Shown: one piece after another, positions 1 through 64,000 of the stretch | Numbering within the stretch: the stretch's first letter is position 1 | How the letters are laid out: each line of letters begins with the position of its first letter | IMG/VR virus record: IMGVR_UViG_3300042894_004766 | Location: 1 to 64,000 of that record | DNA length: 64,000 bases | From: a virus | Reading direction: 5' to 3' (one strand) | Position numbers and translations under genes: made by a program | The notes under the pieces: model-generated | Told to the model about the DNA's origin: nothing | The model's input: the letters and a program-made list of their open reading frames with translations, nothing else | Databases searched by the model: none

Positions 1-4
1 TTTG

Positions 5-93
5 TAGTCTGTACGGGATTCGAACCCGCGTTACCTCCTTCGAAGGGAGACGTCCTGACCCACCGAGGTGAGTATCCACTAGACGAACAGACC
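5..93 (-). tRNA. tRNA-Glu-scaffold tRNA-like RNA; 7-nt loop CUUCGAA (UCG in the anticodon position); hairpin inserted in D-loop
   Basis: Reverse complement GGTCTGT TC GTCT AGTGG ATACTCACCTCGGTGGGTC AGGAC G TCTCC CTTCGAA GGAGG TAAC GCGGG TTCGAAT CCCGT ACAGACT A; no encoded CCA. Confidence 0.8.
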
Positions 94-182
94 GAAGTGT
101 CGTGTTTTGATTACACTAAAGATGAATTCTTGTATAAGAAGTACCAACTTGTCAACATTACAGAAATGACATTTACACTTAG

Positions 183-255
183 TAGCGGGAGAAGGACTCG
201 AACCTCCGACCTTATGGTTATGAGCCACACGAGCTACCTACTGCTCTATCCCGCG
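183..255 (-). tRNA. Initiator-type tRNA-Met (CAT)
   Basis: CGCGGGA...TGTGG CTCATAA CCATA...TCCCGCT A; 1-72 mismatch and A11-U24 typical of tRNA-fMet. Confidence 0.9.
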
Positions 256-260
256 ATATG

Positions 261-376
261 TAGTCTGTACGGGATTCGAACCCGCGTTCCTCTCTCGTGA
301 CTAAGAGAATGTCCTGTTTACCTTACTTTAATGCCGAAGCTTTTTGTTCAGTAAACATCCACTAGACGAACAGACC
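261..376 (-). tRNA. tRNA-Glu-scaffold tRNA-like RNA; long D-loop hairpin; 8-nt anticodon-position loop
   Basis: Same acceptor, T arm and D-stem as 5-93; D-loop insert TGTTTAC...GC TTCG GC...GTAAACA; arm TTCTCT TAGTCACG AGAGAG. Confidence 0.75.
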
Positions 377-411
377 GAAGAGTGTCGGAATTAAAACGCG
401 CAGCACTCTTA

Positions 412-455
412 TTTTGTTTGACAAAGATACGGTGACTTTTTTAATCTACCAAATC
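412..455 (-). promoter_or_regulatory. Bacteroidota primary-sigma promoter, 44-bp repeat copy 1
   Basis: GATTTGGTAGATTAAAAAAGTCACCGTATCTTTGTCAAACAAAA: TTTG (-33) and TATCTTTG (-7 TAnnTTTG). Confidence 0.85.
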
Positions 456-475
456 TTTTTTCATTTATTTTTTTG

Positions 476-573
476 TAGTCTGTACGGGATTCGAACCCGC
501 GTGTTCTCCTTAATTGCCGAACCGGCGAGAAGACATCCTATCTACCGAGGTAGCTCCACTAGATGAACAGACC
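476..573 (-). tRNA. tRNA-Glu-scaffold tRNA-like RNA; extra hairpin in anticodon arm; no canonical anticodon loop
   Basis: Same acceptor and T arm; D-loop insert CTACC TC GGTAG; arm TCTTCT C GCCG GTT CGGC AATTA AGGAGA. Confidence 0.75.
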
Positions 574-633
574 GAAGAGTTGTGCTTTCTTACACCACGA
601 AGCCGAGTATTTCACACGACGCCTACTCTTATT

Positions 634-677
634 TTTTGTTTGACAAAGATACGGTGACTTTTTTAATCTACCAAATC
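634..677 (-). promoter_or_regulatory. Bacteroidota sigma promoter, repeat copy 2
   Basis: Identical to 412-455. Confidence 0.85.
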
Positions 678-697
678 TTTTTTCAATTTTTTTTTTG

Positions 698-775
698 TGA
701 CCGAAGTTGGGTTCGAGCCAACAACTAGCGTTACTTCTATTTCAAGAATACTACTTTACATTAAGTTACCCGGCC
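698..775 (-). tRNA. Degenerate tRNA-like element, isotype unclear
   Basis: Acceptor GGCCGGG/TTCGGTC (three G-U pairs), D arm ACTT/AAGT, T arm GTTGG CTCGAAC CCAAC, irregular anticodon arm TTCT TGAAAT AGAA. Confidence 0.55.
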
Positions 776-779
776 TTAG

Positions 780-890
780 TAGTCTGTAAGGGATTCGAAC
801 CCATGTTTACAATCTCTCCATATACCAGGGCATAAAAGCGTGAGATTGTCGTCCTATTACCGAAGTAATATACCGCTAGACGAACAGACC
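780..890 (-). tRNA. tRNA-Glu-scaffold tRNA-like RNA; UUCG hairpin in D-loop; 8-bp arm closing a 25-nt loop
   Basis: GGTCTGT...TATTAC TTCG GTAATA GGAC G ACAATCTC[25 nt]GAGATTGT AAAC ATGGG TTCGAAT CCCTT ACAGACT A. Confidence 0.75.
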
Positions 891-897
891 ATTTTAT

Positions 898-941
898 TTT
901 TGTTTGACAAAGATACGGTGACTTTTTTAATCTACCAAATC
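898..941 (-). promoter_or_regulatory. Bacteroidota sigma promoter, repeat copy 3 (related copy at ~1106-1138)
   Basis: Identical to 412-455. Confidence 0.85.
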
Positions 942-1088
942 TTTTTCAGATTTTTTTAATTCTTTTTCTTGAAGTCTCAAAAGTTTACAAACTTCTGAAT
1001 AATGGTAGTAAACACCATCTTGACCTTGAACACCTGTTGCATTTTCTAAAATGAAATCTCCAATAGGTCTTTTTATTTCTTCTGTCAT
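927..1088 (-). CDS. Small hypothetical protein
   Basis: ORF; start moved to MTEEIK because a TATCTTTG promoter overlaps the upstream ATG. Confidence 0.55.
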   Translation of the reverse strand: MTEEIKRPIGDFILENATGVQGQDGVYYHYSEVCKLLRLQEKELKKSEKDLVD

Positions 1089-1153
1089 TATTTCTTTATT
1101 AGAGTACAAAGATACAAAAGTTTTTTAATCTACCAAATATTTTTCAGAATTTT

Positions 1154-1360
1154 TTATTTTAAATAATGTTTTTTAAAATTTGTTTGTTCTTTATTTAGAA
1201 TTATAATATATCTTGTGCCTCTAGAGGTCTTATATACCTGATACATTTCAGAGTTTATATAATAGATTTCATTTGTATAAGTAAGTCTTTGAATTCTTTT
1301 TTCTATAGAACAAGAAGTGGTTAATATTAATAATGCGAGGAGTGTGATTAAATGTTTCAT
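1154..1360 (-). CDS. Small lipoprotein
   Basis: Signal peptide with lipobox LTTS-C. Confidence 0.65.
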   Translation of the reverse strand: MKHLITLLALLILTTSCSIEKRIQRLTYTNEIYYINSEMYQVYKTSRGTRYIIILNKEQTNFKKHYLK

Positions 1361-1372
1361 CTAAATTACCAA

Positions 1373-1849
1373 TTATTTTTTTAAAATGTTTACAAAGTAA
1401 TCTTTATCTTTTTCAGTTAATGTATATAAGTAAGAACTTTGGTCATTTCCATTAATATATCTTATAGACTCTAATGTTTTTGTTTCTAAGAAAGCTACAT
1501 CAATTGCAGTTAATGGGAAAGTTACTTCAATTAAATCACATACTAGTTCATTATTCGCCAAAATTTTCATTTTCTTACCACCAACAAATGTGAATACTAA
1601 AATATCATTATTACTACATTTACCTATATTTAGTTTTAATGTTTTTAGATAACTCTTAACTAAAACCCCATCAAACTTTTTAAATGTTGGTAAAATAGCA
1701 AACCATTTATCTCTATCTTCATTTGAACATATCAACATTGGTGCGGATACTTCTTCTTCTCTTGGATTAGTATCAATTTTTGTGTTTTCAATTTGTGCAT
1801 TACTTATAAATGATAGAAGTAGTATTGCAATTGTTAGTAATTTTTTCAT
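1373..1849 (-). CDS. Secreted hypothetical protein
   Basis: Signal peptide ending SNA-Q (Bacteroidota-type). Confidence 0.7.
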   Translation of the reverse strand: MKKLLTIAILLLSFISNAQIENTKIDTNPREEEVSAPMLICSNEDRDKWFAILPTFKKFDGVLVKSYLKTLKLNIGKCSNNDILVFTFVGGKKMKILANNELVCDLIEVTFPLTAIDVAFLETKTLESIRYINGNDQSSYLYTLTEKDKDYFVNILKK

Positions 1850-1886
1850 CTTATTTGTTTTTTTATTATTTGTTTATATTATTTGA

Positions 1887-2951
1887 TTATCCTGAAATGT
1901 ATCTAAATAGTAGAAATAGTCCACAAGATAATGCAATTGTAACTGGTAGCGTAAGAATCCACGCAGATAGTATTGTTTTTATTGTTTTTGTTTTTAAATT
2001 ATTTACTCCTTTTGAAGCAACCATTGATCCTGCAATACCAGAACTTAGTATGTGTGTTGTTGATACTGGTAGTTTAAGTGCAGTTGATAACCCAATCGTA
2101 ATTGCAGCAACTAATTCAGAAGAAGCTCCTTGGGCATAGGTTAAATGTTGTTTACCTATTTTTTCTCCAATAGTAACTACAATTCTTTTCCATCCAATCA
2201 TTGTTCCTAATCCTAATGAAGTAGCAATCATCCACATAACCCACATTGGTGGATTCTCAACACTTTCTAATGTAAAGTAAGCTGGTAAGAAAGCTATAAG
2301 AATAATCATAGCTAAACCAACTCCTTTTTGGCCGTCATTTCTTCCGTGAAAGAATGATACTAATGTACAAGTTGATATAAGTGTTGCTCTAATCCAAAAA
2401 GGAGGTGGTGTATCGCCTTTAGGTTCTTCAAATACATCTTTTCTTTTAATAACTTTGTTTAGAAACCACATTAAAAGTATAACCATAGTGAATCCTAATA
2501 AAGGTGAGAAAAATAGAGCTTTTCCTATATCAATAATTTTATCCCAATTTGTGTAATCTACTCCTGTTATAATAGAATAACCAACACTTACTCCTATAAT
2601 TGAACCAATTAAGGTATGAGAAGAAGAAGCTGGAATTCCTTTGTACCAAGTTGCTAAATTCCAAAAAATTGCAGTTATAAGAACTGACATAACCATTCCC
2701 ATCGAGTGATAGATGTTGGTATCTGTAAGTAATTCTTTAGGAATAAGTGTTACAATACTTAAAGCAACACCTACTCCACCCGTGATAAGACCAAGAAAAT
2801 TCATAATTCCTGACCAAACAACTGCTTGTTTAGGCTTTAAAGACTTTGTATAGATTACAGTGGCAACTGCATTTGCAGTATCATGAAATCCATTAACGAA
2901 TTCAAAGATACAAACCGCCAGTAAAGCTAAAATTAGCAAAGTTGTTAACAT
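1887..2951 (-). CDS. pitA: Inorganic phosphate transporter (PiT/PHO4 family)
   Basis: NGFHDTANAVAT, PASSSH, HGRNDGQK and PVSTTH motifs. Confidence 0.93.
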   Translation of the reverse strand: MLTTLLILALLAVCIFEFVNGFHDTANAVATVIYTKSLKPKQAVVWSGIMNFLGLITGGVGVALSIVTLIPKELLTDTNIYHSMGMVMSVLITAIFWNLATWYKGIPASSSHTLIGSIIGVSVGYSIITGVDYTNWDKIIDIGKALFFSPLLGFTMVILLMWFLNKVIKRKDVFEEPKGDTPPPFWIRATLISTCTLVSFFHGRNDGQKGVGLAMIILIAFLPAYFTLESVENPPMWVMWMIATSLGLGTMIGWKRIVVTIGEKIGKQHLTYAQGASSELVAAITIGLSTALKLPVSTTHILSSGIAGSMVASKGVNNLKTKTIKTILSAWILTLPVTIALSCGLFLLFRYISG

Positions 2952-3001
2952 AAAGTTATTTTTTAATGTATAGTTTTTAAAATTAAAAAGTTTAAAAAGT
3001 A

Positions 3002-3188
3002 AGTGAGCTTAGCCGCGATTTTGTTTTATCCTATCATTTATCTTTGCATCAACCCGTTCTCATAGGGAAACCGACACCCTCAAACTGTTTGACTTGCTAC
3101 TTCCTTAGTACAATCGACGTTAGTCTCCTAAGTTAGGTTTTGTAGTCGCGAACTTCCTCTGTTTCCAGCGATAGGTTCTCTGCTTACT
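3002..3188 (-). ncRNA. rnpB: Minimal RNase P RNA (catalytic domain; highly reduced specificity domain)
   Basis: P1 AGTAAGC/GCTCACT, P2 CCTATC/GATAGG, P3 CTG GAAA CAG, P4 GAGGAAGTTCGCGA / AACAAAATCGCGGCT with bulged U, P5 CTAC/GTAG, P6 AAACC/GGTTT, AGCAAG and AGATAAATGAT conserved segments; TATATTTG promoter at ~3207-3214. Confidence 0.85.
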
Positions 3189-3254
3189 AAGCTATTTTTA
3201 ATTTTTACAAATATACTAATTTTTTATTTAATATATAAAAGAAAAAATATAATT

Positions 3255-3677
3255 ATGAAAAAAATATTTAATACTTTTATAACAAACAAGTGGCATTTAC
3301 ACTCTTTAACATTACCTGCTTGTATATTGTGGGTATGGTTAATGGTTACTTATGACTTTTTAGATTTAAGAGATACTGGAAAATTCTTTCATGTATTTCT
3401 TTGTACATTTTCATCTGCTGCAGTAGCATTTGTAGTTGAATGGATACAAGGTGTATTCTTTGGTGCGAATAAAACACCTGAGCAGGTAAAAGCTAGTAAC
3501 TTAGATATGTTGGTTTCTACAGTTGCAGGTTTTGTTGGTGCTTTATCGGCAGTTATTTTCCCACCTTCTACCACACTTGCTTGGTTATCTTTAGTTATAA
3601 TTACTTTATTGGAGTTATATAGAAGAAAGTTTATTTTAAAGAAGAAAATTTTAAATGTTAAAGACATTAAGTTCTAA
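3255..3677 (+). CDS. Membrane protein (about 4 TM helices)
   Basis: Hydrophobic segments; AATATATA motif upstream. Confidence 0.7.
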   Translation: MKKIFNTFITNKWHLHSLTLPACILWVWLMVTYDFLDLRDTGKFFHVFLCTFSSAAVAFVVEWIQGVFFGANKTPEQVKASNLDMLVSTVAGFVGALSAVIFPPSTTLAWLSLVIITLLELYRRKFILKKKILNVKDIKF

Positions 3678-3707
3678 AAAAAACCCACTCATTTGAGTGG
3701 GTTTTTT
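3677..3707. terminator. Bidirectional intrinsic terminator (ACCACTC/GAGTGGT family; relatives at ~7047-7078, 23406-23430, 33128-33152, 43644-43674)
   Basis: A-tract, CCCACTC ATTT GAGTGGG, T-tract between convergent genes. Confidence 0.85.
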
Positions 3708-3708
3708 A

Positions 3709-3918
3709 TTATCCTCCATATGCTTCGATTATATAACCATGTCTAACTCTAAAGTTTATTCTATTAGGATTAGCATCCATATCTAACATTTTTGCTTGAC
3801 CATTTTCTTCTGTTATTCTTACTGTAAATCCACCATCTTGTGCATACTGTGTTGCTTCTTCGATAGTTTTACCCTCATACTCTCCTTGAGTAATTAAGCC
3901 AAAATTTCTTAATGCCAT
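3709..3918 (-). CDS. Putative I78/I13-type protease inhibitor-like protein
   Basis: MLDMDANPNRINFRVRHGYIIEAYGG resembles the TMDYRPDRLN...G pattern. Confidence 0.5.
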   Translation of the reverse strand: MALRNFGLITQGEYEGKTIEEATQYAQDGGFTVRITEENGQAKMLDMDANPNRINFRVRHGYIIEAYGG

Positions 3919-3981
3919 AATTTTATTTTTTATTTTATACAAAAAAAGATAAACAAAGTTTATCTTTTATAATTTGTGTTT

Positions 3982-4821
3982 CTATCTTTTAAATTCATCA
4001 AATTTTAAAAGTTTTGACTCAACTACTACTTCTTTCGCAGTTGTACCACCTCTTCTTTCCATTGCTTTCCATTTCTTATCTAAGAAAGCTAACTTAGCTT
4101 TATCGATTTTGCAGTTTCTATCTGAAATGTTTCCTTCGTTGAAAAGTGCAATCATTTCATCAATACTTAATGTAGGGTGTTTTTTATCAAACAATGGATC
4201 TGGATGTGACCAACCAAATTTAAGTAACCAGTTTAACATAGCAGCCTTACTGAAGTCTTTGTAGTCTTCTGTTGTACCGTTACCTTTTCTCTTAGATAAT
4301 TTAGCATTACCTTCAAAAAGTAAACCAGCATGTGTAATAACTGGAAATGGTTTGTCTCCTTCAACTTCACAAATCTTATCCCAGATTAAGTGTTGTTTTA
4401 CCTCATTTGCAATGTGGTCAACACCTCTGATGATGTTAGTTACATCATAATCATAATCATCTAAGATTGAACAAAAGTTATAAGTAGGAAATCCGTTATT
4501 TCTAAGGATAACCATTGAGTACTCTCCCATATCTAACTCGTAACCATTCTCAGTTTTAGTACCGATTTTTTCAGCTACTTCTTTATAACGGTCTAATCTT
4601 TCGGACTGTCTGAATGTGATGTCATGATCTAATCCAAACTCTGCCATTTGATCATAGATATAGTCAATCCATTCTGGTTTATTTCTTTCTTGATCGGTAT
4701 CATCAATTCTTAAAATGAATGTACCGTTATTAGCTCTTGCTTGAAGCCAAGCAAGTAATGCTGTACGTAAGGTTCCTAAATGAAAGAATCCAGTTGGAGA
4801 GGGTGCTACTCTTGTTACCAT
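3982..4821 (-). CDS. Truncated glutamyl-tRNA synthetase-like protein (catalytic and SC-fold domains only)
   Basis: RVAPSPTG-HLGT, RIDDTD, RQSER, IIRGVDH, KLSKR, FGWS; 279 aa, no anticodon-binding domains. Confidence 0.9.
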   Translation of the reverse strand: MVTRVAPSPTGFFHLGTLRTALLAWLQARANNGTFILRIDDTDQERNKPEWIDYIYDQMAEFGLDHDITFRQSERLDRYKEVAEKIGTKTENGYELDMGEYSMVILRNNGFPTYNFCSILDDYDYDVTNIIRGVDHIANEVKQHLIWDKICEVEGDKPFPVITHAGLLFEGNAKLSKRKGNGTTEDYKDFSKAAMLNWLLKFGWSHPDPLFDKKHPTLSIDEMIALFNEGNISDRNCKIDKAKLAFLDKKWKAMERRGGTTAKEVVVESKLLKFDEFKR

Positions 4822-4982
4822 ATTATATTTTTTCTTTTGTTTATATATTTAATTTCTTTTACAAAAATATGTCATTTAATTCATATAACCAAACTTACTA
4901 TCCAAGTTTTTGTTATTTTTAATTCTTATAAATTACGGTTTTGATTATAGAATAATAATATATACTTAAAAATATTTTTTTT

Positions 4983-7043
4983 ATGAAGAAATTAAAACTT
5001 TATGAGTTATTTACTGGAGAAGAAGGTGAACAACAAAAGACTAAAAAGAAAACTCCGTTCTTAGACGCATATGGTGTTGATATGACTAAACTTGCAGAAG
5101 ATGATAAACTTGACCCTGTAATAGGTAGACAAAAAGAAATCGACCAAGTTATATGGATTTTATCTAGAAAGAATAAAAACAATCCAGTTATTATTGGTGA
5201 ACCAGGTGTTGGTAAAACTGCAATTATCGAAGGTATTGCAAGACTTATGGTAACAGAAGATTGTCCAGAAGCATTAGAAGGCAAAAGAATTGTATCTGTT
5301 GACATGGGTACTATTATGGCTGGACAAGGTGGTTTAGAAGCTAAAGTAAAAGCTTTAATGGATGAACTTAATGATAATCCAGAAATTATTCTTTTTATTG
5401 ATGAGATTCACTTAATGGTAAATAAAGGTGTGCCGATTGATATGGCAAACCAAATCAAACCAGCTCTAGCAAGAGGTCAAATGCGTTTAATTGGAGCAAC
5501 TACGAATAATGAATTTAGAAATTCTATTGAAAAAGATGGTGCTTTAGAAAGAAGATTTCAAAAAGTAAATGTTGAAGAGCCATCTATTGAAGATACAATT
5601 GAAATTTTAATGAAAATTAAAAATAAATATGAAGACTTTCATAAAGTTTCATATAATGATGATGCTATTGAAGCTTGTGTTACCCTATCAGGTAGATTTA
5701 TTTCAGACAGATACTTTCCAGATAAAGCAATTGATTTAATGGATGAAGTTGGTGCAAAAATGAGAATCTCTGCTAAGAAAAATACTCCTGCAGAACTTAT
5801 AGAAATAGAAAAAGAATTATCTGAGATAAGATTACAAAAAACAGAATTTTTAAAAGCACAAAAATATCAGGAAGCTGGTGATTTAAGACCAAGAGAAAAT
5901 GAATTAGTTATTAAAGCTATTGAAATTAAGAAAGCCGCAAAAGATATGCCAAGAATTACAATTACTAAAGAAGATGTTGAAAAAATACTTTCTTTAAAAA
6001 CTGGTATTCCTACACAAGTAACTGGTGATGAAGGTAAAAGACTTTTAGGATTAGAAGGTGAATTAAAAATGCAAATTATCGGACAAGATGAAGCTGTTAC
6101 AAAAATTGCAAAATCTATTAGAAGAAACAGAGCAGGTTTAAAAGATCCTAATAGACCAGCCGGTGTATTTCTTTTCTTAGGTTCTACTGGTACTGGTAAA
6201 ACACATACTGTAAAAACATTGGCAAAGAATGTATTTGGTACAGAAGACGCAATGATTAGAGTTGATATGTCAGAATATGCTGAGAAACATAATGTTGCTA
6301 GAATGATTGGTTCTCCTCCGGGATATGTAGGATATGGTGAAGGTGGTCAATTGACTGAAAAAGTAAGAAGAAAACCTTATTGTATTATATTATTTGATGA
6401 GTTAGAGAAAGCACACCCTAGTGTAATGGATATCATGTTGCAGATTTTTGATGATGGTCACTTAACAGATGGTGAAGGAAGAAAAGTAGATTTTAGAAAT
6501 ACTATTATTGTTATGACTTCTAACATTGGTGCAAGTGCGGTTAATCAAATGGTAACACCTGTTGGATTTGGTGCAGATAAGCCAATGGTTAAAGAAGAGA
6601 ATGCTAAAGCTATAATTAAAGCTGAGTTAAGTAAAAGATTAAAACCTGAGTTTATCAATAGAATTGATGAAATTATTATATTCTCTTCTTTATCAAAAGA
6701 AAATATTTATAAAATCATTGATATTGAAATTAAAAAGGTTGAGAGTAAACTAAAAGCGATGAATTTATCATTAGAAATTACAACTGCTTTTAAAGATTTA
6801 TTGATTGATAAAGGATATGATGAAAAGATGGGTGCTCGTCCATTAAAAAGAGCAATTCAGCATTACTTAGAAGATCCACTTTCAGATGAGATATTAGGTG
6901 GTGAATTAGAAGGAAATGTTGTAGTTGATTATGATCCATCATCTAATAAAATTTTACTTAATGGGAAACCATTTGATGTAAATGAAAGTAAAAGTTTCAA
7001 ATATCTTAAACCATTAAATGAGTTTTTAAAAAAGAATAGATAA
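4983..7043 (+). CDS. clpC: ClpC-like AAA+ ATPase lacking the N-terminal repeat domain
   Basis: GEPGVGKT, LFIDEIH, ALERRFQ, UVR-like QKYQEAGDLR, GSTGTGKT, GSPPGYVG, GARPLKR. Confidence 0.92.
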   Translation: MKKLKLYELFTGEEGEQQKTKKKTPFLDAYGVDMTKLAEDDKLDPVIGRQKEIDQVIWILSRKNKNNPVIIGEPGVGKTAIIEGIARLMVTEDCPEALEGKRIVSVDMGTIMAGQGGLEAKVKALMDELNDNPEIILFIDEIHLMVNKGVPIDMANQIKPALARGQMRLIGATTNNEFRNSIEKDGALERRFQKVNVEEPSIEDTIEILMKIKNKYEDFHKVSYNDDAIEACVTLSGRFISDRYFPDKAIDLMDEVGAKMRISAKKNTPAELIEIEKELSEIRLQKTEFLKAQKYQEAGDLRPRENELVIKAIEIKKAAKDMPRITITKEDVEKILSLKTGIPTQVTGDEGKRLLGLEGELKMQIIGQDEAVTKIAKSIRRNRAGLKDPNRPAGVFLFLGSTGTGKTHTVKTLAKNVFGTEDAMIRVDMSEYAEKHNVARMIGSPPGYVGYGEGGQLTEKVRRKPYCIILFDELEKAHPSVMDIMLQIFDDGHLTDGEGRKVDFRNTIIVMTSNIGASAVNQMVTPVGFGADKPMVKEENAKAIIKAELSKRLKPEFINRIDEIIIFSSLSKENIYKIIDIEIKKVESKLKAMNLSLEITTAFKDLLIDKGYDEKMGARPLKRAIQHYLEDPLSDEILGGELEGNVVVDYDPSSNKILLNGKPFDVNESKSFKYLKPLNEFLKKNR

Positions 7044-7077
7044 ATAAAAAAACCACTCAAATGAGTGGTTTTCTTTT

Positions 7078-7494
7078 TTATGATTTGTAGAAATCTCCTT
7101 TTTCTTCTACGTATTTCAATCTTGCTTCTTCAGCTTGAGATCTTAGTTTAACATATTCTTTTCTAAGTAATTGAATTTGTTTTTCTTTTTGACTTGTTTC
7201 TAATACAACTTTGAAATCGATAACATTTTTAAGTTTTAAGTACCAGAAGAAGTTATTGATTGACTTTTGTCCGGTTTTTTTACCAACAAGAAATAATCGT
7301 CTTGCTAACTTTTTCTTTCCAGTTTGTGTTAAGTGATCAATCTTAAAGTTTATCCACTCTAAGTGTTCGTTTACTTCACCGTCAACTTTTATTACATATT
7401 TTTTATCAATTGCAACTTGTGTTGCTTTTACCATTAGATTTTTCAAGTTTACATCTAATTCATTTACTCCTGTGTTTGTTTGTTTTGTGTCCAT
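7078..7494 (-). CDS. Hypothetical protein with basic C-terminal coiled coil
   Basis: 138-aa ORF followed by a terminator. Confidence 0.7.
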   Translation of the reverse strand: MDTKQTNTGVNELDVNLKNLMVKATQVAIDKKYVIKVDGEVNEHLEWINFKIDHLTQTGKKKLARRLFLVGKKTGQKSINNFFWYLKLKNVIDFKVVLETSQKEKQIQLLRKEYVKLRSQAEEARLKYVEEKGDFYKS

Positions 7495-7551
7495 TTTTTT
7501 AATATTTTTTTTAGTTATTTTTTAATAATTTTAATCTTCTAAGTTAAAATA

Positions 7552-7584
7552 TTAAGTTGGACCTCTGATTACAATCTATCTCAT
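7552..7584 (-). CDS. Putative amber-containing leader peptide M-R-(TAG)-I-V-I-R-G-P-T
   Basis: AAATAAATAAACAAC ATG AGA TAG ATT GTA ATC AGA GGT CCA ACT TAA; same ATG-NNN-TAG-ATT context as 9508-9519. Confidence 0.55.
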
Positions 7585-7604
7585 GTTGTTTATTTATTTT
7601 TTGT

Positions 7605-8195
7605 TTATATTTCGTTTAATTTTTTCACTTTAAATATTTTTTTGATGTTATCAAGTTTTGCTTTAATATCATCAAGTAATTGTCTTTGAACTCTAGTAAA
7701 AGTTCTACCTTCTTCCATTGCGTCAACTATTGCACAAGTTTCTCTGTAATAGTTTGTTCTGAATCTTTCAGAAGCAGTAAATGCGTCTGCAATGTTATTA
7801 AATCTATCTGATAGTTTAATAGTAAACGCTTTGTCAGACATTTTCAACATTTTATTGATTAGGTAGTTTGTTTTACTACCTCCCCATTTATGTTTAATTT
7901 CATCTGTGTTAGATGTTAACTCTAACATAATATCTGCAACCTCTTTACCAAAAAGTTCTTTCACATCAGCATAAGCATCCCAGATGTTATCATAACAATC
8001 TTCTGCAACATCGTGTACTAAAGCAGCGATTAAGGTTGCTTCATCAGTAGTGTACAATTTTAATGTACCATTTACTTTTTGTACGTGTGCGTCAAAGTAA
8101 GGTTGTCCAGTAAACTTTCTTACTTGATCTTTATGAGCTCTTTGGGCAAATTCCCAAGCTAATTTTTCTTTCGGTGTAATCGGTGCGTTCGCCAT
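7605..8195 (-). CDS. RelA/SpoT-type HD hydrolase (small alarmone hydrolase/Mesh1-like)
   Basis: AHKDQVRK...PY..H, AALVHDVAED, IKLSDRFNN. Confidence 0.85.
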   Translation of the reverse strand: MANAPITPKEKLAWEFAQRAHKDQVRKFTGQPYFDAHVQKVNGTLKLYTTDEATLIAALVHDVAEDCYDNIWDAYADVKELFGKEVADIMLELTSNTDEIKHKWGGSKTNYLINKMLKMSDKAFTIKLSDRFNNIADAFTASERFRTNYYRETCAIVDAMEEGRTFTRVQRQLLDDIKAKLDNIKKIFKVKKLNEI

Positions 8196-8236
8196 AAATC
8201 TTTTCTTTTTATATATTATATTGCAAATATACGATT

Positions 8237-8599
8237 TTATTTTATATATTCCTCAAATTCTTTATAGACTCTTTCCATAAATCTTTTTTCTCTATCAGTT
8301 ATATCTGGTCCTAAATCAAATATAAATTTACTTTTTATGATTTCCCAGTTTTCTTCTTTTGTTTTATCATCATCATAATTATCATAGATAATATCAAATG
8401 AATCTGTACAATAAATATCTACTTTATCTCCTTTTATAGTAGATACATAGTTGTCATTTTCATCAATATATGAGTAGTGACCATCGTAATATCCAGGTAT
8501 TCTTGCGGCACCTATTGGTACACCACCATACATTCTTACATGTGATTCTCCTGTTGGGTCCGCATCTTGCAATATTTTTATAAATTCTTTTGTTGTCAT
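8237..8599 (-). CDS. Hypothetical protein
   Basis: 120-aa ORF in the operon. Confidence 0.7.
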   Translation of the reverse strand: MTTKEFIKILQDADPTGESHVRMYGGVPIGAARIPGYYDGHYSYIDENDNYVSTIKGDKVDIYCTDSFDIIYDNYDDDKTKEENWEIIKSKFIFDLGPDITDREKRFMERVYKEFEEYIK

Positions 8600-8601
8600 A
8601 A

Positions 8602-9525
8602 TTATTGTTTATTTTTTAATAAGTTTAAAACTTGTTTACCTCTTTTATCTAATTGTTTGTATTTTATTTTAAATGAAGTACTTTCAATACCACCAAATAT
8701 CGCTGCATTAGAATGTAATTCACAAAGTGATGTTACTAATAGTGTAAAAACGGTTTCGATTGAGTTTTTTGTAACAAAGTCTTCTACTTCATCTGATTTA
8801 ATAGTATGAAATACCATATCTTTTAAGATTAAATCTGCAACTACTTTGTTATCAGAAATCTTAGAGAATGTATCAAATGATACTTGTGCGTGGTTTGGAA
8901 AGTGTCTTTTACCTTCTTCATCAATTATCATACAATATGCCTTCCCACAATCGTGCATTACTTGATATTCCTTAATATCTTCTAATGAATGTAAGTTGTT
9001 AAGTATAAACTCTTTATTATCTGTAAACCAAGTAGGTAACTTCCATTCAAATACTGGATTACTACTAGTTAAATCGTTAAAATACTTATTGACAGATATG
9101 CCGTGATCTAGTACACTTTGTGTATCAGTTTGAGGTGTATCAATCATATCAGAGATAACTTTCTCGTATGTTAGTTTTGATTTTTTACCTAAAAGTGGAA
9201 GATATGAAACTTTCTTTCTGACATCTTTATCTGCGTATAAACAAATAGATGTAAGTTCATCGTTTAAATCTGGTTCGTAAAATTTTGTGACTGAGGTAAG
9301 TTTGGATAACTTTAAGTATAAGTCATTTAATTCTTTTTCATTGTTTACTTGTAAACAGATGATAGAATTAGATGTAGTTTTCCATTCTTTAAATTGTTGT
9401 GGAAACTCGTATGCGAAGTCTGCAATTGAGTGTGTTGATTGTTGGCTCTGATAGCCTGGAGTTAAATCACTTCTAGTGATAACTACTAATTTTGCTTGGT
9501 CTTTGTTAATCTAAGTCATTGTCAT
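8602..9525 (-). CDS. Pth2-like peptidyl-tRNA hydrolase fused to an HD domain, with an in-frame TAG at 9511-9513
   Basis: Frame is open from 9510 to 8602: KLVVITRSDLTPGYQSQQSTHS...FYEPDL...LPLLG (Pth2-like), then HDCGK...HFPNHA (HD). The upstream ATGs (9525, 9519) are separated from it only by TAG. Confidence 0.8.
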
Positions 9526-9527
9526 AA

Positions 9528-9713
9528 TTATTTATTATTTTTTAAAAATTGTTGTTCTTTTTTAGTTAGACTCTTCATACCTTTTTCTGAAATTTTATCC
9601 AGTATTCGATTTAATTCGTCTTCTTTTTCTTTTCTTATTGAGTTAAATTCATAATCATCAATAAGTCGTTTTTCAACGTTTGTTTTAAATAGTTTTTTAA
9701 ACCAACTTAACAT
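9528..9713 (-). CDS. Small protein with DUF6576-like C-terminus
   Basis: LNRILDKISEKGMKSLTKKEQQFL. Confidence 0.65.
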   Translation of the reverse strand: MLSWFKKLFKTNVEKRLIDDYEFNSIRKEKEDELNRILDKISEKGMKSLTKKEQQFLKNNK

Positions 9714-9736
9714 TGTTTATATATTAAATTTTTTTG

Positions 9737-9802
9737 TGGCTCTGGAGGGGAATGATCCCTCGTCTTCTGGTTTTAGAGGCCTTAGACTAACCATACAAAG
9801 CC
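9737..9802 (-). ncRNA. D-arm-defective tRNA-like RNA with CUA (amber) loop remnant and 11-nt segment complementary to the Pth2 amber site
   Basis: GGCTTTG TA TGGTTAGTCTAAGGC CTCTAAA ACCAG AAGAC GAGGG ATCATTC CCCTC CAGAGCC A; own TATCTTTG promoter (9814-9821) and TTTG (9841-9844). Confidence 0.75.
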
Positions 9803-9845
9803 GTTTTGTTTTACAAAGATACAACTAATTTTTAATACACCAAAT

Positions 9846-10055
9846 TTATTCTTGTTTTTTTAAATCTTCAATTGCTAACTGTTCTAATGTTTGTGGATTA
9901 TGTTTCCAATTTTTCCAAACTTCAAAATCTTTTAATCTTTCTAATGTTTCTTTTGGAATTAGAACAAACCCATCTGGTGCTACTGCACCAAATTTATGGT
10001 AATGTGCATTCTTAATTTTTTCTTTGATTTCTTCTGTAATATTTCTTGGGCTCAT
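9846..10055 (-). CDS. Hypothetical protein
   Basis: 69-aa ORF. Confidence 0.6.
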   Translation of the reverse strand: MSPRNITEEIKEKIKNAHYHKFGAVAPDGFVLIPKETLERLKDFEVWKNWKHNPQTLEQLAIEDLKKQE

Positions 10056-10350
10056 CTTGTTTTTTAATATCTATTGTCTCAACTTTTTTAAATTTTAATA
10101 ACCACCTATATAATTTAGGTGATATTATAAATATTACTTTCTCTATATTTGTTCTCCATACATTTTCCCAAGTACCAACATTACAAGTATTACACTCTTT
10201 ATTATATTGTTGATGTGCACTACATATTGAAAACCATCTTTCTTTCCAAAAGAATTTACCTTTGTCTCTCATATAGAATTTATCTAAAAAATCATTTATT
10301 CTTTTGTTTACTACTTTATCATTAGTAAAGTGTTTTTTATGTCTATCCAT
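10012..10350 (-). CDS. Hypothetical protein, possibly Zn-binding (CSAH...CNTC)
   Basis: 112-aa ORF. Confidence 0.6.
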   Translation of the reverse strand: MDRHKKHFTNDKVVNKRINDFLDKFYMRDKGKFFWKERWFSICSAHQQYNKECNTCNVGTWENVWRTNIEKVIFIISPKLYRWLLKFKKVETIDIKKQDEPKKYYRRNQRKN

Positions 10351-10394
10351 CCCATCTTCTCCCTCATTTGTAAGTTATATCTAAAAAATGATAT

Positions 10395-11648
10395 TTAGTT
10401 TAATTTAGCTCTGATTCCGGGCATATAAATCTCAATCAATTGTATCAATTCTTCTTTACACTCTGGAGTCAATGATTTATTTTTATTTTGATTCAACAAA
10501 ATCATAAATGAACTTACAACTTTATTAAATTTAAAGGCATCTGTAAAGTCAAATATAGTTTTCTTAAATGATTCTATATCAATAGTTTCTTCACCTGTTT
10601 TATCCAACCAAGTTTTCATTCTATTTATAAATCTTCTAATTCCAATTATATTTTCATCAGACCAAGAACCACCATCAAAGTAGTGACCAATAAACATCAA
10701 GTAAAATCTGATTTCATCTGGATCATATCCATCCAAACTAACTACATTTCCCTTTGATTTAGACATCTTTTCACCACCATTCAATATCATTCCTTGGTGT
10801 ACCAACTTATTAATTGGTTCTTCAAAGTCAATAAATCCAATATCATACAAAAACATTGTGATAAATCTAATATAAATCAAGTGCATACAAGCATGTTCTG
10901 AACCACCAACATACAAATCAACTGGTTTTGGTTTAATACCTTTCATCAAACAATAGATAATAGTATAAATAGAACTATCTACGAATGTGTCCATTGTATC
11001 TGTCTCACCTTCAATAGGAATAGGGCAACCCCAACTTCTTTGTCTTGATACACACCAGTCGTGTTGATTTTCCAACCAATTTCTTTGTGACTTTATTGTA
11101 GATTCTGGAAAGTCAATCTTATCCAAACCTGCAATCAATCTATCTTTATAATCTGTGATTTTGAAATACCATTGATTCAATGTTTTCTTTTCTACTTCTG
11201 TAGAACATCTTTCACATTTACCATCTTTTACTTGTTCTCTTGCCAATACAGTTTCACAACTGTTACAGAAGTCAACTTCACCATCTTTCTTATAAGCCAA
11301 ACCTTTATCATACAATTGTTTAAACAACCATTGTGTGTACTCAATATAGTTAGGATCCGAGGTAATCAACATTTCCTCGTATTGAGTATTCATGTTATCC
11401 ATCTGTATTCTAAAATTTTCTATATTTTCGTAGGTAACTTCTCTTGGATCTCTACCTACTTTTTTTGCATAGTTTTCTGCTGGCAAACCATGACTATCAT
11501 ATCCAAAGGGTTGAAAAACTTGTTCACCTTTATATCTCAAGTATCTACAGTAACTATCCATAATCGCATAGTTATACCAGTGTCCACAGTGCAAACCACT
11601 CCCAGAAGGATATGGGAAAAATGTTGCAATATATTTATAATCTTTCAT
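10395..11648 (-). CDS. Minimal leucyl-tRNA synthetase-like protein (no CP1 editing or C-terminal domain)
   Basis: FPYPSGSGLHCGH, GYDSHGLPAEN, QWYFKIT, DWCVSRQRSWGCPIP, TMDTFVDSS, KMSKSKGN. Confidence 0.9.
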   Translation of the reverse strand: MKDYKYIATFFPYPSGSGLHCGHWYNYAIMDSYCRYLRYKGEQVFQPFGYDSHGLPAENYAKKVGRDPREVTYENIENFRIQMDNMNTQYEEMLITSDPNYIEYTQWLFKQLYDKGLAYKKDGEVDFCNSCETVLAREQVKDGKCERCSTEVEKKTLNQWYFKITDYKDRLIAGLDKIDFPESTIKSQRNWLENQHDWCVSRQRSWGCPIPIEGETDTMDTFVDSSIYTIIYCLMKGIKPKPVDLYVGGSEHACMHLIYIRFITMFLYDIGFIDFEEPINKLVHQGMILNGGEKMSKSKGNVVSLDGYDPDEIRFYLMFIGHYFDGGSWSDENIIGIRRFINRMKTWLDKTGEETIDIESFKKTIFDFTDAFKFNKVVSSFMILLNQNKNKSLTPECKEELIQLIEIYMPGIRAKLN

Positions 11649-11845
11649 TTCTTTGTTTTTTTCTTGTAAAGTGACTTGTGTCAATTTTTAATTTTTTAAT
11701 TATTCTATAAATTTTACTTTCAATTAGTTTTGTGTGTTCTTGTTGTATATTTGTACAAATATCTTTACTATCCACTATGTTCCCTACTTATATTTTTAAT
11801 TTAAGCTTAGTTGCAAATATAATAATTAAATTTAATATATAAACT

Positions 11846-12874
11846 ATGAAATACATTAAATCAAGTGAGGAATATTCAATAAACGAAGAATTAGACTTAA
11901 AAATAGGTTGGAGACAAATTATAATTGGTTTGTGTATTTTCGCTGCGTATAAACACTATTTTCCTGATAGGAAAAAAATCACATTAAGTGAAATGAATAG
12001 AATTGTTGCAGATGTTGATAACAAACCTACTATACAAGAAAGAATTATTATTGATAAAATAAAAAATAGTTTAGTTACGGATATTAATCAAGAAACTGGA
12101 ATTTCAGAAGATAAAAAGAGAAAGTTATTGAATGGTATCAATACTATACCATTTATTATGGTTGATACTGAGACTATTGGTTTCATTACCGGTAATGAAA
12201 ATACACTTGGTTGTTACTTTGGTTATATGGATAAAGTTAGAAATAAGTTAGTAACAGTAATTTTAGTTGATCGAAGTAGAGTAAAGGGTGTAAGTTTTAG
12301 TGAAACTTTATTACACGAGTTAAGACACTTAGTTGACGATTTATTAACGGATGGTAGAAAAGATTATAGTGAACTATCTAATATAGTTGATATGTTAGAT
12401 AAAGATATTGTTTTGAGAAATAAAGAAGGAGAAAAAAAGTTAAGAAATAAGGTCAATGATTATGTTAATATTATGGTTAAAAATAGCGTTGATCCTGAAG
12501 ACCTAGGTAGTCCCAGAGTTAAAGAACTATCAGATAATCTCAAAGATGAATATTTTGATGCTATCTTTTTAGATAAAAGTAAAATGGATTATTTAACATC
12601 ATCTGCTGAAATATATGCTAGATTTCATGGATTAAAAAGATGGATGATAAAAAATGGTTATCTTAAAGATATAAATAGTGAGATAACACAAGATATTATT
12701 ATAAATATGATGCAAGATAAACAATTTTTTGATCCAAAAATAATAAATAGGGATTTCTTTCAATTACTATTTTATATGGATGTTGATTTTACTGGTAAAA
12801 CAAAAAGTGATATGACAAAGGCCAATTCAATAGTAGCAAACTATACAGATTATATAAATAAACCTACCGTTTAA
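11846..12874 (+). CDS. Zincin-like metallopeptidase with N-terminal TM helix
   Basis: HELRH plus downstream EIYAR. Confidence 0.6.
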   Translation: MKYIKSSEEYSINEELDLKIGWRQIIIGLCIFAAYKHYFPDRKKITLSEMNRIVADVDNKPTIQERIIIDKIKNSLVTDINQETGISEDKKRKLLNGINTIPFIMVDTETIGFITGNENTLGCYFGYMDKVRNKLVTVILVDRSRVKGVSFSETLLHELRHLVDDLLTDGRKDYSELSNIVDMLDKDIVLRNKEGEKKLRNKVNDYVNIMVKNSVDPEDLGSPRVKELSDNLKDEYFDAIFLDKSKMDYLTSSAEIYARFHGLKRWMIKNGYLKDINSEITQDIIINMMQDKQFFDPKIINRDFFQLLFYMDVDFTGKTKSDMTKANSIVANYTDYINKPTV

Positions 12875-13076
12875 ATATATCAAACCAGTTACGTTTAAGT
12901 AACTGGTTTAATTTTTTATCTCTTTTTTCAATTACTTTTTTTTGTTTACAATCTTCACACATTCCCAATTCATTAAATGTTGTATCGTGTAATGGTGTAT
13001 TATAATTCTTTGTTGTGTCTATCACTATAGTTGTAAAACGATCACAACCTTCACACCAACCACTATAATCTACCAT
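12864..13076 (-). CDS. Small Zn-ribbon protein with C-terminal RDKKLNQLL motif
   Basis: CEGC...CEDC. Confidence 0.6.
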   Translation of the reverse strand: MVDYSGWCEGCDRFTTIVIDTTKNYNTPLHDTTFNELGMCEDCKQKKVIEKRDKKLNQLLKRNWFDIFKR

Positions 13077-13092
13077 AGAATATATTTTTTAA

Positions 13093-14178
13093 TCATAATT
13101 TAATTATTTGTTCCCAAGGATTATTCTCATTACCAAAGTGACATATTGCAGTTTGTCTGTAAATAGGTCTATTCATATCGAATAGTTTTACTATACCACT
13201 TGGGGTTACTGGGAATTTTTCTTTTACTAATTCAATTATTTTTATATCATCACCAGTTCCATAAGTATCAATGTTTATTGAACTTGGTTCTGCAACACCA
13301 ATCATATAAGATATTTCTACTTTGCATTTTTTGGCTAATTTATTTGCAACAATGTTTTTTGCAATATATCTTGCAAGGTAAGCCCCACTTCTATCTGTCT
13401 TTGAAGAATCTTTACCAGAGAAAGCTCCACCACCAACAGGACAGTAAGGTCCATATTGATCGACAACTATTTTTCTTCCTGTTACTCCACAATCTGATAC
13501 TGGTCCGCCAACATTCCAAGAACCGGCAGGATTTATATATAATTTGGTATTATTATCTATTAAGTCTAAACCTACTACTCCTTTAATAAAGTCTAAGTTT
13601 AGTATATTTCTAAGTTCTTCTAAAGAAATTTCAGTTGAGTGCATAGTAGAAATTAAAATACTTTCAACTCTTCTATTATCACCATCTTCTTCGATAGTAA
13701 CTTGTGATTTTGCATCTGGACCTAAACCAACTGAAACAACTTCATCAACAATTTTTCTAGAGATATAAGATCCAAGTGGCATATAATTTGGTGTCTCATC
13801 AGTTGCATATCCAACCATAAATCCTTGATCACCTGATGTTACTTCTTCATCACTAATCTCAACTGCTGAATTTATTTCAGGACTTTGTTTACCTATTAAA
13901 TTGATTATTGTTAAATTTTTATAGTAAAATCCATGTTCTGCATCTGTATAACCGATCTCTTTTACTAGATTTCTTATTACACTATCATAATCAATGATTG
14001 CTTTTGATTTTACTTCACCACCTAATACTACTGTATTATCTTTAACCATTGTTTCAACTGCAACTTTTGAAGTTTTATCAATACTAAGATAAGCATCTAA
14101 TATGGCATCTGAAATTTGGTCTGCTACTTTATCAGGATGACCCCAAGCAACACACTCTGTTGTTATATATCTTTTCAT
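13093..14178 (-). CDS. metK: S-adenosylmethionine synthetase
   Basis: GHPDKVADQISD, GDQG, GVTGRKIVVDQYG, GGGAFSGKD. Confidence 0.96.
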   Translation of the reverse strand: MKRYITTECVAWGHPDKVADQISDAILDAYLSIDKTSKVAVETMVKDNTVVLGGEVKSKAIIDYDSVIRNLVKEIGYTDAEHGFYYKNLTIINLIGKQSPEINSAVEISDEEVTSGDQGFMVGYATDETPNYMPLGSYISRKIVDEVVSVGLGPDAKSQVTIEEDGDNRRVESILISTMHSTEISLEELRNILNLDFIKGVVGLDLIDNNTKLYINPAGSWNVGGPVSDCGVTGRKIVVDQYGPYCPVGGGAFSGKDSSKTDRSGAYLARYIAKNIVANKLAKKCKVEISYMIGVAEPSSINIDTYGTGDDIKIIELVKEKFPVTPSGIVKLFDMNRPIYRQTAICHFGNENNPWEQIIKL

Positions 14179-14282
14179 ACTTTAATTTTATTTAAGATTT
14201 ATAGTAAAAATTAAAAAATTGTTTTATATTTATAGTATGAGTATTTAAAAACTATTTATACTTATAATTATATAAATAAGAC

Positions 14283-14459
14283 ATGAAAGATATAGTAGTA
14301 GTTGATCACGTTGATAGATTTGGTCCAATCGGTACTGAATTAGATGATGATACAAAAAAATCATACCAGACTGCGGCTAAACGACTTAGAAAATTAGCAA
14401 AAAGAAATATGAGAGTACTTTTAAGAAAAACGAAAATAAAAAGAATATGCCAGAATTAG
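14283..14459 (+). CDS. 58-aa hypothetical protein (below ORF-track cutoff)
   Basis: MKDIVVVDHVDRFGPIG...LRKTKIKRICQN. Confidence 0.5.
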   Translation: MKDIVVVDHVDRFGPIGTELDDDTKKSYQTAAKRLRKLAKRNMRVLLRKTKIKRICQN

Positions 14460-15238
14460 CAGAAGTAAGAATTATGAGTGATTATATAAATCATCACTCA
14501 AACAAAAGAAAGTTTACGAAATTATATCACGTTGAGAAGGGTAATAACCCGATAGACTCTGAATTGATTGAGAATTTTGAAGTAATTGCAGAGTCTTTTG
14601 GTAAAGAACTACAATTAAAAACAATAAATGATACAAAAACGTTAGACTTCTCTGTATTTATGGGTATGTCTGGTAATTGGAAATTTGTTCCTACTGAAAA
14701 TTGGAATGATACTAAGTTTGTAAGAATGAGGATTGACACTGATGATGGTAATTCCTTATTACTTTATGGTTCATATATGGGACCTAAATATAGATTAGGT
14801 GCATTTACTGGTGTAAAAAGAGGACCAGACCCTACGAAAGAATTTGATAAATTTAAAAGTAATGTTTTAGATAATTTAAAACTAAAAGCATTTGATAAAC
14901 CAATTTGTGAAGTTCTTTTAAATCAAAAATACTTTAATGGAATTGGTAATTACTTACGTTCCACTATACTTTATTATATAAATGTAAATCCATTTGAATC
15001 TGCTAGAACTATTATTATGGAGAATCCAGATATATTAGATTTTTGTAGAGATGTTCCAATTAAAGCTTACACATTAAATGGTGGTCAGCTTTCAGATTGG
15101 ACTAATCCATTTGATTCTGATTATGAAGAATTTAAGAAGTGGGTATTTTATCAGAAAGGTTTATCTTGTAGAGATAATACTGGTAGAACCTTTTGGTATG
15201 ATGAGAAATGGGATTCTTATTCCATATATAAAAATTAA
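14447..15238 (+). CDS. Fpg/Nei-family DNA glycosylase (Nei/NEIL1-like)
   Basis: N-terminal PELAEV, GMSG, H2TH LLNQKYFNGIGNYL, GRTFW. Confidence 0.9.
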   Translation: MPELAEVRIMSDYINHHSNKRKFTKLYHVEKGNNPIDSELIENFEVIAESFGKELQLKTINDTKTLDFSVFMGMSGNWKFVPTENWNDTKFVRMRIDTDDGNSLLLYGSYMGPKYRLGAFTGVKRGPDPTKEFDKFKSNVLDNLKLKAFDKPICEVLLNQKYFNGIGNYLRSTILYYINVNPFESARTIIMENPDILDFCRDVPIKAYTLNGGQLSDWTNPFDSDYEEFKKWVFYQKGLSCRDNTGRTFWYDEKWDSYSIYKN

Positions 15239-15246
15239 AATATGTA

Positions 15247-15432
15247 ATGAAGATTGAGTTTGATAAAAATCATTATGTTGTTTGTGAAGGAATTACTTTG
15301 CCTTTAAGAAGAGAACAGATTATGGATATGCAATCATATGGTTATGATGCACAAAATGTGATAGAGGATTTTTATAGAAATAGTAAAGCTTATGTTAGGG
15401 ATCAAAAGATTGATTTAATACTAAAAAAATAA
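15247..15432 (+). CDS. Small protein with C-terminal RDQKIDLIL motif
   Basis: 61-aa ORF. Confidence 0.6.
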   Translation: MKIEFDKNHYVVCEGITLPLRREQIMDMQSYGYDAQNVIEDFYRNSKAYVRDQKIDLILKK

Positions 15433-15458
15433 AGAGAGACTTTCGTCTCTCTTTTTTG

Positions 15459-16301
15459 TTAGTCTTGTAATTCAAGTTGTTCTTGATTTTGTTTTTGAAG
15501 TAACTCCATAGCTCTTGCTAATCTTGTTAAACCAATTCCTGCACCAAATCTTGGAAAGAAATCAAATTTTAGGAAATCTTCCAATTCTTTTTCTACTCTT
15601 TCTTTTCCGAATAATTCAAATAATTTTTCAGAATATCCACCATTTTCTATTGTATAAAACATTTTTCTCATAGAGTCAATATCGCAACTTCTTTCTGCAG
15701 CACCTATTGTTTCTTGTCCATATAATATTATATCAACTTTATTAAATAGATCATCTTTTTGATTTTGCATGTTCCAAAATGGATTAGTTCTTAGTGGAAA
15801 GTTTTGAAGAGAAACACAATGACTTACTTCATTCCACATTTTAGTTTCATGTTCATTTTCTAAAATTGATACGTCTCCATATTCTTTACAAGTTTTATTA
15901 TAGTCCATTTCAACAGGTGATCCAAATCCTAAATACTCAAGAAGTTCTTTTTCTAATAGAATTAAATCTTTATATTTACCTTTTGATTCAAACTCAAACA
16001 TTGGAAAGATTAGTTCATGTCTTCCAGGAATTGGATTTTTTTCTGCTCTGTAACTTGTAGATACACAGAAAACTCCATCCCAAGTAGGATTTTTTAATAA
16101 TTCATACTCAAGCCACATTTGTCCAGTTTGTGGTAGTGGCCATATCTCACCATTGTATTCAAAGGTTGATACGGAGTGTGGGTTTTCACACGCTGCTAAG
16201 ATTGATAATCTTGATTGTGTTGGTACTTCTACGAAGTTTTTTTCCAAAAAAAATTCTCTTAGTTTTTGAACTAGAGAATTGTACATTAAAGTGTTTGTCA
16301 T
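15459..16301 (-). CDS. Class IIb aaRS catalytic-domain-only protein (AsnRS/AspRS-like; possibly asparagine synthetase-type paralog)
   Basis: Motif 1 FFLEKNFVEVPT, motif 2 YRAE...RH..FPMFEFE, motif 3 GAGIGLTRL; no OB-fold domain. Confidence 0.85.
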   Translation of the reverse strand: MTNTLMYNSLVQKLREFFLEKNFVEVPTQSRLSILAACENPHSVSTFEYNGEIWPLPQTGQMWLEYELLKNPTWDGVFCVSTSYRAEKNPIPGRHELIFPMFEFESKGKYKDLILLEKELLEYLGFGSPVEMDYNKTCKEYGDVSILENEHETKMWNEVSHCVSLQNFPLRTNPFWNMQNQKDDLFNKVDIILYGQETIGAAERSCDIDSMRKMFYTIENGGYSEKLFELFGKERVEKELEDFLKFDFFPRFGAGIGLTRLARAMELLQKQNQEQLELQD

Positions 16302-16404
16302 ATAAGATTTTTTTTTTAATCAAAGTATAAATACTCTAATTAAAAAATTATTCTTGATATATATAAAAAAATCCGCCTTTGTTTAGCGGATTTTTAAATT
16401 TTTT

Positions 16405-16743
16405 TTATGTTAATAGATCAATTTTTAAATCTCTTCTATTTTCTATAGTATCATATGTAGCTTTTTGTGTAAACCAATCATGTACCACATCAATGTCTGT
16501 TTTTTGGTAGTCTAACCAACAGTTATCCTTTGTACTATACTTCATAAACTTTGTAAGTTCTTCACTAGTATATTTCTTTAGTTTCATTTCTCTGATACGG
16601 TTACCTTCTAATGTGATAATTATACCATTGTCAGTTATGTCTAAAATTCCTAACCAAAATGTTAGCATTTCTTGAAAAATCATACCTTTTTCAAATAGTC
16701 CATTAAAGACTATTTCATTTGTTTTTTCGTTTATCTTACTCAT
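16405..16743 (-). CDS. Hypothetical protein with C-terminal RDLKIDLL motif
   Basis: ORF; TATATTTG promoter upstream. Confidence 0.65.
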   Translation of the reverse strand: MSKINEKTNEIVFNGLFEKGMIFQEMLTFWLGILDITDNGIIITLEGNRIREMKLKKYTSEELTKFMKYSTKDNCWLDYQKTDIDVVHDWFTQKATYDTIENRRDLKIDLLT

Positions 16744-16777
16744 ATTTATTTATTTAAACAAATATACAAAATAAAAG

Positions 16778-17164
16778 TTAAACTCCAATAGAATTTAACT
16801 TTTCATTTCTAAAATAGGAAACAAGTTTTTCTGATAATAATTCAAATGCTTTTATTTCAAAATCTTCAAGTTTAGAAACTTTGTATCTTAGTGAACTACC
16901 AGAGTTTTTCTTTGAAAGAAGCTCTTGGTAAATATGTACCATTTCTTCTTCGGTTGGTTCTATATCTTCTTTGAAGTTAGAAAAATCTAATTGAGAAATA
17001 TGTGCACTTTTGTGATGTAAATCTTGTGTTAGTTCTGCTGATATTTTACCTGATAATCTAATAAATTGATTCCTCGAATGTTCATAAAAAATTGCAGTTA
17101 AATTGTTTTTAATTGATTCTTCTTGATAAGTAATCTTGCAATTGATTAGAGTGGAGTTTGTCAT
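16778..17164 (-). CDS. Hypothetical protein with C-terminal RNEKLNSI motif
   Basis: ORF. Confidence 0.65.
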   Translation of the reverse strand: MTNSTLINCKITYQEESIKNNLTAIFYEHSRNQFIRLSGKISAELTQDLHHKSAHISQLDFSNFKEDIEPTEEEMVHIYQELLSKKNSGSSLRYKVSKLEDFEIKAFELLSEKLVSYFRNEKLNSIGV

Positions 17165-17197
17165 TTTATAAGTTTATTTTTATATATTATTATAGTA

Positions 17198-17470
17198 CTA
17201 GTCTTCTTTTAGGATATTTTTTAATGTTTCTTCTCTTTTAGTTGATAATTCCCAAGCAACGTATTCTTCTTCTGACATTAGTTCAGATTCTTTAAAAAGA
17301 CGAGCATTTGAGGTTCTCCAATGTGATGATGTGCTATCACAAAGATATTCACAATCGTATTGATTCTCTTTATCAGGTTCATCTAGATTAGCTTCTAAAT
17401 AACGTTGTATAGACATTTTACCATAAGATTTATGATAAACGGGTCTATTAAGGTCAAATTTATTTCTCAT
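17198..17470 (-). CDS. Hypothetical protein with C-terminal REETLKNIL motif
   Basis: ORF; TAG stop; TAACTTTG immediately upstream. Confidence 0.65.
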   Translation of the reverse strand: MRNKFDLNRPVYHKSYGKMSIQRYLEANLDEPDKENQYDCEYLCDSTSSHWRTSNARLFKESELMSEEEYVAWELSTKREETLKNILKED

Positions 17471-17521
17471 ACTGCAAAGTTACATTTAATTTTTAATATA
17501 TACAAAAAAGTAATTTTTATA

Positions 17522-18217
17522 ATGAAGTTTCTACAAAAGTTTAAAATATTTGAATCAACACAAGAGTTACCAGAAAGAGGCACAAGATGGATCAATGATA
17601 AAGGTGAAAAAATATTTATATTAAGTCCAGATCAGTATGGTTATATTGGTTATTATAGATTATCTGATCCTGATAAAAAGTGGCATATTAACCCAAATAC
17701 TTTTTATTCAGAATATAAACCTTTGGATAAACACATTTATAGAGACGATATTGAGTATGACTTTGATAAAGCGGTTTATTTATCAGATGAAAAAGCAATT
17801 ATTGCTGCTTTCTTTATCACTAAAGAAAATGAGAAGTCGATTGAAATCTTAAACATAAAAGAATTTGCACCAGATACTGCAACTTTTATGGATAATGCTA
17901 GACCTTATTCCGTTACTTTTCATAAAGGTACTTTACCAACTTCACAAATTGCTATTCTTGGACCAGTTCCTGAAAAGGAAGGTTTCTTTTATATTAAAGT
18001 TCCTTATTGGTTATACAAAGAAAACCCTGAATTAAATATTAAGAGAGTCGTTGGTGATTTTCATCATATGAAAAGATTGTCTCTTAGAGATTTTAGTTTA
18101 AGTAATAAAGAACTGATGTCGAATTTCAAAGATCCTAATGTAATCAAATACTTTGCTGGTTCTGATAAAGATAAAAGAACTCAACAATTGGTTGATATAT
18201 ATTCTAAAAGAGGTTAA
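17522..18217 (+). CDS. Hypothetical protein with MKFLQKFKIFES N-terminal motif
   Basis: Start reassigned to the ATG after an AATATATA motif. Confidence 0.7.
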   Translation: MKFLQKFKIFESTQELPERGTRWINDKGEKIFILSPDQYGYIGYYRLSDPDKKWHINPNTFYSEYKPLDKHIYRDDIEYDFDKAVYLSDEKAIIAAFFITKENEKSIEILNIKEFAPDTATFMDNARPYSVTFHKGTLPTSQIAILGPVPEKEGFFYIKVPYWLYKENPELNIKRVVGDFHHMKRLSLRDFSLSNKELMSNFKDPNVIKYFAGSDKDKRTQQLVDIYSKRG

Positions 18218-18474
18218 ACACCTAAATCTTTTAATTTTTGATCTCTAATTTCTGAAACAAATAAACTATCAAATGTTCCAGATTTAGAAAATACTTTATC
18301 TAATTTAGTATGTAGATTATTTTCCGTTTTTATTATAGTATAGAATATTTTAACCCAAGGTTTTCTCGGATGATCACTAAAATCATCAATTGCATTGATT
18401 ATAATTCTGGCTTGATCTTTTTCAAGTTTAATTAGATAATCTTTTACAATTATTTCTTTATTTTCTTCGGTCAT
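18214..18474 (-). CDS. Hypothetical protein with C-terminal RDQKLKDL motif
   Basis: ORF. Confidence 0.6.
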   Translation of the reverse strand: MTEENKEIIVKDYLIKLEKDQARIIINAIDDFSDHPRKPWVKIFYTIIKTENNLHTKLDKVFSKSGTFDSLFVSEIRDQKLKDLGV

Positions 18475-18949
18475 AAGTTAAATATGTAAATTCATACTTA
18501 TGTCTTTCATCTGCTGGATGGTATTCTTCTGAAACTAATTCCCATTCATCACCAATTTCTGGAAAGAAAGTATCTGCTTCAAACTCTGAATGTACTCTCG
18601 TTAGTTCAATTCTATCTGCAATTTCCATAGATTGTTTATAGATCTCTCCACCACCAATTATCCAAATATTGTTATCTGAATGTTCTAATACTTCATCTAA
18701 TGCAGATTGAATACTATCAAATGTGAAACATTTTTCCGGTACTGAATAGTCATTTTGTCTTGTTATAATTAGGTGTGTTCTATTAGGTAGAGGTTTAGGG
18801 AACGTTTCAAACGTCTTTCTACCCATAAGTATATGATTACCTGATGTAAGTTCTTTAAACCTCTTAAAATCGTCTGGTAAGTGCCATACTAAGTCATTGT
18901 CTTTACCTAAAGAATTGTTTTCTCCGGCTGCTGCTATAATTGTTATCAT
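18458..18949 (-). CDS. folA: Dihydrofolate reductase
   Basis: LGKDNDLVWHLPDD, MGRKTF, PLPNR, IIGGGEIY, ADTFFP. Confidence 0.96.
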   Translation of the reverse strand: MITIIAAAGENNSLGKDNDLVWHLPDDFKRFKELTSGNHILMGRKTFETFPKPLPNRTHLIITRQNDYSVPEKCFTFDSIQSALDEVLEHSDNNIWIIGGGEIYKQSMEIADRIELTRVHSEFEADTFFPEIGDEWELVSEEYHPADERHKYEFTYLTYDRRK

Positions 18950-18978
18950 ATATATTTTATGATAAAAAAATAAAAAGT

Positions 18979-19539
18979 TTAATCTTCTGATATTGGAGAA
19001 ATATCACGCTCATTACTAAATGTAAACTTAATACACTCAGTAGTTGTAAAAAAGTCTTGTTTATAACCACCACCTGATGGTAGTGAATGTATTGATAAGG
19101 TTACATATTTATAATCAGTTAGTCTTAGTAATTTAATTGCCGATTCAAATCCTATATAACGTAGATACTCTTGTTCTTTAGGAATTTCATAGTTTTTCTT
19201 TCTCCAAACATTACCATATTGAAATCCTGTATAATCTCCATTTCTTTCAATACCTGTTGCTGCTAAAATCCATCTTCCTCTGTCACGTGGATCTACACGT
19301 CTATTCTGGTCTGAACTTAGTTCGTTTTTATTAGTATCACATCTTCTAACAAATGAAATAAAATTGGGGTATCCAACAATCATATTCAAATCTCTTTCTA
19401 TTTTTAAGTTAAAATCTTTGATAATGTTTGAAGGATCTCCATTAAAAGTAAAACCTTCATCCAATATTTCTAATACTGAATAGGTTATATCATCTTCTGT
19501 GATATTTTTAGACTCATTAAATTTTTTTAAGTATATCAT
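18979..19539 (-). CDS. Hypothetical protein with MIYLKKFNES N-terminal motif
   Basis: ORF. Confidence 0.7.
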   Translation of the reverse strand: MIYLKKFNESKNITEDDITYSVLEILDEGFTFNGDPSNIIKDFNLKIERDLNMIVGYPNFISFVRRCDTNKNELSSDQNRRVDPRDRGRWILAATGIERNGDYTGFQYGNVWRKKNYEIPKEQEYLRYIGFESAIKLLRLTDYKYVTLSIHSLPSGGGYKQDFFTTTECIKFTFSNERDISPISED

Positions 19540-19542
19540 AAT

Positions 19543-20943
19543 TTAGTTACATTCGTAACAGTCAACTCGACCAGAACCACCACATTCATCACATTCTGAT
19601 GTTCCTTCTCCATCACATCTTCCACATTCTTCAAGTCCGCGACCATCACATTCAGTACATTCTACTGTACATTCTCCGTCACATTTATCACAAGTTGATC
19701 TACCATCACCATGACAATCATCACAAGATATTTTCCCTTTTCCTTCACAGTCAGTGCATTCTTCACCTTCTTCATCAGTTCCATCTCCATTACAAGTTTC
19801 GCACTTTACTTCACCATATCCATCACACTCACGACACTCTACTTCTCCATCTCCATCACATTTTGGACAGTTCTCAGTACCACTACCTTCACATTCAGAA
19901 CAATCTTGTTCTCCATCTCCATCACATCTGTAACAGGATCTTTCACCAGAACCACCACACTCCTCACATTCAAAACTACCTCTTCCTCCACAGTTTTCAC
20001 AAGATCCATCACCACCTTCGGTACTAGTTAGTTCTGCGTCATAGTAAGAGTTATAGTTCGTAGTAAGTAAATCTTTATCTCTTACAAGATATTTTAAAGA
20101 GTCCATATAAGGATAGTCATCAAAGTTTGAATATTCTAATGTAACATTGACCCAACTATCTTCTCTTTCAAGTTCTTCACCGTTAAACATAATAGGATCT
20201 CCGGTATGAAATGTTTGATTCTTTTTATAATAGAATCCATTTTCTTTTGCAAAGTCTATAAATAGTTCAACATCCGCACTATTTATAATGTAAACTCTAT
20301 CCATGAATTTTCTTCCCTTATCATCTAACCAAAGAAGTGCTCTTGCTGTAATTTTATCTGGATTATCTGCAGATTTTAGTATAATAAGTGATACTCTGTC
20401 TGGATTTTTTGAATATATTGATAAGTAACCTTGACATTTAGCATATCTCATACAAGAAGAACCTAATGTTCCTAATTCTTTATCGTAATTATCCACAAGA
20501 TACCATTTTTTAATATCATTACCATTAACTATTTCAAATCTTGTAAAGGCTTCTTTCTCTATTAAGATAGTTGCTTTGTATTTACTTACGAAATCCTCAA
20601 GATCTTTTGGTTTTACTTCGATACCAGCTTTTGCTAGAATTGCCCTTACAAATCTACCAACATTCATGTCAGACTTTTTAATTGTTTTAGGATCTTCTAC
20701 TTTTTTTGCTTTATCATCTGGTGTAAAGAATACTTTATCTTCTTTATCTACGTCATATGAAATATAGTTATAGTTAGTGTCTACCTCTTCTCCATCTAAC
20801 TTTAGTAATTCAGATGCAACTGGAGAGTTTATTTTTTTCAATAAGTCATAAAACTTATCATCAAGGACAATTGTTGCTTCTAATAAAAGCATCATATCTT
20901 TTTCTAGTAAAAATTCGTCGTATTTTGATATTTTATTATTCAT
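19543..20943 (-). CDS. Uncharacterised SCM...ARALLW...DRVY...PYMD domain protein with 14 CxxC(xGxG) repeats (paralog 1)
   Basis: Motifs shared with 30214-31653 and 31716-33122. Confidence 0.8.
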   Translation of the reverse strand: MNNKISKYDEFLLEKDMMLLLEATIVLDDKFYDLLKKINSPVASELLKLDGEEVDTNYNYISYDVDKEDKVFFTPDDKAKKVEDPKTIKKSDMNVGRFVRAILAKAGIEVKPKDLEDFVSKYKATILIEKEAFTRFEIVNGNDIKKWYLVDNYDKELGTLGSSCMRYAKCQGYLSIYSKNPDRVSLIILKSADNPDKITARALLWLDDKGRKFMDRVYIINSADVELFIDFAKENGFYYKKNQTFHTGDPIMFNGEELEREDSWVNVTLEYSNFDDYPYMDSLKYLVRDKDLLTTNYNSYYDAELTSTEGGDGSCENCGGRGSFECEECGGSGERSCYRCDGDGEQDCSECEGSGTENCPKCDGDGEVECRECDGYGEVKCETCNGDGTDEEGEECTDCEGKGKISCDDCHGDGRSTCDKCDGECTVECTECDGRGLEECGRCDGEGTSECDECGGSGRVDCYECN

Positions 20944-21000
20944 AATGTATATATTATTTTTTTTATTTGAAAAGTCAATTATTTTTTTAATATATAGTTT

Positions 21001-22671
21001 ATGAGAGTTTTAAAGTATCTTAAATTTTTTGAAGAAGCAGAACTTAACTTAGGTGAGTTAGAAAAGAATAGGGGTGGTGAAAAGAGAGGTAATGCTTTAA
21101 TAAAGAAATTACAAGAACCGGAAGTTAAATTAACTATAAAAGGAGAAGGTGAGCGAACTATTGATCATATAAAGGTTGATGGTGAAGATGTGGTTCCTAG
21201 TATTGCGGCAAATGCTATTAAGAAAGCAAATACTAATACTTATGATGATGGTAAAGGAGCTAAGTTATTTGGTAAACCTAGATATAAAGATGTTTTTGTT
21301 TCTGGAGACGAAGTATTTAAACTAAATCAAGTAAAGAAAACTAAAGATTTTGGTGCAGTTGGACCAGGTGTTTTAACTAGAGAGTATGAAGCAATTCAAT
21401 GTTTATTTATTGCATATAAATTGAAGTACCCTAGAAAGTCTATACTACTACAAGACGTTTTAGATTTTTGGGAGAATTATTGTAATAAAGATGCAGATGC
21501 ATTAAAAAGAATTAATATTTATTTAGATAATAAAGTTGTAATCACTGAAAATATATTAGATAGTTTATCTTCTAATAGGGATTGGCTTAATACTTTTATC
21601 AAAGTACCTGAGGTATTATTTAGATTTAAAGGTATGTTTTCGCCTAGATCATCATACTCTGTTTTTCATGAGTCTAATACAGATGAAATATCACCTGCAC
21701 AAAATTTACTGAAAAAGTTTAATAAATTGAAAAAAGTTAAAAATGTAGATTCAAAGGTCAATTTTTCTAAATTCTGTCCTGCAGATGTTTATATTGTAGT
21801 AACTAGATATATCTCTGTATTAAATACTGCAATTTCTGCATGTGAAACTATGGATGAATTGGTAAAAGTTGTAGATGATTACTTTGATGCGAAAATTTTA
21901 ATACCAGTATCACTTAAAAAGGTAAAAAATGGTGATGAAACATTTCAGATAATTGTTAATAAAGAGCAAGATAAAAAACTACCTGATTTTGACATTAAAT
22001 ATTTTAGAATAACTCAAGATCCTACTAAAGGAATTGGATCAAGAATATCTACTGTATCTAAATGGAGTGAAGAACGTACTCCAAATGGAGAAGAAAATAC
22101 AATTAGAAAAGATAGAGATATAACTATTGATTCATCAAATACTGGTAACTCTGTAAATGTTGATGGTGAGGTTGCTGGTTCTTCATCGAGACATGGAAAA
22201 ATATCTTTTACTGGAATAAAGTCTATATTGGATATTCATAAAGATGAATTTAATTTAGATGAGATAGAGAAACATTCTGAACTTAAAAAAAGAACTCTTA
22301 CTGATTTAAGAAACTCTATTACTAGTTTATATACTGAATTACTTAATTTAAGAGAATTTGCAAATGATGTTGATGTTGTTGAAATGCCTTCTACTATTCA
22401 AGTTCCGAGATTAAAAAAAGGTATTCCTACTGGTACTTCTTGGGATAAAGTTATTAAATATACTGATTTATCTAAAACTGAAGAAGAAGATAGTAATATT
22501 AAAAATAAATTAATATCTAAGTTACAGTCTTTACAGATATTAGTTTCTATTGCTAAGATATATAAAGTGAGTCCTATGTTAGGTAATGATGTTATGACTA
22601 AAATTATGAGACATGCTCTTTCTATTCAAACTTCTGATTTTGATACACCTAGATATTTAAGAATAATTTAA
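21001..22671 (+). CDS. Putative PD-(D/E)XK nuclease-fold protein
   Basis: E..Q, FCPADVYI, IPVSLKK pattern; MRVLKYLKFFEE N-terminal motif. Confidence 0.5.
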   Translation: MRVLKYLKFFEEAELNLGELEKNRGGEKRGNALIKKLQEPEVKLTIKGEGERTIDHIKVDGEDVVPSIAANAIKKANTNTYDDGKGAKLFGKPRYKDVFVSGDEVFKLNQVKKTKDFGAVGPGVLTREYEAIQCLFIAYKLKYPRKSILLQDVLDFWENYCNKDADALKRINIYLDNKVVITENILDSLSSNRDWLNTFIKVPEVLFRFKGMFSPRSSYSVFHESNTDEISPAQNLLKKFNKLKKVKNVDSKVNFSKFCPADVYIVVTRYISVLNTAISACETMDELVKVVDDYFDAKILIPVSLKKVKNGDETFQIIVNKEQDKKLPDFDIKYFRITQDPTKGIGSRISTVSKWSEERTPNGEENTIRKDRDITIDSSNTGNSVNVDGEVAGSSSRHGKISFTGIKSILDIHKDEFNLDEIEKHSELKKRTLTDLRNSITSLYTELLNLREFANDVDVVEMPSTIQVPRLKKGIPTGTSWDKVIKYTDLSKTEEEDSNIKNKLISKLQSLQILVSIAKIYKVSPMLGNDVMTKIMRHALSIQTSDFDTPRYLRII

Positions 22672-22961
22672 AAGTATCTTTTAATATTTCCAGCTTTGTC
22701 TATTAAAACATTTCTACCGTCTTTTTTACGAACTAATATATCTGTTCCTGCGAATCTTGCTTCCAGTACTCCTTGTAATAAAACTCTTATCGGATTACCA
22801 CCAATATCTTTAGTTTCTAATTTACCATCTATACTAGTTATTAAAAAAATCTTTTGTGATTCGTCATATGTACCAAATGCAACATTCTCGGATATTCTTC
22901 TACCAAGATTTCCCATAGTATCACATATGTATAATGATTGATTTAGTATTTTAAACATCAT
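22668..22961 (-). CDS. Hypothetical beta-rich protein
   Basis: ORF with internal D..GN repeat. Confidence 0.6.
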   Translation of the reverse strand: MMFKILNQSLYICDTMGNLGRRISENVAFGTYDESQKIFLITSIDGKLETKDIGGNPIRVLLQGVLEARFAGTDILVRKKDGRNVLIDKAGNIKRYF

Positions 22962-22995
22962 AACTTTTATATAATTTTATTATATATATAATAAT

Positions 22996-23142
22996 ATGGA
23001 AAAGAAAAATATATTTCTTTTATTAGATGATGAAATTGTAACACGTTATAAAGAACATCTAGATAAAGTAGGATATGATAAAAATAAGCTATTTGAAAGA
23101 ATAATTATTGATTTTTTAAAGAAAAACGCAATAAATTCTTAA
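22996..23142 (+). CDS. 48-aa ribbon-helix-helix-like DNA-binding protein (below cutoff)
   Basis: MEKKNIFLLLDDEIVTRYKEHLDKVGYDKNKLFERIIIDFL. Confidence 0.5.
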   Translation: MEKKNIFLLLDDEIVTRYKEHLDKVGYDKNKLFERIIIDFLKKNAINS

Positions 23143-23193
23143 AAAGGTACTTTTAGGTATTTTTTATTTATATATAGCATAAGGAAAATAATT

Positions 23194-23403
23194 ATGAGAT
23201 ACTTGAGAGAATTTAACGAAAATAAGGATGTATTCATGGAATACCTACTTGAGTTTACTGAAGACGGTAAGCCAGAAGAGTTATCTAGTAATAGATTAAG
23301 TAAGTTACTTAGATTTATACGAATAGAAGGTATAAAAAGTTATACTATAAAAGGTATAACTAAATCAGGAGAAACTAAAATAGTTTTAAAAATAGGAAAA
23401 TGA
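23194..23403 (+). CDS. Small protein with MRYLREFNEN N-terminal motif
   Basis: ORF. Confidence 0.6.
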   Translation: MRYLREFNENKDVFMEYLLEFTEDGKPEELSSNRLSKLLRFIRIEGIKSYTIKGITKSGETKIVLKIGK

Positions 23404-23428
23404 AGAACCCACTCGAAAGTGGGTTTTT

Positions 23429-24397
23429 TTAATTCATATAATCTGTAAAAAATTGTTCAAAAATTGCTTGCATTACCGGAACACATATTGAATTTCCTGC
23501 TAACGCTACGTGTTGTTTGGTTGATAAACTTGTAGTTAGTAAATTATCAATATCTACATCTTTAACTCCCATAAAACGATAACCTTCTCTTGCAGTTAAA
23601 GTTCTAATCCTTTTATCATCTAACATAATTTGTGGGGAACCTGATGTGGTTAAACAAGGTGAACAACCATCTATTGAATAGATTCTTCTTGCTTGATCAT
23701 ATTTTACATCACTTCTACGAGCAATCATTCTACATACTGAACTTAATTTAGGTGTATTGATTTCATACGGTGGTGTAATAAATAAAATATTATCCGCAGT
23801 TGTATCAATAAATGGTTTCATCGGAACTCTAGTTTTTTTATGATTGTGAACACCCATCATTTTATTAGAAACATCTAAGGAAGATTCTCCTAATACTGAA
23901 AACATAAAAACTCTCTCACGATTTTGAGGACATCCAAAGTCAGCACCATTAAGTACCATCCAAGCTGAACCATAACCTAAAGAGTTAAGTTTTTCAATAT
24001 AATCGTTAAATTTTTTGATGTGATTTTTGGAAACTAGGTTTTTAACATTTTCCATTAAAAGATACTTTGGTTTATTATGTTCTACGATTCTTTCAACTTC
24101 GTATAATAAACCGCTTCGAGTTCCTTTTTCAATACCACGTTGTACCCCAGATATAGATATATCTTGACAAGGGAATGAATAAGTTAAAAAATCACAATGT
24201 GGGAAAGTTTTTTCATCAACTTTTGATACGTCACCTAAATTACCTTGTTCGGTAGTATGTAGTGAATCATAAGCTTCGTTTGCTGATTTAAGAATGTCAC
24301 AGTTTGCGACGTTACGGTATTTAATACCACTATACTTTAGTGCTAGTTCTTGGGTTCCGTACCCAGAGAATAGACTTATAATTTTTAATTCTTCCAT
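23429..24397 (-). CDS. dcm: DNA (cytosine-5) methyltransferase
   Basis: FSGYG, FPCQD, ENV, QNRERVF, GNSI. Confidence 0.93.
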   Translation of the reverse strand: MEELKIISLFSGYGTQELALKYSGIKYRNVANCDILKSANEAYDSLHTTEQGNLGDVSKVDEKTFPHCDFLTYSFPCQDISISGVQRGIEKGTRSGLLYEVERIVEHNKPKYLLMENVKNLVSKNHIKKFNDYIEKLNSLGYGSAWMVLNGADFGCPQNRERVFMFSVLGESSLDVSNKMMGVHNHKKTRVPMKPFIDTTADNILFITPPYEINTPKLSSVCRMIARRSDVKYDQARRIYSIDGCSPCLTTSGSPQIMLDDKRIRTLTAREGYRFMGVKDVDIDNLLTTSLSTKQHVALAGNSICVPVMQAIFEQFFTDYMN

Positions 24398-24427
24398 ATT
24401 AAATTATATGAAAGAATTAAAATTTGT

Positions 24428-24901
24428 TTAGTCTAAGTGTCTAATATCTTTGTGTGAAGATTTTTGGTTACCGTTGTGAGACCACAATCTTGCAAATGGT
24501 GTAGTAAAATAGTCGTTATAACATAATGTATCATCTATATGTAAATCGATTTTATTTTCTTTACAATATTCTGCTTTTGTTGAATCCCATAAAACATCAT
24601 CGAATTTTTTCTGAATAGTTCCATCAGGAAACTCGATTTCTCCTAGTGTTTCTGCGGTTTTTAATAAGTGGTTATAAACTGAGAATTTATGAGTATAGTT
24701 GATACCACTTAGTTGTTTTTCTAATTTATCAGTCCATTCACCTCCGGTGATTATATGAACTTCACCACCATTTTTTATAACAGAGTCTGCTAAAAATACA
24801 AAGAACTCTGGAAGAGCATCGATTACTCCGTGTATATCGATACCAATTTTGAATTTTGCTGTTGAACTTTCGTTCACTATACTACTAAATTTTGTTATCA
24901 T
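24428..24901 (-). CDS. HAD-superfamily protein
   Basis: IGIDIHGVI, IITG, K...HIDD. Confidence 0.7.
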   Translation of the reverse strand: MITKFSSIVNESSTAKFKIGIDIHGVIDALPEFFVFLADSVIKNGGEVHIITGGEWTDKLEKQLSGINYTHKFSVYNHLLKTAETLGEIEFPDGTIQKKFDDVLWDSTKAEYCKENKIDLHIDDTLCYNDYFTTPFARLWSHNGNQKSSHKDIRHLD

Positions 24902-24911
24902 AATTTATATA

Positions 24912-25307
24912 TTAAATTATTTCTTCAATTTTCTTATCTCTCATTTCTGCAGTAGATAAAATTTCTTTTACAAAGATATGAAAATTACTCGTAAAAGTAA
25001 TCAAATTAAATGAAATATTTGTGCTTATTCCGGCACCACTTGATTGACTATCTAAAGTTGGATTTGTCTTTGTAATACTTCCCCAATACTTAAATCCAAA
25101 TGTTGGCTCATAAATGGCACTATTACTACTTCTTTCATTCCAAAACTCTATTACAAATGTTTTACTTTCTATTTCATTAGTGTCATATTCATATAAAATT
25201 GTAAATTGATTATCATCTTCATAAAATATGTTTAGAATCTTACTATAAGCTGGTACTTGAAAAGTTGCCTGGTTATAACTGGTATATCTTGATTGTGTTG
25301 TTATCAT
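24912..25307 (-). CDS. Hypothetical protein with C-terminal RDKKIEEII motif
   Basis: ORF. Confidence 0.65.
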   Translation of the reverse strand: MITTQSRYTSYNQATFQVPAYSKILNIFYEDDNQFTILYEYDTNEIESKTFVIEFWNERSSNSAIYEPTFGFKYWGSITKTNPTLDSQSSGAGISTNISFNLITFTSNFHIFVKEILSTAEMRDKKIEEII

Positions 25308-25669
25308 ATTCCTAGTTTATTTAATATTTTTTCTCTATAGAAACTTATATCATCAACAATAAAAAGGTTTGAGTCGGTAATAATTAGATTATCAATAATC
25401 TCAATAATTTTTGATGTTGTTCTTAATGACATAGTTCCTACATTTTTATTACTTGTAACTATTTGATTAATTTCTAAAGAATCAACCTCTGCATTTTCTG
25501 TATTAACGATACCTTTACATTTTTGTATAGAATATTTATCTAAAAATTCTTTATTAATTAGTATTTTTTTATAGTATTTATTTTCCATATTTACCATAAC
25601 ATAAGAAACCTCGGTAGATTTCCCACCGAGGTGATTATGAATTAAATCTCCTACTTTAACTAATTTCAT
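25304..25669 (-). CDS. Hypothetical protein with C-terminal REKILNKL motif
   Basis: ORF. Confidence 0.65.
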   Translation of the reverse strand: MKLVKVGDLIHNHLGGKSTEVSYVMVNMENKYYKKILINKEFLDKYSIQKCKGIVNTENAEVDSLEINQIVTSNKNVGTMSLRTTSKIIEIIDNLIITDSNLFIVDDISFYREKILNKLGI

Positions 25670-26505
25670 TATAGTATTTTAGTACCTGGATTGGCATTTA
25701 CGACAAATGTTGGTGTACCATTTTCCAATTCACCTGGCATAATCATCGCATGTGACTCAATCCCCATCATTTTAACAGGTTTTAAATTTGTTATAAATAG
25801 GAAAGAATATCCTTCTAATTTATCAACGTAATTCTCACCTAATGAAGGTTTAATATTTGTTACAACAACTCTCGGTGTATCTTCACCAAAATCTACTTCT
25901 AACTTAATAAGTTTATCTGATTTAGGTACATCTGTTACTGATATAATCTTACCTGTTTTAATTTCTAATTTAGTTGCCTGAGTAAAAAAAACTTCCGAAA
26001 ATTCTATTTTATCTTTCATGTTTAATATATTTATTGCTTTAATTTTACATTCTTCTTTTAGTCCTGGAATTCCTAATTTCCAAGGTTTTACTGGCTCTCC
26101 TGTTGAACAATTCACAAAGTGATCTTGTTGTTCATCCAAGAAATCTTGTATATCATCAAAGATAACATACTGTGTTACTTCTGGGTGTCTATCTAACCAA
26201 AGTTTAATTTCATGACCTCTTTTTACTTGGTCGTAATAAACTATGTTAGTTGATTCACATACATCTACACAATCTGGTGTTACATCAATGATTTCACCTG
26301 GTAGATTACGTTCTTTCCAAAGTGCTAACATTCTTTCAATACCTTTATCTTTCCAAGTAGAAGAGATAACGATTTTTGCACCTGTTTTTTCAATAATTTC
26401 CTTTAAGTTCTGGACGTATTCATCCCTGAAGATATGACCAAATTGGTCTCTATCTGCATAATCTACGTTTAAAACCCCGTCAATGTCCAGAAATATTGTT
26501 TTCAT
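25669..26505 (-). CDS. HAD phosphatase (RNA-repair type) fused to a Trbp111/MetRS C-terminal-like tRNA-binding OB domain
   Basis: IFLDIDGVLN, ISSTW, RGHEI, VIFDD, then SDKLIKLEVDFG...NLKPVKMMGIESHAMI; start reassigned to 26505. Confidence 0.85.
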   Translation of the reverse strand: MKTIFLDIDGVLNVDYADRDQFGHIFRDEYVQNLKEIIEKTGAKIVISSTWKDKGIERMLALWKERNLPGEIIDVTPDCVDVCESTNIVYYDQVKRGHEIKLWLDRHPEVTQYVIFDDIQDFLDEQQDHFVNCSTGEPVKPWKLGIPGLKEECKIKAINILNMKDKIEFSEVFFTQATKLEIKTGKIISVTDVPKSDKLIKLEVDFGEDTPRVVVTNIKPSLGENYVDKLEGYSFLFITNLKPVKMMGIESHAMIMPGELENGTPTFVVNANPGTKIL

Positions 26506-26522
26506 AATGGCAAATATACAAC

Positions 26523-26765
26523 TTAATTTTGATTTATTAAAAGAATTTTTTGATTTCTTGTTAGTTGTTTGATTCTCCACTCTTCTTTAGCAGCCAAAGA
26601 TTTCGTTTCAAATTCACACTGATACATCAGTTTTACTGGTGTTCTTGTCTTGGTGTACTTAGCACCTTTCTTGTTATTATGTGTGTCAATTCTCTTTTCT
26701 ACGTTATTGGTTATACCTGTATATAAGGTCAAATCACTACACTCTAAAATATAAACATACCACAT
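26523..26765 (-). CDS. Small GIY-YIG nuclease (UPF0213/YhbQ-like)
   Basis: WYVYILEC..LYTGIT...R...HN...GAKYT...E. Confidence 0.88.
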   Translation of the reverse strand: MWYVYILECSDLTLYTGITNNVEKRIDTHNNKKGAKYTKTRTPVKLMYQCEFETKSLAAKEEWRIKQLTRNQKILLINQN

Positions 26766-26851
26766 TATCTATATATTGACTTTCATGCAACATCATGATA
26801 TATAACTAAATATAATATAATTTTTGTGTTTAAAATTTAATATATACTCTT

Positions 26852-27367
26852 ATGAAATACATAAAATTATTTGAGGATATAGTTCCCGCACATCAAAGTG
26901 GGTCCGAATATAGAAATAGAAACACTGATGAAACTGTTGATGTTACTACATTAGATACAATGGTATTAAGATCACCAGTTTATAATAAAGGTGAGATAAT
27001 TATCTGGTCAGATAATGTAAAGAATAGAGATGTTGATTATGACTTTGCTGAAAAATTATTAAGAAGAGTAGGTCTTAAATTGATAGGAGAGCCTTATGAT
27101 GGTGGATTTTTAGTAAAATGTGAACCAGGAAAAGAAGAAGAGTCTGCAGAAAAAGTATTAGTTAGATTTCCTGAATTTTTTGATAGTTATGAAAGAGAAG
27201 ATATAAGAATGCCTTTTATATCAAATAAAGTAGAAGAAATAAAGGATAAAGTTGAAGATATAGAAAGATTCTTTGAAAGTACTTTACAAAGAAATGTAAA
27301 TGCTACTAAATATAATAAGTATATTGATGATATAATCAATGAACTTAATAATCTAAAAATAAAATAA
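26852..27367 (+). CDS. Hypothetical protein with MKYIKLFED N-terminal motif
   Basis: ORF after AATATATA. Confidence 0.7.
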   Translation: MKYIKLFEDIVPAHQSGSEYRNRNTDETVDVTTLDTMVLRSPVYNKGEIIIWSDNVKNRDVDYDFAEKLLRRVGLKLIGEPYDGGFLVKCEPGKEEESAEKVLVRFPEFFDSYEREDIRMPFISNKVEEIKDKVEDIERFFESTLQRNVNATKYNKYIDDIINELNNLKIK

Positions 27368-27414
27368 AAAGTCCTCATATGAGGACTTTTTATTAAACAA
27401 TTAGTAAAGTTGTG

Positions 27415-27753
27415 TTACTCACTAACCACAACCTCACGAATTTTTGTGAATTCACCACTACTTACAGCTTTGCTAATCCACCTGTTTAAATCTGAACCTT
27501 TCATTTCTGACTCGAATGTTGTTGTGCCTAAATCTTCTGATAGTTGAAGAGATTTAATAGTGATTTCTTTTAAAGTTTCTTCAGTTTCACCAATTGTTAG
27601 TATAGTTTTATTATCCTCAACCGTAGCAATAGGGAATTGGTAAACACCGTCAGCTAACTCTACTGTATAGTAAAGGTTACCACTAACATAGTGACTTAAT
27701 TTTGCCATTGCTTTAGATTTATATAAATCTTTTTTAATTTCGTTTAATTCCAT
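27415..27753 (-). CDS. Hypothetical protein
   Basis: 112-aa ORF. Confidence 0.7.
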   Translation of the reverse strand: MELNEIKKDLYKSKAMAKLSHYVSGNLYYTVELADGVYQFPIATVEDNKTILTIGETEETLKEITIKSLQLSEDLGTTTFESEMKGSDLNRWISKAVSSGEFTKIREVVVSE

Positions 27754-27774
27754 TGTTATTTTGTATTTTTAATG

Positions 27775-27848
27775 TGGTCCCACTTGGGCTCGAACCAAGG
27801 ACCTACTGATTATGAGTCAGCCGCTCTAACCGACTGAGCTATGGGACC
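27775..27848 (-). tRNA. tRNA-CAT, probably tRNA-Ile2 (lysidine-type)
   Basis: GGTCCCA TA GCTC AGTCGGTTA GAGC G GCTGA CTCATAA TCAGT...TGGGACC A; canonical cloverleaf. Confidence 0.9.
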
Positions 27849-27951
27849 ATTATGATATATATACTGTTATTTCGTATTTGTTTTACAAAATTACAAAAAA
27901 TAATTGAAAGAAAAAACTAAAATAAATAAAAAAATATACTACCTTTGTGAA

Positions 27952-28317
27952 ATGGAAATTATACAGCGACATGGCATTGCCTTTAAAGTAATAGAAAGAA
28001 AGATGAACTTTCCTTTCATAACTGATCGTGATGATATGTTATGTGAGGATGTCAGTTCATTCTATTCAGATCCAAACACACAATCTATTGTTTTAATTAG
28101 AGATAACTATTCTAAACCTATTATGACTTATCAAGATGTTCTTGATGAGATAGAGTATCTATATGATGATAGTATTCGCTGGAGAAGTGAAGAAACAAGA
28201 GATAGTTTAAGAATCTATTATAATAAGGTTTCTAATATAATGAAAACTTATAAAAGACAAGAACAAATAAATAAAGTATTAAATAGTAACGAATGTACAT
28301 TTCACCTAGCATGTTAA
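27952..28317 (+). CDS. Hypothetical protein with RQEQINKVL motif
   Basis: Start reassigned; TACCTTTG promoter at 27940-27947. Confidence 0.6.
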   Translation: MEIIQRHGIAFKVIERKMNFPFITDRDDMLCEDVSSFYSDPNTQSIVLIRDNYSKPIMTYQDVLDEIEYLYDDSIRWRSEETRDSLRIYYNKVSNIMKTYKRQEQINKVLNSNECTFHLAC

Positions 28318-28826
28318 AAAACAAATTATATTTATTCGATAAGTGGTTATCTAAAGATAGAAACACATTACTTGTTTTATTATTGGTTGTTAGTTCTACA
28401 CTTATGATTAATTATGAACCTACTCTTTTTTATGGTATTGGGTTACTATCAATTATATGTAGCTGGGTAGTTTTTGTAAAAGCAAAAATTTTAGGACAAG
28501 ATTGGAAACTTGATAAATCAGTTTATGATGTTCCACAAGAAGGTGAAGTTATAGTTACAACTAAAGACTTTTATTGGGATGGTTCATTAAAAAGTTATCA
28601 TGTTCAAAGTCATACAAGTAAACCTAATACTATTTTTATTAAAAAGGGTACCGAATTTAAAATTATTATCATTTCAGAAGGAAGTGAAGACTGGACTTTA
28701 TCCTTACATAGTCTAGACGGAATAAATATTGTACTTAGTTACTTAGAGTCAAGAAAGTATTACAAAACAAAGTCTCAAATTAGAGAAGAAAAATTAAAGA
28801 AATTATTAAGTAAAAAAATATGGTAA
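28293..28826 (+). CDS. Membrane protein with C-terminal REEKLKKLL motif
   Basis: Two TM helices. Confidence 0.65.
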   Translation: MYISPSMLKNKLYLFDKWLSKDRNTLLVLLLVVSSTLMINYEPTLFYGIGLLSIICSWVVFVKAKILGQDWKLDKSVYDVPQEGEVIVTTKDFYWDGSLKSYHVQSHTSKPNTIFIKKGTEFKIIIISEGSEDWTLSLHSLDGINIVLSYLESRKYYKTKSQIREEKLKKLLSKKIW

Positions 28827-29530
28827 AATTACTACCCGCAACATTCAAATGGGTTCCTAAATTAGATGATGTCATTAAGATAGCAGGAATACACCCAAGT
28901 CGTGTCTTCAATGTTTATATCTTTGGCTCTCGTGTGTATGGAAATTATGATGCTGCATCTGATTGGGATATTATAATGGTTGCTAATAACTCAGTTGAAG
29001 CAGTTGAATTAAATAAAACAGTACAAGACGAGTATTCATATAATATGAATAGTCGACTTATTCGTTATAACATTCATGTTTATACACCAGATAGATTTCA
29101 AAAGGATTTAGATTGGCATCGTATGAATAATCTTGAATGTATCTTTGCACCAGATTGGGCTAAGTTAAAAGAAGATAAGAAATATGAGTTTAAATTAGAC
29201 TTAAAAAAATTAAGACACGCTTCATCACATATTAGCTCTAATTCTTGGGTAAAATGTAAGAAAAAAATATTGATTGATGATCAGTATCGTACTGCTATAA
29301 AATCATTCTTTCATTCGATTAGAATACCTATGTTTGCTACACAAATTGCTAGATATGGTAAAATTACTGACTTTACAACTGCAAATTTTATTTGGAGAAG
29401 ACTTATGTTTGATGAAGTTCCTAATTATCAAAAAAAAGATAGTAGATGGGATTGGGAATCATTGAATATGGAATTCAAAATTACATATAATCTTATGTTA
29501 AGTTTATTTAGAAAAGTAACTGATAAATAA
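28820..29530 (+). CDS. Pol-beta superfamily nucleotidyltransferase
   Basis: FGSRVYG...SDWDII. Confidence 0.82.
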   Translation: MVKLLPATFKWVPKLDDVIKIAGIHPSRVFNVYIFGSRVYGNYDAASDWDIIMVANNSVEAVELNKTVQDEYSYNMNSRLIRYNIHVYTPDRFQKDLDWHRMNNLECIFAPDWAKLKEDKKYEFKLDLKKLRHASSHISSNSWVKCKKKILIDDQYRTAIKSFFHSIRIPMFATQIARYGKITDFTTANFIWRRLMFDEVPNYQKKDSRWDWESLNMEFKITYNLMLSLFRKVTDK

Positions 29531-29766
29531 TGGAAGAAGAATTAGAAAAATTATATCAAGATTTACTTACAAATAGACAAATCTATAGAGGACAAGGTTT
29601 ATTACAAGCTAGTCCACCACAACCATATCAAAATTTGATTGATAATCCAACTGCTATAAATTATGATTTTACTTCTTTGTATCCAAGTGTTCAGAAAAAG
29701 TATTATTATAAAATAAGTATGAAAGTTCCTATTAGAAAAAGAAAGATTAGAAATATATTTCAATAA
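29530..29766 (+). CDS. Small protein containing a PolB motif-A-like peptide (YDFTSLYPS)
   Basis: 78-aa ORF; C-terminal RKRKIRNIF. Confidence 0.55.
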   Translation: MEEELEKLYQDLLTNRQIYRGQGLLQASPPQPYQNLIDNPTAINYDFTSLYPSVQKKYYYKISMKVPIRKRKIRNIFQ

Positions 29767-29778
29767 AAAAACCCATCA

Positions 29779-30135
29779 TTAAGATGGGTTTTTTAGTATT
29801 CGTTCTAATTTATATTCTCTTCTTAGTATCTGTTTATTTAGTAAGTCTAATTTTAGAGGATTATATCCACTCTTTAATATCATTGGTGAATATCCATATG
29901 TAATCTTTGGTTCTATAAGTACTGTATAAAAACCACCCACATTTAATATGTACTCTTTTATTTCATATTCTATATGAGAGAGATATGTTGGTGCAAAGAA
30001 TTTACACCTCCATCCGATTGGATACCACTTTTCTAGTATTTGTAATTGTATTTCTACTGGTGTTTTACTAAAACGATTTGTTTCATTGGATTCATAATTC
30101 CAAAAAGCTAATGCTTTCTTACCAAATGTACTCAT
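29779..30135 (-). CDS. Hypothetical protein with C-terminal REYKLERIL motif
   Basis: ORF; TATATTTG upstream. Confidence 0.65.
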   Translation of the reverse strand: MSTFGKKALAFWNYESNETNRFSKTPVEIQLQILEKWYPIGWRCKFFAPTYLSHIEYEIKEYILNVGGFYTVLIEPKITYGYSPMILKSGYNPLKLDLLNKQILRREYKLERILKNPS

Positions 30136-30213
30136 TATATATAATTTTCACAAATATAAGTATAATTTATGAGAATGAAATAATAATATATAATAAAAAA
30201 TTATATTATAATA

Positions 30214-31653
30214 ATGTTAAAAAAATATATTGATTTTATAACTGAATCTCACGATTTAATAACAGAATCACAATTGATTGAACTTTTATTAGAATCTGAT
30301 GTAATGTTTTCGGATAATTTTAAGAAGGTATTAGGTAAAATTGATAGTCCTGTTGCTAAAAAGATTCTAGGATTGGAAAAGAAAGACTTACCAGTAGTTG
30401 CTAACTACTTTGATATAGATCCAAAAAGAAATGATTATCTATATTTTACTCCAGATAGAAAAGCTCAAGAGATTTTAAATGATCCAAAAGAATTATATCG
30501 TTTTGTAGGAAATAATGGTGGATGGCTAACTCATGGTGAAGCTAATAATGCAATTTTTGGTAGATTAGGATATGTTCCACAAGGTGATGTTTATAGACCT
30601 ACATCAGCTGAAGTTGGTGAAGTTGTTGAGCAGATAGTTTCAGAGAAATCTGGTAAAACTTGGGTTTGGTTAAAATTCCAAAATGGTCAAGGTGTTTTCA
30701 ATTTAGAGAAATTAAGAACTGTTGATGATAGACATAAGTTAGTTTGGTCAAAAAATCGTCAAGATGTTAGAGTAGGTAGATCAATGAATGCTCTTTTAAC
30801 TTTAGCTGCTAAAGAAGATGATGCGGCTAAATTTACTGCAAGAGAAGTTGAGATCTTTGTAAATTTATATAAAGCACAGATGGATAAATTCAATGATAAA
30901 TTCTCATTTTTTGATGTTGTTCAAGGAGATGAAATTTATGATAGATACCAATATGGTAATTACTATGATGCAAGTGGTACATTAGCAAACTCTTGTATGG
31001 CAGAGGCAGACTCTAGTTGGTTATCACCATATACTGAAAATAAAACTGTATCATTGGTTATTTATAAATCACAAGATGATGATAGTAAAATTATTGGTCG
31101 TGCTATTCTTTGGGAATGTTTAGATGGTAAGAAATTAATGGATAGAGTTTACACTAATTCTGATTCTGATGTTGAGTTATTTAGACAATTTGCACAAGAT
31201 AGTGGTTGGTGGTATAAATCAAATAATAATAGTTCTTACACTATAAATGCAGTAGGACCAGAAGGTCAAAACATTGATCGTTTAGTAGTTCAAGTTCAAT
31301 TACAAAAAAGACATGAGAATTTTCCTTATATGGATACTTTAAAATTCTATAGTCCAGAAACAGGAATTATATCAAATGAAAATCCAGAAAGTGGAGTAGT
31401 TTATTATTGTGAATCAACTGAAGGTTATTATGATAAGCTTTGTTCAACTTGTGAACAAGATGGTACTATTACTTGTAGAACTTGTGATGGTGATGGTGAA
31501 GAAGTTTGTACTGAATGTAATGGAGACGGTGAAGTAGAAACTGATGGAGAATCAACAGAATGTTCAACTTGTGGTGGTGAAGGTAGACAAACTTGTTCAC
31601 AATGTGATGGTGATGAACAGGTTACTTGTCCAGACTGTGAAAATGATTACTAA
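30214..31653 (+). CDS. SCM/DRVY/PYMD domain protein with 6 CxxC repeats (paralog 2)
   Basis: NSCM, GRAILW, MDRVY, PYMDT. Confidence 0.8.
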   Translation: MLKKYIDFITESHDLITESQLIELLLESDVMFSDNFKKVLGKIDSPVAKKILGLEKKDLPVVANYFDIDPKRNDYLYFTPDRKAQEILNDPKELYRFVGNNGGWLTHGEANNAIFGRLGYVPQGDVYRPTSAEVGEVVEQIVSEKSGKTWVWLKFQNGQGVFNLEKLRTVDDRHKLVWSKNRQDVRVGRSMNALLTLAAKEDDAAKFTAREVEIFVNLYKAQMDKFNDKFSFFDVVQGDEIYDRYQYGNYYDASGTLANSCMAEADSSWLSPYTENKTVSLVIYKSQDDDSKIIGRAILWECLDGKKLMDRVYTNSDSDVELFRQFAQDSGWWYKSNNNSSYTINAVGPEGQNIDRLVVQVQLQKRHENFPYMDTLKFYSPETGIISNENPESGVVYYCESTEGYYDKLCSTCEQDGTITCRTCDGDGEEVCTECNGDGEVETDGESTECSTCGGEGRQTCSQCDGDEQVTCPDCENDY

Positions 31654-31715
31654 AAAGAAATTAAAAATCCCTTTTTAAAGGGATTTTTTCATGATACTAA
31701 TTTAATATATAAATT

Positions 31716-33122
31716 ATGATTTCAAAATATTTAGATTTTATTACAGAAAGTAAACTAGAACTTCTTTTAGAAGCAAAAATAGTATTTACTACTAATTTTA
31801 TGGAAGTTTTAGATAAAATAGATTCTCCTATTTCTAGAAAACTTATAGCCCTTCGAGGAGATGATAAAGATATTGATAGAAATTATATTGATATAAATAA
31901 AGATAAGATTGATAGTGTTTTCTTTAAACCACAAGATAAGATTGATAAAGTAGATTATAAATTAGTAAGTAGTGGTTCTGTTTATGATAATCTATCTATT
32001 ATGGCACAAAAACAAGGTTTATTAAATAAATTTGTAGATCCTAGAAATGGTGAGAAAGGTAAAATTATTAAAGAATTAACTATAGATGAACTAAATAAAA
32101 TATCACCTAGTAATGTTTGGAACTATATTTATAATAATGGTGATGGAATTGTTATTTTTGAATTTGGAACACAAACCAATTACTTTCAAGCACTTACTAC
32201 AAAAAGTAATTTAGTACCAGACTATGCTTCGATAAGAAGTACTGATGTGAATGTAGGTAGATTTGTTAGAGCATTTTTAACAAAACTAGGTGAGAAGTTT
32301 ACTGATATAGAAATTGAAAGTTTTGTTGATCAGTATAAGAAGGTAATGCAAATGAAAACTGATATATTTTCAAGATTTAAAGAAGTTAAAGGAGAAGATA
32401 TAAAACACTATTATTTAGTAGATAATTATGAATCAGAATCCGGTGCTTTAGGTGGTTCTTGTATGCGTCATAGTAGATGCCAAGATTATTTTGATATTTA
32501 TGTTAATAATCCTGATAAGGTATCGTTGGTTATTTTATTAAGTGAACAAGATTCTTCAAAAGTTGCAGCAAGAGCCATTCTTTGGCTAGATGATAATGAT
32601 AGACGAATTATGGATAGAATCTACACTATTAGAACTGCTGATATACTTTTATTTACCGAGTATTGTAATTCAAAAGGTTATCTTCATAAAGAAAGTCAAA
32701 CTTATAGTTCAACTACACCACTTGTTGATAATGGTATTGAATTGGATGAACATGATTCAAAAGTAGTTATTACTTTAAATAAAGGTGAATATAGCCCTTA
32801 TCCTTATATGGATACTATGAAATATTATAGTCCAGAGACTGGTGTGATTTCTAATCGTTATATTAGAACTGCAAATGGTTGTATTGAATTAACTGATACA
32901 GATGGTGGTCCTCATGAAGATGAAGGATGTGATATTTGTTATGGTGAGAGTTATGTTGATTGTCCAGAGTGTCAGGGTAGTGAAGAAATAGATTGTTCTA
33001 ATTGTGGTGGATCAGGTGGAGATGCTACTGGTGAGGCTTGTAGTGTGTGTCATGGTGGTGGAATGGTTCGTTGTGATATATGTAATGGTAACGGTCGAGT
33101 TGATTGTCCAGAATGTAGTTAA
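31716..33122 (+). CDS. SCM/DRIY/PYMD domain protein with 6 CxxC repeats (paralog 3)
   Basis: GSCM, ARAILW, MDRIY, PYMDT. Confidence 0.8.
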   Translation: MISKYLDFITESKLELLLEAKIVFTTNFMEVLDKIDSPISRKLIALRGDDKDIDRNYIDINKDKIDSVFFKPQDKIDKVDYKLVSSGSVYDNLSIMAQKQGLLNKFVDPRNGEKGKIIKELTIDELNKISPSNVWNYIYNNGDGIVIFEFGTQTNYFQALTTKSNLVPDYASIRSTDVNVGRFVRAFLTKLGEKFTDIEIESFVDQYKKVMQMKTDIFSRFKEVKGEDIKHYYLVDNYESESGALGGSCMRHSRCQDYFDIYVNNPDKVSLVILLSEQDSSKVAARAILWLDDNDRRIMDRIYTIRTADILLFTEYCNSKGYLHKESQTYSSTTPLVDNGIELDEHDSKVVITLNKGEYSPYPYMDTMKYYSPETGVISNRYIRTANGCIELTDTDGGPHEDEGCDICYGESYVDCPECQGSEEIDCSNCGGSGGDATGEACSVCHGGGMVRCDICNGNGRVDCPECS

Positions 33123-33154
33123 AAATAAAAAACCCACTTTTCAGTGGGTTTTAA

Positions 33155-33895
33155 TTATTTCTTTAAGATTTCTTTTGTGTAGTAATCTTCAAAACCATCT
33201 AGGTAAGTAGTAATTGGTGTTGATTTATCAGTTATAATGATTTCATCAATAAAACCAAAGTCTAAGGCTTCTTGTGAGTTTAACCAATTATCTCTTCTTG
33301 CACTTTCAAGTACATAATCAAAATCTCTACCACTATTCTCTGCAAGCATCTTGAATAAGATATAGTTATATTTTTCTGATTCCATTTGAGATATACGATT
33401 ATCTTCAACGTGTCCTGATGCCCCAGAAGAAACTTGATGTATCATTACTTTAGAGAAGTTTAATGATGCTCTTTTACCTTTAGTCCCAGATGATAATAAT
33501 ATAGAACCCATAGATGCTGCCATACCTGTATTGATAGTTTCAACATCAGAGTTGATATATCTCATAACATCAACCATGCCTAATCCGGCTAAAACTGAAC
33601 CACCTGGTGAGTCAATGTGCATTTTAATGTCTTTTTTCTCAACAGAGTCTAAATACATCAATTGAGCTTGAACAACAGTTGACATTTGTGTATTTACAAC
33701 ACCTGCAACCCATAATATACGATCTCTCATGAGTCTACTAAAGATATCCATCTGAGTAACTCTCATTTCTCTTTCTTCAAGAATGTAAGGGGTCATACTA
33801 TTCTCTACTAATCCTTTCTCGAAGTAATGTAAGTTCATAGAAGAAATACCTTCACTTAAAGCGTATTTTTTAAAATCTTTTCCAAAATCTGTCAT
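33155..33895 (-). CDS. clpP: ATP-dependent Clp protease proteolytic subunit
   Basis: DIFSRLMRDRI, DSPGGSV, AASMG, MIHQ, RDNW. Confidence 0.95.
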   Translation of the reverse strand: MTDFGKDFKKYALSEGISSMNLHYFEKGLVENSMTPYILEEREMRVTQMDIFSRLMRDRILWVAGVVNTQMSTVVQAQLMYLDSVEKKDIKMHIDSPGGSVLAGLGMVDVMRYINSDVETINTGMAASMGSILLSSGTKGKRASLNFSKVMIHQVSSGASGHVEDNRISQMESEKYNYILFKMLAENSGRDFDYVLESARRDNWLNSQEALDFGFIDEIIITDKSTPITTYLDGFEDYYTKEILKK

Positions 33896-34015
33896 ATTTT
33901 TAAATTTAAAGTTTATTAAGTTAATATATTGAAATATGATAAAAGTTTATCAAAAATATTTTTTTATTATCATTTACTTTTCCATATCTTTGTTTTTTAA
34001 ACTAAAAAAATATAT

Positions 34016-34615
34016 ATGAAAAACTCGTTCAAGTTATTTGATTTTATGGGAACCCCTGTTTACTTAAAGTATTGGTTCTTTGCTTTATTTGCAATACTTT
34101 TTATGCAATATGATTTTAATACTTCTTTAGATTGGTTCTTATCAATCTTTGTTGCGGTCTTAATACATGAATTAGCACATACCGCAGTTGCTAAGCAATT
34201 AAATCATTCCGTGGAACATGTTTACTTAGATGTATTTAATGGTGCTGCCGCGATTGATACTACTTATTCTCCTTATAATCAAACAATCTTAATTGTTGCT
34301 GCAGGTCCTTTGTCGAACTTAATATTGTATTTTATTGGTTCTTATTTAGGATTAGATATATTTGCACAAGTGAATATGTTTTTATTTATCTTTAATATTT
34401 TACCTATTTACCCAATGGATGGTGGTCGAATTTGTAAAGCAATTTGTCAATGGGTAACTAAACCTTCGATTGGAAGAAAAATCAATGGATATATCTCAAT
34501 TATTTGTAGTTCACTACTATTTATTGTATCCATTATGACTATTAATGTTATTATGGCCATATTTGCTGTCTTTTTTATCTTTCTTTCATATAAAGAAATA
34601 GAACAAAAATATTAA
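34016..34615 (+). CDS. Site-2 (M50) intramembrane metalloprotease
   Basis: HELAH, AGPLSN, NILPIYPMDGG. Confidence 0.9.
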   Translation: MKNSFKLFDFMGTPVYLKYWFFALFAILFMQYDFNTSLDWFLSIFVAVLIHELAHTAVAKQLNHSVEHVYLDVFNGAAAIDTTYSPYNQTILIVAAGPLSNLILYFIGSYLGLDIFAQVNMFLFIFNILPIYPMDGGRICKAICQWVTKPSIGRKINGYISIICSSLLFIVSIMTINVIMAIFAVFFIFLSYKEIEQKY

Positions 34616-34617
34616 AA

Positions 34618-35127
34618 ATGTTAGACATTGGTAAAACAAATCTTTTCTTAAATGATAAAGCTAATTATGTTGTTAGTCAACTAATAGATGATTATGATCT
34701 TATGGGTCACAATTGTTTGTTTTTAACTCATAAGAATGATTCTATTCATCTTAAATGTGCGTCTTGTACTTATACTACTTATGATTCAATACCAGATATT
34801 TTATCTGAGAATTTATTTAGAGTGAATATTATTATTGTTGAGTCAAATAGAAAATTTAATTTTTTACTTGATTCTATAAGAGAAGTAACAGATTTACCAG
34901 TTATTATAGTTACTGATGATTTATCATATGATTACCCAGATTATAAATTTGATTATATTTATAAACTAGAAAGAGATAGAACTTTCTCATTAAGTATGGA
35001 TAAATTTGAAGAAGACTTTTTAAATAACTCACATATTAGTGATATTAAAAATAATTGGAATATGTCATTAGCAGGTTTAAGAACACAATACATTAGAGAT
35101 AAAAAAATTAACGATTTATTAAAATAA
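34618..35127 (+). CDS. Hypothetical protein with C-terminal RDKKINDLL motif
   Basis: ORF. Confidence 0.65.
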   Translation: MLDIGKTNLFLNDKANYVVSQLIDDYDLMGHNCLFLTHKNDSIHLKCASCTYTTYDSIPDILSENLFRVNIIIVESNRKFNFLLDSIREVTDLPVIIVTDDLSYDYPDYKFDYIYKLERDRTFSLSMDKFEEDFLNNSHISDIKNNWNMSLAGLRTQYIRDKKINDLLK

Positions 35128-35129
35128 AA

Positions 35130-35555
35130 ATGAAAGCACACGTAATTGTAAAAAAAGGATATGAATATGATGATAGTATCTATTCAGAGTCAGAGGGTGG
35201 AAATCCAGAACTTATTTGCTTCTCAAAAGAAGATGCAGATAAAAAAGTAAATGAGTTAAATAAACAAGAATTTAAAACAAGTTCACTTAGTCATTATTCA
35301 TATGATTTAGAGGATATATTAGATGTTGATATTGAAGAGTATCAGAATTTTAACAAATCTTTGATTGAAAAGTATGGTGAGATAAAAAAAAGAAATTCTT
35401 GGGATGATTCTCAGAATATCTTACATCCAATGGCAAACGATGATGAAACTGAACAATATATGAAAATGACATGTTTGAGTTTTTACGAAGTTAAGGCTAC
35501 AGACATTGATGTTCAAAGTTTCAGAGATTATAAAATCAATGAAGTTTTAAAATAA
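35130..35555 (+). CDS. Hypothetical protein with C-terminal RDYKINEVL motif
   Basis: ORF. Confidence 0.65.
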   Translation: MKAHVIVKKGYEYDDSIYSESEGGNPELICFSKEDADKKVNELNKQEFKTSSLSHYSYDLEDILDVDIEEYQNFNKSLIEKYGEIKKRNSWDDSQNILHPMANDDETEQYMKMTCLSFYEVKATDIDVQSFRDYKINEVLK

Positions 35556-35581
35556 GAAAATGAAGAAAGAATATATATGTT

Positions 35582-36463
35582 ATGAAATATATATTCTTTC
35601 TTTTTTTATTTATATTATTTTCTTGTAAAAGTAAGATGTCTACTGAAAGTTCAACTCCACCTGATCGGTTAGAAAGATTTTTTGATTATGATAAAGATGG
35701 TGTTGCTGACAAAGATGATAAATGTCCTGATATAAAAGGTAGTAGAGAAAATATGGGTTGTCCTGATGTTGAAAGTGAAAAGTATTCCGGAACAAAAGAT
35801 AGTATTGTTAAATCACCAAAAGAACCAGAAATAGTTGATAATAAAGATATAAAGAGTAAAAATGTTACAAAAACTAAGGTAAAAAATGATACACCGATAA
35901 TTAAACCAAGTGAAATTAGACCTAGAGGTTTAATTGCTTACTCTGTCCCTACTGAAATGGAAGTTGGTGATGATTACTTAGTAAAAGTAAGAATAAGTAA
36001 GAAGGATGATAGAACAGTTTTATTAGTTGGTGATAGAGAAATTCCTATATCAGATAATTTAGAAGATGTTAGAGTTGAATCCATAACAGTTTCTCCAATA
36101 ATGTCTGCAAGTTTATTATCAAGTAAAAGAGATTTTGAAATAACTTCATTATCAACAGAAATTCAAAATATAGATGATGAGGGATATACTGAATGGAGTT
36201 GGAGTGTAATTCCTTTACAAGGTGGTGAAAATAATTTAAAACTTAATGTAAAAATTAGAATACAAGAAGAAGGTAAAGACTATTATAAGGATATTACCGT
36301 CTTTGAGAGAAAGATAAAAGTCAAGTCTAATCTGGGTTCCAGTATAAAAGACTTTATATTCAAAAACTGGGAGTGGTTTATGGGTGTAATTTTTATTCCA
36401 CTTTTTCAATGGTTTTGGCTATTGTGGAAGAGAAGAAAAGAAAAAAAAGAAGAAGATGTTTAA
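35582..36463 (+). CDS. Lipoprotein with thrombospondin type-3-like repeat and C-terminal TM helix
   Basis: Lipobox LFS-C, DYDKDGVADKDDKCP, C-terminal WFMGVIFIPLFQWFWLLW-KRRK. Confidence 0.75.
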   Translation: MKYIFFLFLFILFSCKSKMSTESSTPPDRLERFFDYDKDGVADKDDKCPDIKGSRENMGCPDVESEKYSGTKDSIVKSPKEPEIVDNKDIKSKNVTKTKVKNDTPIIKPSEIRPRGLIAYSVPTEMEVGDDYLVKVRISKKDDRTVLLVGDREIPISDNLEDVRVESITVSPIMSASLLSSKRDFEITSLSTEIQNIDDEGYTEWSWSVIPLQGGENNLKLNVKIRIQEEGKDYYKDITVFERKIKVKSNLGSSIKDFIFKNWEWFMGVIFIPLFQWFWLLWKRRKEKKEEDV

Positions 36464-36528
36464 TTACATCTTTTTTTATTATAAACATAATTGTATAATT
36501 TGAATACAAATAAAAATAAATAAATATT

Positions 36529-37761
36529 ATGGATAATATAAATCTAGTAGAGTCTTTTTCAGAGTTAAAAGACATAAAAAACATTGATAAGGAATCAATG
36601 ATTAAAGTAATGCAAGAAGTTTTCAGAACTATTATTGTTAAAAAATATGGTTCTTCTGATAATTTCGACGTTATTGTAAATCCTAATAAAGGTGATTTAG
36701 AAATCTGGAGAAACCGAACTATTGTTGAAGATGATTATGAAGATTTTGATGAAAATCTACATATTACATTAAGTGATGCTCTTAATGTAGAACCTGACTT
36801 TGAAGTTGGAGAGGATTTAACAGATGAAGTTAAAATTACTGACTTTGGAAGACGTTCAATTTCATCAATTCGTCAAATACTTAAATCTAAAATTATTGAT
36901 TTGGGTAAAGAAACTTTGTATAAAAAATATAAAGATAGAGAAGGAGAGATATTCACTTGTGAAGTTCATCAAATTTTAAGAAAAGAAACTATTGTTATTG
37001 ATGATGAGGGTAATGAATTTGTTTTACCTAAAACTGAACAAGTACCTGGTGACTTTTATAGAAAAGCTGACTCAATTAGAGCGATTTTACAAAGTGTAAC
37101 TATTGAAAATGGTAAACTTTTTATGACATTATCAAGAACTTCTAATAAATTCTTAGAAAAATTATTTGAACTTGAAATACCTGAAGTATTTGATGGTTTA
37201 ATCACAGTTAAAGCAGTTGTTAGAGAACCTGGTTTTAAAGCAAAAGTTGCAGTTGAGTCTTATGATGATAGAATTGATCCAGTTGGAACTTGTGTTGGAG
37301 TTAAAGGTAGTAGAATACATAGTATTGTAAGAGAACTTAATAATGAAAACATTGATGTTATCAATTACACTACAAATAAATCATTATTTGTTATGAGAGC
37401 ACTTGGTCAAAGTAAATCAACTGTTGAGTTAAATGAAGAGAAGAAAACTGCTAATGTGATTATACCTTCTGAAAATATTTCGTTAGCAATCGGTAAAGGT
37501 GGTATGAATATTAAACTTGCAAGTAAAATAAGTGGATATAAAATAAATGTATTTTCTGATGTTGAACACAATGAAGACGTTTTATTAGAAGATTTCTCTG
37601 ATGAAATTGATGGTTGGATTATTGATGAGTTTAGAAAAGTTGGATTTGACACTGCTAAAAGTGTATTAAAAGCAGACTTTAATTACATTGTAAAACAAAC
37701 AGATCTTGAAGAAGAAACAATAAGAGAAGTTATTAGAATTTTAGAAATAGAATTTAATTAA
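36529..37761 (+). CDS. nusA: Transcription termination/antitermination factor NusA
   Basis: DFGRR, SRT...LFELEIPEV.DG, REPG.KAKVAV, DPVGTCVG.KGSRI, AIGKGGMN. Confidence 0.95.
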   Translation: MDNINLVESFSELKDIKNIDKESMIKVMQEVFRTIIVKKYGSSDNFDVIVNPNKGDLEIWRNRTIVEDDYEDFDENLHITLSDALNVEPDFEVGEDLTDEVKITDFGRRSISSIRQILKSKIIDLGKETLYKKYKDREGEIFTCEVHQILRKETIVIDDEGNEFVLPKTEQVPGDFYRKADSIRAILQSVTIENGKLFMTLSRTSNKFLEKLFELEIPEVFDGLITVKAVVREPGFKAKVAVESYDDRIDPVGTCVGVKGSRIHSIVRELNNENIDVINYTTNKSLFVMRALGQSKSTVELNEEKKTANVIIPSENISLAIGKGGMNIKLASKISGYKINVFSDVEHNEDVLLEDFSDEIDGWIIDEFRKVGFDTAKSVLKADFNYIVKQTDLEEETIREVIRILEIEFN

Positions 37762-37788
37762 AAAAAGAGACTCAAATGAGTCTCTTTT

Positions 37789-38370
37789 TTATTTTATTAA
37801 GTAAAGTTTAAAGTCACTAGACTTTGGTCTCTCATTTACAAAGTAATACTTTTCTGTTATACCATTATATTTTATAGTTTTAAGAAAAGCATCTGGTACT
37901 GTTGCTCCAGTTGGTAACTTAATTGATTTATTAGAAAAGATAAGTTTTATTTCAACATCCACTGTATATTTTTTAGCTAGTTCTCTCTCATATACTTCAA
38001 GAAATCTCCAAGTTCCTCTATTTAAGTATTGATCTTGTAATGTACAGTTTAAATAAGTGAAAGTTTTAAATAACATTACTTTATCACAATTAAAGTCTGC
38101 TGCTGGTGCACAATGACCTTTGTCATAAATATTATTCTCATAATCCTTTGCATCGGATGTTTTATAACTCTTTTCAGTATAGAAGTCCATACCCTGTCTT
38201 GATGCTTTACCATCTTGACAAAGTACACGGTACTTAATTCTTAATGGTTGTTCAAACTTTTCTGAATACGACACTTCAAAAATATCTGTTTTAACTAACA
38301 CACTATCTCTAATAACTTGAGAGTAACTAATAGTTGTTACAAATAATAAAATTGATAATAATTTCTTCAT
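37789..38370 (-). CDS. Secreted DNA/RNA non-specific endonuclease (NucA/EndA type)
   Basis: Signal peptide; YDKGHCAPAAD, LNRGTW..LE. Confidence 0.88.
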   Translation of the reverse strand: MKKLLSILLFVTTISYSQVIRDSVLVKTDIFEVSYSEKFEQPLRIKYRVLCQDGKASRQGMDFYTEKSYKTSDAKDYENNIYDKGHCAPAADFNCDKVMLFKTFTYLNCTLQDQYLNRGTWRFLEVYERELAKKYTVDVEIKLIFSNKSIKLPTGATVPDAFLKTIKYNGITEKYYFVNERPKSSDFKLYLIK

Positions 38371-38422
38371 TTCTTCATTTTTTTTAGCTTATTTTTATAT
38401 ATTAAACTTAATATATAAAAAT

Positions 38423-38578
38423 ATGAAAAATATATTTGGTGTTTTTTTATTGATTATCTCTCTTGTAATAGGGGCCTTGGTAGATATGAACTTCTTTATA
38501 CAAGTTAGACTTCCTATATTTAGTTCTTTTGTTATATTCTTATTAGGAATATATTTACTTATTGAAAAGAAAGATTAG
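38423..38578 (+). CDS. Small two-TM membrane protein (below cutoff)
   Basis: MKNIFGVFLLIISLVIGALV...IEKKD; AATATATA upstream. Confidence 0.45.
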   Translation: MKNIFGVFLLIISLVIGALVDMNFFIQVRLPIFSSFVIFLLGIYLLIEKKD

Positions 38579-38796
38579 TTTACAACTACATAAACCATTA
38601 TCTTACTATGTTCTTTGATAAATTTAATCTCACCATAAAATCCTAGTTCTTTGGCTTTTTGTTCATATTTATCATAAATCTCATCAAAGTTATTATCAAC
38701 AACTTTGACTTTCTCAATTCCTAGTTTTTTTAATAATAATTCCATATTGTATATATTTTATATTTCAACTCCTAAGAATAATTTCATATAATTATT

Positions 38797-39306
38797 ATGA
38801 AATTAAAAGTTTACATTTCCGGATACGGTGCTGAAGTTACTCAAGGAACCTTAACAAATGAAAAAGTTGAGAAAATATACGAGTCACATGATTCATTAGA
38901 AGAATACTTTAGTCAATATGTTGATGATGATTTTAGTTGGTATGAGATTGATGATAACTTTCATTGCTCTGCTGCTTATTTAGAAGAATCTTCTATTCAA
39001 ATTATTGACGAACAAGGTGCAACTATATATGAAAGACCTTGTGATGAATTGATTTATGATGAAGTAATAACAGAACCTATTTATTCTACTGATGAGGAAT
39101 GTGCTATTACCTGTGTATCTACTGAAAAAGGTACTTTTTTTGAAGGAGATTTTGAAATTGAAGAATTTAATCCAGAGTTACTTACTTTGAAAATTAAAAG
39201 ATTGGAAAGTTTTAAAATGGTTTCTGAAGTATTCTATAATGGTGTAGAAATACCTGGTGATTTTGTTTTCTCTAATGGGAAAGACTTTAATGTTTATATT
39301 GACTAA
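38797..39306 (+). CDS. Acidic hypothetical protein
   Basis: 169-aa ORF. Confidence 0.7.
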   Translation: MKLKVYISGYGAEVTQGTLTNEKVEKIYESHDSLEEYFSQYVDDDFSWYEIDDNFHCSAAYLEESSIQIIDEQGATIYERPCDELIYDEVITEPIYSTDEECAITCVSTEKGTFFEGDFEIEEFNPELLTLKIKRLESFKMVSEVFYNGVEIPGDFVFSNGKDFNVYID

Positions 39307-39977
39307 CTCTTCTTTAAAGGTATTGCAGGATTTACATCAAAATTATCATTAAGATAAGTTTTTAACTCATTTTCTATATAATGATCTGGTACTAATTTAC
39401 CATCATCTTCCTTTTCCATTTTATCACTAATAAATGATGTGAAACTATTTACTACTTCAGGTTTAAGTGCTTCAATCAATCTATCCGATACTACAAATGC
39501 TCTTGAAAATCTATCTTTTAGTGGAACTTCACCTTCTGGTAACATCATATAAGTATCAATAGTTTTCTTTAAGAAATCGGTATATTTAGATTGTGGTTCT
39601 AAATATTCAAATAATGTATCAAATACTCTGTGTACTAAACGAGAGGAACCAAATATTGTACCTACTACTGCAAGTACTGGAAAGAAAGGTGCTAATGATA
39701 AAGGAATTGCAATTGGTAAGATATTAAATATATTTTTCTTTAGTGTAGTTTTCTTTTTTGCGTCAACCGCGTCTTTAAATATTGCTCTAAGAATACCAAA
39801 TGTAAAATTCTCACCTTTAGAATGTAAGTAAGTAGCTAAGTGTCCTTGTTTAGATAAAGAGATTTGTTTTTTCAATTCTTCTTTATCAGTCACACCCATT
39901 TTAATAAGTTGTTCTTTTATATTTTTATCATATCTTTCTACGATTAGAAAATCACTATATTTCTTTACTTTTTTCAT
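39303..39977 (-). CDS. Hypothetical protein with hydrophobic hairpin and N-terminal KKYSDFL motif
   Basis: ORF. Confidence 0.7.
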   Translation of the reverse strand: MKKVKKYSDFLIVERYDKNIKEQLIKMGVTDKEELKKQISLSKQGHLATYLHSKGENFTFGILRAIFKDAVDAKKKTTLKKNIFNILPIAIPLSLAPFFPVLAVVGTIFGSSRLVHRVFDTLFEYLEPQSKYTDFLKKTIDTYMMLPEGEVPLKDRFSRAFVVSDRLIEALKPEVVNSFTSFISDKMEKEDDGKLVPDHYIENELKTYLNDNFDVNPAIPLKKS

Positions 39978-40041
39978 ATTAAATTATTATTGTTTTCAAT
40001 CTATATAAAAACAAAGATTATTTTTTACTATATATAAAATT

Positions 40042-41385
40042 ATGATAACAGAAAAAACAATTTCAGACTTTCTTTCACTTGAGTATAAAGAGTTCGCGAT
40101 GTATTCTATTGAAGGTAGGGCAATACCATCAGTTGTTGATGGTTTTAAACCAACACAGAGAAAGATCATTCACATCTCCAATCAAATATGGAGAACAGGT
40201 AATGAGAAGAATCTAAAGGTATTTCAATTGGCTGGTAAAGTAGCATCAGATGCTTTCTATCATCATGGTAATACCTCATTAGAAAATGCTATTGTTACAA
40301 TGGCACAAAAATTTAAAAATAATGCTGCTTTATTAGAAGAAGATGGACAATTTGGTTCATTACGTTCTCCACAACCGGGTGCTGCTAGATATATTGGAAC
40401 AAAATTAAGTGATAACTTTAGATTGATTTATAAAGATTTTGATTTACTTGAATATAAAGAAGAAGAAGGTGAAACAATTGAACCTAGATACTTTCTACCA
40501 ATCATTCCAACTGTATTGCTGAATGGTTCAAGTGGAATTGCAGTTGGATTTGCTTCTAATGTGTTAAATAGAGACATTAAAAGCATTATTGATACTTGTG
40601 TGAGAGTTATTGAGGGTAAAAAAATAACGAGTATTAAACCGTCTTTAAATGAGTTTACAGGTGAATTCATACAAGATAAGGAAAATCCTAAGAGATGGAT
40701 AATAAGAGGTTTATTTCAAAGAGTAAATACATCAACTGTTAGAATAACAGAATTACCACCTTCTATGACTTATGAAAAGTATGAAGAGATACTAGATAAA
40801 CTAGTTGATAATAAAGATATTGTATCATATGATGATAATTGTAAAGATAATATAGATTATACAATTAAATTCCAAAGAGCTGTTCTAGAGGGTATTGATG
40901 ATACTGCGATGATAAAGTTGTTAAAATTAGAAGAATCATCAACTGAGATATTTACAACACTTGATGAGTTTGGTAAATTAAAAATATTTGAAACATCTGA
41001 AGAGATTATAGAATACTTTACTAAATTTAGACTAACTTATTATGATATAAGAAAACAACACACTTTGGATAAACTTAATAGAGAATTAAAGATATTAAGT
41101 AATAGAGGTAGATTTATTAAAGCTATTTTAGATGAGAAACTAAAAATAAATAATGTTTCTAAGGCAGAAATTATATTAAGTATAGAATCACTAGGTTTAG
41201 AACAAATAGATGACTCTTATGATTACTTATTAAGAATGTCACTTTACTCTTTAACAAAAGAGTTATTTGAAAAAATGAAGCAGGACTTCACTGCGAAAAA
41301 AGAAGAAATTAAAATATTAGAATCTACTGATCCAAAAGATATGTATCTACTAGATTTAAGTGAATTAAAAAAGAAGTTTAAATAG
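40042..41385 (+). CDS. Type II DNA topoisomerase medium subunit (T4 gp52/GyrA-like)
   Basis: RAIPSVVDGFKPTQRK, YHHG, GAARYI, NGSSGIAVG. Confidence 0.93.
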   Translation: MITEKTISDFLSLEYKEFAMYSIEGRAIPSVVDGFKPTQRKIIHISNQIWRTGNEKNLKVFQLAGKVASDAFYHHGNTSLENAIVTMAQKFKNNAALLEEDGQFGSLRSPQPGAARYIGTKLSDNFRLIYKDFDLLEYKEEEGETIEPRYFLPIIPTVLLNGSSGIAVGFASNVLNRDIKSIIDTCVRVIEGKKITSIKPSLNEFTGEFIQDKENPKRWIIRGLFQRVNTSTVRITELPPSMTYEKYEEILDKLVDNKDIVSYDDNCKDNIDYTIKFQRAVLEGIDDTAMIKLLKLEESSTEIFTTLDEFGKLKIFETSEEIIEYFTKFRLTYYDIRKQHTLDKLNRELKILSNRGRFIKAILDEKLKINNVSKAEIILSIESLGLEQIDDSYDYLLRMSLYSLTKELFEKMKQDFTAKKEEIKILESTDPKDMYLLDLSELKKKFK

Positions 41386-41432
41386 TTGAACATTTGATTT
41401 TTTTCACTATATTTGTAAAAATTATAATAAAG

Positions 41433-42701
41433 ATGAAAGAACAATTAAACCAACTTATAAATGAAAGATCTCCTGGATCTAAACCAATCTTCTTGGTTAT
41501 TAGGGGATCACACGCATACGGAACTAATATAGAGACTTCTGATACCGATTATGCGGGTGTATTTATCCAATCATTGGATGATATTCTTGGTAGTAAATAC
41601 AAACAGCAAGTAAATGATGATACTAATGATACTGTAATCTATGAGTTACGTAGATTTTTAGAATTATTGGCTAGTAATAACCCAACAGTTTTAGAATTAC
41701 TTAATACTCCAGAAGATTGTATTATCTATAAAGATCCTATTTTTGATTTAATATTAGAAAATAGAGAACAATTTATTACTAAAATCTGTGCTAACTCTTT
41801 TGGTGGTTATGCAAGAGCTCAAATTGGTAAAGCAAAGGGTCAAAATAAAAAACAAAACTGGGAAAAAGATAAGGTAACTCGTAAAGATTTACTTGACTTT
41901 TGTTACGTTATTCAAGGAACAAAAGCTATTCCATGGAAAAAATGGAATGATGGTAGATTTGATGAAAGATTTATTGGTGCAGTAAATGTTCCATATGCAA
42001 AAGATGTTTATACCTTATTCTATGATACTGAATCTGATATGATGTTCTCTGGTAAAGAGAAAAAAGAGTTAAGTGATATGATGATTCAACAACGTAAAGA
42101 CTCTGGTCGAGCATTGGGTCTTGGTTATAAAGGATTGGTTAAAGTTGGTTCGACTACTATTGATAGAAGTAAACTTACTAATATGACTGATGAACAAATT
42201 GATAGACTTGAGTTAGTTTTTCAAAAAGAAGCAGAAAAGAACTTAGGTGTCTCAAATCAATTGAGGCTATCTTCAATTCCAAAAGGACAAGAACCATTTT
42301 GTACTATTACTTATAACAAAGATGGATATTCAGAACATTGTAAAGACTTTAGAGAGTATGAAGAATGGTTATCAAAAAGAAATCTTCAAAGATGGGTAGA
42401 TGTTAAGTCTCACGGTCAACAAATTGATGGTAAGAATATGATGCACTGTCGTAGATTGATGGATATGGCTCGTGAGATTGCAGAAGGTAAGGGTATCCTT
42501 GTTAAAAGAGATAATGCACAAGAACTTCTTTCAATTAGAAGAGGTGAAATAGATTTACAAACTTTGATTGATCATGTTGAAAGTGAGATTAAAGAAGTAG
42601 ATACTTTGTTTAAAGAATCAGATTTACCAGAAAAGGTAGATGAAAATTTTATAAATAGTTTATTAGTAAAAATTAGAAAATCAGTTTATGGTATACAGTA
42701 A
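41433..42701 (+). CDS. Nucleotidyltransferase (YcgL/RlaP-like)
   Basis: GSHAYGTN..SDTDY.GVF, NPTVLELL, KNMMHCRRL. Confidence 0.82.
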   Translation: MKEQLNQLINERSPGSKPIFLVIRGSHAYGTNIETSDTDYAGVFIQSLDDILGSKYKQQVNDDTNDTVIYELRRFLELLASNNPTVLELLNTPEDCIIYKDPIFDLILENREQFITKICANSFGGYARAQIGKAKGQNKKQNWEKDKVTRKDLLDFCYVIQGTKAIPWKKWNDGRFDERFIGAVNVPYAKDVYTLFYDTESDMMFSGKEKKELSDMMIQQRKDSGRALGLGYKGLVKVGSTTIDRSKLTNMTDEQIDRLELVFQKEAEKNLGVSNQLRLSSIPKGQEPFCTITYNKDGYSEHCKDFREYEEWLSKRNLQRWVDVKSHGQQIDGKNMMHCRRLMDMAREIAEGKGILVKRDNAQELLSIRRGEIDLQTLIDHVESEIKEVDTLFKESDLPEKVDENFINSLLVKIRKSVYGIQ

Positions 42702-43311
42702 CATTGCAATTATTATAGGGTTCTTTTGTTTAGGATATCTATTTAATAATCTTTTAAGAAAGATTGTTGAGGGATATAACGATAGTAAGTATCGAAAGGA
42801 AATTACGTCTATTTTTCAAAATGTATTAGATAATCTTTATACAAATAAGACAAGTTTTGTTAGTCGAATCAATAACACTGTTACTATTATGACAGAGTTG
42901 AATGAGGGTATAGTAAATGTTGTTTATCTTATGGATAGACGTGATATTGCTATATTTAAGGGAGATAAGTGTATCTATACATCAGATTCAATAGATAAAT
43001 CATTGGTTGATGAAATCATTGTGGGTTTAGATGTTTTCTATAAACGTGAGATAAATGATGTTGTAAATGTAATGGGAATGGTCTTCTCTCGTGATGAATT
43101 TGAGAACAAATTCAAAATAAAAGTAGAAGATATGAAGAAGGGTATGTTTGGTGGTTTTCCAAAAGAAGAAATGTCAGATATTGAAAAGATAAAAAGACAG
43201 AATGAGGTAAAGTTTAATATAGATGATATATTAGATAGAATTACATCTGTTGGTATTGAAAATCTTACACCAGAGGAAAAAAGATTTTTAGATAGTTATA
43301 ACAATGAATAA
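42688..43311 (+). CDS. Membrane-anchored protein with DUF6576-like C-terminus
   Basis: N-terminal TM; IDDILDRITSVGIENLTPEEKRFL. Confidence 0.65.
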   Translation: MVYSNIAIIIGFFCLGYLFNNLLRKIVEGYNDSKYRKEITSIFQNVLDNLYTNKTSFVSRINNTVTIMTELNEGIVNVVYLMDRRDIAIFKGDKCIYTSDSIDKSLVDEIIVGLDVFYKREINDVVNVMGMVFSRDEFENKFKIKVEDMKKGMFGGFPKEEMSDIEKIKRQNEVKFNIDDILDRITSVGIENLTPEEKRFLDSYNNE

Positions 43312-43645
43312 TCTAGAATTAAATGGATTTAACTCTAATTTTGGTGACTTTAAAATAGTATCAATTTTAAGTGATTATGAGAATCACTGGATATTAGGTT
43401 TAACTTCTATTATTCTTGAAAGAGATAGTTTGTATTTTTATATTCAAGATGATAAAGAAAAGATTTCCGATGTTTCTAAGATGCCAATTTATATAAAAGA
43501 GGATTGGATAAATTATAATAAAAAAGATTTAAGTTTAGATATTATAAACAAACATATTAAGTATTATAAAAATGATGATGAAGATATGTTTAATTTACTA
43601 ATGACAATACGAAGAGATTTTATACTTACAAAGTATGTTAAATAA
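43304..43645 (+). CDS. Hypothetical protein with C-terminal RRDFIL motif
   Basis: ORF. Confidence 0.6.
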   Translation: MNNLELNGFNSNFGDFKIVSILSDYENHWILGLTSIILERDSLYFYIQDDKEKISDVSKMPIYIKEDWINYNKKDLSLDIINKHIKYYKNDDEDMFNLLMTIRRDFILTKYVK

Positions 43646-43680
43646 AAAAACCACTCATTGAGTGGTTTTTTTTTATTAGA

Positions 43681-44256
43681 TTAAAGTGGTAATTCTTCCT
43701 CTTCGTCTTCTTCTTTAGGTTCTTCTTCTTCTTGAGCTTGTCCTTGTGCAGGTGCTTGAGCTTGTCCTTGTGCAGGTGCTTGAGCTTGTCCTTGTGCAGG
43801 TGCTTGAGCTTGTCCTTGTGCAGGTTCTTCAAATTCTCCTTCTGCCGGTGCTTGAGCTTGTGGTTGTGCTTCAGTTTGTACTTGAGCTTGTGGTTGAGTT
43901 TGAGCTTGTGGTTGAGCTTGTGGTTCAGTTTGTACTTGAACTTGTCCTTGACCTTGTGTCTGTGCTTGAGTTTGACCACCCATTATAGCACCACCAGGAA
44001 TCTTATCTATATCTAAGAAAGTAGTTGTTACATATTTAATAATTTCTTCTGCAATATCTACATCACCAAAAAATTGACGTAAGTTTTTACCTGTTGTATC
44101 TTTTACTTTTTTAACATAAGCGTTGATTAAAGATTGAGGTAAGTCAATCATAGTTTTTACTTTATAAAGATCGTTAACTTGGAAAACAGATTCTTTTATA
44201 ATCTCTTCTCTATTTTTTTGAATACGAAATTTTTCAAATGCTTTAACGTGTTTCAT
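43681..44256 (-). CDS. Protein with Q/A/P-rich low-complexity acidic tail
   Basis: PAQGQAQA repeats; [11 protein letters not shown]-terminal motif. Confidence 0.75.
43733..43824. repeat. 24-bp tandem repeat (~4 copies) encoding PAQGQAQA
   Basis: TGAGCTTGTCCTTGTGCAGGTGCT repeated. Confidence 0.9.
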
Positions 44257-44324
44257 GTTTTTGTTTATTTTTTATATGATTTATATATTAAGAATAAAAA
44301 GCCATTTTTTGTATTTTTTATAAA

Positions 44325-44843
44325 TTATTGAATAATACCAAATGCTGCCAGTACTAATCCTATTATTACTACAGATCCACCTATTCCACCTACTACCATC
44401 TTTGTTTTTAGTCTTGATAATTGTTTATTCTTTTCATCAATTACATTTTGTCTATTAACTACTTCTGTTTGTAAAACTTGATTTTTTTGCATCCAGCCAA
44501 TTATTTCTTGTTGTAGTGCATTTATTTTCTCATCTTTCTTAACTAATTGACTATCTTGTTTGGTGATAACAACGTCTAGTTTAGCAATTACTTCATCTTT
44601 ATCATTGATTACCTTTACACATATATTTTCATAATCTTGCATTTCTGCTTGTAACTGTTCAAACTTTTCTAATATATTTGAATTATTATTAAGTTTCATT
44701 GCTTGTGGTATAGTCATAACTATAACTTTTTGTCCAAGTGAATCTACTTCAAACCTTGGATATTTAATTTTTTGTGTAACTTGTGAAAACATTGTTGTAA
44801 AAACTAATGTCATTAATAGTGTGAATAACTTTCTCATTTTCAT
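44325..44843 (-). CDS. Signal-peptide coiled-coil protein with C-terminal TM helix
   Basis: Signal ending FS-Q; heptads; C-terminal GGSVVIIGLVLAAFGII. Confidence 0.7.
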   Translation of the reverse strand: MKMRKLFTLLMTLVFTTMFSQVTQKIKYPRFEVDSLGQKVIVMTIPQAMKLNNNSNILEKFEQLQAEMQDYENICVKVINDKDEVIAKLDVVITKQDSQLVKKDEKINALQQEIIGWMQKNQVLQTEVVNRQNVIDEKNKQLSRLKTKMVVGGIGGSVVIIGLVLAAFGIIQ

Positions 44844-44854
44844 TTATTTATTTT

Positions 44855-45466
44855 TTAGTTTTTAATTGTTAAGGTTTGTCCTACTTGTAGACCTTTATTT
44901 TTTAGAAACTTATTTTGTTCCATTATTTCAGAAACACTTACATTATAAAGTTTAGATAAAGAATATAATGTTTCTTTTCCTTCAACTTTGTGTAGTATTT
45001 TATCTTTTACTTTATTTTCATTTGTTTCGGGTAATTTATCTACCTTTTTCTTTTCTATAGAAGATGTATTTTTTATTAAGTCTTCTAATAGTTCATCATC
45101 GGTAAGAACTTTAGGATTATTTCTTAACTCTTCAATTTCCTTTCTAGTCTTTGCCATACCACCCTGAAGTCTTGATAGATCTTTTTTAGCATTCTCTGCA
45201 TCTTCTTTGGCTCTTTGAGCATTTGCTTTTGCAGTACCTACTTCAATGGCTAGTTTTTTATCCTCTGCATCTTTTTTATTATAAATATCTTGCCATATTG
45301 CAATTTTTGCTTCTGCTGCTTCTTTCTCTTTTTCTAATTTTTTATATTCTTCTTCAAGTTGTTTAACTCTTTGTTTTGATGCATCAAATCCACCAAAATA
45401 CCAAGTAAGACCAAATCCAATAGTTGATACTAGTAAAAATATAATAACAATTTTTTTAAAATCCAT
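44855..45466 (-). CDS. N-terminally anchored coiled-coil protein with C-terminal LysM domain
   Basis: HKVEGKETLYSLSKLYNVSV...N...LQVGQTL. Confidence 0.85.
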   Translation of the reverse strand: MDFKKIVIIFLLVSTIGFGLTWYFGGFDASKQRVKQLEEEYKKLEKEKEAAEAKIAIWQDIYNKKDAEDKKLAIEVGTAKANAQRAKEDAENAKKDLSRLQGGMAKTRKEIEELRNNPKVLTDDELLEDLIKNTSSIEKKKVDKLPETNENKVKDKILHKVEGKETLYSLSKLYNVSVSEIMEQNKFLKNKGLQVGQTLTIKN

Positions 45467-45533
45467 ATTTCTATTATTTTTTATTATATATTAAAAAATT
45501 ATATATATCTTTGTATAAAATTTTATAGAAAAT

Positions 45534-46046
45534 ATGGGAATAAAAAAATTGATATGTTTTGACTTTGATGATACTCTTTGTCATACCTTGAAACCAGAGG
45601 AAGGTAAACCTATCTGGAAAGAAAAATTTGGTACAGATTGGCCACATAGAGGATGGTGGTCGAAGCCAGAAACTTTGGATCTAGATGTCTTTGATACAAA
45701 AATAAACCCTTATGTCTACCAAGAATATTTAAAAGCAGTTTCTGATCCGGATAACTATGTTTTTTGTGCAACTGGTCGTATTGAAAAATTAAGAACTGAA
45801 GTAGAAGCAGTTTTACATAAATTAAACCTATCATTTGATGCTTTATATTTAAACACTGGTGGAGATACCTTCACTTTTAAATGTAGATTATTTGCTAAAC
45901 TTATTAGAGAATTACAACCAGAGGAATTCATTATGTATGATGATAGATTTGAACATTTAGTTGAATTTGAAAAATGGGCGGAAACTATTGATTGTAAAAT
46001 CACTATAATAGATGTAGTAAACAAAACAACAAAAACATTCAATTAA
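45534..46046 (+). CDS. HAD phosphatase (Swiss-army-knife RNA-repair type)
   Basis: FDFDDTL, GWWSKPE, ATGR, MYDDR. Confidence 0.8.
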   Translation: MGIKKLICFDFDDTLCHTLKPEEGKPIWKEKFGTDWPHRGWWSKPETLDLDVFDTKINPYVYQEYLKAVSDPDNYVFCATGRIEKLRTEVEAVLHKLNLSFDALYLNTGGDTFTFKCRLFAKLIRELQPEEFIMYDDRFEHLVEFEKWAETIDCKITIIDVVNKTTKTFN

Positions 46047-46047
46047 G

Positions 46048-46332
46048 ATGCCAACTATTACTAAGAAAAAAACACAATCTAAAGTACAGGAGATTTTATC
46101 TAAACCTTACAAACTGATACTTCATAACGATGATTATAACTCATTTGATTGGGTTATTGAATGTCTTATGAAAGTATGTAAGCATGAATACGAACAAGCA
46201 ACACAATGTGCTCATATTGTTCACAATAATGGTAAGTGTGATGTTAAGTATGGTGATTTAGAAACCATTTCAGAAATGAAGAATTTACTAAAATCGGCGG
46301 GACTCTCAGTCACTATGGAAGTGAATGAATAA
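46048..46332 (+). CDS. clpS: ClpS adaptor protein
   Basis: LILHNDDYNSFDWVIECL...VHNNGKC. Confidence 0.92.
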   Translation: MPTITKKKTQSKVQEILSKPYKLILHNDDYNSFDWVIECLMKVCKHEYEQATQCAHIVHNNGKCDVKYGDLETISEMKNLLKSAGLSVTMEVNE

Positions 46333-46381
46333 AAAAAGACATCTTTAAGATGTCTTTTTTATTTTAGAATGATTAAATTTT

Positions 46382-47479
46382 TTATTTTAAACCATGTATT
46401 TTAGGAATTGAAAGTGAAGGTTCTAAATCAATTTCTAAATCAAATTTTAAATAATCTTCTCCTTTTCTAATAGTTATATAACATTTCTCATCACCATGAT
46501 ATACACCACCATCTACTTCAAATCCTGGAAATAAATCTTCAAGCTCATCTTTGATGTCTCTAAGTATTTTTTCTGGGTAAATTTCACCCCACTTCACCGC
46601 ATTTTCAAAATTTTCTTCACTATCATAACCAAACATTTGATAATGACTACCATCTATACAATCATGTGGGAACAAATCATTTAATTGTTTTTTCTTTTCT
46701 TCTAAATCGGGTAACTCATAATCCGCATCTATATTAAGTGCTTCATTTGTAAATGATTCAAACTTTTTTAAATATTTCATAGTTTTAAAGCTCTCTACTA
46801 CTTGTCCTACTGATTTTTCGATAACTTCCTTACTTGTTGTTGTAAAGTAGTAACCAAGTTTTTGAAAATCATTTCTGTTTGCAACAGAAGCACCATTTTG
46901 TCCTGGAAACGCTGTAATTACAGAAAGAACTGTTTTATCACCTACTTTGCCAAGCTTGGCACCAATAAAACTAAGAAAAGTAGTTTTCTCACCTTCACCT
47001 TCTTTTACTTTTATACTAAACTCATTTCCTCTAGAATCCTTATATTTATATAAATTCATAGATTTAAACTCATCACTATTTGGATCTGATTTATGTAAAT
47101 TTTCTATACCTACTGGTATTTTAGAGTCTAATCCAAGCCATTTAAACTTTTCTGCTTCATCCGGGTTTGTTACTTTTGTCTCATTTGGTCCAAATCCTTT
47201 AGTCATATCAGTTGGTTTATTATTAGATACTAAGGAAACTATTGCTTTTTTCAAGTCAACTCCTTTTTCAAATTTAGATCCAGGTATTGTTTCGTCAACA
47301 TGTGACTCAGTTATATGTGTAAGATCATCTAGAAGTAGAATAAAATCTCCGGCCTCAAAAACACTTTCTTTAGTGGCAGTTACCTTACCTTTAAGAAATT
47401 GATTTGCATCAACCATTTGTTGTATTTCTGAATAGATATTATCTTCAAGTGATTCATTAAATTTTTGTAAATGTTTCAT
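46382..47479 (-). CDS. Hypothetical protein with N-terminal and internal MK.L.KF.ES-type motifs
   Basis: MKHLQKFNES and VVESFKTMKYLKKFESFTNEA. Confidence 0.7.
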   Translation of the reverse strand: MKHLQKFNESLEDNIYSEIQQMVDANQFLKGKVTATKESVFEAGDFILLLDDLTHITESHVDETIPGSKFEKGVDLKKAIVSLVSNNKPTDMTKGFGPNETKVTNPDEAEKFKWLGLDSKIPVGIENLHKSDPNSDEFKSMNLYKYKDSRGNEFSIKVKEGEGEKTTFLSFIGAKLGKVGDKTVLSVITAFPGQNGASVANRNDFQKLGYYFTTTSKEVIEKSVGQVVESFKTMKYLKKFESFTNEALNIDADYELPDLEEKKKQLNDLFPHDCIDGSHYQMFGYDSEENFENAVKWGEIYPEKILRDIKDELEDLFPGFEVDGGVYHGDEKCYITIRKGEDYLKFDLEIDLEPSLSIPKIHGLK

Positions 47480-47526
47480 AGATTTCTTTTTTTTTATTAT
47501 TCTATATATTTAGCTAGAAAAATCAT

Positions 47527-49674
47527 TTATTTACCATTACTATTAAACCAATTTATACCAGTTGTATTAGAATCGGTAACTGTTTTATTTCTATTTAAAA
47601 TCTTTCTTCTAACATTCAGTAATTGTGTATAATCAACAGTTTCTGTAAATTCAAGATTTCTTAGGCAATCTTCAACATAAATCTTAAATATGGGATCCTT
47701 TTGTAAAGTATCTTCAACCATCTCTTTAAAATCATTTTTTACAAAAGCAGATGTTGCATTTACAATAGTCATCACACAGTCATCATGTCCAACATCTGCT
47801 GCATATCTTGTATTACCTGCAGTTGTTGTATGTTTAACAAATGTTGTAATCTCTCTAACAGTTTCCTCATTATTTATAGAAAATCCTTTAGAAATCATTA
47901 AATCTTGATAATCTTTAACCATCATATTCTTATTCTCACCTACTTTTAATCCAACTTTTTCTTCGGTTGCATCTGCTCTATGTTTGTATCTAAGGAAAAT
48001 AGATGATCCATAATGATTATTACCATCAAATACGTGAGGTAACTCAGCAAGTAAAGTATTTCCGTAGTTATTTAACTCTAAAACTATCTTAACATTATCT
48101 GGGTTTAAATATTCAAATGCTAAAATATAAAGTAATTCTGCCAATTGTTTAACTGAAACTAAATTACTTCTATATAAACCAATCTGTTCTAATCTAAAGA
48201 AATCGGTAACCGATTTATAAGCTAATCTTTGTGATTCAATCGTATCCATATCTTTTTTAGATATTTTAAATATGTTTATGATTGAGTAATCCTGTCCTAA
48301 ACCTTCTGCAATATCGACTGATAATATAATTTTCTCATTTTTTCTATTTATAGGCATGAATATTTCATCATCATCAATCCATTTCAAATCTCGATAACTA
48401 AATCGTAACTTATTTTCAAATTCAAATATCTCTTCAAATTTATAATTTTTCTTATTATTTAAAAGACTATCAATTATTGCCTCATTTAATAATGACTTAC
48501 TTGAGTTGATAAATCTTAGACCATATTCTTGATTGAAAGCATCCTCACCACCAATATCTTTTACTGCTTCTTCTTTCCAAGTTGTCATCTCACCAATTGC
48601 TCTTAAAGGAACTTCAAATCCTTTTGAATCAATAAATGTTAAGTTTTTAACATCCTCATCTGTACATCTCTCATTATTAAATACAGAGATGATGTCTTTT
48701 TGAAAATCTGAGTTGAATCCCATATGAGTTTTTGTTATATCCTCAGGATATGTTTCTCTAATACCACTAAATATTTGTTCTTTTGTTACACCATGTTCAT
48801 ATAATCTATGATCATTTAATCTCAAATAAGTAACAAATCTTCCTGGTACTTGATGCCAGTAAACACGCATCGGTTTGTAGTTATTTTTAAGTGGATCACC
48901 TTCAGGTCTTTCTGCATCTGTTAACAACTTATGGAATAAGTTCATACCATTTGGTGTCGATGTAATAATAATCTTTGAATTTTGTACTGCTGATACGGTT
49001 GGATAAGCAGCGGTATAGTATGGTTCGATAATATTTGAAGGAATATGTGCGAACTCATCAAGATAAAGTACGTCAATGGTAAAACCGATTGCCGGTGTTT
49101 TAGATCTCGCAGATGTTTTTATTCTACATCCGTTTTCAAATGTTAGTGACTTTTGATTCCAAGTTTTAATACCCGGTTTTAAAAAGAATGGTAATAACGA
49201 GTAGATAGATTTAATCTTATCTACAATCTCAACTGCGGTATCTCCTTTATTGGCAACAATCATTATATTTTTATCATTACTAAATAGAATTGTATGCAAC
49301 ATGAAAATTGATGCTGAGATTGTTTTACCAACCTGACGAGAAGCCATTAAAATATTGAATCTACTATTTACAAAATTATCTAATATTTCTTTTTGATACT
49401 CTCTTAATTTAATTTGACCTACTGATCCATCTTCTGTCTTTACTCTACAATATTGTTCTGTAAAGTAATGCACATCTAACGCACATTTGATGTATTCTTC
49501 TTGTTCTTCAGGTGACATTCTAAAAGATACACCTGCTCTTCTTAATCCTACTTCAGATTTTAACCAAGGATTTTGGTATCTTTTGATGACGATACCGTCA
49601 TTTATTTTATCTGTTGATTCATCTACCAGCTTCGTGGTAAAGATCATTTGTTTCTCTATTATTTCTTTTGCCAT
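47527..49674 (-). CDS. terL: Terminase large subunit (T4 gp17-like)
   Basis: LREYQ, ASRQVGKT, LYLDEFAH, ITSTPNG, VDIAEGLGQDYS, HDDCVM. Confidence 0.95.
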   Translation of the reverse strand: MAKEIIEKQMIFTTKLVDESTDKINDGIVIKRYQNPWLKSEVGLRRAGVSFRMSPEEQEEYIKCALDVHYFTEQYCRVKTEDGSVGQIKLREYQKEILDNFVNSRFNILMASRQVGKTISASIFMLHTILFSNDKNIMIVANKGDTAVEIVDKIKSIYSLLPFFLKPGIKTWNQKSLTFENGCRIKTSARSKTPAIGFTIDVLYLDEFAHIPSNIIEPYYTAAYPTVSAVQNSKIIITSTPNGMNLFHKLLTDAERPEGDPLKNNYKPMRVYWHQVPGRFVTYLRLNDHRLYEHGVTKEQIFSGIRETYPEDITKTHMGFNSDFQKDIISVFNNERCTDEDVKNLTFIDSKGFEVPLRAIGEMTTWKEEAVKDIGGEDAFNQEYGLRFINSSKSLLNEAIIDSLLNNKKNYKFEEIFEFENKLRFSYRDLKWIDDDEIFMPINRKNEKIILSVDIAEGLGQDYSIINIFKISKKDMDTIESQRLAYKSVTDFFRLEQIGLYRSNLVSVKQLAELLYILAFEYLNPDNVKIVLELNNYGNTLLAELPHVFDGNNHYGSSIFLRYKHRADATEEKVGLKVGENKNMMVKDYQDLMISKGFSINNEETVREITTFVKHTTTAGNTRYAADVGHDDCVMTIVNATSAFVKNDFKEMVEDTLQKDPIFKIYVEDCLRNLEFTETVDYTQLLNVRRKILNRNKTVTDSNTTGINWFNSNGK

Positions 49675-49722
49675 AATTGGACTTTAACTTTTTTTATATA
49701 TATTGTAAAAAACCGTTTACTT

Positions 49723-50346
49723 ATGTCAAAAAGTGAAGAACAAAGAATTAGACTACAAGATGAATTCGATCAAATCCAGTCAGAAAACTCGGAATTCGAC
49801 ATTTCTCTACACTTAGCAAAGCCAGAAGATTTACCTGATTTAGGTGAAATTGAGATATATGATTATGATGCTGATTTAACTGTAGCTACACAACAATCGA
49901 TGGATGTATTAGAATCTTTGGTTGATTTATATTTAAGTGATATACCAAAATTAAAAGAGCATTCTTATATAAGAAATAAGATGAGAGAAGATGCTATGGT
50001 TTACGCTGAAGCAATTTTCTTATCAAAAATGACTAGAAAAAACTTCTTATCTCAACTGAGACAAGTTGATAATGGTGATAACGCTGCAAGAATGCATGAA
50101 GTTGTCAATCAAACAATTGGTCAGATTAGAGAGAATGGTAAGTTTTTATCAAATCAAAGAACTGAATTAGAGAAGTTCTATAAAACATTAAGAAAAGACT
50201 TAGGTTATAATGAAATAGAAAATCCTGAAGTTAAACAAGCTGAGGCAGAAAGTCAAGCAGATACATCTTCAGAGGGATTGATTACTAATAATCGAGATCT
50301 AAATGATTTGATTAAAAATGCGATGACTAAAAGAGATGAGAAATAA
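49723..50346 (+). CDS. Probable terminase small subunit (gp16-like)
   Basis: ARMHEVV..TI resembles the gp16 PR.YEV segment; divergent from terL. Confidence 0.55.
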   Translation: MSKSEEQRIRLQDEFDQIQSENSEFDISLHLAKPEDLPDLGEIEIYDYDADLTVATQQSMDVLESLVDLYLSDIPKLKEHSYIRNKMREDAMVYAEAIFLSKMTRKNFLSQLRQVDNGDNAARMHEVVNQTIGQIRENGKFLSNQRTELEKFYKTLRKDLGYNEIENPEVKQAEAESQADTSSEGLITNNRDLNDLIKNAMTKRDEK

Positions 50347-50380
50347 AAAAAGACTAACATAGGTTAGTCTTTTTCGTTTA

Positions 50381-51172
50381 TTAAAGCTTAGTAAGCCATA
50401 TCACTGGGTCTATACCACTTAATACATAAAAACTCATTCTTCTATTACCACCAACAATATACCATTTTCCTTCAATTTCAATTGCCGATGTTATTGGCAT
50501 TTTACCACCTTTCCTTATTTGTTCTTCAAAGAATAAATAAGATTTACCATAGTAGTCAAAGTAATGAACCGCGTCATTGTAGTCTTTTTTATTGATGTCA
50601 GGGTACTTACTAAATAAGCCAGTAGTATTAAATTTATCTTCTGCACCTTTTTCTTTCAAGAAAGTCATAGTGTTATCATAAGCTTTTGATAATCTTTGAT
50701 ACTCACTGGCATCTTTTATGAAATTTGAAAATTCACCTCTACCTATTGATTGTGAATCATCCGCTAACTTTTGAATTGTTGTTTTATCTAATTGAACTTT
50801 CTGACCTTTCCAAAATACCTTCTTACAAAATTTAATAAAATCGTAATAAGGTTTTGCATCTACCTTTTTGTCACTAACTGTCAACTCTTTCATTGATAGA
50901 ATTTCGTCTGCAGTTGGTCCAATCTTTGAAGTATCTGTGTGTTTGCCATTTATATCATCTACTTGTGTTTCAAACTCTTTAGGTTCATCAAGATTGAAGA
51001 TAGATTTATCTATAGTAAATTTCTCACCATCGACAATCAATTCACTTGGTAGTTGTTTTAACTCTTTAAAGATTCTAAACATTTCTTTGATCTCAAGTTC
51101 GGCTTCTCCCCAATTTACTTTAGTTTCTTTACTAACAAACTCTTCGTATAATTTTAAATACTTCATAATCAT
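50381..51172 (-). CDS. Hypothetical protein, possible ParB-like C-terminus; MKYLKLYEEF motif
   Basis: WYIVGGNRRM. Confidence 0.55.
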   Translation of the reverse strand: MIMKYLKLYEEFVSKETKVNWGEAELEIKEMFRIFKELKQLPSELIVDGEKFTIDKSIFNLDEPKEFETQVDDINGKHTDTSKIGPTADEILSMKELTVSDKKVDAKPYYDFIKFCKKVFWKGQKVQLDKTTIQKLADDSQSIGRGEFSNFIKDASEYQRLSKAYDNTMTFLKEKGAEDKFNTTGLFSKYPDINKKDYNDAVHYFDYYGKSYLFFEEQIRKGGKMPITSAIEIEGKWYIVGGNRRMSFYVLSGIDPVIWLTKL

Positions 51173-52017
51173 TTTTTATAATTAAAATTTTCAAAGGTTC
51201 TTACAATCTTATAAAGATTTAATTCTACTTTTGTTGTAATAAATGTATTTACTTTATTAAATGTAACTTGATTTATAATCAATTCACATTCTTCCATTTT
51301 AAGTACCTCTTTTACTTTCTCTTTTACTTCATCATCACTATTCTTTACTAGAAATTGAAGTACATCATTGATTCCTTTTGCTAACTTAATAGTATTGGTG
51401 TCATCATCATATAAAGAAACTTGATCATATTTAGTTATTTCTTCTTCTGTAAACTTCGTATCCGCGGTCTTTAATCCAATTATATGTTGGAGTACCAATC
51501 TTACTTTTTTGTGTACTATATCGTCTCTATCTCTGTTATAGAATGTTTCTGATATGAAGTAGAAGTTCTTTATTTTTAAACCAAAATCTAATAGTTTTTC
51601 TTCTAATTTTTCAATTAGTGATTCATAACTTCTTTTAGAATTTTTAGAACAAATAACATAAATATCATCTTGACTATTTTTAAGATGTCTAATATTTTCT
51701 AAATGGATTGTAAAGTCACCATTTTCAATAATATCTTTATTCATAAACTCTTGCATTGAGAAAGAAAGTTCTGATATATTTACATTATTATTTTTAGATT
51801 TAATTTTAATCTTATTAAAAAGTTCTTCACTTAGCCAATAAGTTTGTCCATCTATATTAAAGTTTATATTATCCTTTTTATAAACACCTTTTCTTAAAAG
51901 ATTAAATTCAGACTTTGATATTCTTATCAAAGGTTTATTAGGAGTTCGGGTATTTACTATCCAAACTTTACTATTCATTGTTATTAGACTATTAAGGTCA
52001 AAGAAGTGTGCGTTCAT
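51169..52017 (-). CDS. Degenerate HAD-like protein
   Basis: HFFDLNSL ... LYDDD. Confidence 0.5.
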   Translation of the reverse strand: MNAHFFDLNSLITMNSKVWIVNTRTPNKPLIRISKSEFNLLRKGVYKKDNINFNIDGQTYWLSEELFNKIKIKSKNNNVNISELSFSMQEFMNKDIIENGDFTIHLENIRHLKNSQDDIYVICSKNSKRSYESLIEKLEEKLLDFGLKIKNFYFISETFYNRDRDDIVHKKVRLVLQHIIGLKTADTKFTEEEITKYDQVSLYDDDTNTIKLAKGINDVLQFLVKNSDDEVKEKVKEVLKMEECELIINQVTFNKVNTFITTKVELNLYKIVRTFENFNYKK

Positions 52018-52068
52018 AGTACTATATATAAATAAAAAAACCTATCTTTTATGATAGGTTTTTATTTT

Positions 52069-52524
52069 TTATCTTAATAATTTTCTACTTAGTGCAAAGT
52101 CATATAGAACAGGTAAGTTTAAATATTCTATAAAGTGTTTTCTCATATCTTCTAATGTTTTAGATCTTTTTATAATACTTATAACTAATAATCCAAATTC
52201 TTCTTGAAAATCTAAGTAACAATCACACCAAGGTCTATTATAATTCTCTAGTGTTTTCCACTCTCTCTCACCACCTGTTAGCCAATATAAACTTTTTTCT
52301 GGTGATATATTATCAATATTCATTTCTTTAATATCAGTTTTCCAAACTTCATCACTTGCATCGCAATTTCTTAGTAATAATGAAACTGCTTCCCCTAAAT
52401 CTGTTGTCAACTCTTTACCTATTTCGAAGAACCATTCATTTCCTTCCCTGCTAATTATTATTGTATTGTTATCATAAATGATTTTAGTTCCAATTTCTTT
52501 CAGTAAAGTCTTTTTCTTTCTCAT
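52069..52524 (-). CDS. Hypothetical protein
   Basis: 151-aa ORF. Confidence 0.65.
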   Translation of the reverse strand: MRKKKTLLKEIGTKIIYDNNTIIISREGNEWFFEIGKELTTDLGEAVSLLLRNCDASDEVWKTDIKEMNIDNISPEKSLYWLTGGEREWKTLENYNRPWCDCYLDFQEEFGLLVISIIKRSKTLEDMRKHFIEYLNLPVLYDFALSRKLLR

Positions 52525-52543
52525 AGTTAGTAATTATTTTTAT

Positions 52544-52834
52544 CTAGATAGGTTTATTCAACCCACTCTTCCAAGTTCCTTTAAAAAATCCATCTTCCCA
52601 AATGCCGTTTTCCCATGTTCCATGAAAAGCACCATTCTTGAATATCCCGTATTTCCAATCTCCATATTTAAAAATTCCTTCATGCCAAATTAAGGTTTCT
52701 TTCTTAATTTCTATAATAGCATTCTCTACTTCAGAATCAATTAGCCAATTGAATCCAAGTTCTTTTAATTTCTTTAAAATTTCTGATTTTGTTGTGATAG
52801 ATTTATCACTATATTTAAGTTCTATAATTCCCAT
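52544..52834 (-). CDS. Protein with (W/F)xxG pentapeptide-like repeats
   Basis: WHEGIFKYGDWKYGIFKNGAFHGTWENGIWEDG. Confidence 0.65.
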   Translation of the reverse strand: MGIIELKYSDKSITTKSEILKKLKELGFNWLIDSEVENAIIEIKKETLIWHEGIFKYGDWKYGIFKNGAFHGTWENGIWEDGFFKGTWKSGLNKPI

Positions 52835-52976
52835 TCTAAAAATAATCTTTTTACAAGTATATATATTTTTTGACACCTGACATTCTTTTTCACTTTATCT
52901 AATTTTTCCTCAAAAATGAAGATTTGGATTTGAAAAAAATAAAAAATAAAAAAAAACCAAGATTACTCTCGGTTTT

Positions 52977-53474
52977 TTATAATATTTTTATAAGAAAAGT
53001 TACTTCTTCAACTTCATCATTATCTGATAATTCTTCAAACTCTTCTATTGATAATTTTTCTTCTTTTATTCTAACTAACATTTTAACTTTATCATAAGTT
53101 TTCTCAACTAATTGTGATGTTAAAAGAATATATTCTTTAACTTCTGATATTTTAAAACTTTCTTTTTCTGTTCTACTAATATTTACTCTAAATATAGTCT
53201 TATACTTACCTGTTACCAATTCACCTTCTTTATTTACATACGTATCATTTTCACTAAATCCTACTTTGATATTAAATCTATCATCATCCGATGAATAAAT
53301 TACTTCATTCTTAATTAGTTTTGACAAGTCTGCTTTTGGAAATTCATCTGGTAAACTAGGTTTTAGCTCAAATAAAATATTGATTAGTTCGATAACTTCG
53401 TGTGTATCTAAGTCTTCGGGTTTAGTATATTTTATTTTACCTGAGAAATTCTCATATGTTTTTAAGTTTTTCAT
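52977..53474 (-). CDS. Hypothetical protein with MKNLKTYENF N-terminal motif
   Basis: ORF. Confidence 0.7.
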   Translation of the reverse strand: MKNLKTYENFSGKIKYTKPEDLDTHEVIELINILFELKPSLPDEFPKADLSKLIKNEVIYSSDDDRFNIKVGFSENDTYVNKEGELVTGKYKTIFRVNISRTEKESFKISEVKEYILLTSQLVEKTYDKVKMLVRIKEEKLSIEEFEELSDNDEVEEVTFLIKIL

Positions 53475-53519
53475 ATGAGTATATATAAAAAAAACCAGGT
53501 TATTTACCTGGTTTTAATA

Positions 53520-54074
53520 TTATTTTTTTGACTTCATCAATCTATCAACTTCTGCGTAATCTTTTCTATCTAACGCATCATCAATCAATGATTGAAAGTC
53601 TTTTTTTCTTAATTTTGATAAGTCTTCTGTAATAAGAACATCGTTATTTTCACTTTGTTTATTTCTTAAAGACTCAATATATCTATCGAAACTAGGCATT
53701 CTGATGTCATAACCTTTTTCTAGAAAATATAAGTAAGCATTTATTGATCTTTCATTTTTTGGTACTTTTGGTACTTTTACTGGCTTCATATTTTTTAATC
53801 TATCATAGATTTTTTTAGTAACTGGTGAGAACTTACTAAAAACCATGAATTGTGGGTCATGTAATTTATTGGTATATTTACACATTAGTTGTTCTTCCAT
53901 GCCAATAACTTCGCCTGTATCAGTTGCGATATACAATTTATTAGAACCTGTATTTTTATCACTTACTAATACTTCAAATCCCCAAGAATAGGTTTCTGCA
54001 ATACTAAAAATTTGTCTTAAATCCATTGTCTTTAGATTTATACAAATTACCTTATCAATATTAAAATCTGCCAT
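53520..54074 (-). CDS. Hypothetical protein with IDEAL/UVR-like C-terminus
   Basis: LIDDALDRKDY; start reassigned after a TATCTTTG promoter. Confidence 0.6.
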   Translation of the reverse strand: MADFNIDKVICINLKTMDLRQIFSIAETYSWGFEVLVSDKNTGSNKLYIATDTGEVIGMEEQLMCKYTNKLHDPQFMVFSKFSPVTKKIYDRLKNMKPVKVPKVPKNERSINAYLYFLEKGYDIRMPSFDRYIESLRNKQSENNDVLITEDLSKLRKKDFQSLIDDALDRKDYAEVDRLMKSKK

Positions 54075-54170
54075 AGTTATTTTTATTTTAACAAAGATAA
54101 AGATAATATTTAAAATATCCAAAAATGATACTTATTATTTTATATATATACTAAAAATTTTTTATCAATA

Positions 54171-56897
54171 ATGAGATATTTAAACAAAAGAGAAGATTTC
54201 TTAAAGAAGAAACAACATATACAAGGAGTTCCATATGAAACATTATTAGAGGTGGCCTCAAATGCTGGTCCATTTGCAAATGATGTAGGTTGGAATGACT
54301 CTTTATTAGGTCGTTTAATAAATCATGTTATTAGAAAAGCAAGAATTGCTGCAAAGGTTCCAAGAATAAAAAGTTTAATTAGTCAATTAAAAGATGAGTT
54401 TGAACAAATTGTAGGACAAGCTAAAATTTATAGTTTATCCTCAGAGGATCAACAATTAGTAATTCAAATAGAACTAGATGTATTCTTTAAAGAATTAATA
54501 TATGCGGTTGAAAATAATTTCAAAGTTGGTATTCTAAAAGGATTGACTGATGGTTGTATTAAAAGAGTTACTGATATGGCAGAGTTTGATAAAAAAGCAG
54601 TTCTTTTAGAAGAATTGAAGAAATTTAGAGAGTTTTTAGATCAATTTAAAGATGATCAGGGTTCAAATGATGACGAAGAGGATAAAGAGGATGATAAAGA
54701 TTCTACTGATAAATCTACTGATAAATCTACTGATACTGGTGCCGCTGGTACTGGATATGTTACGATGGTTAAAAATTTAAAAGCACTTGCTTTAATTTTG
54801 GCTAACTATACAAAGGTCAATACTAAAGTATCAACCTCTACAAAAACTGGTAAACCAATAAGTACATATATTACTGTTGCGGGAGATACTTTGGTTAAGA
54901 TCCAAAATAACCCTAAAATAAACCCTAATAAATTAGATACGGTTACAATTAGAAGTAAAAATCCTGGCAAATTAGATAAGTATAAACAGGATAATATTAC
55001 TATGGCTGCAGGTATTACACTTGTTATGGAGGCAACTGTAGATACAATTGGAACAGGTGGGTCTGCAAACAGAGGAACTGTAGTTGCAGGTGAAGATCAT
55101 TTAACTCAAGCATTCAATAAATTGAAAAAAGATATTGAAGTTTTAATTTCTACAAAAGAAAAGGGAATTGGTGTTGATTATAAATTTATCAATGATATTG
55201 CTACAAATTCAAATAATACTAGTAATAAAGAACTTATAAAAAATCTTTATAATGAGATAAATAGATATTTGGTTGGTGATAAAAAAGCAACAATACAAGA
55301 AAAGGATAAACTTTATACTGAGGGTATTGAAGTATTAAATGATAAGAATAAAATTGTAGTTGTTGCTGAGAAAATTGCAAGATTTTCTAAAAGAGCTCTT
55401 CAATTTGAGAAAGAGAATTTATATGGTGGTTTAGGTGATCTAAAAGTTCCATTACAAACGTTTGTAACAACATTGAGAGAAATAAATAAATTACCTATAG
55501 TTACTGCTAAAAAAGAGTCTTTATTTGATTACTATTCATTCTTAGAAGCTAAAAATATTTTAGATAATCAAGGTGGTGGACAAGCAGCACCAAGTGGTGA
55601 TGATAATAAACCTACAACTACTGGAACTGCATCACAGACACAAGGAAAGGATGATAATAAAGATAACGTTGATGACGTTTCTGCAAAAATATTAGAGTTT
55701 TTTAATAAGACTTGTATTGAAGTAAGAGCTTATACTGTTTCTGATGAAGAAAGAAAGTCTATACAAACTAAAATAGATCAAGTAAAAACAGAAGATGGTA
55801 AAAAAATAGAGATGACAATAGATCCAATTATTGCAATTATGAATTTATTCATTAAAGCGTATAAGATTTATACTGTTAAAACTATTACTAAGAGAACAGA
55901 GGCCGTTGATACAAATACATTATCTGAATATACATCATTTGGTCAATCAGGTGAAGATGGTGGTAAAACAGGTCCTTATAGAAATAACAAATTATTTGAT
56001 ATGTGGGAAGAAGCGGTAAATAATATAAGAAAAGACCGTAAGTACCAAGCAATCTTTACTGATAATGCAAATTTAAGATTACCGAAAGTAACAGATCCAG
56101 ATCCTGCTAACCCAGAAGATTGGACTATTAAGCCTAAAGCAGGTGCGTCATTTAGAAAATTTATCAATGATGTTTTAGATGGTGATACATTATATAAAAA
56201 CGCTTCTACAACAGGTGCGGTTGCTACATTTATTGAGAAATATTTTGGTGATGGTACTGTTAGTGAAGGTAAAGCTGGAACTGATATTGATTCTGCGGCG
56301 TTAGTAGAATGTGGTGAAAATGCTACAGCTATTGCAGCAAATTCAGTTAAATTAGAATTAAAAAAACAAAGTACCATTACACCGGATAAAAATATATTCT
56401 TTACGATAGAGGGTATGAGACCTAAAGATGCTTCAAAACCTGATGTTTTTGATGAATCAGTACAAAGAACATTCTTTATAGATCAAATTACTGCTAGCGA
56501 AGTTTGGCTTATTGGTACAACATATTTGAAAAGATTTAATCCTTATTTAGATTCTTTGGAACCAAAACATGAAATTAGTCAAGGTGATTTTTCAAAAAAC
56601 TTAACTAATGATACAAGAGGTGAACTTTATTACACTAAAATAACTGTTGAAGATTTTAAGAAATTAAAATCTAATCAGAAGTTAAGTATGACTACACAAG
56701 ATACAAAGGGCGCTTTATCTGAAGTGAATAATATACAGATAACAAATGTTTATACACTTAATAAAGTAGATGATGGTGAACTATATAAACTATCTGATGA
56801 ACAAAGAACTAAGTTTAATGGAATTCTTAATAAAGCAGGAATAAAAAGTGATATAAAGGCAGCCATTGTAACGGGTGCTAAAATAAACACAATATAA
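54171..56897 (+). CDS. Large putative virion protein with a LysM-like segment
   Basis: 908 aa; YITVAGDTLVKI; adjacent to tail genes. Confidence 0.6.
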   Translation: MRYLNKREDFLKKKQHIQGVPYETLLEVASNAGPFANDVGWNDSLLGRLINHVIRKARIAAKVPRIKSLISQLKDEFEQIVGQAKIYSLSSEDQQLVIQIELDVFFKELIYAVENNFKVGILKGLTDGCIKRVTDMAEFDKKAVLLEELKKFREFLDQFKDDQGSNDDEEDKEDDKDSTDKSTDKSTDTGAAGTGYVTMVKNLKALALILANYTKVNTKVSTSTKTGKPISTYITVAGDTLVKIQNNPKINPNKLDTVTIRSKNPGKLDKYKQDNITMAAGITLVMEATVDTIGTGGSANRGTVVAGEDHLTQAFNKLKKDIEVLISTKEKGIGVDYKFINDIATNSNNTSNKELIKNLYNEINRYLVGDKKATIQEKDKLYTEGIEVLNDKNKIVVVAEKIARFSKRALQFEKENLYGGLGDLKVPLQTFVTTLREINKLPIVTAKKESLFDYYSFLEAKNILDNQGGGQAAPSGDDNKPTTTGTASQTQGKDDNKDNVDDVSAKILEFFNKTCIEVRAYTVSDEERKSIQTKIDQVKTEDGKKIEMTIDPIIAIMNLFIKAYKIYTVKTITKRTEAVDTNTLSEYTSFGQSGEDGGKTGPYRNNKLFDMWEEAVNNIRKDRKYQAIFTDNANLRLPKVTDPDPANPEDWTIKPKAGASFRKFINDVLDGDTLYKNASTTGAVATFIEKYFGDGTVSEGKAGTDIDSAALVECGENATAIAANSVKLELKKQSTITPDKNIFFTIEGMRPKDASKPDVFDESVQRTFFIDQITASEVWLIGTTYLKRFNPYLDSLEPKHEISQGDFSKNLTNDTRGELYYTKITVEDFKKLKSNQKLSMTTQDTKGALSEVNNIQITNVYTLNKVDDGELYKLSDEQRTKFNGILNKAGIKSDIKAAIVTGAKINTI

Positions 56898-57478
56898 TGA
56901 AACATTTAAAAAAATATGTTATGTTTTTAGAAGAAGCCGAATTTGATGTTCAGGCTACAGATACTCCTGATGTTAAGATAGCAAAGGATGGTATGAATAC
57001 TATGAAACTTAATTTAGATGAGTATAAGACAAAGAAATCTTTAATTGATAAGTTATACTTAGAAGTAAAAGATCCTACTCAAATTGAGACTAAATTAAAG
57101 GAAATACTAGGTGGTACTGATATACAGAATGGTAAAGATAGAAATCCTTTTTTGGTAGAATATGCACATTTGGCAAAGTTAAAAGCAGATGTAGAATCAA
57201 TGAAACAACAAAATGTATATGATAAAGCATTCATTGATGATTTTAATCAAGAGTTAAAAGATTTAGATGCTAATAAGAGTAATGATCCCGCACAAAAATT
57301 AGTCATTGCTAAAAAAATCGCGGATGTAAATAAAAGAATTACGGATAGAACTCCGAAATTGACACAGGTTCAAAATGATTTTAATAAAAGTTTTGCAGAA
57401 CATACTACTAAAATCAACAAGATGGGTTCAGATATGACCGAATATATCAAAAAAATATCTAATGTTAATCAAAAATAG
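56897..57478 (+). CDS. Coiled-coil protein with MKHLKKY..FLEE motif
   Basis: ORF. Confidence 0.7.
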   Translation: MKHLKKYVMFLEEAEFDVQATDTPDVKIAKDGMNTMKLNLDEYKTKKSLIDKLYLEVKDPTQIETKLKEILGGTDIQNGKDRNPFLVEYAHLAKLKADVESMKQQNVYDKAFIDDFNQELKDLDANKSNDPAQKLVIAKKIADVNKRITDRTPKLTQVQNDFNKSFAEHTTKINKMGSDMTEYIKKISNVNQK

Positions 57479-57501
57479 AGAAAATATGATTTTTTTCTTT
57501 T

Positions 57502-57509
57502 AATATATA
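57502..57509 (+). promoter_or_regulatory. Putative phage late promoter AATATATA (also 11834, 20989, 26839, 31704 on +; 4842, 9718, 20948, 63636 on -)
   Basis: Recurs a few nt to ~30 nt upstream of structural and tagged genes; analogous to T4 TATAAATA. Confidence 0.6.
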
Positions 57510-57538
57510 CATTAAACTAAAAAATTAAAATAAAAAAT

Positions 57539-60500
57539 ATGGCAATTCAAATTGGAAAATACAAAAGACCTGGTATCTTCATCGAAGAAATTGACAAGTC
57601 TGTATTCAGTACAGCTACTGTAGAAGGAATAACTAACCTTGTAATGGGAGTTTCTAAAAAAGGACCTGTTAACACACCGATTAGACTAACAACTGTAAAT
57701 GACTTAGAAACAGTTTTTGGTCAGTTGGATAGAAACTTGGAAAGAAAAGGTTCATTTTTTCACAGAACTGTTTCTAAAATGTTAGAAACAAGTCCTGTTT
57801 TCGCAATGAACTTATTGATAACTGATGATACATTAGATATTATTGAATATAAATCTTTGTCTTCTTCTGCGTTAAAAACTAATGATATTAAGAGAGAAGG
57901 ACCTTATAGAAGATTCTTTGATACAACTGGTTTCTGGAAGAAAGATACTGAATCATTTATCAATCTAACAAAAAATAATAGTGGATACTCTGATAGAGCA
58001 TTTAGCTTTACTAACTTATCTGATAGATATATTACAGTTTTTGTAGTAAAAACTGCTGTATCTGGATTTGATAGAACTTTATTAGAGTGGTATGGTTCTA
58101 TTGAAAAAATGCCTGCTTATGTAAGCACAGTAGATTACGCATCTGACTATATGGTTGATGTTGTAGTTGTAGGTGGTGATTGGTCTAACTACAGAGAGTT
58201 AGCAGTTGATAACAGATGGGGTCAATATTTTAATGCAGATGGTTTAATTAAAGGTCAATTAAGAAATTTTGCTAATGATAGAAATATGACTTTATTAGCT
58301 TATTATGAAGGTTTGTCATTGATTCCATATTTTAGAGATTTAGATGGTAAAAATATATTTATCGAAACAACAATAAATAGAGATACTGATTCAACAGGTT
58401 TATACTGTGCATTTAATGCAGATTTAGTAGAACAAGACTTCTATACTGGTTTAGTTGACCTTATAGGTGGTACTTTAGTTGGTTCTGAGAAAAAAACTAT
58501 TGATTTCTTATCTTACAAAGAAACTATTGTAGAGTCAGTAGAATTTTCACAAGTTCCATTGGATTTACCTGGGAATGTTGTTGCTTTATTTGGTACTTAT
58601 TCATATAGTGAAGGTCAATTGGGTCACGCTTATGGTGATCCTGCTCTATCTGGTGTAGTTACTTCAGGTAGATATAGAAGTGCTTGGTTTACAGAAGGTG
58701 CTGTATTACACGTTAGCGTTTTAGAAGGTGGTCAACCTGGTTCTGGATATACTTATGCTGGCTCTGGTACATCATCAACAATAAATGTTAAATATTTTGC
58801 GGATAATTCACAATATGAACCATTTTGTGTTATAGGTGGACAATATGTTCCAGTTGTAGGTGGTACTGTATCAACTACATTGAGATCATCAAACTATCCT
58901 TATAGTAATGCAACTGCAAGTTATACAACTGCATTTACTCTTAACTCAAGTGGAGTTATTTCAAGTGTTAGTAGTTATTCTGCTGGTAATCCTCCATCAG
59001 TTGGAGCAAGTGATATAGTTCTAGGTTTCTTAACAGTTGATGTTTATCAACAAGAATTTATTGAATCATCAATAAATTTTGAAGCGGTTACATTAAGTAC
59101 ATCGGGTGGTATATTTGATTATGTTACTCCTGGTTATGTTGAGGGTATTTATGTTACTGACGGTGTTTATAATGACTTTGGATATGGTACAAGTTCACAA
59201 CATGACTATTATGTTTATGATTTAAGTAATACTCCTGGTTATGCACAAGGTGATGTTCAAGTGGTTTTCTGGGGAACAAATGCTGCGGCAACCTCTAAAA
59301 ACTATAACCAATATAGAAAAATAAAAATGTTTAATACAATTTTATCTTTCATCAATAGTTCTTATAAAGATAGAGCTACTATGATTATTAGTGAAGATGT
59401 AGAAGGTAATAGAACTAAGAAAAGTTTAGCGGGTATGACTGTAACAAATATCGTTACATCAACATCTCAAAACAAATCTTTTGTACTTAAAACTGGATTA
59501 TCTGATGTATCTTACCTAGTTGCAGGTAGATTGATTTTCTATAAAGAAGACAATGAGTTTATACTTGGTACTGATGGTTTACGTACTCATGATATTGCTG
59601 CTACACCAGCACAAGGTATTGTTGCTAAATATTCTACATTCTATGAGAGATATTTTAATGGTTTAATCAATACTCGTGACTACTTCTATGATAATAGACT
59701 ACTTTGTGGTTCTGATGGAATTGTTAATGATCTTATTGATAATGATGGTAATGTTTTAAAAGTAAATGTTACTTTTGTAAATGGTGAAGCTTCTCCAAGT
59801 CCAACAAATATTGCCCCAACATCCGGAGTTACTGGAGATTATGCTGGATATAATTATATTGTTTTCGAAGTAGATGGAATTACCGGTGCTCAAGCAGAAG
59901 ATACTTTAGAATTAGGTTTATTGGAAGAAATTTCATTCCCTCAGTCTGAGAGTAATACTGGTGTATTTACAATAACTCAAAACACTGTTAATCCACAATA
60001 TAGTGCAGTTCAATTAGCAACTGCATTAGGATTTACTGCAAGTAATAATTTCATTGCTTATCCTGTATCTGAGAATGTTACATTTGAACAAGTATTGGAT
60101 GTTACTATGGTTTATAATAATTTAGATAAACATTATTTAAAAATGCTTCTTAATTTAGATGGTACTTTAGAAGTAGACTTTACAGAAAAATCTTTAGAAT
60201 CAATAGAAAATATTGATATACGAACTAACTTTACGTTTAATGTACAGTCAGAATTAAGTAACTTAAAACAAACTATTGAAATTGAAACTCCATCTGGATA
60301 TGTTGAAGTTCCTAATAAAATTTTAGTAAATGGTTCAAGATATACTGAATTAAAAGTTGGTGATTTCTTATTGGCAGATAATGATAATGTTGAATTAGCA
60401 GTTGGTCAATCACCAAGAAATCTTACAAGAGTTTTAAGTAAAAGACAATATGCTGGTAATACTAGTTTATCTGAAATTACTTGTGATGCAAAAATATTAA

Positions 60501-61627
60501 GAACACCATATACTAATGATGTTGGTGGTCAAGATTATCAAACAACAAGATATTCAAGTGTTGATCAATATACAACAACTTATAAAGGTATTTCAATGAA
60601 AGGATTTAGAATGAGACAAGCTTCTTTACCAGATGGTACAGAAAACAGACAAAATCAAGTTTTAAACTTAGTCGCTAAAGGAACTCCATTATTCAAAGCT
60701 TTAATCAATAAAGAAGCATTTGACTTTAGATATTTAATAGATTCATTTGGATTAGGTTTAACTGAAAGATCAAAACAACAATTAGTAGATATTTGTGGTG
60801 AAAGATTAAATGTATTTGGTTTCATAAATATGCCATCATTAAAATCATTCAAAAACTCTTCATCTCCTAGTTTCGTAAACAATGAAGGTACTTTACAAGT
60901 TGAGTATATTGCTAAAGGTGGTGACCCAGAAAGTAATCCTGCATTCCTTTACTCATTCGGTGATGGAAATGGTGTTTCTACAGTTGGTTATTTCACACCT
61001 TACGTAACGGTAAATGATAATGGTAGACCATTAGATTTCCCGCCTGCGTCTTATGTGGCAACTACTTTTATGAGAAAACACATTTCTAACGTAAGTTCAG
61101 TTACTCCTTGGACAATTGCAGCTGGTGTTACAAATGGTAGAATTACTAATATTGCTGGTGTTGAACACGAATTTGATCCGACAGATATTGAATTCTTAAA
61201 TCAAGCACAAATGAATCCAATTGTATTCAAAAGAAATAGAGGATTTGTTATTGAGACAGAAAACACTGCTTTAACACTTTATAAATCAGCATTATCTTTA
61301 ATCCACGTGAGAGAAGTTCTAGTTGAGTTAGAAAGAGAGCTTTCTGCAATGTTACTTGATTACCAATGGAAATTCAACACTCCTGATGTTAGAGCTGAAA
61401 TTAAATTAAGAGCTGATGTTATTTGTGAAACTTATGTAAACAGAAATGGTTTATTTAACTACTTCAACAAAATGGATGATGAGAATAATACATCTGATAT
61501 TATTGATAGTCAAATTGGAGTTCTTGATACTTATGTAGAGCCAATTAAAGGTATGGGTATCATTGTAAATAATGTTACAATTTTAAGAACTGGTGCTATT
61601 GCTGCTGGAGGATTCCAAAACGCATAA
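57539..61627 (+). CDS. Tail sheath protein (gp18-like) with large internal insertion
   Basis: RPGIFIEEIDKS...KGPVNTP; C-terminal MNPI...IHVREVL...NT...YVEPIKG. Confidence 0.92.
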   Translation: MAIQIGKYKRPGIFIEEIDKSVFSTATVEGITNLVMGVSKKGPVNTPIRLTTVNDLETVFGQLDRNLERKGSFFHRTVSKMLETSPVFAMNLLITDDTLDIIEYKSLSSSALKTNDIKREGPYRRFFDTTGFWKKDTESFINLTKNNSGYSDRAFSFTNLSDRYITVFVVKTAVSGFDRTLLEWYGSIEKMPAYVSTVDYASDYMVDVVVVGGDWSNYRELAVDNRWGQYFNADGLIKGQLRNFANDRNMTLLAYYEGLSLIPYFRDLDGKNIFIETTINRDTDSTGLYCAFNADLVEQDFYTGLVDLIGGTLVGSEKKTIDFLSYKETIVESVEFSQVPLDLPGNVVALFGTYSYSEGQLGHAYGDPALSGVVTSGRYRSAWFTEGAVLHVSVLEGGQPGSGYTYAGSGTSSTINVKYFADNSQYEPFCVIGGQYVPVVGGTVSTTLRSSNYPYSNATASYTTAFTLNSSGVISSVSSYSAGNPPSVGASDIVLGFLTVDVYQQEFIESSINFEAVTLSTSGGIFDYVTPGYVEGIYVTDGVYNDFGYGTSSQHDYYVYDLSNTPGYAQGDVQVVFWGTNAAATSKNYNQYRKIKMFNTILSFINSSYKDRATMIISEDVEGNRTKKSLAGMTVTNIVTSTSQNKSFVLKTGLSDVSYLVAGRLIFYKEDNEFILGTDGLRTHDIAATPAQGIVAKYSTFYERYFNGLINTRDYFYDNRLLCGSDGIVNDLIDNDGNVLKVNVTFVNGEASPSPTNIAPTSGVTGDYAGYNYIVFEVDGITGAQAEDTLELGLLEEISFPQSESNTGVFTITQNTVNPQYSAVQLATALGFTASNNFIAYPVSENVTFEQVLDVTMVYNNLDKHYLKMLLNLDGTLEVDFTEKSLESIENIDIRTNFTFNVQSELSNLKQTIEIETPSGYVEVPNKILVNGSRYTELKVGDFLLADNDNVELAVGQSPRNLTRVLSKRQYAGNTSLSEITCDAKILRTPYTNDVGGQDYQTTRYSSVDQYTTTYKGISMKGFRMRQASLPDGTENRQNQVLNLVAKGTPLFKALINKEAFDFRYLIDSFGLGLTERSKQQLVDICGERLNVFGFINMPSLKSFKNSSSPSFVNNEGTLQVEYIAKGGDPESNPAFLYSFGDGNGVSTVGYFTPYVTVNDNGRPLDFPPASYVATTFMRKHISNVSSVTPWTIAAGVTNGRITNIAGVEHEFDPTDIEFLNQAQMNPIVFKRNRGFVIETENTALTLYKSALSLIHVREVLVELERELSAMLLDYQWKFNTPDVRAEIKLRADVICETYVNRNGLFNYFNKMDDENNTSDIIDSQIGVLDTYVEPIKGMGIIVNNVTILRTGAIAAGGFQNA

Positions 61628-61755
61628 TCACTTAAATAAATATTAAAACCCTTAGAGAAATCTAAGGGTTTTTTATTTTAAACCAATTAGTTATTATTTA
61701 ATATAATAGAGACATTGATTGTATCAATATATAAATAAAAAATAATAATTAAATT

Positions 61756-62700
61756 ATGTCAGATAATAAAAAGGATATGAGTGAAGAAGATTACTTAAAA
61801 AGACATTTAGGTGATATAGACACTACTAAAAAAAATACACCAAGTTCATTTGATGATACTATCACTGAACCAGTACTTGAAAGTACAAGAACTAGTGATC
61901 TACAATATTTTAGCTTTGATGTTAGAGACTTTCCTTGTGGAAAATTCTATCCAATCGGAACTATGTTTATGGTTAGACCGGCACAAGTTAGAGAAATTCA
62001 AGCTTACTCAATGGTAGATGATAATAACTTCTATGATGTGGTTGAAAAAATGAATGATATGTTACAATCGTGTGTTCGTATTAAATATACCGATGGTAGA
62101 GTAGGTTCTTTTTTAGAAGTGAAAGACCAAGATAGAATTTATTTAATTTTCTTAATTAGAGAACTAACATTTCAACAAGGTAATTCATTGACCGTAAATG
62201 CAAAATGTACTTGTGGTGAAGAAATAGCAATAGAATTAAAAAGAGATAACTTTAGATTTCATAAAATTGATGAAAAGTTAGATAAATTTTATTCACCTGC
62301 ATCAAGTTCATTCTCATTTAAAACAATAAATGGTGGTCAGTTTGAAATAACTCCTCCAAATATTGGATTACAAAAAGCTTTCACTGATTATATCATTAAA
62401 GAAAATAATGAGAAAAATACTCCTAATTTATCTTTCTTGAAAATTATTCCATTTATGTTAAATGGTAGATCAAGTATTACTTATGATGGAATTAAAGCAA
62501 AATTAAAAGAATTTCAAGAAATGGATGATATTTCATTTCAATTTTTAAATGCTGCTATAGGTAAAATGACCTTTGGTATAGAAAAATTAGGTAAGGTTTG
62601 TAGTTGTGGTGAGGAGGTTACCACAGAAATGCAGTTTCCCAACGGAACGTCAGGTATTTTCGTTATTCATGATGCCTTTGAAGCATATATTAAAGAATAA
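61756..62700 (+). CDS. Baseplate hub protein (gp26-like)
   Basis: VRP..V.E, D..YLIFLIRELT, CTCG and CSCG. Confidence 0.65.
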   Translation: MSDNKKDMSEEDYLKRHLGDIDTTKKNTPSSFDDTITEPVLESTRTSDLQYFSFDVRDFPCGKFYPIGTMFMVRPAQVREIQAYSMVDDNNFYDVVEKMNDMLQSCVRIKYTDGRVGSFLEVKDQDRIYLIFLIRELTFQQGNSLTVNAKCTCGEEIAIELKRDNFRFHKIDEKLDKFYSPASSSFSFKTINGGQFEITPPNIGLQKAFTDYIIKENNEKNTPNLSFLKIIPFMLNGRSSITYDGIKAKLKEFQEMDDISFQFLNAAIGKMTFGIEKLGKVCSCGEEVTTEMQFPNGTSGIFVIHDAFEAYIKE

Positions 62701-62923
62701 ATTATTACTTCAAAAACATTTCCATACTCAGGAAGCTGCAATGGATGAATGGCCTTTTTGGATGCTTGAAGAAAACATTAAGTTAGTTAATGAAATTCTT
62801 GAAGAAGAAGACAAGAATCAGAAAAAAGAGGAAGAGGGTCAAAGATCTTCAATGCCAGACACTGGATCGATGATGAAAAGTGCTCAAAGTATGACAGGAA
62901 ATATGCAAATGCCTAAATTCTAA
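62669..62923 (+). CDS. Baseplate hub assembly protein (gp51-like)
   Basis: LLQKHFH...MDEWPFW..E; overlaps the end of the gp26-like gene. Confidence 0.55.
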   Translation: MMPLKHILKNKLLLQKHFHTQEAAMDEWPFWMLEENIKLVNEILEEEDKNQKKEEEGQRSSMPDTGSMMKSAQSMTGNMQMPKF

Positions 62924-62985
62924 AATAGATAAAAATAAAAAATCCATCAATTTGATGGATTTTTTTTATTTAATATAAGATGATC

Positions 62986-63609
62986 TTAGTAACCAGAAAC
63001 CAATGGTGGACTGATTGTAAAGTTGTTATCAATATACTCATCAATGAAGTAATCATATGTGAAAGTACCACTAACGTTATCTATGATATTATTTGAAGAC
63101 CAGTCAAGTGAATATCCACTTAGTTTATATAATTGACAGTTTTGAAATGTAACTCTTCTTAAAACAACTCCTTTTTTATCGTGTTGATTTACAATGATAG
63201 TACCAATTAAATCACTTTTATAGTGAAGTGCACCATTTTGAGAGTTGAATGCTAAGTCATACCAAGCTTTCATAGTATTCCAATTCTCCATAGAACCCTG
63301 TTGATTTACATTAACCTGAAAAGGTATAGTAAGCTCACCAGAAGTTTTTGTAGGAGTTGAAAGAAACTCTCTTGTAGAGTATTTGAATCTCTGTTGTTTA
63401 GAGGTTATATCAAATTCAGTTAGGGTAGTAAGGTCTATCTTAGTTGCATTTTGCAATAACAAGATTGGATCTCTACCTTGTGCTTGTAAGATAACAGGTA
63501 ATATAAATGTTATCTCAAATAGGTTTAAATATACTACTTCGTCTGGAAGTGTACCAGGTCCCCCAGGTGAACCAACGCCTTGTAACTGGGTAAAGTGAGG
63601 TAAGGGCAT
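62986..63609 (-). CDS. Tail tube protein (gp19-like)
   Basis: NLFEITF, W.DL.FN.Q.G...K, LDWSS...TFTYDY. Confidence 0.8.
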   Translation of the reverse strand: MPLPHFTQLQGVGSPGGPGTLPDEVVYLNLFEITFILPVILQAQGRDPILLLQNATKIDLTTLTEFDITSKQQRFKYSTREFLSTPTKTSGELTIPFQVNVNQQGSMENWNTMKAWYDLAFNSQNGALHYKSDLIGTIIVNQHDKKGVVLRRVTFQNCQLYKLSGYSLDWSSNNIIDNVSGTFTYDYFIDEYIDNNFTISPPLVSGY

Positions 63610-63727
63610 ATGTTTTTTAATTATTTTTTATAAATTATATATTATTATTTTTTTATACATATCTGTCTTTTTATTAAATATGTTAAGAAATTTGACATTT
63701 CCACTTTTAGTATATAATATATATTAT

Positions 63728-64000
63728 ATGGAATGTAGTTATAGATATTGTAGTAAAGAGATTAATTATGGTAGACCAGATAGAAAATTCTGTAATAAGA
63801 ATTGTCGATTAAAGGAGAATGCTATAGTTAGAGAGATTAAATCGTTAAATATAAAGTCTAAAAGAGGTAAAGATTTCATAGTAAGGTCTGAAGTAAAACA
63901 TAATTCTAGATATAAATACGATTTAGTGATTTATAAAAATGCCAGGACAAAGGTTCGGATAATATGTCCTGTTCATGGTATATTTGAGCAGACACCAGAT
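63728..64000 (+). CDS. Zn-finger/DUF723-type protein, possibly homing-endonuclease associated (runs off the window)
   Basis: CSYRYC...RKFCNKNC; KVRIICPVHGIFEQTP. Confidence 0.7.
   Translation, partial: MECSYRYCSKEINYGRPDRKFCNKNCRLKENAIVREIKSLNIKSKRGKDFIVRSEVKHNSRYKYDLVIYKNARTKVRIICPVHGIFEQTPD

Follow-up and report, generated by a model that had tools for sequence, protein, structure and literature searches.

The RNA subunit of RNase P is generally treated as a strictly cellular and organellar gene. In its bacterial type A form (rnpB, as in E. coli M1 RNA and Rfam family RF00010), a catalytic domain is accompanied by a specificity domain (S-domain), P7-P14 with the elbow-binding module CR-II/CR-III. 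In E. coli and T. maritima, the active site comprises P4, with its bulged U, and J2/4. P18 normally docks on the S-domain. The contributions of the S-domain, P18, and P6 have been studied so far mostly by engineered deletions. When the S-domain is removed from E. coli P RNA by engineering, cleavage continues at the correct site but is ~120-fold slower (PMC5839562). This C-domain RNA is strongly stimulated by the C5 protein and requires a P6-like pairing, and P18 is dispensable (PMC5839562).

A natural loss of most of the S-domain is described for the archaeal type T RNA of the Thermoproteaceae (Pyrobaculum, RF02357), which also has a 3-bp P2, a shortened P15, a 2-nt P5/P15 linker, and archaeal proteins (PMC3579882). 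The literature searched contains no natural RNase P RNA of the bacterial type that lacks a specificity domain. Among viruses, the only earlier claim found in that literature is the RNase P-like RNA of camelpox virus and other orthopoxviruses, which does not process pre-tRNA in vitro and has been discussed as a possible decoy (PMC3001073). Theta (HDV-like) ribozymes near phage tRNAs tie phage ribozymes to the maturation of the phage’s own tRNAs (PMC10879173). These are small RNAs that self-cleave in cis on 3' trailers, and their fold is unrelated to RNase P (PMC10879173). Full-text literature searching turned up no RNase P RNA encoded by a phage, and phage RNase P RNAs are not mentioned in a 2024 historical review or a 2026 evolution paper.

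The stretch of DNA analyzed here (the window, 64,000 nucleotides) belongs to an IMG/VR virus contig of 99.8 kb that is rated 17% complete. Its minus strand carries a conserved structured RNA that is homologous to the catalytic domain of type A RNase P RNA. The original prediction had placed at 3002-3188, on an unnamed strand, an RNase P RNA of ~187 nt, about half the bacterial size, with P1-P6 and the P15 region identifiable and with P18 and most of the S-domain missing. This description held, and the catalytic domain is intact. The position was approximately right, the strand is minus, and the RNA runs from 3187 to 2999 over 189 nt; catalysis itself is inferred. The features of the RNA are as follows, all on the minus strand.

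2999-3187, minus strand: whole mini RNase P RNA, P1 to P1, 189 nt, matched by the custom covariance model R1
3178-3187, minus strand: 5' strand of P1, GUAAG..GAG, pairing with CUC.CUUAC at 2999-3007
3187-3183 and 3180-3178 with 3007-3005 and 3003-2999, minus strand: P1 helix
3170-3175, minus strand: 5' strand of P2, CCUAUC, with its partner GAUAGG at 3030-3035; 6 bp
3159-3168, minus strand: P3 stem of 3 bp with a GAAA loop (CUG-GAAA-CAG)
3145-3159, minus strand: CR-I, GAGGAAGUUCGCGAC, which includes the 5' strand of P4 and matches the RF00010 consensus GAGGAAAGUCCGGgC
3154-3146 with 3018-3011, minus strand: P4, AGUUCGCGA with UCGCGGCU, bulged U at 3152
3142-3145 with 3097-3100, minus strand: P5, CUAC with GUAG
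3136-3140 with 3068-3072, minus strand: P6 pseudoknot, AAACC with GGUUU of the P17 loop
3101-3135, minus strand: S-domain remnant, 35 nt between P6 and the 3' strand of P5
3094-3096, minus strand: J5/15, the CAA of an invariant GCAA; the RF00010 consensus is also GCAA
3048-3093, minus strand: P15-P16-P17 arm, with P15 GUCA/UGAU at 3093-3090 and 3051-3048, and P16 and P17 within 3085-3056
3055-3052, minus strand: GGGU internal loop; RF00010 consensus CGGGUa
3010-3045, minus strand: CR-IV and CR-V, in which AAAGAUAAAUG links P15 to P2 and is followed by AUAAAACAAAA and then by the 3' strand of P4, UCGCGGCU

Except for P18, the catalytic domain is a complete type A domain, with P1-P6, P15-P17, CR-I, CR-IV, and CR-V. 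It shares with bacterial type A RNA the layout of P1-P6 and P15-P17, the P4 and P6 pseudoknots, a 6-bp P2, CR-I, CR-IV, CR-V, the bulged U of P4, the GCAA of J5/15, and the GGU loop. Measured against the defining features of RF00010, the P4 pseudoknot between CR-I (GAGGAAAGUCC...) and CR-V (ACAGAA..CGGCUUA), with its bulged U, is present as GAGGAAGUUCGCGAC plus ACAAAAUCGCGGCUA. P1, P2, and P3 are nested and P5 follows in the canonical order, and the terminal loop of the P15-P16-P17 arm forms P6 after P5. The GGU in the P15/P16 loop, the adenines of J5/15, and the conserved active-site nucleotides of P4 and J2/4 are also in place; their function is inferred from work on E. coli and T. maritima. 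We map J5/15 onto A248/A249 of E. coli M1 RNA, adenines that touch the base preceding the cleavage site, and the GGGU loop onto the bacterial RNase P GGU that pairs with the tRNA 3'-CCA.

The core motifs GAGGAAGUUCGCGAC, GCAA, CGGGU, AGAUAAAUG, and ACAAAAUCGCGGCUA agree with the RF00010 consensus, which was taken as printed by cmscan for a relative. Motif by motif, the window RNA and RF00010 read as follows.

GAGGAAGUUCGCGAC in the window RNA, GAGGAAAGUCCGGgC in RF00010
GUAGCAAGUCAAACAG in the window RNA, GgaGCAAggccAAAUAG in RF00010
CGGGUUGAUGC in the window RNA, CGGGUaggccGC in RF00010
AAAGAUAAAUGAUAGG in the window RNA, CuAGAugAAUGgccgc in RF00010
AACAAAAUCGCGGCUA in the window RNA, aACAGAACCCGGCUUA in RF00010

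CR-IV and CR-V together match the consensus AGAugAAUG ... aACAGAACCCGGCUUA. Unlike type A RNA, the phage RNA is virus-encoded, is not recognized by the Rfam model, and has 189 nt compared with the 367 positions of the RF00010 consensus, without P8-P14, CR-II/III, and P18. Its P4 is also rewritten and is one A-U pair shorter (GAGGAA-GUUCGCGA / UCGCGGCU-A). The P4 strands named in the original prediction held, as AGUUCGCGA and UCGCGGCU with a bulged U.

The secondary structure was evaluated on a seed alignment (A1) of 22 sequences, 53-97% identical to the window RNA, which were chosen for P2 and P4 pairing and include the window locus. In this alignment, 92.4% of cells pair, compared with 33-44% when the partners are slid by 1-3 columns. 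Two-sided changes occur at 41 of the 51 pairs, and none of 500 shuffles reached the observed values. P1 has two-sided changes at all eight of its pairs (80% of cells paired). P2 and P3 are paired in 100% of cells, with covariation at 5/6 and 2/3 pairs, respectively, and P3 is far longer in relatives. P5 is likewise paired in 100% of cells, and three of its four pairs covary. The corresponding fractions are 98% for P15, 96% for P16, and 80% for P17, with covarying pairs in each. Because P2 pairing was a criterion for selecting the seed and is part of R1, the R1 alignment is no independent test of P2.

R1 contains the nested helices only and leaves out P4 and P6. Since seed selection demanded P2 and P4 pairing, P4 and P6 were tested separately on an independent alignment (A2). 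Its source was 99 loci collected with a pattern that is confined to J15/16-J15/2 and does not depend on P4; 42 of them match R1. In these 42 relatives, the unmodelled P4 and P6 together pair in 95.4% of cells, compared with 23-44% for slid partners, and 113 cells carry double changes. P4 is paired in 94% of cells with five covarying pairs, and P6 in 97% of cells with covariation at all five pairs. The P4 variants found across relatives include GUUCGCGA/UCGCGGCU, GGUCAGGA/UCCUGCCU, ACUCCACA/UGUGGGUU, and the canonical AGUCGGGA/UCCCGCUU. The bases that are invariant in the 22 seed sequences are A35, A36, the bulged U38, G93-C94-A95-A96, G136-G137-U138, and bases of CR-IV/V. As a separate observation, a subfamily of A2 (L156, L194, L140, and L185) has the P4 strands GAGGAAAUUGGUGCC and ACAGAAGUCCAAUUA, in which the usual bulged-U register is unpaired and the bulge has apparently moved.

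The S-domain with CR-II/CR-III is the one RF00010 feature named above, besides P18, that the window RNA does not provide. Between CUAC and GUAG of P5 lie 41 nt, in agreement with the ~40 nt estimated originally. The stub that remains folds into a P7-like stem of 5 bp, CUUAG/CUAAG (3132-3128 with 3108-3104), an asymmetric conserved internal loop (G,A / G...A), and a 3-bp hairpin, GAC-UAAC-GUC (3125-3116), which the stem encloses. In the seed alignment, the stem is 87% paired and four of its five pairs covary. Stub positions G62, G63, A64, G65, G75, A81, and C82 are ≥90% conserved in the 22 sequences. A TTAG-GAGA-CTAA hairpin proposed earlier for this region failed as a conserved fold. This UUAG-GAGA-CUAA pairing is possible in the window sequence alone, and it was rejected in favor of the covarying CUUAG/CUAAG stem around GAC-UAAC-GUC, which the relatives support. 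The absence of P18 held. No P18 hairpin lies between P15 and P2 in the window RNA, where only GC separates the 3' strand of P15 from AAAGAUAAAUG; the relatives L085 and L120 have one or two hairpins at this position.

R1 matches the window locus at 202.8 bits (E ~1e-52) over 2997-3189, model positions 1-202. This score arises by construction, as the locus is part of the 22-sequence seed. A search of the entire 99.8-kb record with R1 returned a single match, at the mini RNase P RNA locus. By contrast with R1, the Rfam models miss the gene. At the gathering score (100 bits for RF00010), cmscan of the window reported no RNase P family, and at E≤10 no RNase P model, RF02357 included, matched within positions 2900-3300. 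RF00010 also found nothing in the whole 99.8-kb record. An Infernal search with bacterial type A and archaeal type T models had been proposed as a check on the original prediction, with the lack of a covariance-model match counted toward refutation. That outcome was formally obtained, for Rfam models only. It is not a valid refutation, since the archaeal Rfam model missed the S-domain-less type T RNA in the same way (PMC3579882). The failure reflects the architecture of the Rfam models and is no evidence against homology. Single-sequence minimum free energy folding gave non-significant z-scores on the two strands (+0.9 and +0.5). These values carry no weight because little signal is expected from a pseudoknotted RNA.

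The identification as RNase P RNA rests on helix-by-helix covariation across ~60 relatives. It also rests on the match of the core motifs to the RF00010 consensus and on a full-size sibling that RF00010 recognizes. This sibling (L012), from a phage genome of 177 kb that is rated complete, combines P18 with a full but compact S-domain and reaches 178 bits on RF00010; its CR-I and CR-V motif sequences are identical to those of the window RNA. Through L012, the mini forms are connected to bona fide RNase P RNA. End to end, R1 does not align to L012 and reaches only 17 bits when the filters are switched off. It is therefore the identical CR-I and CR-V, together with RF00010, and not R1, that join the mini to the full-size forms.

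Family members come from many phage lineages with genomes of many sizes. The exact CR-I 15-mer occurs in 118 viral contigs, 36 of which have a matching CR-V 120-263 nt downstream on the same strand. In cellular genomes, the 15-mer has at least 119 matches, mostly in high-GC genomes. None of these has a CR-V partner within 450 nt, so they are regarded as chance matches. When deposited phage genomes were searched with blastn, relatives were recovered from LR745206.1 (635 kb) and LR756501.1 (735 kb), which are published uncultured huge phages. R1 matched 42 and 40 loci in two sets of other viral loci, with scores of 24-199 bits (~80 further members). In the merged, de-duplicated set (n=76), full-length members have 191-366 nt, and the window RNA (189 nt) is among the shortest. 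A tRNA gene on the same strand lies within 100 nt of 29 of the 76 members, and 57 of the 76 loci contain tRNA genes, with a maximum of 38 per locus. R1 gave only weak matches (≤29 bits) in ~300 bacterial genomes from two phyla, and the mini form was not found there.

One alternative is that the RNA is a decaying, functionless remnant of a captured host rnpB. This reading can point to the deletion of large ancestral parts, the lack of an Rfam model match, and the fact that no transcript evidence was obtained. Against it, relatives that are 53-97% identical keep every helix through compensatory change, the stub contains bases that are ≥90% conserved, and the family occurs in many phage lineages and genome sizes. 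A remnant is strongly disfavored by the covariation and very unlikely. A working enzyme is preferred over a relic on account of the compensatory conservation of the helices, the invariance of active-site and substrate residues, and the association with tRNA arrays.

Several described systems resemble the phage RNA in part. It resembles type T in being a natural RNA, in retaining the catalytic domain after the loss of most of the S-domain, and in escaping older covariance models. However, it does not meet the criteria of type T, as P2 has 6 bp, a CAA linker follows P5, the P15-P17/P6 arm is bacterial, and the GGU loop is present. The type T and phage RNAs probably represent independent, convergent reductions. 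Like the engineered E. coli C-domain RNA (Eco CP RPR) and the P18 deletion, the phage RNA keeps P6, on which selection is strong, and drops P18 and the S-domain. Unlike these laboratory constructs, it is a natural, conserved gene with an additional conserved stub. With the camelpox RNA it shares being virus-encoded and RNase P-like. However, the camelpox RNA comes from a eukaryotic virus and shows a loose secondary-structure likeness, whereas the phage family has the full core motifs and covariation.

Genes for a terminase large subunit and a tail sheath identify the contig as phage; the window also encodes topoisomerase II. Genes typical of huge phages are present in the window as well, namely a PHO4 phosphate transporter, a ClpB-like ATPase, an HD domain protein, and two aminoacyl-tRNA-synthetase-like ORFs. 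One of the latter (3982-4821, minus strand, 279 aa) partially matches the GluRS/GlnRS catalytic domain, and the other (10395-11684, minus strand, 429 aa) is a class I synthetase-like ORF of the Met/Ile/Leu/Val type; both are shorter than the cellular enzymes. Three near-complete genomes of 385-635 kb encode terminases 77-79% identical to that of the window. The region is present in DNA runs from several studies of lake, river, and estuary metagenomes, and runs X1-X8 contain 50-85% of the words sampled from window 2000-4200. The source is a freshwater giant tailed phage.

In the window, the mini RNA gene is flanked by PHO4 and an ORF of unknown function, and its neighbors are different in L068 and LR745206.1. 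A cis-regulatory leader of PHO4 was considered and rejected for this reason, and the RNA is regarded as an independent gene and not as the leader of a neighbor. In the clade of the window, the gene is solitary and lies outside any tRNA array. The 99.8-kb record contains only two canonical tRNAs, plus five unusual ones; a tRNA-Met lies at 255-182 of the window. In L068, whose RNA is nearly identical to that of the window, homing-endonuclease ORFs of the HNH/NUMOD4 and GIY-YIG types (9469-9888 and 10162-11568) lie on either side of the gene.

Evidence on the transcription of the RNA is limited to flanking signals and to metatranscriptome contigs. Two sequence elements border the gene.

3208-3215, minus strand: possible -7 promoter element of the Bacteroidetes type (TAnnTTTG), TATATTTG, 21 nt upstream of P1; weak evidence
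2994-2998, minus strand: run of five U directly after P1, read from the sequence, which may mark the 3' end

The motif TTTG-N17-23-TAnnTTTG also precedes nearby tRNA-like genes and several ORFs. It is not enriched in the window, with 12 occurrences observed and 6.8 expected. A scan for sigma-70-like promoters found sites no more common than in shuffled sequence, and a terminator scan found no canonical or terminator-like site. The Bacteroidetes-type motifs are a weak hint at a possible Bacteroidota host. Lake-water metatranscriptome contigs from runs of two studies (X17, X18, and X20) match the PHO4 gene at 100% (2594-2949, minus strand). The PHO4 gene may be expressed in nature, a tentative reading given that DNA carry-over is not excluded; X15 is probably DNA. 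None of the contigs lies on the mini RNA, and such contigs cannot show absence, transcript starts, or strand.

A protein partner was sought among the relatives. No rnpA (PF00825) was found in the whole 99.8-kb record (~17% of the genome), which confirms for the window, and extends to the record, the absence noted originally. Of the three closest near-complete relatives, two carry an RnpA gene (LR745206.1 and G007, terminase 77% identical to that of the window) and one does not (G008, 79%). The RnpA genes are located at 76444-76752 of LR745206.1 (L227) and at G007:C1:440379-440669 (L228), far from the mini RNA genes. Their products have ~100 aa, score 49 bits on PF00825, and retain an intact RNR motif, KRAVDRNRIKRLM. 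RnpA is absent from 10 of 12 near-complete or published whole genomes with a family member. Since only 2 of these 12 encode it, host RnpA is the likely default.

The locus likely encodes a functional, miniature RNase P RNA of the bacterial type that would be transcribed and would cleave phage pre-tRNAs together with RnpA; transcription and activity are inferred. In the proposed mechanism, the RNA would be transcribed during infection and would assemble with the RnpA of the host, or with a phage copy where one is encoded. The mini enzyme would then remove the 5' leaders of phage pre-tRNAs. For substrate recognition, it would rely on the acceptor stem, cleavage site, and CCA in place of the T/D elbow. 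The phage would gain its own supply of the enzyme and looser demands on tRNA shape. CCA is encoded in none of the phage tRNA genes that were read, so a contact between GGU and CCA would need prior 3' maturation.

Alternatively, the RNA could act as a decoy that soaks up host RnpA or competes for pre-tRNAs, throttling host tRNA maturation. The missing substrate-reading domain is consistent with this idea, as is the lack of rnpA in most near-complete genomes of the family, where the RNA must meet host RnpA. The camelpox RNA, inactive in vitro and possibly a decoy, provides a precedent (PMC3001073). However, the invariant bases are those of catalysis and substrate contact (the bulged U, the J5/15 adenines, and GGU), which would be superfluous in a protein sponge. 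Many members are also embedded in the phage’s own tRNA arrays, and some relatives encode RnpA. A decoy role is considered unlikely, and the mini-enzyme reading is retained.

If the mini-enzyme reading is correct, a conserved phage family would show that viruses carry a universal ribozyme, and sometimes its protein partner too, and would suggest that large phages assume control of tRNA 5' maturation in the infected cell. The family would also offer a natural series of minimal cores (191-366 nt sampled) that probes the roles of the S-domain, P18, and P6. The compact window RNA (189 nt) lends itself to structural and engineering studies of RNase P. Because Rfam models miss mini RNase P RNA genes, an annotation gap exists. 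The window adds one of the shortest members, from a clade with a solitary gene near tRNAs with D-loop inserts.

These tRNA-like genes lie 2.1 kb downstream of the mini RNA on the same strand, as the original prediction of neighboring tRNAs with bulky D-loop insertions had stated.

890 to 780, 573 to 476, 376 to 261, and 93 to 5, minus strand: four paralogous D-loop-insert tRNA-like genes

The four genes share the acceptor stem GGUCUGU/ACAGACU, discriminator A, a tRNA-Glu-like D-arm, and a normal T-arm. In all four, a UNCG-capped hairpin is inserted after G18G19 of the D-loop. One anticodon arm is normal (loop CUUCGAA, anticodon UCG), and three are enlarged. Neither ARAGORN nor Rfam detected any of the four. 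D-loop-insert genes recur with compensatory changes in G004 and LR745206.1, both of which carry the mini RNA.

It had been suggested that loss of the S-domain suits such tRNAs. In the T. maritima complex, the S-domain docks at the tRNA elbow, where the D-loop insert sits, which makes the idea reasonable. A corresponding rival explanation is that the RNA is an active ribozyme whose main substrates are the D-loop-hairpin tRNA-like RNAs or other phage transcripts that host RNase P handles poorly. It is favored by the proximity and shared strand of the four genes, by their conservation in G004 and LR745206.1, and by the position of the insert at the docking place of the S-domain. However, the family is widespread in phages with ordinary tRNA arrays (50-74 bits on RF00005), and G007 carries the mini RNA without any match to the odd-tRNA pattern. 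Adaptation to odd tRNAs is not needed to explain the family, as most members sit among ordinary tRNAs. The suggestion is not supported and remains a minority reading, and odd RNAs are unlikely to be the main substrates. A bolder and equally doubtful reading is that the giant-phage clade of the window has a self-contained, partly orthogonal system of tRNA maturation, in which loss of the S-domain permits non-standard tRNAs. Its parts would be the S-domain-less RNA, a phage RnpA, the aminoacyl-tRNA synthetases, and D-loop-hairpin tRNAs that host RNase P reads poorly, a combination that is likewise improbable.

Other observations concern the same region. The D-loop-insert tRNAs and the nearby GlxRS-like gene might form an unusual charging or recoding system. 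A weak tRNA (698-775, minus strand, 32 bits on RF00005) follows one of the D-loop-insert genes by 4 nt. Its anticodon-loop region contains ~nine additional bases, and it is missed by ARAGORN. Finally, a repeat unit of ~65 nt occurs on the minus strand at 422-453, 644-675, 908-939, and 1107-1137 and carries TTTG-N19-TAtcTTTG, which fits the Bacteroidetes-type consensus. It precedes the tRNA-like genes at 376 to 261, 573 to 476, and 890 to 780, and the fourth copy precedes a short ORF (ATG at ~1087).

Follow-up and report, generated by a model that had tools for sequence, protein, structure and literature searches.

A truncated glutamyl-tRNA synthetase of huge phages and its relation to tRNA-Glu genes and GOLLD-adjoining tRNA-like RNAs

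The stretch of DNA analysed here (hereafter the window) corresponds to positions 1 to 64,000 of a viral record of 99.8 kb whose estimated completeness is 17%. A GC content of ~29%, promoters of the Bacteroidota type and a nearest public genome that belongs to an uncultured phage (LR745206.1, 634,780 bp) point to a Lak-like megaphage, i.e. a giant gut-type phage, as its source, and the standard genetic code already yields a dense coding map across it. On the minus strand, at 3982-4821, an ORF of the predicted length was confirmed that encodes a 279-residue protein related to glutamyl-tRNA synthetase (GluRS) and referred to below as mini-GluRS, which consists of a Rossmann catalytic core, a stem-contact fold and a disordered tail of 22 residues. 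It is surrounded by a Clp-type ATPase, PHO4 and small ORFs. The ATPase (4983-7043, plus strand) is a ClpB-like double-AAA protein without the usual N-domain, and a protein with a SpoT/RelA-type HD hydrolase domain is encoded 3 kb from mini-GluRS (7605-8195, minus strand). A small ORF just downstream of mini-GluRS (3709-3917, minus strand), which begins MALRNFGLITQGEYEG, resembles by eye a peptidase-inhibitor I78-type domain, with no Pfam match at an E-value of 0.01. In a permissive-threshold Rfam scan, no RNase P family was matched in positions 1-9000, including 3002-3188.

The intact GluRS core that had been predicted is indeed present in the translation, in which the HIGH motif takes the form HLGT (residues 14-17) and the KMSKS motif the form KLSKR (residues 174-178), together with the glutamate-binding residues and a stem-contact region consisting of FGWS (202-205) and IDKAKLAFL (239-247). 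The sequences RIDDTD (38-43), PTY (112-114) and RGVDH (132-136) are also recognizable. The Pfam catalytic domain tRNA-synt_1c (PF00749) matches mini-GluRS with an E-value of 2e-45 in two stretches, 2-86 and ~102-251, while the scores against the NCBIfam models TIGR00464 (gltX; 205.3 bits for a curated cut-off of 289.95) and TIGR03838 (YadB/GluQRS; 122.5 bits for a cut-off of 276.7) both fall short because parts of the protein are missing. These are the parts that the original prediction had named, the anticodon-binding domain and most of the connective-peptide (CP)/zinc insertion. When mini-GluRS is compared with a solved GluRS (7k86), the step from residue 89 to 102 corresponds to chain positions 100 to 177, which means that ~65-75 residues of the CP/zinc insertion are absent. 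The spacing between RIDDTD and PTY is thus 68 residues, compared with 96-105 in other truncated relatives and 130-146 in full-length enzymes, and there is no cysteine between the two motifs in the translation. At the other end, the match to the solved GluRS stops near residue 320-340, ahead of the anticodon-binding domain (PF19269), which mini-GluRS lacks since it ends ~25 residues past the stem-contact fold.

Two ways in which the missing domain might have escaped notice were considered and rejected. Amber suppression is known in Lak-type phages and the stop codon of mini-GluRS is TAG (3984-3982), but an in-frame TAA follows five codons later: in the stretch after the TAG (3967-3981, minus strand), KHKL is encoded before this second stop, so that read-through would append only five residues (QKHKL) and reveal no hidden domain. 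A split GluRS with a free-standing anticodon domain was ruled out because PF19269 is found only inside the full-length GltX of LR745206.1 and of a second related phage (G001, 483 kb), and nowhere in the genome of a third (G002). The gene is preceded by promoter-like elements (4862-4893, minus strand) consisting of TTTG at -33 (4893-4890) and TATTTTTG at -7 (4869-4862), 20 nt apart, which are of the Bacteroidota type (consensus TTTG/TAnnTTTG). Just past its stop lies an AT-rich 10-bp hairpin followed by a run of T (3941-3967, minus strand), which looks terminator-like. Its glutamate codons (14 GAA and 6 GAG, for an overall GAG usage of 22%) show no preference for GAG.

In place of an anticodon domain, the disordered tail of mini-GluRS (window positions 3985-4050) carries the peptide KLLKFDEF. 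This conforms to a motif (two hydrophobic residues, any two residues, [F/Y], [D/E/N/S/T], any residue, [F/Y]) that is found in 65 of 94 family members for 14 expected from shuffled tails. A similar M-K-x-L-K-x-F/Y-E-x-F sequence occurs at the N-termini of several unrelated proteins of the window, including the adjacent Clp-type ATPase; the ORFs with an N-terminal K-x-L-K-x-F/Y-D/E-x-F peptide start at 4983 and 26852 on the plus strand and at 39977, 44256 and 53474 on the minus strand. The C-terminal F-D/E-x-F-type peptide is probably a docking or targeting signal.

At the very beginning of the window, on the same strand as mini-GluRS, lies a cluster of four tRNA-Glu-like RNAs (S1 to S4, hereafter scaffolds) that have the 5′ half, T arm and acceptor stem of tRNA-Glu in common. 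S1 (5-93; 94.7 bits with the purpose-built covariance model R1) has a hairpin inserted in its D-loop and a 5-bp anticodon stem with a 7-nt loop, CUUCGAA. In S2 (261-376), the D-loop insert measures 46 nt, and a stem of 6-7 bp with a loop of 6-8 nt takes the place of the anticodon arm. A D-loop hairpin is also found in S3 (476-573), together with an internal hairpin in the anticodon arm, and in S4 (780-890), where the D-loop hairpin is capped by UUCG and an 8-bp stem with an inner hairpin replaces the anticodon arm. The cluster includes a canonical tRNA-Met(CAU) at 183-255 (minus strand), which recurs in the homologous clusters adjoining GOLLD in relatives. A weak tRNA-like RNA (RF00005, 32 bits) is also present between S3 and S4, at 698-775 (minus strand); its acceptor stem and T arm are good, but its D arm is poor and 9 nt are inserted where the anticodon would be expected.

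With model R1, 38 scaffold-type RNAs were found in the loci examined, and their covariation is extensive: pairing holds in 94.4% of cells, and both sides vary in 21 of 25 pairs, among them all four that were modelled in the D-loop hairpin. U13-G22 is present in 36 of 36 copies, G1-U72 in 35 of 36 and U11-A24 in 31 of 36; these three pairs and a 4-nt variable loop are common to the scaffolds and to the phage tRNA-Glu genes. G1-U72, which recurs throughout the tRNA-Glu and scaffolds of Lak-like phages, may either mark the partners of the CP-less enzymes or simply reflect the tRNA-Glu type of the host. In E. coli tRNA-Glu, U11-A24, U13-G22:A46 and the missing residue 47 are identity elements independent of the anticodon (PMC9976931). 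It had been claimed that the RNAs 3 kb from mini-GluRS keep their D-stem determinants and have lost the anticodon. The first half of this statement holds, on account of U11-A24 and U13-G22, while the second applies to most copies but not to S1, with its 5-bp stem and CUUCGAA loop. Some copies elsewhere have a UUC loop (L012_b) or a UUUUCA/G loop, and 'anticodon-less' thus fits most scaffolds, not all. The idea that S1, with its nominal anticodon UCG, might be a glutamate-inserting tRNA that reassigns CGA is not supported, as CGA codons were aligned with arginine at seven of 10 orthologous positions, with lysine at two and with glutamate at one, in what is a small sample.

The scaffolds have a regular companion. 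GOLLD RNA (RF02032, 181-324 bits), whose nanocage structure is known, adjoins them in 9 of 12 loci and in LR745206.1, often with its 3′ end within 6-150 nt of a scaffold and with the tRNA-Met in the same cluster (L013, 15709-17631; L016, 17452-19642; L008, 1501-2963; L113, 218-878; L078, 5823-6392). In the window, the contig stops 4 nt past S1, and in a 95%-identical relative (L016) a fifth scaffold and, beyond it, GOLLD come next to the S1 homologue, so that the window's own GOLLD copy is probably located just beyond the contig end. G002 contains neither GOLLD nor scaffolds. D-loop-expanded tRNA-Glu-like RNAs are, in short, regular companions of GOLLD in huge phages.

The mini-GluRS gene is real and functional, as judged from its conservation, selection and predicted fold. 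Its dN/dS values of 0.06-0.16 against nine orthologues reveal strong purifying selection, and more than 120 clusters (at 90% identity) contain proteins of 250-285 residues that are 65-94% identical to it. Among 185,579 species genomes no close cellular relative was found, the best match being an ordinary GluRS with 36% identity. The AlphaFold2 model has a mean pLDDT of 93.4, with low confidence only in the last ~22 residues, and Foldseek ranked bacterial GluRS first (TMq 0.74-0.81), with GluQRS lower (0.58-0.63). Residues R4, A6, S8, H14, G16, R38, D41-D43, Y114, R132, D135, H136, K174, S176, K177 and R178 show little or no variation among truncated and full-length GluRS, the serine of KLSKR being invariant. 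In a first tree, with two GluQRS (from Salmonella and Acinetobacter) as outgroup, mini-GluRS grouped into a 48-row clade (SH-aLRT 98) whose members nearly all have 250-340 residues. In an enlarged tree to which IMG/VR sequences, cellular GluRS and the full-length GltX of LR745206.1 were added, this clade grew to 78 rows (SH-aLRT 97), 76 of which have at most 345 residues and 35 of which are of viral origin, on contigs of up to 607 kb; the full-length phage GltX fell outside it. In the alignment, all clade members end at a common point just past the stem-contact fold. Most have retained a residual CP hairpin of ~30-35 residues, which has also been lost in the window's subfamily and in P0123, P0124 and P0138. 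That mini-GluRS belongs to a virus-associated clade of truncated GluRS of 250-345 residues is therefore well supported.

An idea of what this clade acts on came from its surroundings. In 39 viral loci from IMG/VR, 64 tRNA genes lie at most 2.5 kb from clade genes, and 24 of them encode canonical tRNA-Glu(UUC/CUC), for a baseline of ~5% that was assumed from some twenty specificities, with only three tRNA-Asp genes to set beside these 24. Arrays of 2-4 tRNA-Glu genes that share the strand of the clade gene and end 13-500 nt upstream of it are typical (L173, L175, L176, L192 and L196), and such arrays also lie alongside members that have no CP hairpin (L153 and L159). This linkage makes a partnership between enzyme and tRNA-Glu plausible and is the strongest evidence, suggestive only, that the clade works on tRNA-Glu.

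The same data bear on the possibility, raised in the original prediction, of an enzyme akin to GluQRS/YadB, the glutamyl transferase that acts on queuosine 34 of tRNA-Asp. The acceptor site in a tRNA or tRNA-like RNA would then be internal, for instance a modified nucleoside, and not the 3′ end. The logic is the same, that of a GluRS core without anticodon-binding domain, there is a match to the YadB model and tRNA-Asp genes are present near some loci. However, the 122 bits of this match are far from the cut-off of 277 and lower than the 205 bits obtained with gltX, the fold resembles GluQRS less than it resembles GluRS, and the zinc-binding CP region, which is present in GluQRS, is missing. 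The phylogeny against GltX and GluQ that had been proposed as a check places mini-GluRS with the truncated GluRS and GluQRS as the outgroup of both trees (support 99-100), while the neighbours that are enriched are genes for tRNA-Glu and not tRNA-Asp. Mini-GluRS is thus not a GluQRS, and a modifying activity of this kind seems very unlikely.

The original proposal was that mini-GluRS and the scaffolds form an orthogonal synthetase-RNA pair. In a dedicated pair of this kind, the enzyme would glutamylate the D-loop-expanded, anticodon-less RNAs to produce a non-translational, possibly GOLLD-linked Glu-RNA. Enzyme and scaffolds do share a strand and are 3-10 kb apart in the window as well as in G007, G008 and G011, its closest relatives; the D-helix, variable-loop and acceptor features of tRNA-Glu have been kept without an anticodon even in distant phages; and the scaffold-bearing genomes of LR745206.1 and G001 encode a full-length GltX beside the mini enzyme, which leaves room for a specialized role. 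The linkage is nevertheless limited to these closest relatives. In LR745206.1 some 400 kb separate the enzyme gene (at 23 kb) from the scaffolds (at 420 kb), and co-occurrence across phage genomes, which the original prediction had itself named as a check, breaks down in both directions. LR745206.1 and G001 have both partners, but mini-GluRS is found without scaffolds in G002 (464-465 kb, estimated to be 98% complete), whose seven ordinary tRNAs include none that is Glu-like, and in G023 (369 kb, 100%), which has only canonical tRNA-Glu. Conversely, scaffolds are found without mini-GluRS in G019 (436 kb, 95%) and G018 (263 kb, 84%), both of which lack any GluRS-like gene, and in G020 (289 kb, 100%), which has only a full-length GluRS. 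What the scaffolds track is GOLLD, which adjoins them in most loci. This double dissociation in near-complete genomes speaks against a dedicated pair, which the data do not support and which we consider improbable.

Nor do the data support the suggestion that the loss of the anticodon-binding domain mirrors that of the anticodon. The truncated architecture is older and far commoner than the scaffolds and sits beside arrays of canonical tRNA-Glu(UUC/CUC). Moreover, other synthetases of the window are likewise stripped down: a LeuRS-like protein of 429 residues, about half the normal length (10395-11684, minus strand; TIGR00396, 367 bits), and a class II AsnRS/AspRS-like protein of 280 residues without the N-terminal anticodon-binding part (15459-16301, minus strand), so that domain loss is a general feature of this phage's synthetases. 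The scaffolds can thus be regarded as possible, but not specific, substrates of mini-GluRS. It is likewise improbable that mini-GluRS glutamylates the GOLLD-linked RNAs in such a way that the resulting Glu-RNA would serve as cargo or tether of the GOLLD nanocage, or as a glutamyl donor, with the F-D-x-F peptide recruiting the enzyme.

The full-length GltX of LR745206.1 (~395.8-397.3 kb; L291 412-1890) and of G001 (~299 kb) has 492 residues, scores 390 bits with TIGR00464 and possesses the anticodon domain. Mini-GluRS is therefore an extra paralogue with room for a specialized task, and in these phages it would be dispensable for plain charging of tRNA-Glu, which hints at a different substrate. 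One might accordingly consider a non-canonical role, in which mini-GluRS would glutamylate a protein or small molecule, as do the truncated synthetase paralogues EpmA/PoxA and MshC, or would be a non-catalytic binder of tRNA-Glu or a decoy, for example against HipA-type kinases, which phosphorylate the serine of KLSKR in host GluRS. Besides the coexistence with GltX, this would be in accord with the loss of both tRNA-holding domains, the invariance of the KLSKR serine and the presence of the enzyme in G002, which has no tRNA-Glu gene. The SpoT-like HD hydrolase encoded 3 kb away also suits such a role, since this hydrolase, the ClpB-like ATPase and mini-GluRS would fit a counter-stringent-response module. 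On the other hand, the stem-contact fold, whose role in tRNA binding is known, has been retained and conserved, the linkage to tRNA-Glu genes is strong throughout the clade and none of the adjoining genes (the Clp-type ATPase, PHO4 and the small ORFs) encodes a conserved candidate acceptor protein. A non-canonical role thus appears unlikely, although it deserves more credit than the two alternatives discussed above.

The reading that we favour, with a probability of roughly 55%, is that mini-GluRS is a catalytically competent, anticodon-independent enzyme that transfers glutamate to tRNA-Glu-type acceptors and represents a phage-specific clade of truncated paralogues. Beyond residue conservation and gene linkage, every step of the scenario that follows is inferred. 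ATP and glutamate would be bound through the HIGH motif, KLSKR and the residues of the glutamate pocket, whose conservation is observed; GluRS normally requires tRNA for glutamate activation. The enzyme would then dock on tRNA-Glu-type RNAs by its stem-contact fold, reading the D-helix and the acceptor but not the anticodon, and would esterify their 3′ end. Its ordinary clients would most likely be tRNA-Glu, encoded by the phage or by the host. Without reading U34, it could charge both the UUC and CUC isoacceptors as well as hypomodified phage transcripts, and the supply of Glu-tRNA would be secured or insulated during infection. The scaffolds might be chargeable too because the same D-helix, variable-loop and acceptor features have been kept, although they would not be the defining partner. 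In the Lak-like subfamily, the residual CP hairpin was lost and the C-terminal hydrophobic-x-x-F-D/E-x-F peptide gained, probably for docking or targeting. Several points argue against this reading. Where a full-length GltX is encoded as well (LR745206.1 and G001), the mini enzyme is superfluous for plain tRNA-Glu charging. To our knowledge, every characterized GluRS, GlnRS and GluQRS retains the CP/acceptor-binding domain, and an enzyme without it may fail to position the CCA end; and G002 has the enzyme but no tRNA-Glu-like gene. This last genome (L044, 123127-123198) is tRNA-poor, with no tRNA of the Glu type, and mini-GluRS is still present.

If active, a natural class I synthetase with neither anticodon-binding domain nor CP insertion would come near the minimal urzyme cores that have until now been laboratory products only, and would reveal the small amount of protein needed to charge a tRNA specifically. 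Since the clade occurs widely in huge phages and is linked to their tRNA-Glu arrays, it is relevant to the question of how translation is taken over or insulated by large phages; anticodon-independent charging of the phage's own, possibly unmodified, tRNAs would offer a route for such a takeover. Independently of the enzyme, the companionship between scaffolds and GOLLD provides a concrete and testable handle on GOLLD biology.

How does mini-GluRS compare with known systems? Its best match in sequence and fold is GltX (TIGR00464), with which it shares the class I Rossmann core, the HIGH- and KMSKS-type motifs, the glutamate-binding residues and the stem-contact fold, but from which it differs by the absence of the anticodon-binding domain and of ~65-75 CP (zinc) residues, by the short C-terminal peptide motif found instead, by a score under the family cut-off (205 vs 290 bits) and by its coexistence with a true GltX in related phages. 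Like GluQRS/YadB (TIGR03838), it is a paralogue of the GluRS catalytic domain, of similar size and without anticodon-binding domain; unlike GluQRS, it belongs to a separate lineage, has no dksA context and has tRNA-Glu rather than tRNA-Asp genes as neighbours. With the other truncated GluRS-like proteins of huge phages (250-345 residues) it has in common the end point, the conserved active site and membership of one clade (SH-aLRT 97-98), while its subfamily differs from most of them in having lost the CP hairpin (68 vs 96-105 residues) and added the C-terminal motif. Engineered fragments also invite comparison: a C-terminally truncated E. coli GluRS without anticodon domain charges tRNA-Glu specifically but weakly, and class I urzyme cores without CP1 and anticodon domain retain activation and acylation activity. 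In contrast to these fragments, mini-GluRS is the product of a natural, conserved and selected gene family. As for the scaffolds, the closest parallel is mascRNA, which binds GlnRS without being charged (PMC9976931): they are likewise tRNA-shaped and without a working anticodon loop, but unlike mascRNA they are of the Glu type, carry a D-loop hairpin, occur as several paralogues and adjoin GOLLD.

What the first reader, a model, noticed from the sequence alone, without database searches (positions are those of the whole stretch)
7552..9844. Candidate new system: guide-bearing amber tRNA-like RNA and two ATG-NNN-TAG-ATT gated ORFs in one cluster
Seen in sequence, all on the minus strand: (a) a promoter-driven 66-nt tRNA-like RNA with a CUCUAAA (CUA) loop remnant; (b) a Pth2-HD gene beginning ATG ACT TAG ATT; (c) a leader beginning ATG AGA TAG ATT. 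Both ambers are codon 3 after an ATG and are followed by ATT. The RNA segment GUUAGUCUAAG (9781-9791), which replaces the D-arm, pairs with the mRNA CUUAGAUUAAC (9505-9515) over 11 nt (10 Watson-Crick, one G-U), spanning the TAG. It pairs over 7 nt with the leader site (UAGAUUG). TAG is a genuine stop elsewhere (41383, 57476, 17198, 52544), and none of those four is followed by ATT. Inference: context-specific, RNA-guided amber readthrough or recoding that gates tRNA-recycling functions (Pth2, HD; an alarmone-hydrolase-like gene lies between the two sites), rather than genome-wide recoding.
Basis: partly seen in the sequence, partly recalled or inferred. Interest (0 to 1): 0.95.

Follow-up and report, generated by a model that had tools for sequence, protein, structure and literature searches.

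The report
Amber-stop-gated phage tRNA-repair gene cluster
A fragment of a giant lake-water phage that otherwise uses the normal genetic code keeps a UAG stop a few codons into a tRNA-end enzyme gene and into a tiny leader peptide, next to an odd-shaped RNA that looks built to read UAG; the same layout recurs in dozens of distant large phages, so it may identify what their so far unexplained suppressor tRNAs read.

Summary
The idea that stands is a gate limited to certain genes, not genome-wide recoding. The guide-RNA idea does not stand.

- **The gated gene.** It is a fusion of a Pth2-fold domain and an HD-fold domain. It can only be made if the TAG at codon 5 is read through. The same gate (ATG, then one to five codons, then TAG) opens the homologous gene in nearly every related locus I fetched, including six cultured jumbo phages.
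- **The leader.** It is also real. After its TAG it encodes a peptide conserved with synonymous changes (IVIRGPT), so UAG is evidently translated there.
A CUA-anticodon tRNA lies beside the module in most loci. In this clade it is a non-canonical RNA with a 9-nt loop centred on CUA, driven by the same promoter as the phage's other tRNA genes.
- **The 11-nt "guide" pairing.** It exists only in this window's RNA variant. Close relatives with the identical mRNA site carry other RNA variants. These share only the anticodon-loop match UCUAA/UUAGA.

Best reading: translation of these genes depends on a suppressor tRNA. Nothing is experimental. I found no published description. This scan has noted the same module on other DNA before.

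The parts
9813..9844 (-). Promoter of the tRNA-like RNA: TTTG at 9844-9841 and TAnnTTTG at 9821-9814
   Evidence: The same extended motif precedes the odd tRNA genes at 916, 652 and 430 and one protein gene at 1115. It is conserved upstream of the RNA in all clade relatives.
9737..9802 (-). Non-canonical tRNA-like RNA ('family A'). It has a 7-bp acceptor stem, a T arm with an A54/U58 swap, discriminator A, no encoded CCA, and a 9-nt loop centred on CUA and closed by two G-C pairs.
   Evidence: A DNA contig from a lake sample skips exactly 9735-9805, so the RNA behaves as a swappable cassette.
9528..9713 (-). 61-aa ORF (Pfam DUF6576) between the RNA and the gated gene
   Evidence: syntenic in relatives.
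9511..9525 (-). Gate of the Pth2-HD gene: ATG ACA ATG ACT TAG, with TAG at 9513-9511
   Evidence: The gate is conserved in the homologs.
8602..9510 (-). Body of the Pth2-HD fusion (302 codons plus stop). Pth2-fold domain at about 9498-9181; HD-fold domain at about 9177-8605.
   Evidence: PDB profile hit to Pth2 2zv3, E 5e-9. Pfam PTH2 in 10 of 10 family members and HD in 4 of 10. AlphaFold model pLDDT 91.8. Structural match Z 15 to Pth2 and Z 13-14 to the C-terminal domain of an A-adding tRNA nucleotidyltransferase.
8237..8599 (-). 120-aa ORF of unknown function, translationally coupled to the Pth2-HD gene
7605..8195 (-). SpoT/RelA-type HD hydrolase domain protein, resembling a small alarmone hydrolase
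   Evidence: Pfam HD_4 E 1e-14; NCBIfam spoT_relA E 4e-17.
7552..7584 (-). Amber-gated leader: ATG AGA TAG, then codons for IVIRGPT, then TAA
   Evidence: The peptide after the TAG is conserved with synonymous changes in relatives. The motif also occurs in distant phages L006, L005 and L046.
7078..7494 (-). 138-aa conserved protein downstream of the leader; function unknown
   Evidence: Its homologs follow the Pth2-like gene in huge phages L003, L005 and L006. There are 92 homologs, some on contigs of 624-656 kb. No fold match, Z 6 or less.

Best explanation
The cluster is a translation gate that depends on an amber-suppressor tRNA. A phage promoter drives a tRNA-like RNA whose loop presents U33-CUA-A37. 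Once processed, given a CCA end and charged, this RNA decodes UAG at two places: codon 5 of the Pth2-HD mRNA and codon 3 of a short leader.

Without it, ribosomes end after 4 or 2 residues and make nothing of consequence. With it, they make the Pth2-HD enzyme (an acyl- or peptidyl-tRNA hydrolase fold fused to an HD phosphohydrolase of the tRNA-nucleotidyltransferase type). They also translate the leader peptide IVIRGPT, whose R-G-P core resembles ribosome-arrest motifs and probably controls the 138-aa gene behind it.

Shown here:
- Both ambers are conserved.
- The codon is always TAG.
- The leader peptide downstream of its TAG is under coding selection.
- CUA tRNAs are linked to the module.
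- The domains have the stated folds.

Inferred:
- This particular RNA is the decoder.
- Which amino acid it inserts.
- What the gate is for: a timer, a check that phage tRNAs work in this host, or a feedback loop in which the enzyme acts on the suppressor tRNA's own 3' end.
For: 1. The gate is conserved. In 12 of 16 clusters (70% identity) of the Pth2-like domain, the first in-frame stop upstream of the homology is TAG, preceded by ATG and 1-5 codons. Eleven clusters of stand-alone HD-like genes show the same. Two of the four exceptions have the gate on the neighbouring HD gene. By direct reading it is also in GAP32, ME3, Arash, RsoM2USA (both genes), XacN1 and pT24.
2. TAG is specific. The gate is never TAA or TGA, although 87% of long ORFs on this contig end in TAA.
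3. The next codon is not always start-like (GTA, GTT, ACT, ACC, ACG, CTA also occur), so reinitiation cannot be general. The base after TAG is A in 28, G in 5, C in 1 and T in 0 of 34 distinct gates. From general knowledge, a purine there favours amber suppression.
4. The leader peptide after its TAG is kept through synonymous changes (ATC/ATT, GGT/GGA, CCA/CCT/CCC). R-G-P-[PT] or RPP follows 20 of 641 TAG mini-ORFs, against 0 of 960 TAA and 0 of 462 TGA mini-ORFs.
5. A CUA tRNA lies on the same strand in 22 loci by standard ARAGORN, and it is often the only tRNA there. All clade relatives carry the non-canonical one.
6. The non-canonical RNAs are real structured genes. Family B, together with L129 and L142 from 635-642 kb phages, keeps one architecture through compensatory changes in the acceptor stem, the side hairpin and the anticodon stem, always with a 9-nt loop centred on CUA. 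The window's T loop carries a paired 54/58 swap.
7. The RNA has the same promoter as the phage's other tRNA genes.
Against: - Nothing is experimental. Expression, processing, charging and decoding are all untested.
- The window's family-A RNA has only two or three good pairs in its anticodon stem, no proper D arm and a 9-nt loop. It falls below the Rfam threshold.
- Three family-A variants have two mismatches in the acceptor stem. In these, the 5' strand pairs better with an internal segment.
- The contig is about a sixth of a genome that is probably over 600 kb, so another suppressor tRNA could lie elsewhere.
- TAG ends 8 ordinary long ORFs, about half of them followed by A. A strong suppressor would therefore carry a cost.
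Confidence: 0.65

Rival explanations
1. The gate is real, but the window's family-A RNA is not the decoder. It would be a decaying relic or have another role. UAG would be read by a different suppressor tRNA in the unsequenced part of the genome, or by a co-infecting or host factor.
For: - Weak anticodon stem, and a score below the Rfam threshold.
- The acceptor pairing of three family-A variants is ambiguous.
- One variant partly matches the tRNA-like domain of the tmRNA model: 27 bits against a gathering score of 47.
- The contig is a fragment.
- In LR745206 and LR756502 the CUA RNA lies far from the gated gene.
Against: - The RNA is kept behind an intact tRNA-type promoter in every clade relative.
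- It occupies the same slot as the well-folded family-B RNA in near-identical phages.
- No canonical CUA tRNA was found in relatives' contigs of 73-180 kb, nor among the 36-57 tRNAs that ARAGORN called in the tRNA-rich stretches I fetched from three complete huge phages. A few of their Rfam tRNA matches were not fetched.
Confidence: 0.2
2. TAG is a true stop. The ATG-to-TAG minigene only loads ribosomes, which then reinitiate at the adjacent ATT or ATA. This would be a start-stop or bar-minigene-like coupling to a peptidyl-tRNA hydrolase gene, with no suppressor needed.
For: - ATT follows the TAG in 22 of 34 distinct gates, ATA in 1 and ATC in 1.
- From general knowledge, very short minigenes produce peptidyl-tRNA drop-off, which is the substrate of Pth (lambda bar minigenes).
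Against: - Other lineages have GTA, GTT, ACT, ACC, ACG or CTA after the TAG, with no start codon before the conserved first strand.
- Reinitiation would not require TAG in place of the far commoner TAA.
- It does not explain the linked CUA tRNAs.
- It does not explain the mid-gene TAGs in L005 and in the GAP32 HD gene.
Confidence: 0.07
3. One reading: the segment that replaces the D arm acts as a guide. It base-pairs with the mRNA around the TAG (11 nt) and targets recoding to these sites.
For: The 11-nt duplex spanning the TAG is present and uncommon by chance: 46 of 20000 shuffles. A 9-nt version is present in the L013-type variant.
Against: - L034 has the identical mRNA site but a D-region without the segment. 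L031 has the identical site and a family-B RNA. All other variants share only the 5-nt UCUAA/UUAGA match.
- Distant phages use ordinary cloverleaf CUA tRNAs for the same gate.
- The segment looks like a second copy of the anticodon-loop sequence.
Confidence: 0.04
4. The gate senses release factor 1. Low RF1 activity lets near-cognate host tRNAs read UAG, in a prfB-like logic, and the CUA tRNA is incidental.
For: An early, conserved in-frame stop of a single type is the hallmark of prfB autoregulation (general knowledge). TAG is read only by RF1.
Against: The tight, repeated genomic linkage with CUA tRNAs, which are often the only tRNA in the locus, is unexplained. No release-factor gene or RF1 inhibitor was identified here.
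Confidence: 0.04

Closest known systems
Stop-codon-recoded phages with their own suppressor tRNAs and 'code change modules' (TAG read as Gln, code 15; Lak, crAss-like and others; bioRxiv 10.1101/2021.08.26.457843, PMC7886860, PMC9523058)
   Same: A phage-encoded CUA tRNA lets ribosomes read in-frame TAG in phage genes. Expression of those genes depends on the tRNA. Those authors expected phage suppressor tRNAs with non-canonical shapes.
   Different: Here the genome uses the standard code. TAG ends 8 long ORFs, and only one gene and one leader on about 100 kb carry an in-frame TAG. The TAG sits at codons 3-6, not scattered through late genes. The clients are tRNA-end enzymes, not structural or lysis genes.
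prfB (release factor 2) autoregulation through an early in-frame UGA (general knowledge)
   Same: A conserved early in-frame stop of one specific type makes synthesis depend on how that stop is handled by the translation machinery. The product itself belongs to that machinery.
   Different: No frameshift is needed here, because the ORF continues in frame. The escape route is a dedicated tRNA, not a shift. Whether the product feeds back on the event is unknown.
Engineered amber-suppressor gates in synthetic biology (for example the suppressor-tRNA feed-forward 'leak dampener', PMC7969014)
   Same: An amber codon placed right after the start codon, plus a separately expressed suppressor tRNA, gives tight conditional translation.
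   Different: This would be a natural counterpart, in which the tRNA and its client lie in one co-oriented cluster.
RAPP/RGPP-type ribosome arrest peptides and SecM (PMC12992588, PMC10951233, PMC7897499)
   Same: A short upstream ORF ends in an Arg-Gly-Pro core just before a regulated downstream gene. RGPP is reported as the strongest arrest motif of this class.
   Different: The window's motif is RGPT, not RGPP. RGPP itself occurs in L046 and RPP in L005. The nascent chain would be only about 9 residues long. The peptide can be made only after UAG readthrough. Stalling is untested.
Armless or otherwise non-canonical tRNAs (metazoan mitochondrial D-armless tRNAs; tRNAs with expanded anticodon loops; general knowledge)
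   Same: The acceptor stem and T arm are kept, the D arm is reduced or rebuilt, and the anticodon is still presented in a loop with U33 and a purine at 37.
   Different: These RNAs are in a bacteriophage and have a 9-nt loop closed by a C-A, C-C or A-C mismatch. In family B, a helix forms between the 5' connector and the variable region, with a side hairpin.

Membership tests
Canonical tRNA (Rfam RF00005) | Score at or above the gathering threshold (29 bits) | tested here: not met
   22.9 bits, E 0.15. Relatives' variants score 28.5, 23.5 and 15.1 bits. Standard ARAGORN finds nothing.
Canonical tRNA (Rfam RF00005) | 7-bp acceptor stem, 5-bp T stem with a 7-nt T loop, discriminator base | tested here: met
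   Seven pairs including one G-U. The T stem is 5 bp. The T loop has a 54/58 swap. The discriminator is A.
Canonical tRNA (Rfam RF00005) | D arm, and a 5-bp anticodon stem with a 7-nt loop | tested here: not met
   Either a 4-bp D-like hairpin forms and destroys the anticodon arm, or a connector replaces the D arm and the anticodon stem has 2 G-C pairs around a 9-nt loop.
Functional amber suppressor tRNA | CUA in a loop flanked by U33 and A37 | tested here: met
   CUA is the central triplet of the 9-nt loop in all family-A and family-B variants and in L129 and L142.
Functional amber suppressor tRNA | In-frame TAG clients under selection | tested here: met
   Gate conserved in 12 of 16 Pth2 clusters and 11 HD clusters. 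The leader peptide after its TAG is kept through synonymous changes.
Functional amber suppressor tRNA | Aminoacylation and decoding of UAG on the ribosome | not testable with these tools
   Contigs from RNA libraries cover both TAG sites, but they cannot show transcription, charging or decoding.
Genome-wide TAG recoding (code 15) | Many genes with in-frame TAG, and TAG not used as a stop | tested here: not met
   No TAG bridges two long frames, and 8 of 93 long ORFs end in TAG. The only other ATG-to-TAG site followed by a long open frame with a late first start codon (contig 64530) lies before a normal start.
Pth2 peptidyl-tRNA hydrolase (PF01981) | Profile match and fold | tested here: met
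   The window protein alone scores 21.3 bits, against a cut-off of 23. A family profile against PDB gives E 5e-9 to 2zv3. PTH2 is found in 10 of 10 members, best E 4.5e-10. Fold match Z 14-15, rmsd about 2 A over about 103 residues.
Pth2 peptidyl-tRNA hydrolase (PF01981) | Catalytic residues and activity on peptidyl-tRNA | not tested
   Invariant columns are listed but were not mapped onto the known active site.
HD-domain phosphohydrolase | H...HD...D metal-binding motif and fold | tested here: met
   H136, H186-D187, H203, H207, D231 and H235 are invariant. Pfam HD in 4 of 10 members, best E 7e-5. Fold match Z 13-14 to the C-terminal domain of an A-adding enzyme and Z 9-10 to PhnZ, PgpH and PPX.
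RAPP/RGPP arrest peptide | R-[AG]-P-P at the arrest site | tested here: not met
   The window has RGPT. RGPP occurs only in L046 and RPP in L005.
RAPP/RGPP arrest peptide | Small ORF directly upstream of a co-oriented regulated gene | tested here: met
   The leader ends 57 nt before the 138-aa gene. The arrangement is kept in relatives and in L005 and L006.
   Identical mRNA sites are paired with different RNAs (L034, L031). Only the 5-nt loop match is shared.

The most novel reading that the evidence does not exclude
The module is a self-referential homeostat built on a new class of tRNA. Non-canonical CUA tRNAs with expanded 9-nt loops are weak suppressors on purpose. The Pth2-HD enzyme, whose own synthesis needs the charged suppressor, acts on that tRNA's 3' end by deacylating it or trimming and repairing it. 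Enzyme level and suppressor charging would then hold each other in check. The amber-plus-RGPT leader would report the same signal to a second gene. In this clade, the neighbouring stripped-down LeuRS-like core might be the dedicated charging enzyme.
Probability: 0.15. Interest if true: 0.9.

Novelty: new variant of a known kind. Interest (0 to 1): 0.8.

Why it matters
- **Orphan suppressor tRNAs.** Many jumbo phages that use the standard code carry CUA suppressor tRNAs with no known target. The XacN1 paper says so explicitly (PMC5852040). A conserved amber at codons 3-6 of the Pth2-like and HD-like genes names candidate targets.
- **It can be tested now.** The gate is present in cultured phages: GAP32, ME3, Arash, RsoM2USA, XacN1 and pT24.
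- **Annotation.** Deposited annotations of some of these genes appear to start too late, split them, or rest on in silico read-through that could not see the site. In pT24 the deposited CDS starts at an internal ATG 27 codons after the homology begins.
- **A natural switch.** It would be a natural version of the amber-gate switches built in synthetic biology.
- **Unusual tRNAs.** This window adds tRNA-like RNAs that standard tRNA finders miss, but that keep a common architecture through compensatory changes.

Tried and rejected
- **Guide pairing.** Tested across nine RNA variants and rejected.
- **Genome-wide recoding.** Rejected.
- **Other TAG-gated genes on the 99.8-kb contig.** The one candidate with a long unstarted frame (64530) sits before the normal start of a metallophosphatase-like ORF and overlaps the previous gene's end. 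Two others (79137, 26786) have normal starts 1-3 codons after the TAG.
- **LeuRS-like core (10395-11684) as the tRNA's dedicated synthetase.** It is syntenic in the clade. No homolog lies beside the CUA RNAs of LR745206, LR756502 or LR756504. It is kept only as a speculation.
- **The 138-aa protein.** No Pfam, PHROG, NCBIfam, PDB-sequence or Atlas hit. Best structural Z is 6.0, to helical bundles.
- **tmRNA-like reading of one RNA variant.** 27 bits against a gathering score of 47. Not adopted.
- **Public sequencing runs.** Contigs from RNA libraries cover 9381-9600 and 7472-7623, with no difference listed at either TAG. These are assembled contigs and the table was truncated, so they show neither transcription nor decoding.
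- **Literature.** Four literature searches for a prior description (suppressor tRNA, Pth, jumbo phage, in-frame amber) found none.
- **Complex prediction.** Not attempted. No protein-protein claim is made.
Full report
**What the window is.** The window is the first 64 kb of a 99.8-kb phage contig with 28% G+C. It is densely coded under the standard code. It comes from lake water. Its relatives are huge phages: homologs of one of its genes sit on contigs of 624-656 kb, and the nearest records are the 635-642 kb genomes LR745206 and LR756502 and Tenacibaculum jumbo phage pT24. The neighbourhood is rich in translation genes. These include a stripped-down LeuRS-like core, a GluRS/GlnRS-core protein, a class II synthetase-core protein, ClpB and MetK.

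**Check of the observation.**
- *The RNA (9802-9737).* It has a 7-bp acceptor stem, a T arm and a discriminator A. It scores only 22.9 bits on the Rfam tRNA model. ARAGORN calls it only in relaxed mode, as a D-armless tRNA with anticodon CUA.
- *The gene.* It reads ATG ACA ATG ACT TAG ATT and then stays open for 302 codons. The first ordinary start codon is 121 codons after the TAG, although Pth2 homology begins at codon 7 after it.
- *The leader.* It reads ATG AGA TAG ATT and runs 7 codons past the TAG.
Among ORFs of 120 aa or more, 81 end in TAA, 8 in TAG and 4 in TGA. No TAG bridges two long frames.

**The amber in the gene is a conserved feature.** I fetched 68 loci with homologs from phage records, IMG/VR and metagenomes.
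- In 12 of 16 clusters (70% identity) of the Pth2-like domain, the first in-frame stop upstream of the homology is TAG, preceded by an in-frame ATG and one to five codons.
- Eleven clusters of stand-alone HD-like genes show the same.
- In two of the four exceptions, the Pth2 gene follows a gated HD gene.
- Where the two domains are separate genes, both can be gated (LR745206, RsoM2USA, L044, L049).
- Direct reading shows the gate in cultured phages of unrelated hosts: pT24, GAP32, ME3, Arash, RsoM2USA and XacN1. In pT24 the deposited CDS starts at an internal ATG 27 codons after the homology begins.
- The gate is never TAA or TGA.
- The codon after it is ATT in 22 of 34 distinct gates. It is also GTA, GTT, ACT, ACC, ACG or CTA, so reinitiation at a near-cognate start cannot be the general mechanism.
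- The base after TAG is A in 28, G in 5, C in 1 and T in 0. From general knowledge, a following purine favours amber suppression.

**The leader is also real.** The block from its ATG to the Pro-Thr codons is the best-conserved part of an otherwise drifting intergenic region. It is conserved as a peptide. Relatives read M-[RKT]-stop-I(V)IRGPT with synonymous changes (ATC/ATT, GGT/GGA, CCA/CCT/CCC) and different final stops. Huge phage LR756500 has IRGPT after its TAG, LR756501 has SRPP and L046 has ARGPP. Where I checked the flanks (the clade relatives, LR756500 and LR756501), the leader lies upstream of a module gene. R-G-P-[PT] or RPP follows 20 of 641 TAG mini-ORFs in these loci, against none of 960 TAA and none of 462 TGA mini-ORFs. 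Coding selection downstream of a TAG, with no start codon after it, is independent evidence that UAG is translated. The motif resembles RAPP/RGPP arrest peptides, of which RGPP is reported as the strongest (PMC12992588). The window's RGPT is not that motif, and stalling is untested. The gene behind the leader encodes a conserved 138-aa protein with no recognisable family or fold.

**What reads the TAG.** Standard ARAGORN finds a CUA-anticodon tRNA on the same strand in 22 loci, and it is often the only tRNA there. All relatives in the window's clade instead carry a non-canonical RNA behind the same promoter. These RNAs come in two interchangeable sequence families.
- *Family B.* It folds cleanly. 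Together with two RNAs I found in LR745206 and LR756502, it keeps one architecture through many compensatory changes: a 7-bp acceptor stem, a side hairpin with a GG loop, a 5-bp anticodon stem, a 9-nt loop centred on CUA, and a canonical T arm.
- *LR756504.* It has a cloverleaf tRNA with an 8-nt loop that contains the same letters.
- *Family A (the window's RNA).* It is a reduced version. It has the same 9-nt loop closed by two G-C pairs, a GG-containing connector in place of the D arm, and a T loop with a paired 54/58 swap.
- *Promoter.* It is the extended motif that also drives three other odd tRNA genes at the start of the window.
- *No canonical alternative found.* Relatives' contigs of 73-180 kb hold no canonical CUA tRNA. 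Neither do the 36-57 tRNAs that ARAGORN called in the tRNA-rich stretches I fetched from three complete huge phages, though a few of their Rfam tRNA matches were not fetched.
- *Cassette behaviour.* A lake DNA contig skips exactly the RNA gene, which fits a swappable cassette.

**The guide idea.** The 11-nt duplex is there and is uncommon by chance, at 46 of 20000 shuffles. It is confined to the window's own RNA variant, with 9 nt in one neighbouring variant. L034 and L031 have the identical mRNA site, but L034 has a D-region without the segment and L031 has a family-B RNA. All nine variants share only the anticodon-loop match UCUAA/UUAGA. The segment looks like a second copy of the loop sequence. 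A lineage-specific helper role cannot be excluded, but it is not the mechanism.

**What is gated.** A profile of ten family members matches archaeal-type Pth2 in the PDB at E 5e-9. Pfam PTH2 matches all ten members and HD matches four. The AlphaFold model (pLDDT 91.8) gives Z 15 to Pth2 structures for residues 5-110. For residues 112-302 it gives Z 13-14 to the C-terminal domain of an A-adding tRNA nucleotidyltransferase, followed by other HD folds. The His and Asp metal ligands are invariant. The next genes are a 120-aa unknown and a SpoT-type HD hydrolase. Taken together, the cluster looks like a set of enzymes that work on tRNA 3' ends.

**Most likely mechanism.** The best reading is translation that depends on a suppressor tRNA, as set out under Best explanation. 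I put about 0.9 on the ambers being functional and decoded. I put about 0.75 on a phage CUA tRNA doing the decoding. I put about 0.55-0.6 on the window's family-A RNA being that decoder. The purpose of the gate is open.

**Prior knowledge.** I found no paper describing this gate. The XacN1 authors state that they could not find targets for its CUA suppressors. Borges and colleagues describe code-change modules in recoded phages and expected suppressor tRNAs of non-canonical shape. This scan's own earlier notes report the same module on other DNA many times, including an odd-shaped CUA tRNA and RGPP-type leaders. I reached the gate reading before opening those notes. The notes prompted the check for an arrest motif.

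Noticed in passing
window 1-900, minus strand: An array of five paralogous tRNA-like genes that share one acceptor stem. Each has a UUCG-capped hairpin inserted in the D loop, and some have inserts in the anticodon arm. They are interleaved with a normal tRNA-Met (182-255) and a weak tRNA (698-775, 32 bits). At least three have the same promoter as the CUA RNA. ARAGORN reads the inserts as introns in relatives.
   Followed up: partly
window 10395-11684 (-), 3982-4821 (-), 15459-16301 (-): Three stripped-down aminoacyl-tRNA-synthetase cores: LeuRS-like, 429 aa; GluRS/GlnRS catalytic domain only, 279 aa, the size of GluQ-RS; class II Asp/Lys/Asn type, 280 aa, the size of EpmA. The LeuRS-like core lies four genes upstream of the CUA RNA and is syntenic in the clade. 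It is not next to the CUA RNAs of distant huge phages.
   Followed up: partly
L011, L013, L014, L026, L030 (for example L013:5005-5985): Some close relatives have an extra ORF of 311-322 codons inserted between the CUA RNA and the Pth2-HD gene. It also begins with ATG, up to three further codons (the last again ATG), then TAG ATT. It could be a third gated gene or a duplicated gate left by an insertion.
   Followed up: no
L005 (LR756501) about 33 codons into the Pth2-like gene; L021 (GAP32) inside the HD-like gene: Additional in-frame TAG codons in the middle of module genes. In GAP32 the deposited annotation splits the gene there.
   Followed up: partly
L002:2870-2950 and L004:3870-3950: Upstream of the gated Pth2-like gene in LR745206 and LR756502 there is a hairpin of about 60-65 nt. 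Its base pairs a CCUCCUUAA-like strand with a UUAAGGAGG-like strand, about 40 nt before the ATG. Its inner sequence is not conserved.
   Followed up: no
L131 (LR756504 281046-281120): An otherwise normal cloverleaf tRNA with an 8-nt anticodon loop containing UCUA. It could read UAG, or the four-base UAGA that the conserved A after the gate would provide. The gated ORFs are in frame, so triplet reading is assumed.
   Followed up: no
window 9735-9805: A DNA contig from one lake-water run joins 9734 to 9806, leaving out or replacing exactly the tRNA-like gene.
   Followed up: no
L008 (LR745208) 4402-4478: A GC-rich huge phage whose Pth2-like gene has a normal GTG start carries a UUA-anticodon (ochre-reading) tRNA directly downstream of that gene. 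Mycobacteriophage Myrna has GTG TAG GTG at the start of gp84 and a CUA tRNA just downstream.
   Followed up: no

Follow-up and report, generated by a model that had tools for sequence, protein, structure and literature searches.

The window, the whole stretch of 64,000 nucleotides analysed here, comes from a single virus contig of 99.8 kb (IMG/VR record IMGVR_UViG_3300042894_004766) and carries phage genes for a T4-type large terminase, a sheath-like protein, a topoisomerase, a NusA-like protein and a ClpB-like protein. Open reading frames (ORFs) of at least 100 aa cover 87% of the contig under translation table 11, the structural genes are intact, and the 98 long ORFs end in TAA (86), TAG (7) or TGA (5). 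The relatives are jumbo-phage records in IMG/VR, which reach 371 kb, together with the phage LR756501.1 of 735 kb; a scan of cellular genome contigs yielded no relatives. Because of the dense table-11 ORFs, the use of TAG stops and the jumbo-phage relatives, it was concluded that the window is part of a jumbo-phage genome with the standard code, in which UAG still functions as a stop. Alternative codes reading TGA as Trp or TAG as Gln were rejected for the window, as neither improved real genes, and general recoding was not found in the neighbourhoods of 68 homologous loci, where the gain from reading TAG as Gln did not exceed that of the TGA-as-Trp control. Assignment to a CPR or Mollicutes genome was dropped after the terminase (TerL), the tail sheath and other phage genes had been found.

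The locus of interest is a run of genes on the minus strand. A promoter-like TTTG-N-TAnnTTTG motif (9814-9844) stands upstream of a tRNA-like gene (9735-9802) in which an acceptor stem and a T arm are combined with a CUCUAAA loop carrying CUA. This is followed by a 61-aa ORF matching DUF6576 (9528-9713; Pfam PF20216, 9e-13), a Pth2-HD fusion gene (8602-9525) and a 120-aa ORF of the same run that has no family match (8237-8599). A second promoter-like motif of the TTTG/TAnnTTTG type (8224-8257) precedes an HD_4 gene encoding a RelA/SpoT-type HD hydrolase (7605-8195; Pfam PF13328, 1e-14; phrog_990). The micro-ORF that is the main subject of this analysis, referred to below as the leader (7552-7584), lies in the 110-nt spacer between this HD-domain gene (8195-7605) and an ORF of 138 aa (7494-7078), and the operon ends with an intrinsic terminator-like hairpin and T-run (7046-7075). 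The TTTG...TAnnTTTG motif resembles the Bacteroidota -33/-7 promoter consensus; its presence suggests a Bacteroidota host, which is consistent with translation starts that lack a Shine-Dalgarno sequence. Motifs of the form TTTG-N17-23-TAnnTTTG number 12 in the window, against 6.8 expected.

Read on the minus strand, positions 7584-7552 are ATG AGA TAG ATT GTA ATC AGA GGT CCA ACT TAA, translated as M-R-stop-I-V-I-R-G-P-T-stop, with the start codon at 7584-7582 and the final TAA at 7554-7552. The minus-strand sequence thus confirms the amber-containing micro-ORF that a first-pass annotation had reported at 7552-7584, and the distance of 57 nt to the 138-aa gene given there is exact when counted from the leader TAA to the ATG at 7494 (7551-7495). 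The third codon is an in-frame UAG followed by A (7576-7578), called the gate in what follows; the codons AGA GGT CCA ACT for the arrest-like tail R-G-P-T (7555-7566) lie past it and require read-through to be reached. The stop codon of the HD_4 gene is 20 nt before the leader ATG. A strong, A-rich initiation context had been proposed for the leader, and A-rich it is, with the qualification that a Shine-Dalgarno sequence is absent, as at other starts of this phage. The micro-ORF form occurs once on both strands of the 99.8-kb contig (0.07 expected from shuffles). Having a single occurrence in the window, the leader motif was ruled out as a dispersed repeat or operator, and an Rfam scan of positions 7300-7800 with E-values up to 10 matched no RNA family.

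Conservation of the leader was assessed in 80 homologous loci (29-99% identity) retrieved by a metagenome scan with the 138-aa protein, and its frequency was counted over the 68 homologue regions that have at least 150 nt upstream. A UAG-gated micro-ORF ending in Pro is present in 56 of these 68 regions, whereas shuffles gave a mean of 0.22 and a maximum of 2. In an independent IMG/VR set, the leader was found in 24 of 30 loci; a recognisable leader is missing from about a sixth of the loci. The first-pass annotation had named peptide-level conservation upstream of homologues of the 7078-7494 gene as one check to be made, and its lack, together with a lack of ribosome occupancy, as grounds for giving up the idea; such conservation was found in the metagenome and IMG/VR loci alike. 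The leaders, which comprise 50 distinct DNA versions and 42 peptides, share the design M-x(1-4)-UAG-x(2-5)-[R/K]-[G/P/S/D]-P-(x)-stop, their tails being KPP, RPP, RGP, RGPT, R-x-PP, RDP or RSP. Judged by sequence comparison, the leader is not a product of chance, its design being conserved far beyond what shuffles produce.

The part of the leader behind the gate has the properties of coding sequence. Among homologues of 23-99% identity it is conserved at the amino-acid level; it consists of 4-8 codons, without exception whole ones, insertions and deletions are likewise of whole codons, and the gate and the final stop are never closer than 4 codons. Of 57 cases, 56 have the ending CCN(-NNN)-stop in the reading frame of the UAG. 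Within the window's clade, the I-R-G-P-T block exists in nine DNA versions that differ at six sites, all of them synonymous and including an exchange of AGA for CGC. Across the family, the Arg of the tail is preserved through AGA, CGC, CGA and AGG, Pro uses all four of its codons, and K and R, which interchange, use five codons. Synonymous change, whole-codon spacing and a kept frame together constitute the signature of a translated sequence behind a stop codon.

The gate codon is UAG in 56 leaders and TAA in two (L047 and L058). A purine after UAG is the classic context favouring suppression over release, and 48 of the 50 distinct leaders have one directly after the gate (A 38, G 10; the other two have C and T). 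In distant clades, a GGAGG Shine-Dalgarno sequence is located 5-7 nt before the leader ATG. The final stop is TAG in three leaders, a codon that a suppressor would read as well, and in the L007/L083 clade (about 80% identity) the final stop has been lost while R-G-P-T was retained.

Proline at the C terminus of a nascent chain slows release. Arrest of ribosomes has been shown for RAPP, RGPP, RAGP and, in part, RDPP and RSPP; these sequences are resistant to EF-P and depend little on the N-terminal context, which for RAPP and RGPP may be varied and short (PMC12992588). The likeness of the leader to RAGP/RAPP-type motifs that had been suggested earlier holds for the general pattern, [R/K]-[G/P/S/D]-P being similar to these cores, and does not extend to an exact core, which is absent. 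Because R-G-P-T lies outside the set of tested arrest cores and 10 residues make a short chain for an arrest that acts through the tunnel, stalling at the leader tail is proposed by analogy with these motifs. The loss of the stop codon in the L007/L083 clade, with R-G-P-T kept, would fit a pause at R-G-P rather than at the stop.

Both the MFE and the centroid fold of the window's RNA join the end of the leader to the region where translation of the 138-aa gene begins. The 5' strand of this helix (7546-7562, minus strand) is made up of GUCCA (7562-7558) and UUAAUAUUUU (7555-7546), and runs from within the last codons of the leader, across its stop codon, to 6 nt past it. The 3' strand (7489-7508) is made up of AAAAUAUUAA (7508-7499) and UGGAC (7493-7489), the latter including the UG of the 138-aa start codon. 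RNAalifold applied to the window's clade recovered the AU-rich UUAAUAUUUU/AAAAUAUUAA pairing and not the GUCCA:UGGAC pairs; the helix of this clade is conserved, AU-only, devoid of compensatory changes and weak when taken alone (z -1.5). Across the leaders, a duplex test was used in which the 26 nt from the last codon onward were set against the main-gene start region and compared with shuffles (95%). By this test, 45 of 52 leaders show pairing between the segment after the stop and the start region of the main gene (p<=0.05; mean z -3.4), and cognate pairs are more stable than non-cognate ones (-10.1 vs -6.5 kcal/mol, p<1/2000). Leaders ending in CCA-UAA, which pairs with UU-AUG-G, carry compensatory extensions of the helix such as CUGU:ACAG, UUGA:UCAA and UUGU:ACAA (p<2e-4).

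The position of this complementarity relative to the ribosome was modelled with a footprint covering -12 to +15 around the P site. For all leaders, the unpaired value of the start region is 0.47 in free RNA. A ribosome placed at the gate leaves it almost unchanged (0.48), one placed at the leader end raises it to 0.74, and opening by a ribosome at the leader end is predicted in 45 of 53 leaders (p 4e-9). For the window, the unpaired probability of the region from -15 to +6 is 0.31 in free RNA, stays at 0.31 when a ribosome is placed at the UAG, and rises to 0.93 when it stands at RGP, at T or at the stop. The minimum spacing of 4 codons between gate and stop places the latter just out of reach of a ribosome waiting at the gate. 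A different arrangement is seen in the clade of L030, L033, L037, L052 and L125, in which the simple post-stop/start pairing is weak and a conserved element of about 40 nt, CAAGT...ACTTG with TCATTATC...GATAATGA, is located between the leader and the main ORF; overlapping pseudoknot-like helices are possible there, with some wobble and compensatory changes.

The leader is part of a conserved module, the other members of which are a tRNA(CUA), a UAG-gated Pth2 and the protein of the EKGDFYK family encoded by the 138-aa gene. Of 76 metagenome loci, 39 have a same-strand tRNA(CUA) according to ARAGORN, located downstream of the 138-aa homologue in 26 (typically by 14-311 nt) and upstream in 13, and most of the 20-kb IMG/VR neighbourhoods hold one as well, at times within large tRNA arrays. 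In the tRNA-like gene of the window (9802-9735), the anticodon stem is limited to 2-3 pairs and the D arm is poorly formed, and the gene was called neither by ARAGORN nor by Rfam when these were run on the window. Orthologous genes of relatives reach 28.5 and 23.5 bits with RF00005; L004 and L010 have a better-formed UUCUAAA version in the same place, and that of L082 is also better paired. The decoder of the window's UAG is uncertain, the phage's own tRNA(CUA)-like gene being atypical; because the genome is incomplete (relatives are 15-60% complete), another suppressor tRNA may be encoded elsewhere in it. The tRNA(CUA) genes give no hint at the amino acid inserted, as their nearest neighbours differ in identity from one another.

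The Pth2-HD gene begins with ATG ACA ATG ACT TAG ATT, placing a UAG at 9513-9511, and its next possible start codon comes 122 codons later. A profile of the Pth2 part matches PDB entries 2zv3 (E 2.5e-9) and 1rzw (2.9e-7) along the full domain; searched on its own, the sequence reaches 21.3 bits, slightly below the Pfam cut-off of 23. It also matches phrog_14850, which begins at residue 35, and the gene has probably been mis-annotated with too late a start. The UAG gate of Pth2 is kept in about 50 metagenome loci and in 28 of 28 IMG/VR loci, the gated homologues having M-x(1-n)-TAG a few codons ahead of the conserved K-L-x-V-I-T-R strand. Over all loci, 35 UAG-gated long ORFs were found, 29 of which are Pth2, while the controls gave 13 for TAA and 8 for TGA; within this phage, Pth2-HD is the sole clear gated long ORF. 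In L030, L033, L037, L052 and the 735-kb phage, Pth2 contains a second internal TAG, 31 codons into the domain and followed by ATT, which implies that the codon is decoded and not bypassed by re-initiation. This internal UAG falls in a variable E/D/Q/N column, from which the inserted residue cannot be deduced.

Within one phage, the Pth2 gate and the leader gate take matching forms. In L047, both Pth2 (ATG ACA TAA ATT, L047:1800-1830) and the leader (M-K-E-T-TAA-V-H-I-R-G-P) are gated by TAA, which from the sequences is a concerted change; L058, with a TAA-gated leader, is a short locus that lacks a Pth2 gene. Neither ARAGORN nor Rfam identified a tRNA for these TAA gates in the short L047 and L058 loci, which have no IMG/VR relatives. 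The complete module is found in LR756501.1 (L125, 684229-696522), at 735 kb the largest published phage genome, where the leader reads M-S-UAG-S-R-P-P, Pth2 has the internal TAG, and two tRNA(CUA) genes lie directly after the EKGDFYK gene. The LR756501.1 record carries no annotation.

Further gated ORFs were noted in passing. Just outside the window, on the plus strand of the contig (G000:C1:64530-64600), ATG AAA TAT TAG ATC is followed by 391 open codons; in this gene (64599-65717) an ATG of the annotated type stands 19 codons later, making it a possible third UAG-gated start in the phage. In L001 (380-1360) and in L007/L083, a homing-endonuclease-like ORF has been inserted upstream of Pth2 and continues in frame into the gate, and the ORF in L001 is itself gated at its start (M-K-N-M-UAG-I-K-V).

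The 138-aa gene (7078-7494) encodes a member of a basic (pI 9.7), helical family with an invariant C-terminal EKGDFYK. The family comprises 339 clusters at 50% identity, and among the 150 clusters listed nearly all are stand-alone proteins of about 120-180 aa. AF2 predicted the structure of the 138-aa protein with a pLDDT of 87. Searches of Pfam, NCBIfam, PHROG and the ESM Atlas gave no match, a Foldseek search of the PDB with the structure returned nothing at E<1, and the best hits from VIA-align (Z 6.2) were generic helical bundles that offer no functional lead. The family probably acts on translation.

The interpretation favoured here, with reasonable though far from full confidence, is that the leader serves as a cis-acting device that converts UAG read-through into expression of the 138-aa gene. 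A sensor of amber suppression controlling this gene had already been inferred in the first-pass annotation, and the comparison supports it: the peptide is conserved, tRNA(CUA) and a gated Pth2 are linked to the family, the tail resembles arrest cores, and the RNA just after the leader pairs with the start region. According to this interpretation, ribosomes would initiate at AUG 7584. If the UAG is read as a stop by RF1, they would leave after two residues, 14 nt short of the helix, and the 138-aa gene would stay masked. If it is decoded, most likely by the phage tRNA(CUA), the ribosome would go on through I-V-I-R-G-P-T, unwind the 5' strand of the helix and be held by slow chemistry at Arg-Gly-Pro or Pro-stop, whereby the 138-aa start region would become free for other ribosomes. 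Pth2-HD would be gated directly, by the UAG at codon 5, and with both gates in place Pth2-HD and the 138-aa product should be made in proportion to suppressor activity relative to RF1. Leader translation, read-through, stalling and the ON direction of the switch are inferred; the sequence itself, its conservation and coding signature, its linkage to tRNA(CUA) and to gated Pth2, and the position of the complementarity relative to ribosome footprints were established directly.

The same cis mechanism might instead respond to a fall in RF1, caused by host takeover, a defence response or a co-infecting UAG-recoding phage, with tRNA(CUA) acting as a constant competitor. Since read-through is set by the ratio of suppressor to RF1, sequence cannot separate the two inputs, and an RF1 input would suit a gate that is specific to RF1 and is found as UAG in 56 leaders versus TAA in two, a phage that ends 7 of 98 long ORFs with UAG and whose relatives' neighbourhoods lack general recoding, and the usefulness of Pth2 while ribosomes idle at stops. 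However, the tight co-location and co-orientation with tRNA(CUA) mark the tRNA as the variable part, and the TAA-gated variants would be read by RF2 as well as RF1; this input is considered unlikely. It is improbable that only M-R-stop, or nothing at all, is translated. The post-UAG sequence would in that case function as an RNA element, be it the masking helix, a binding site for a protein or a promoter, with the apparent peptide as its by-product. Two-codon minigenes are known from phage lambda (bar), and the tail is in part constrained as RNA, by CCA-UAA:UU-AUG-G pairing in many loci and GUCCA:UGGAC pairing in the window. Such constraints do not account for a Pro that is kept with all four codons, some of them unable to pair with AUGG, an Arg kept through AGA, CGC, CGA and AGG, variable sites in I-R-G-P-T that are all synonymous, spacing that changes by whole codons with the frame agreeing in 56 of 57 cases, or the use of the same gate to open a long Pth2 ORF that requires decoding.

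Termination at the UAG followed by restart on the adjacent AUU, AUA or GUA would turn the gate into a start-stop device. AUU can serve as a start codon, as in infC, and 34 of the 50 distinct leaders have ATT, ATA or ATC next to the gate; on the other hand, GTA, ACA, AGT, AAC, CTC and TTA occur there as well, the linkage to tRNA(CUA) would be left unexplained, and the internal UAG of Pth2 in L030/L033/L037/L052 and the 735-kb phage precedes its ATT 31 codons into the domain, all of which makes re-initiation quite improbable. Finally, the polarity could be reversed, read-through repressing the 138-aa gene by ribosome queuing, by mRNA cleavage at the stalled ribosome or as a homeostatic shut-off of the tRNA operon. 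This is regarded as highly improbable, as the helix geometry predicts that the start region opens, not closes, with a ribosome at the leader end, and the stall site, 55-150 nt from the main start, is too far away for steric blocking. In favour of reversed polarity, suppressor tRNA genes lie just downstream in many loci, rendering feedback plausible, and stalled ribosomes can provoke cleavage, as with Rae1 (PMC12407103).

If the leader does convert read-through into gene expression, a tentative and rather doubtful extension is that the module as a whole forms a self-contained genetic-code controller in standard-code jumbo phages. The leader would measure UAG suppression and drive an EKGDFYK protein whose target would be either termination, for instance by antagonising RF1, or the suppressor tRNA, for instance as a cofactor of tRNA(CUA). 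Such a controller would exert bistable or homeostatic feedback on the meaning of a stop codon, with Pth2 clearing the resulting peptidyl-tRNAs, and would represent a natural precursor, or a control layer, of phage code switching.

Among known regulatory peptides, the leader most invites comparison with those of the RAPP/RGPP/SecM type (ApdA, ApdP, ApcA and SecM; PMC12992588, PMC10951233, PMC10951299). Like these, it has Arg two to three residues before Pro(-Pro), immediately precedes the regulated gene in the same orientation, and would be expected to open a start-masking helix by means of a stalled ribosome, an opening that the model predicts in silico for a ribosome at the arrest site. The differences are substantial. 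The known cores are R-A-P-P, R-G-P-P or R-A-G-P, whereas the leaders have R-G-P-T, R-G-P-stop, [R/K]-P-P-stop, R-x-P-P-stop, R-D-P or R-S-P; the known peptides are coupled to localisation by a signal or membrane segment, whereas the leader chain of 7-12 residues has no such segment; and they sense secretion, whereas the leader would sense read-through of an in-frame stop and precedes a gene unrelated to protein localisation. Because the exact core and a localisation signal are both absent, the leader was not assigned to this family. With the attenuation leaders of ermC, ermB and cat, the phage element shares a very short leader ORF and a helix that sequesters the downstream start and is relieved by a ribosome. 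The trigger for ermC and cat is an antibiotic in the tunnel, whereas that proposed here is the decoding of a stop codon; the attenuation-type helix is conserved, AU-rich and without covariation in the window's clade, covariation being found in other clades. The prfB gene for RF2 likewise uses an early in-frame stop as a sensor of termination efficiency, although there the codon is UGA, the response is a +1 frameshift and the stop lies inside the regulated gene, in contrast to the leader's UAG, zero frame (56 of 57 loci) and separate downstream gene.

The code change modules of Borges et al. (bioRxiv 10.1101/2021.08.26.457843) also involve phage suppressor tRNAs and read-through that times expression. 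In those recoded phages, in-frame TAG or TGA codons occur in many late and lysis genes, whereas the clear clients here are only the module's own Pth2 and the leader; recoded (code 15-like) phages encode a suppressor tRNA(CUA). In the window, part of an incomplete genome, there is an atypical tRNA-like gene with a CUCUAAA loop, and canonical tRNA(CUA) genes are present in relatives (39 of 76 loci and most IMG/VR ones). An engineered analogue is the amber-gated leader of a 'transcriptional switch' that responds to an unnatural amino acid (PMC6412442, Fig. 8). The switch is synthetic and operates by Rho-dependent termination at an unmasked rut site, whereas the phage element is natural and apparently acts on translation initiation. 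In vertebrates, read-through of AMD1 leads to arrest in a C-tail (bioRxiv 10.1101/2025.11.16.688537); this eukaryotic arrest occurs 384 nt downstream and limits output from the same mRNA, with neither the suppressor tRNA nor the downstream cistron that characterise the phage module. PTH2 was noted in jumbo phages by Iyer et al. Neither a gated Pth2 nor an amber-gated leader is described by Borges et al., Al-Shayeb et al. or Iyer et al., and a literature search found no description of either.

The leader therefore looks like a natural and apparently unpublished switch that reports stop-codon read-through. The new part would be its input, the decoding of an in-frame stop, as the element otherwise works like an attenuation leader with an arrest-type tail; a leader peptide with this input would be a new class of sensor among regulatory nascent peptides and a natural counterpart of engineered amber-dependent switches. 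Suppressor tRNAs of standard-code phages had no known targets, and the module offers two conserved ones, Pth2 and the leader-controlled gene, suggesting that read-through is measured and used as a regulatory signal. At about 110 nt, the element is a small and direct test object for how phages begin or control a change of genetic code.

Other genes of the window with a bearing on tRNA were observed away from the locus. Positions 1-1140 (minus strand) hold an array of four or five tRNA-like genes that have in common the acceptor stem GGTCTGT/ACAGACT and a T arm, and that differ in hairpins inserted in the D loop and the anticodon region. Each is preceded by a near-identical promoter-like repeat of about 45 nt, TTTGGTAGATTAAAAA...TATCTTTG; the genes were missed by ARAGORN and score 20-32 bits with the Rfam tRNA model. 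A GluRS/GluQRS-like catalytic domain of 279 aa without the anticodon-binding part is encoded at 3982-4821 (minus strand), and a cut-down LeuRS-like gene at 10395-11684 (minus strand) encodes 429 aa that match only parts of the 843-position bacterial model.
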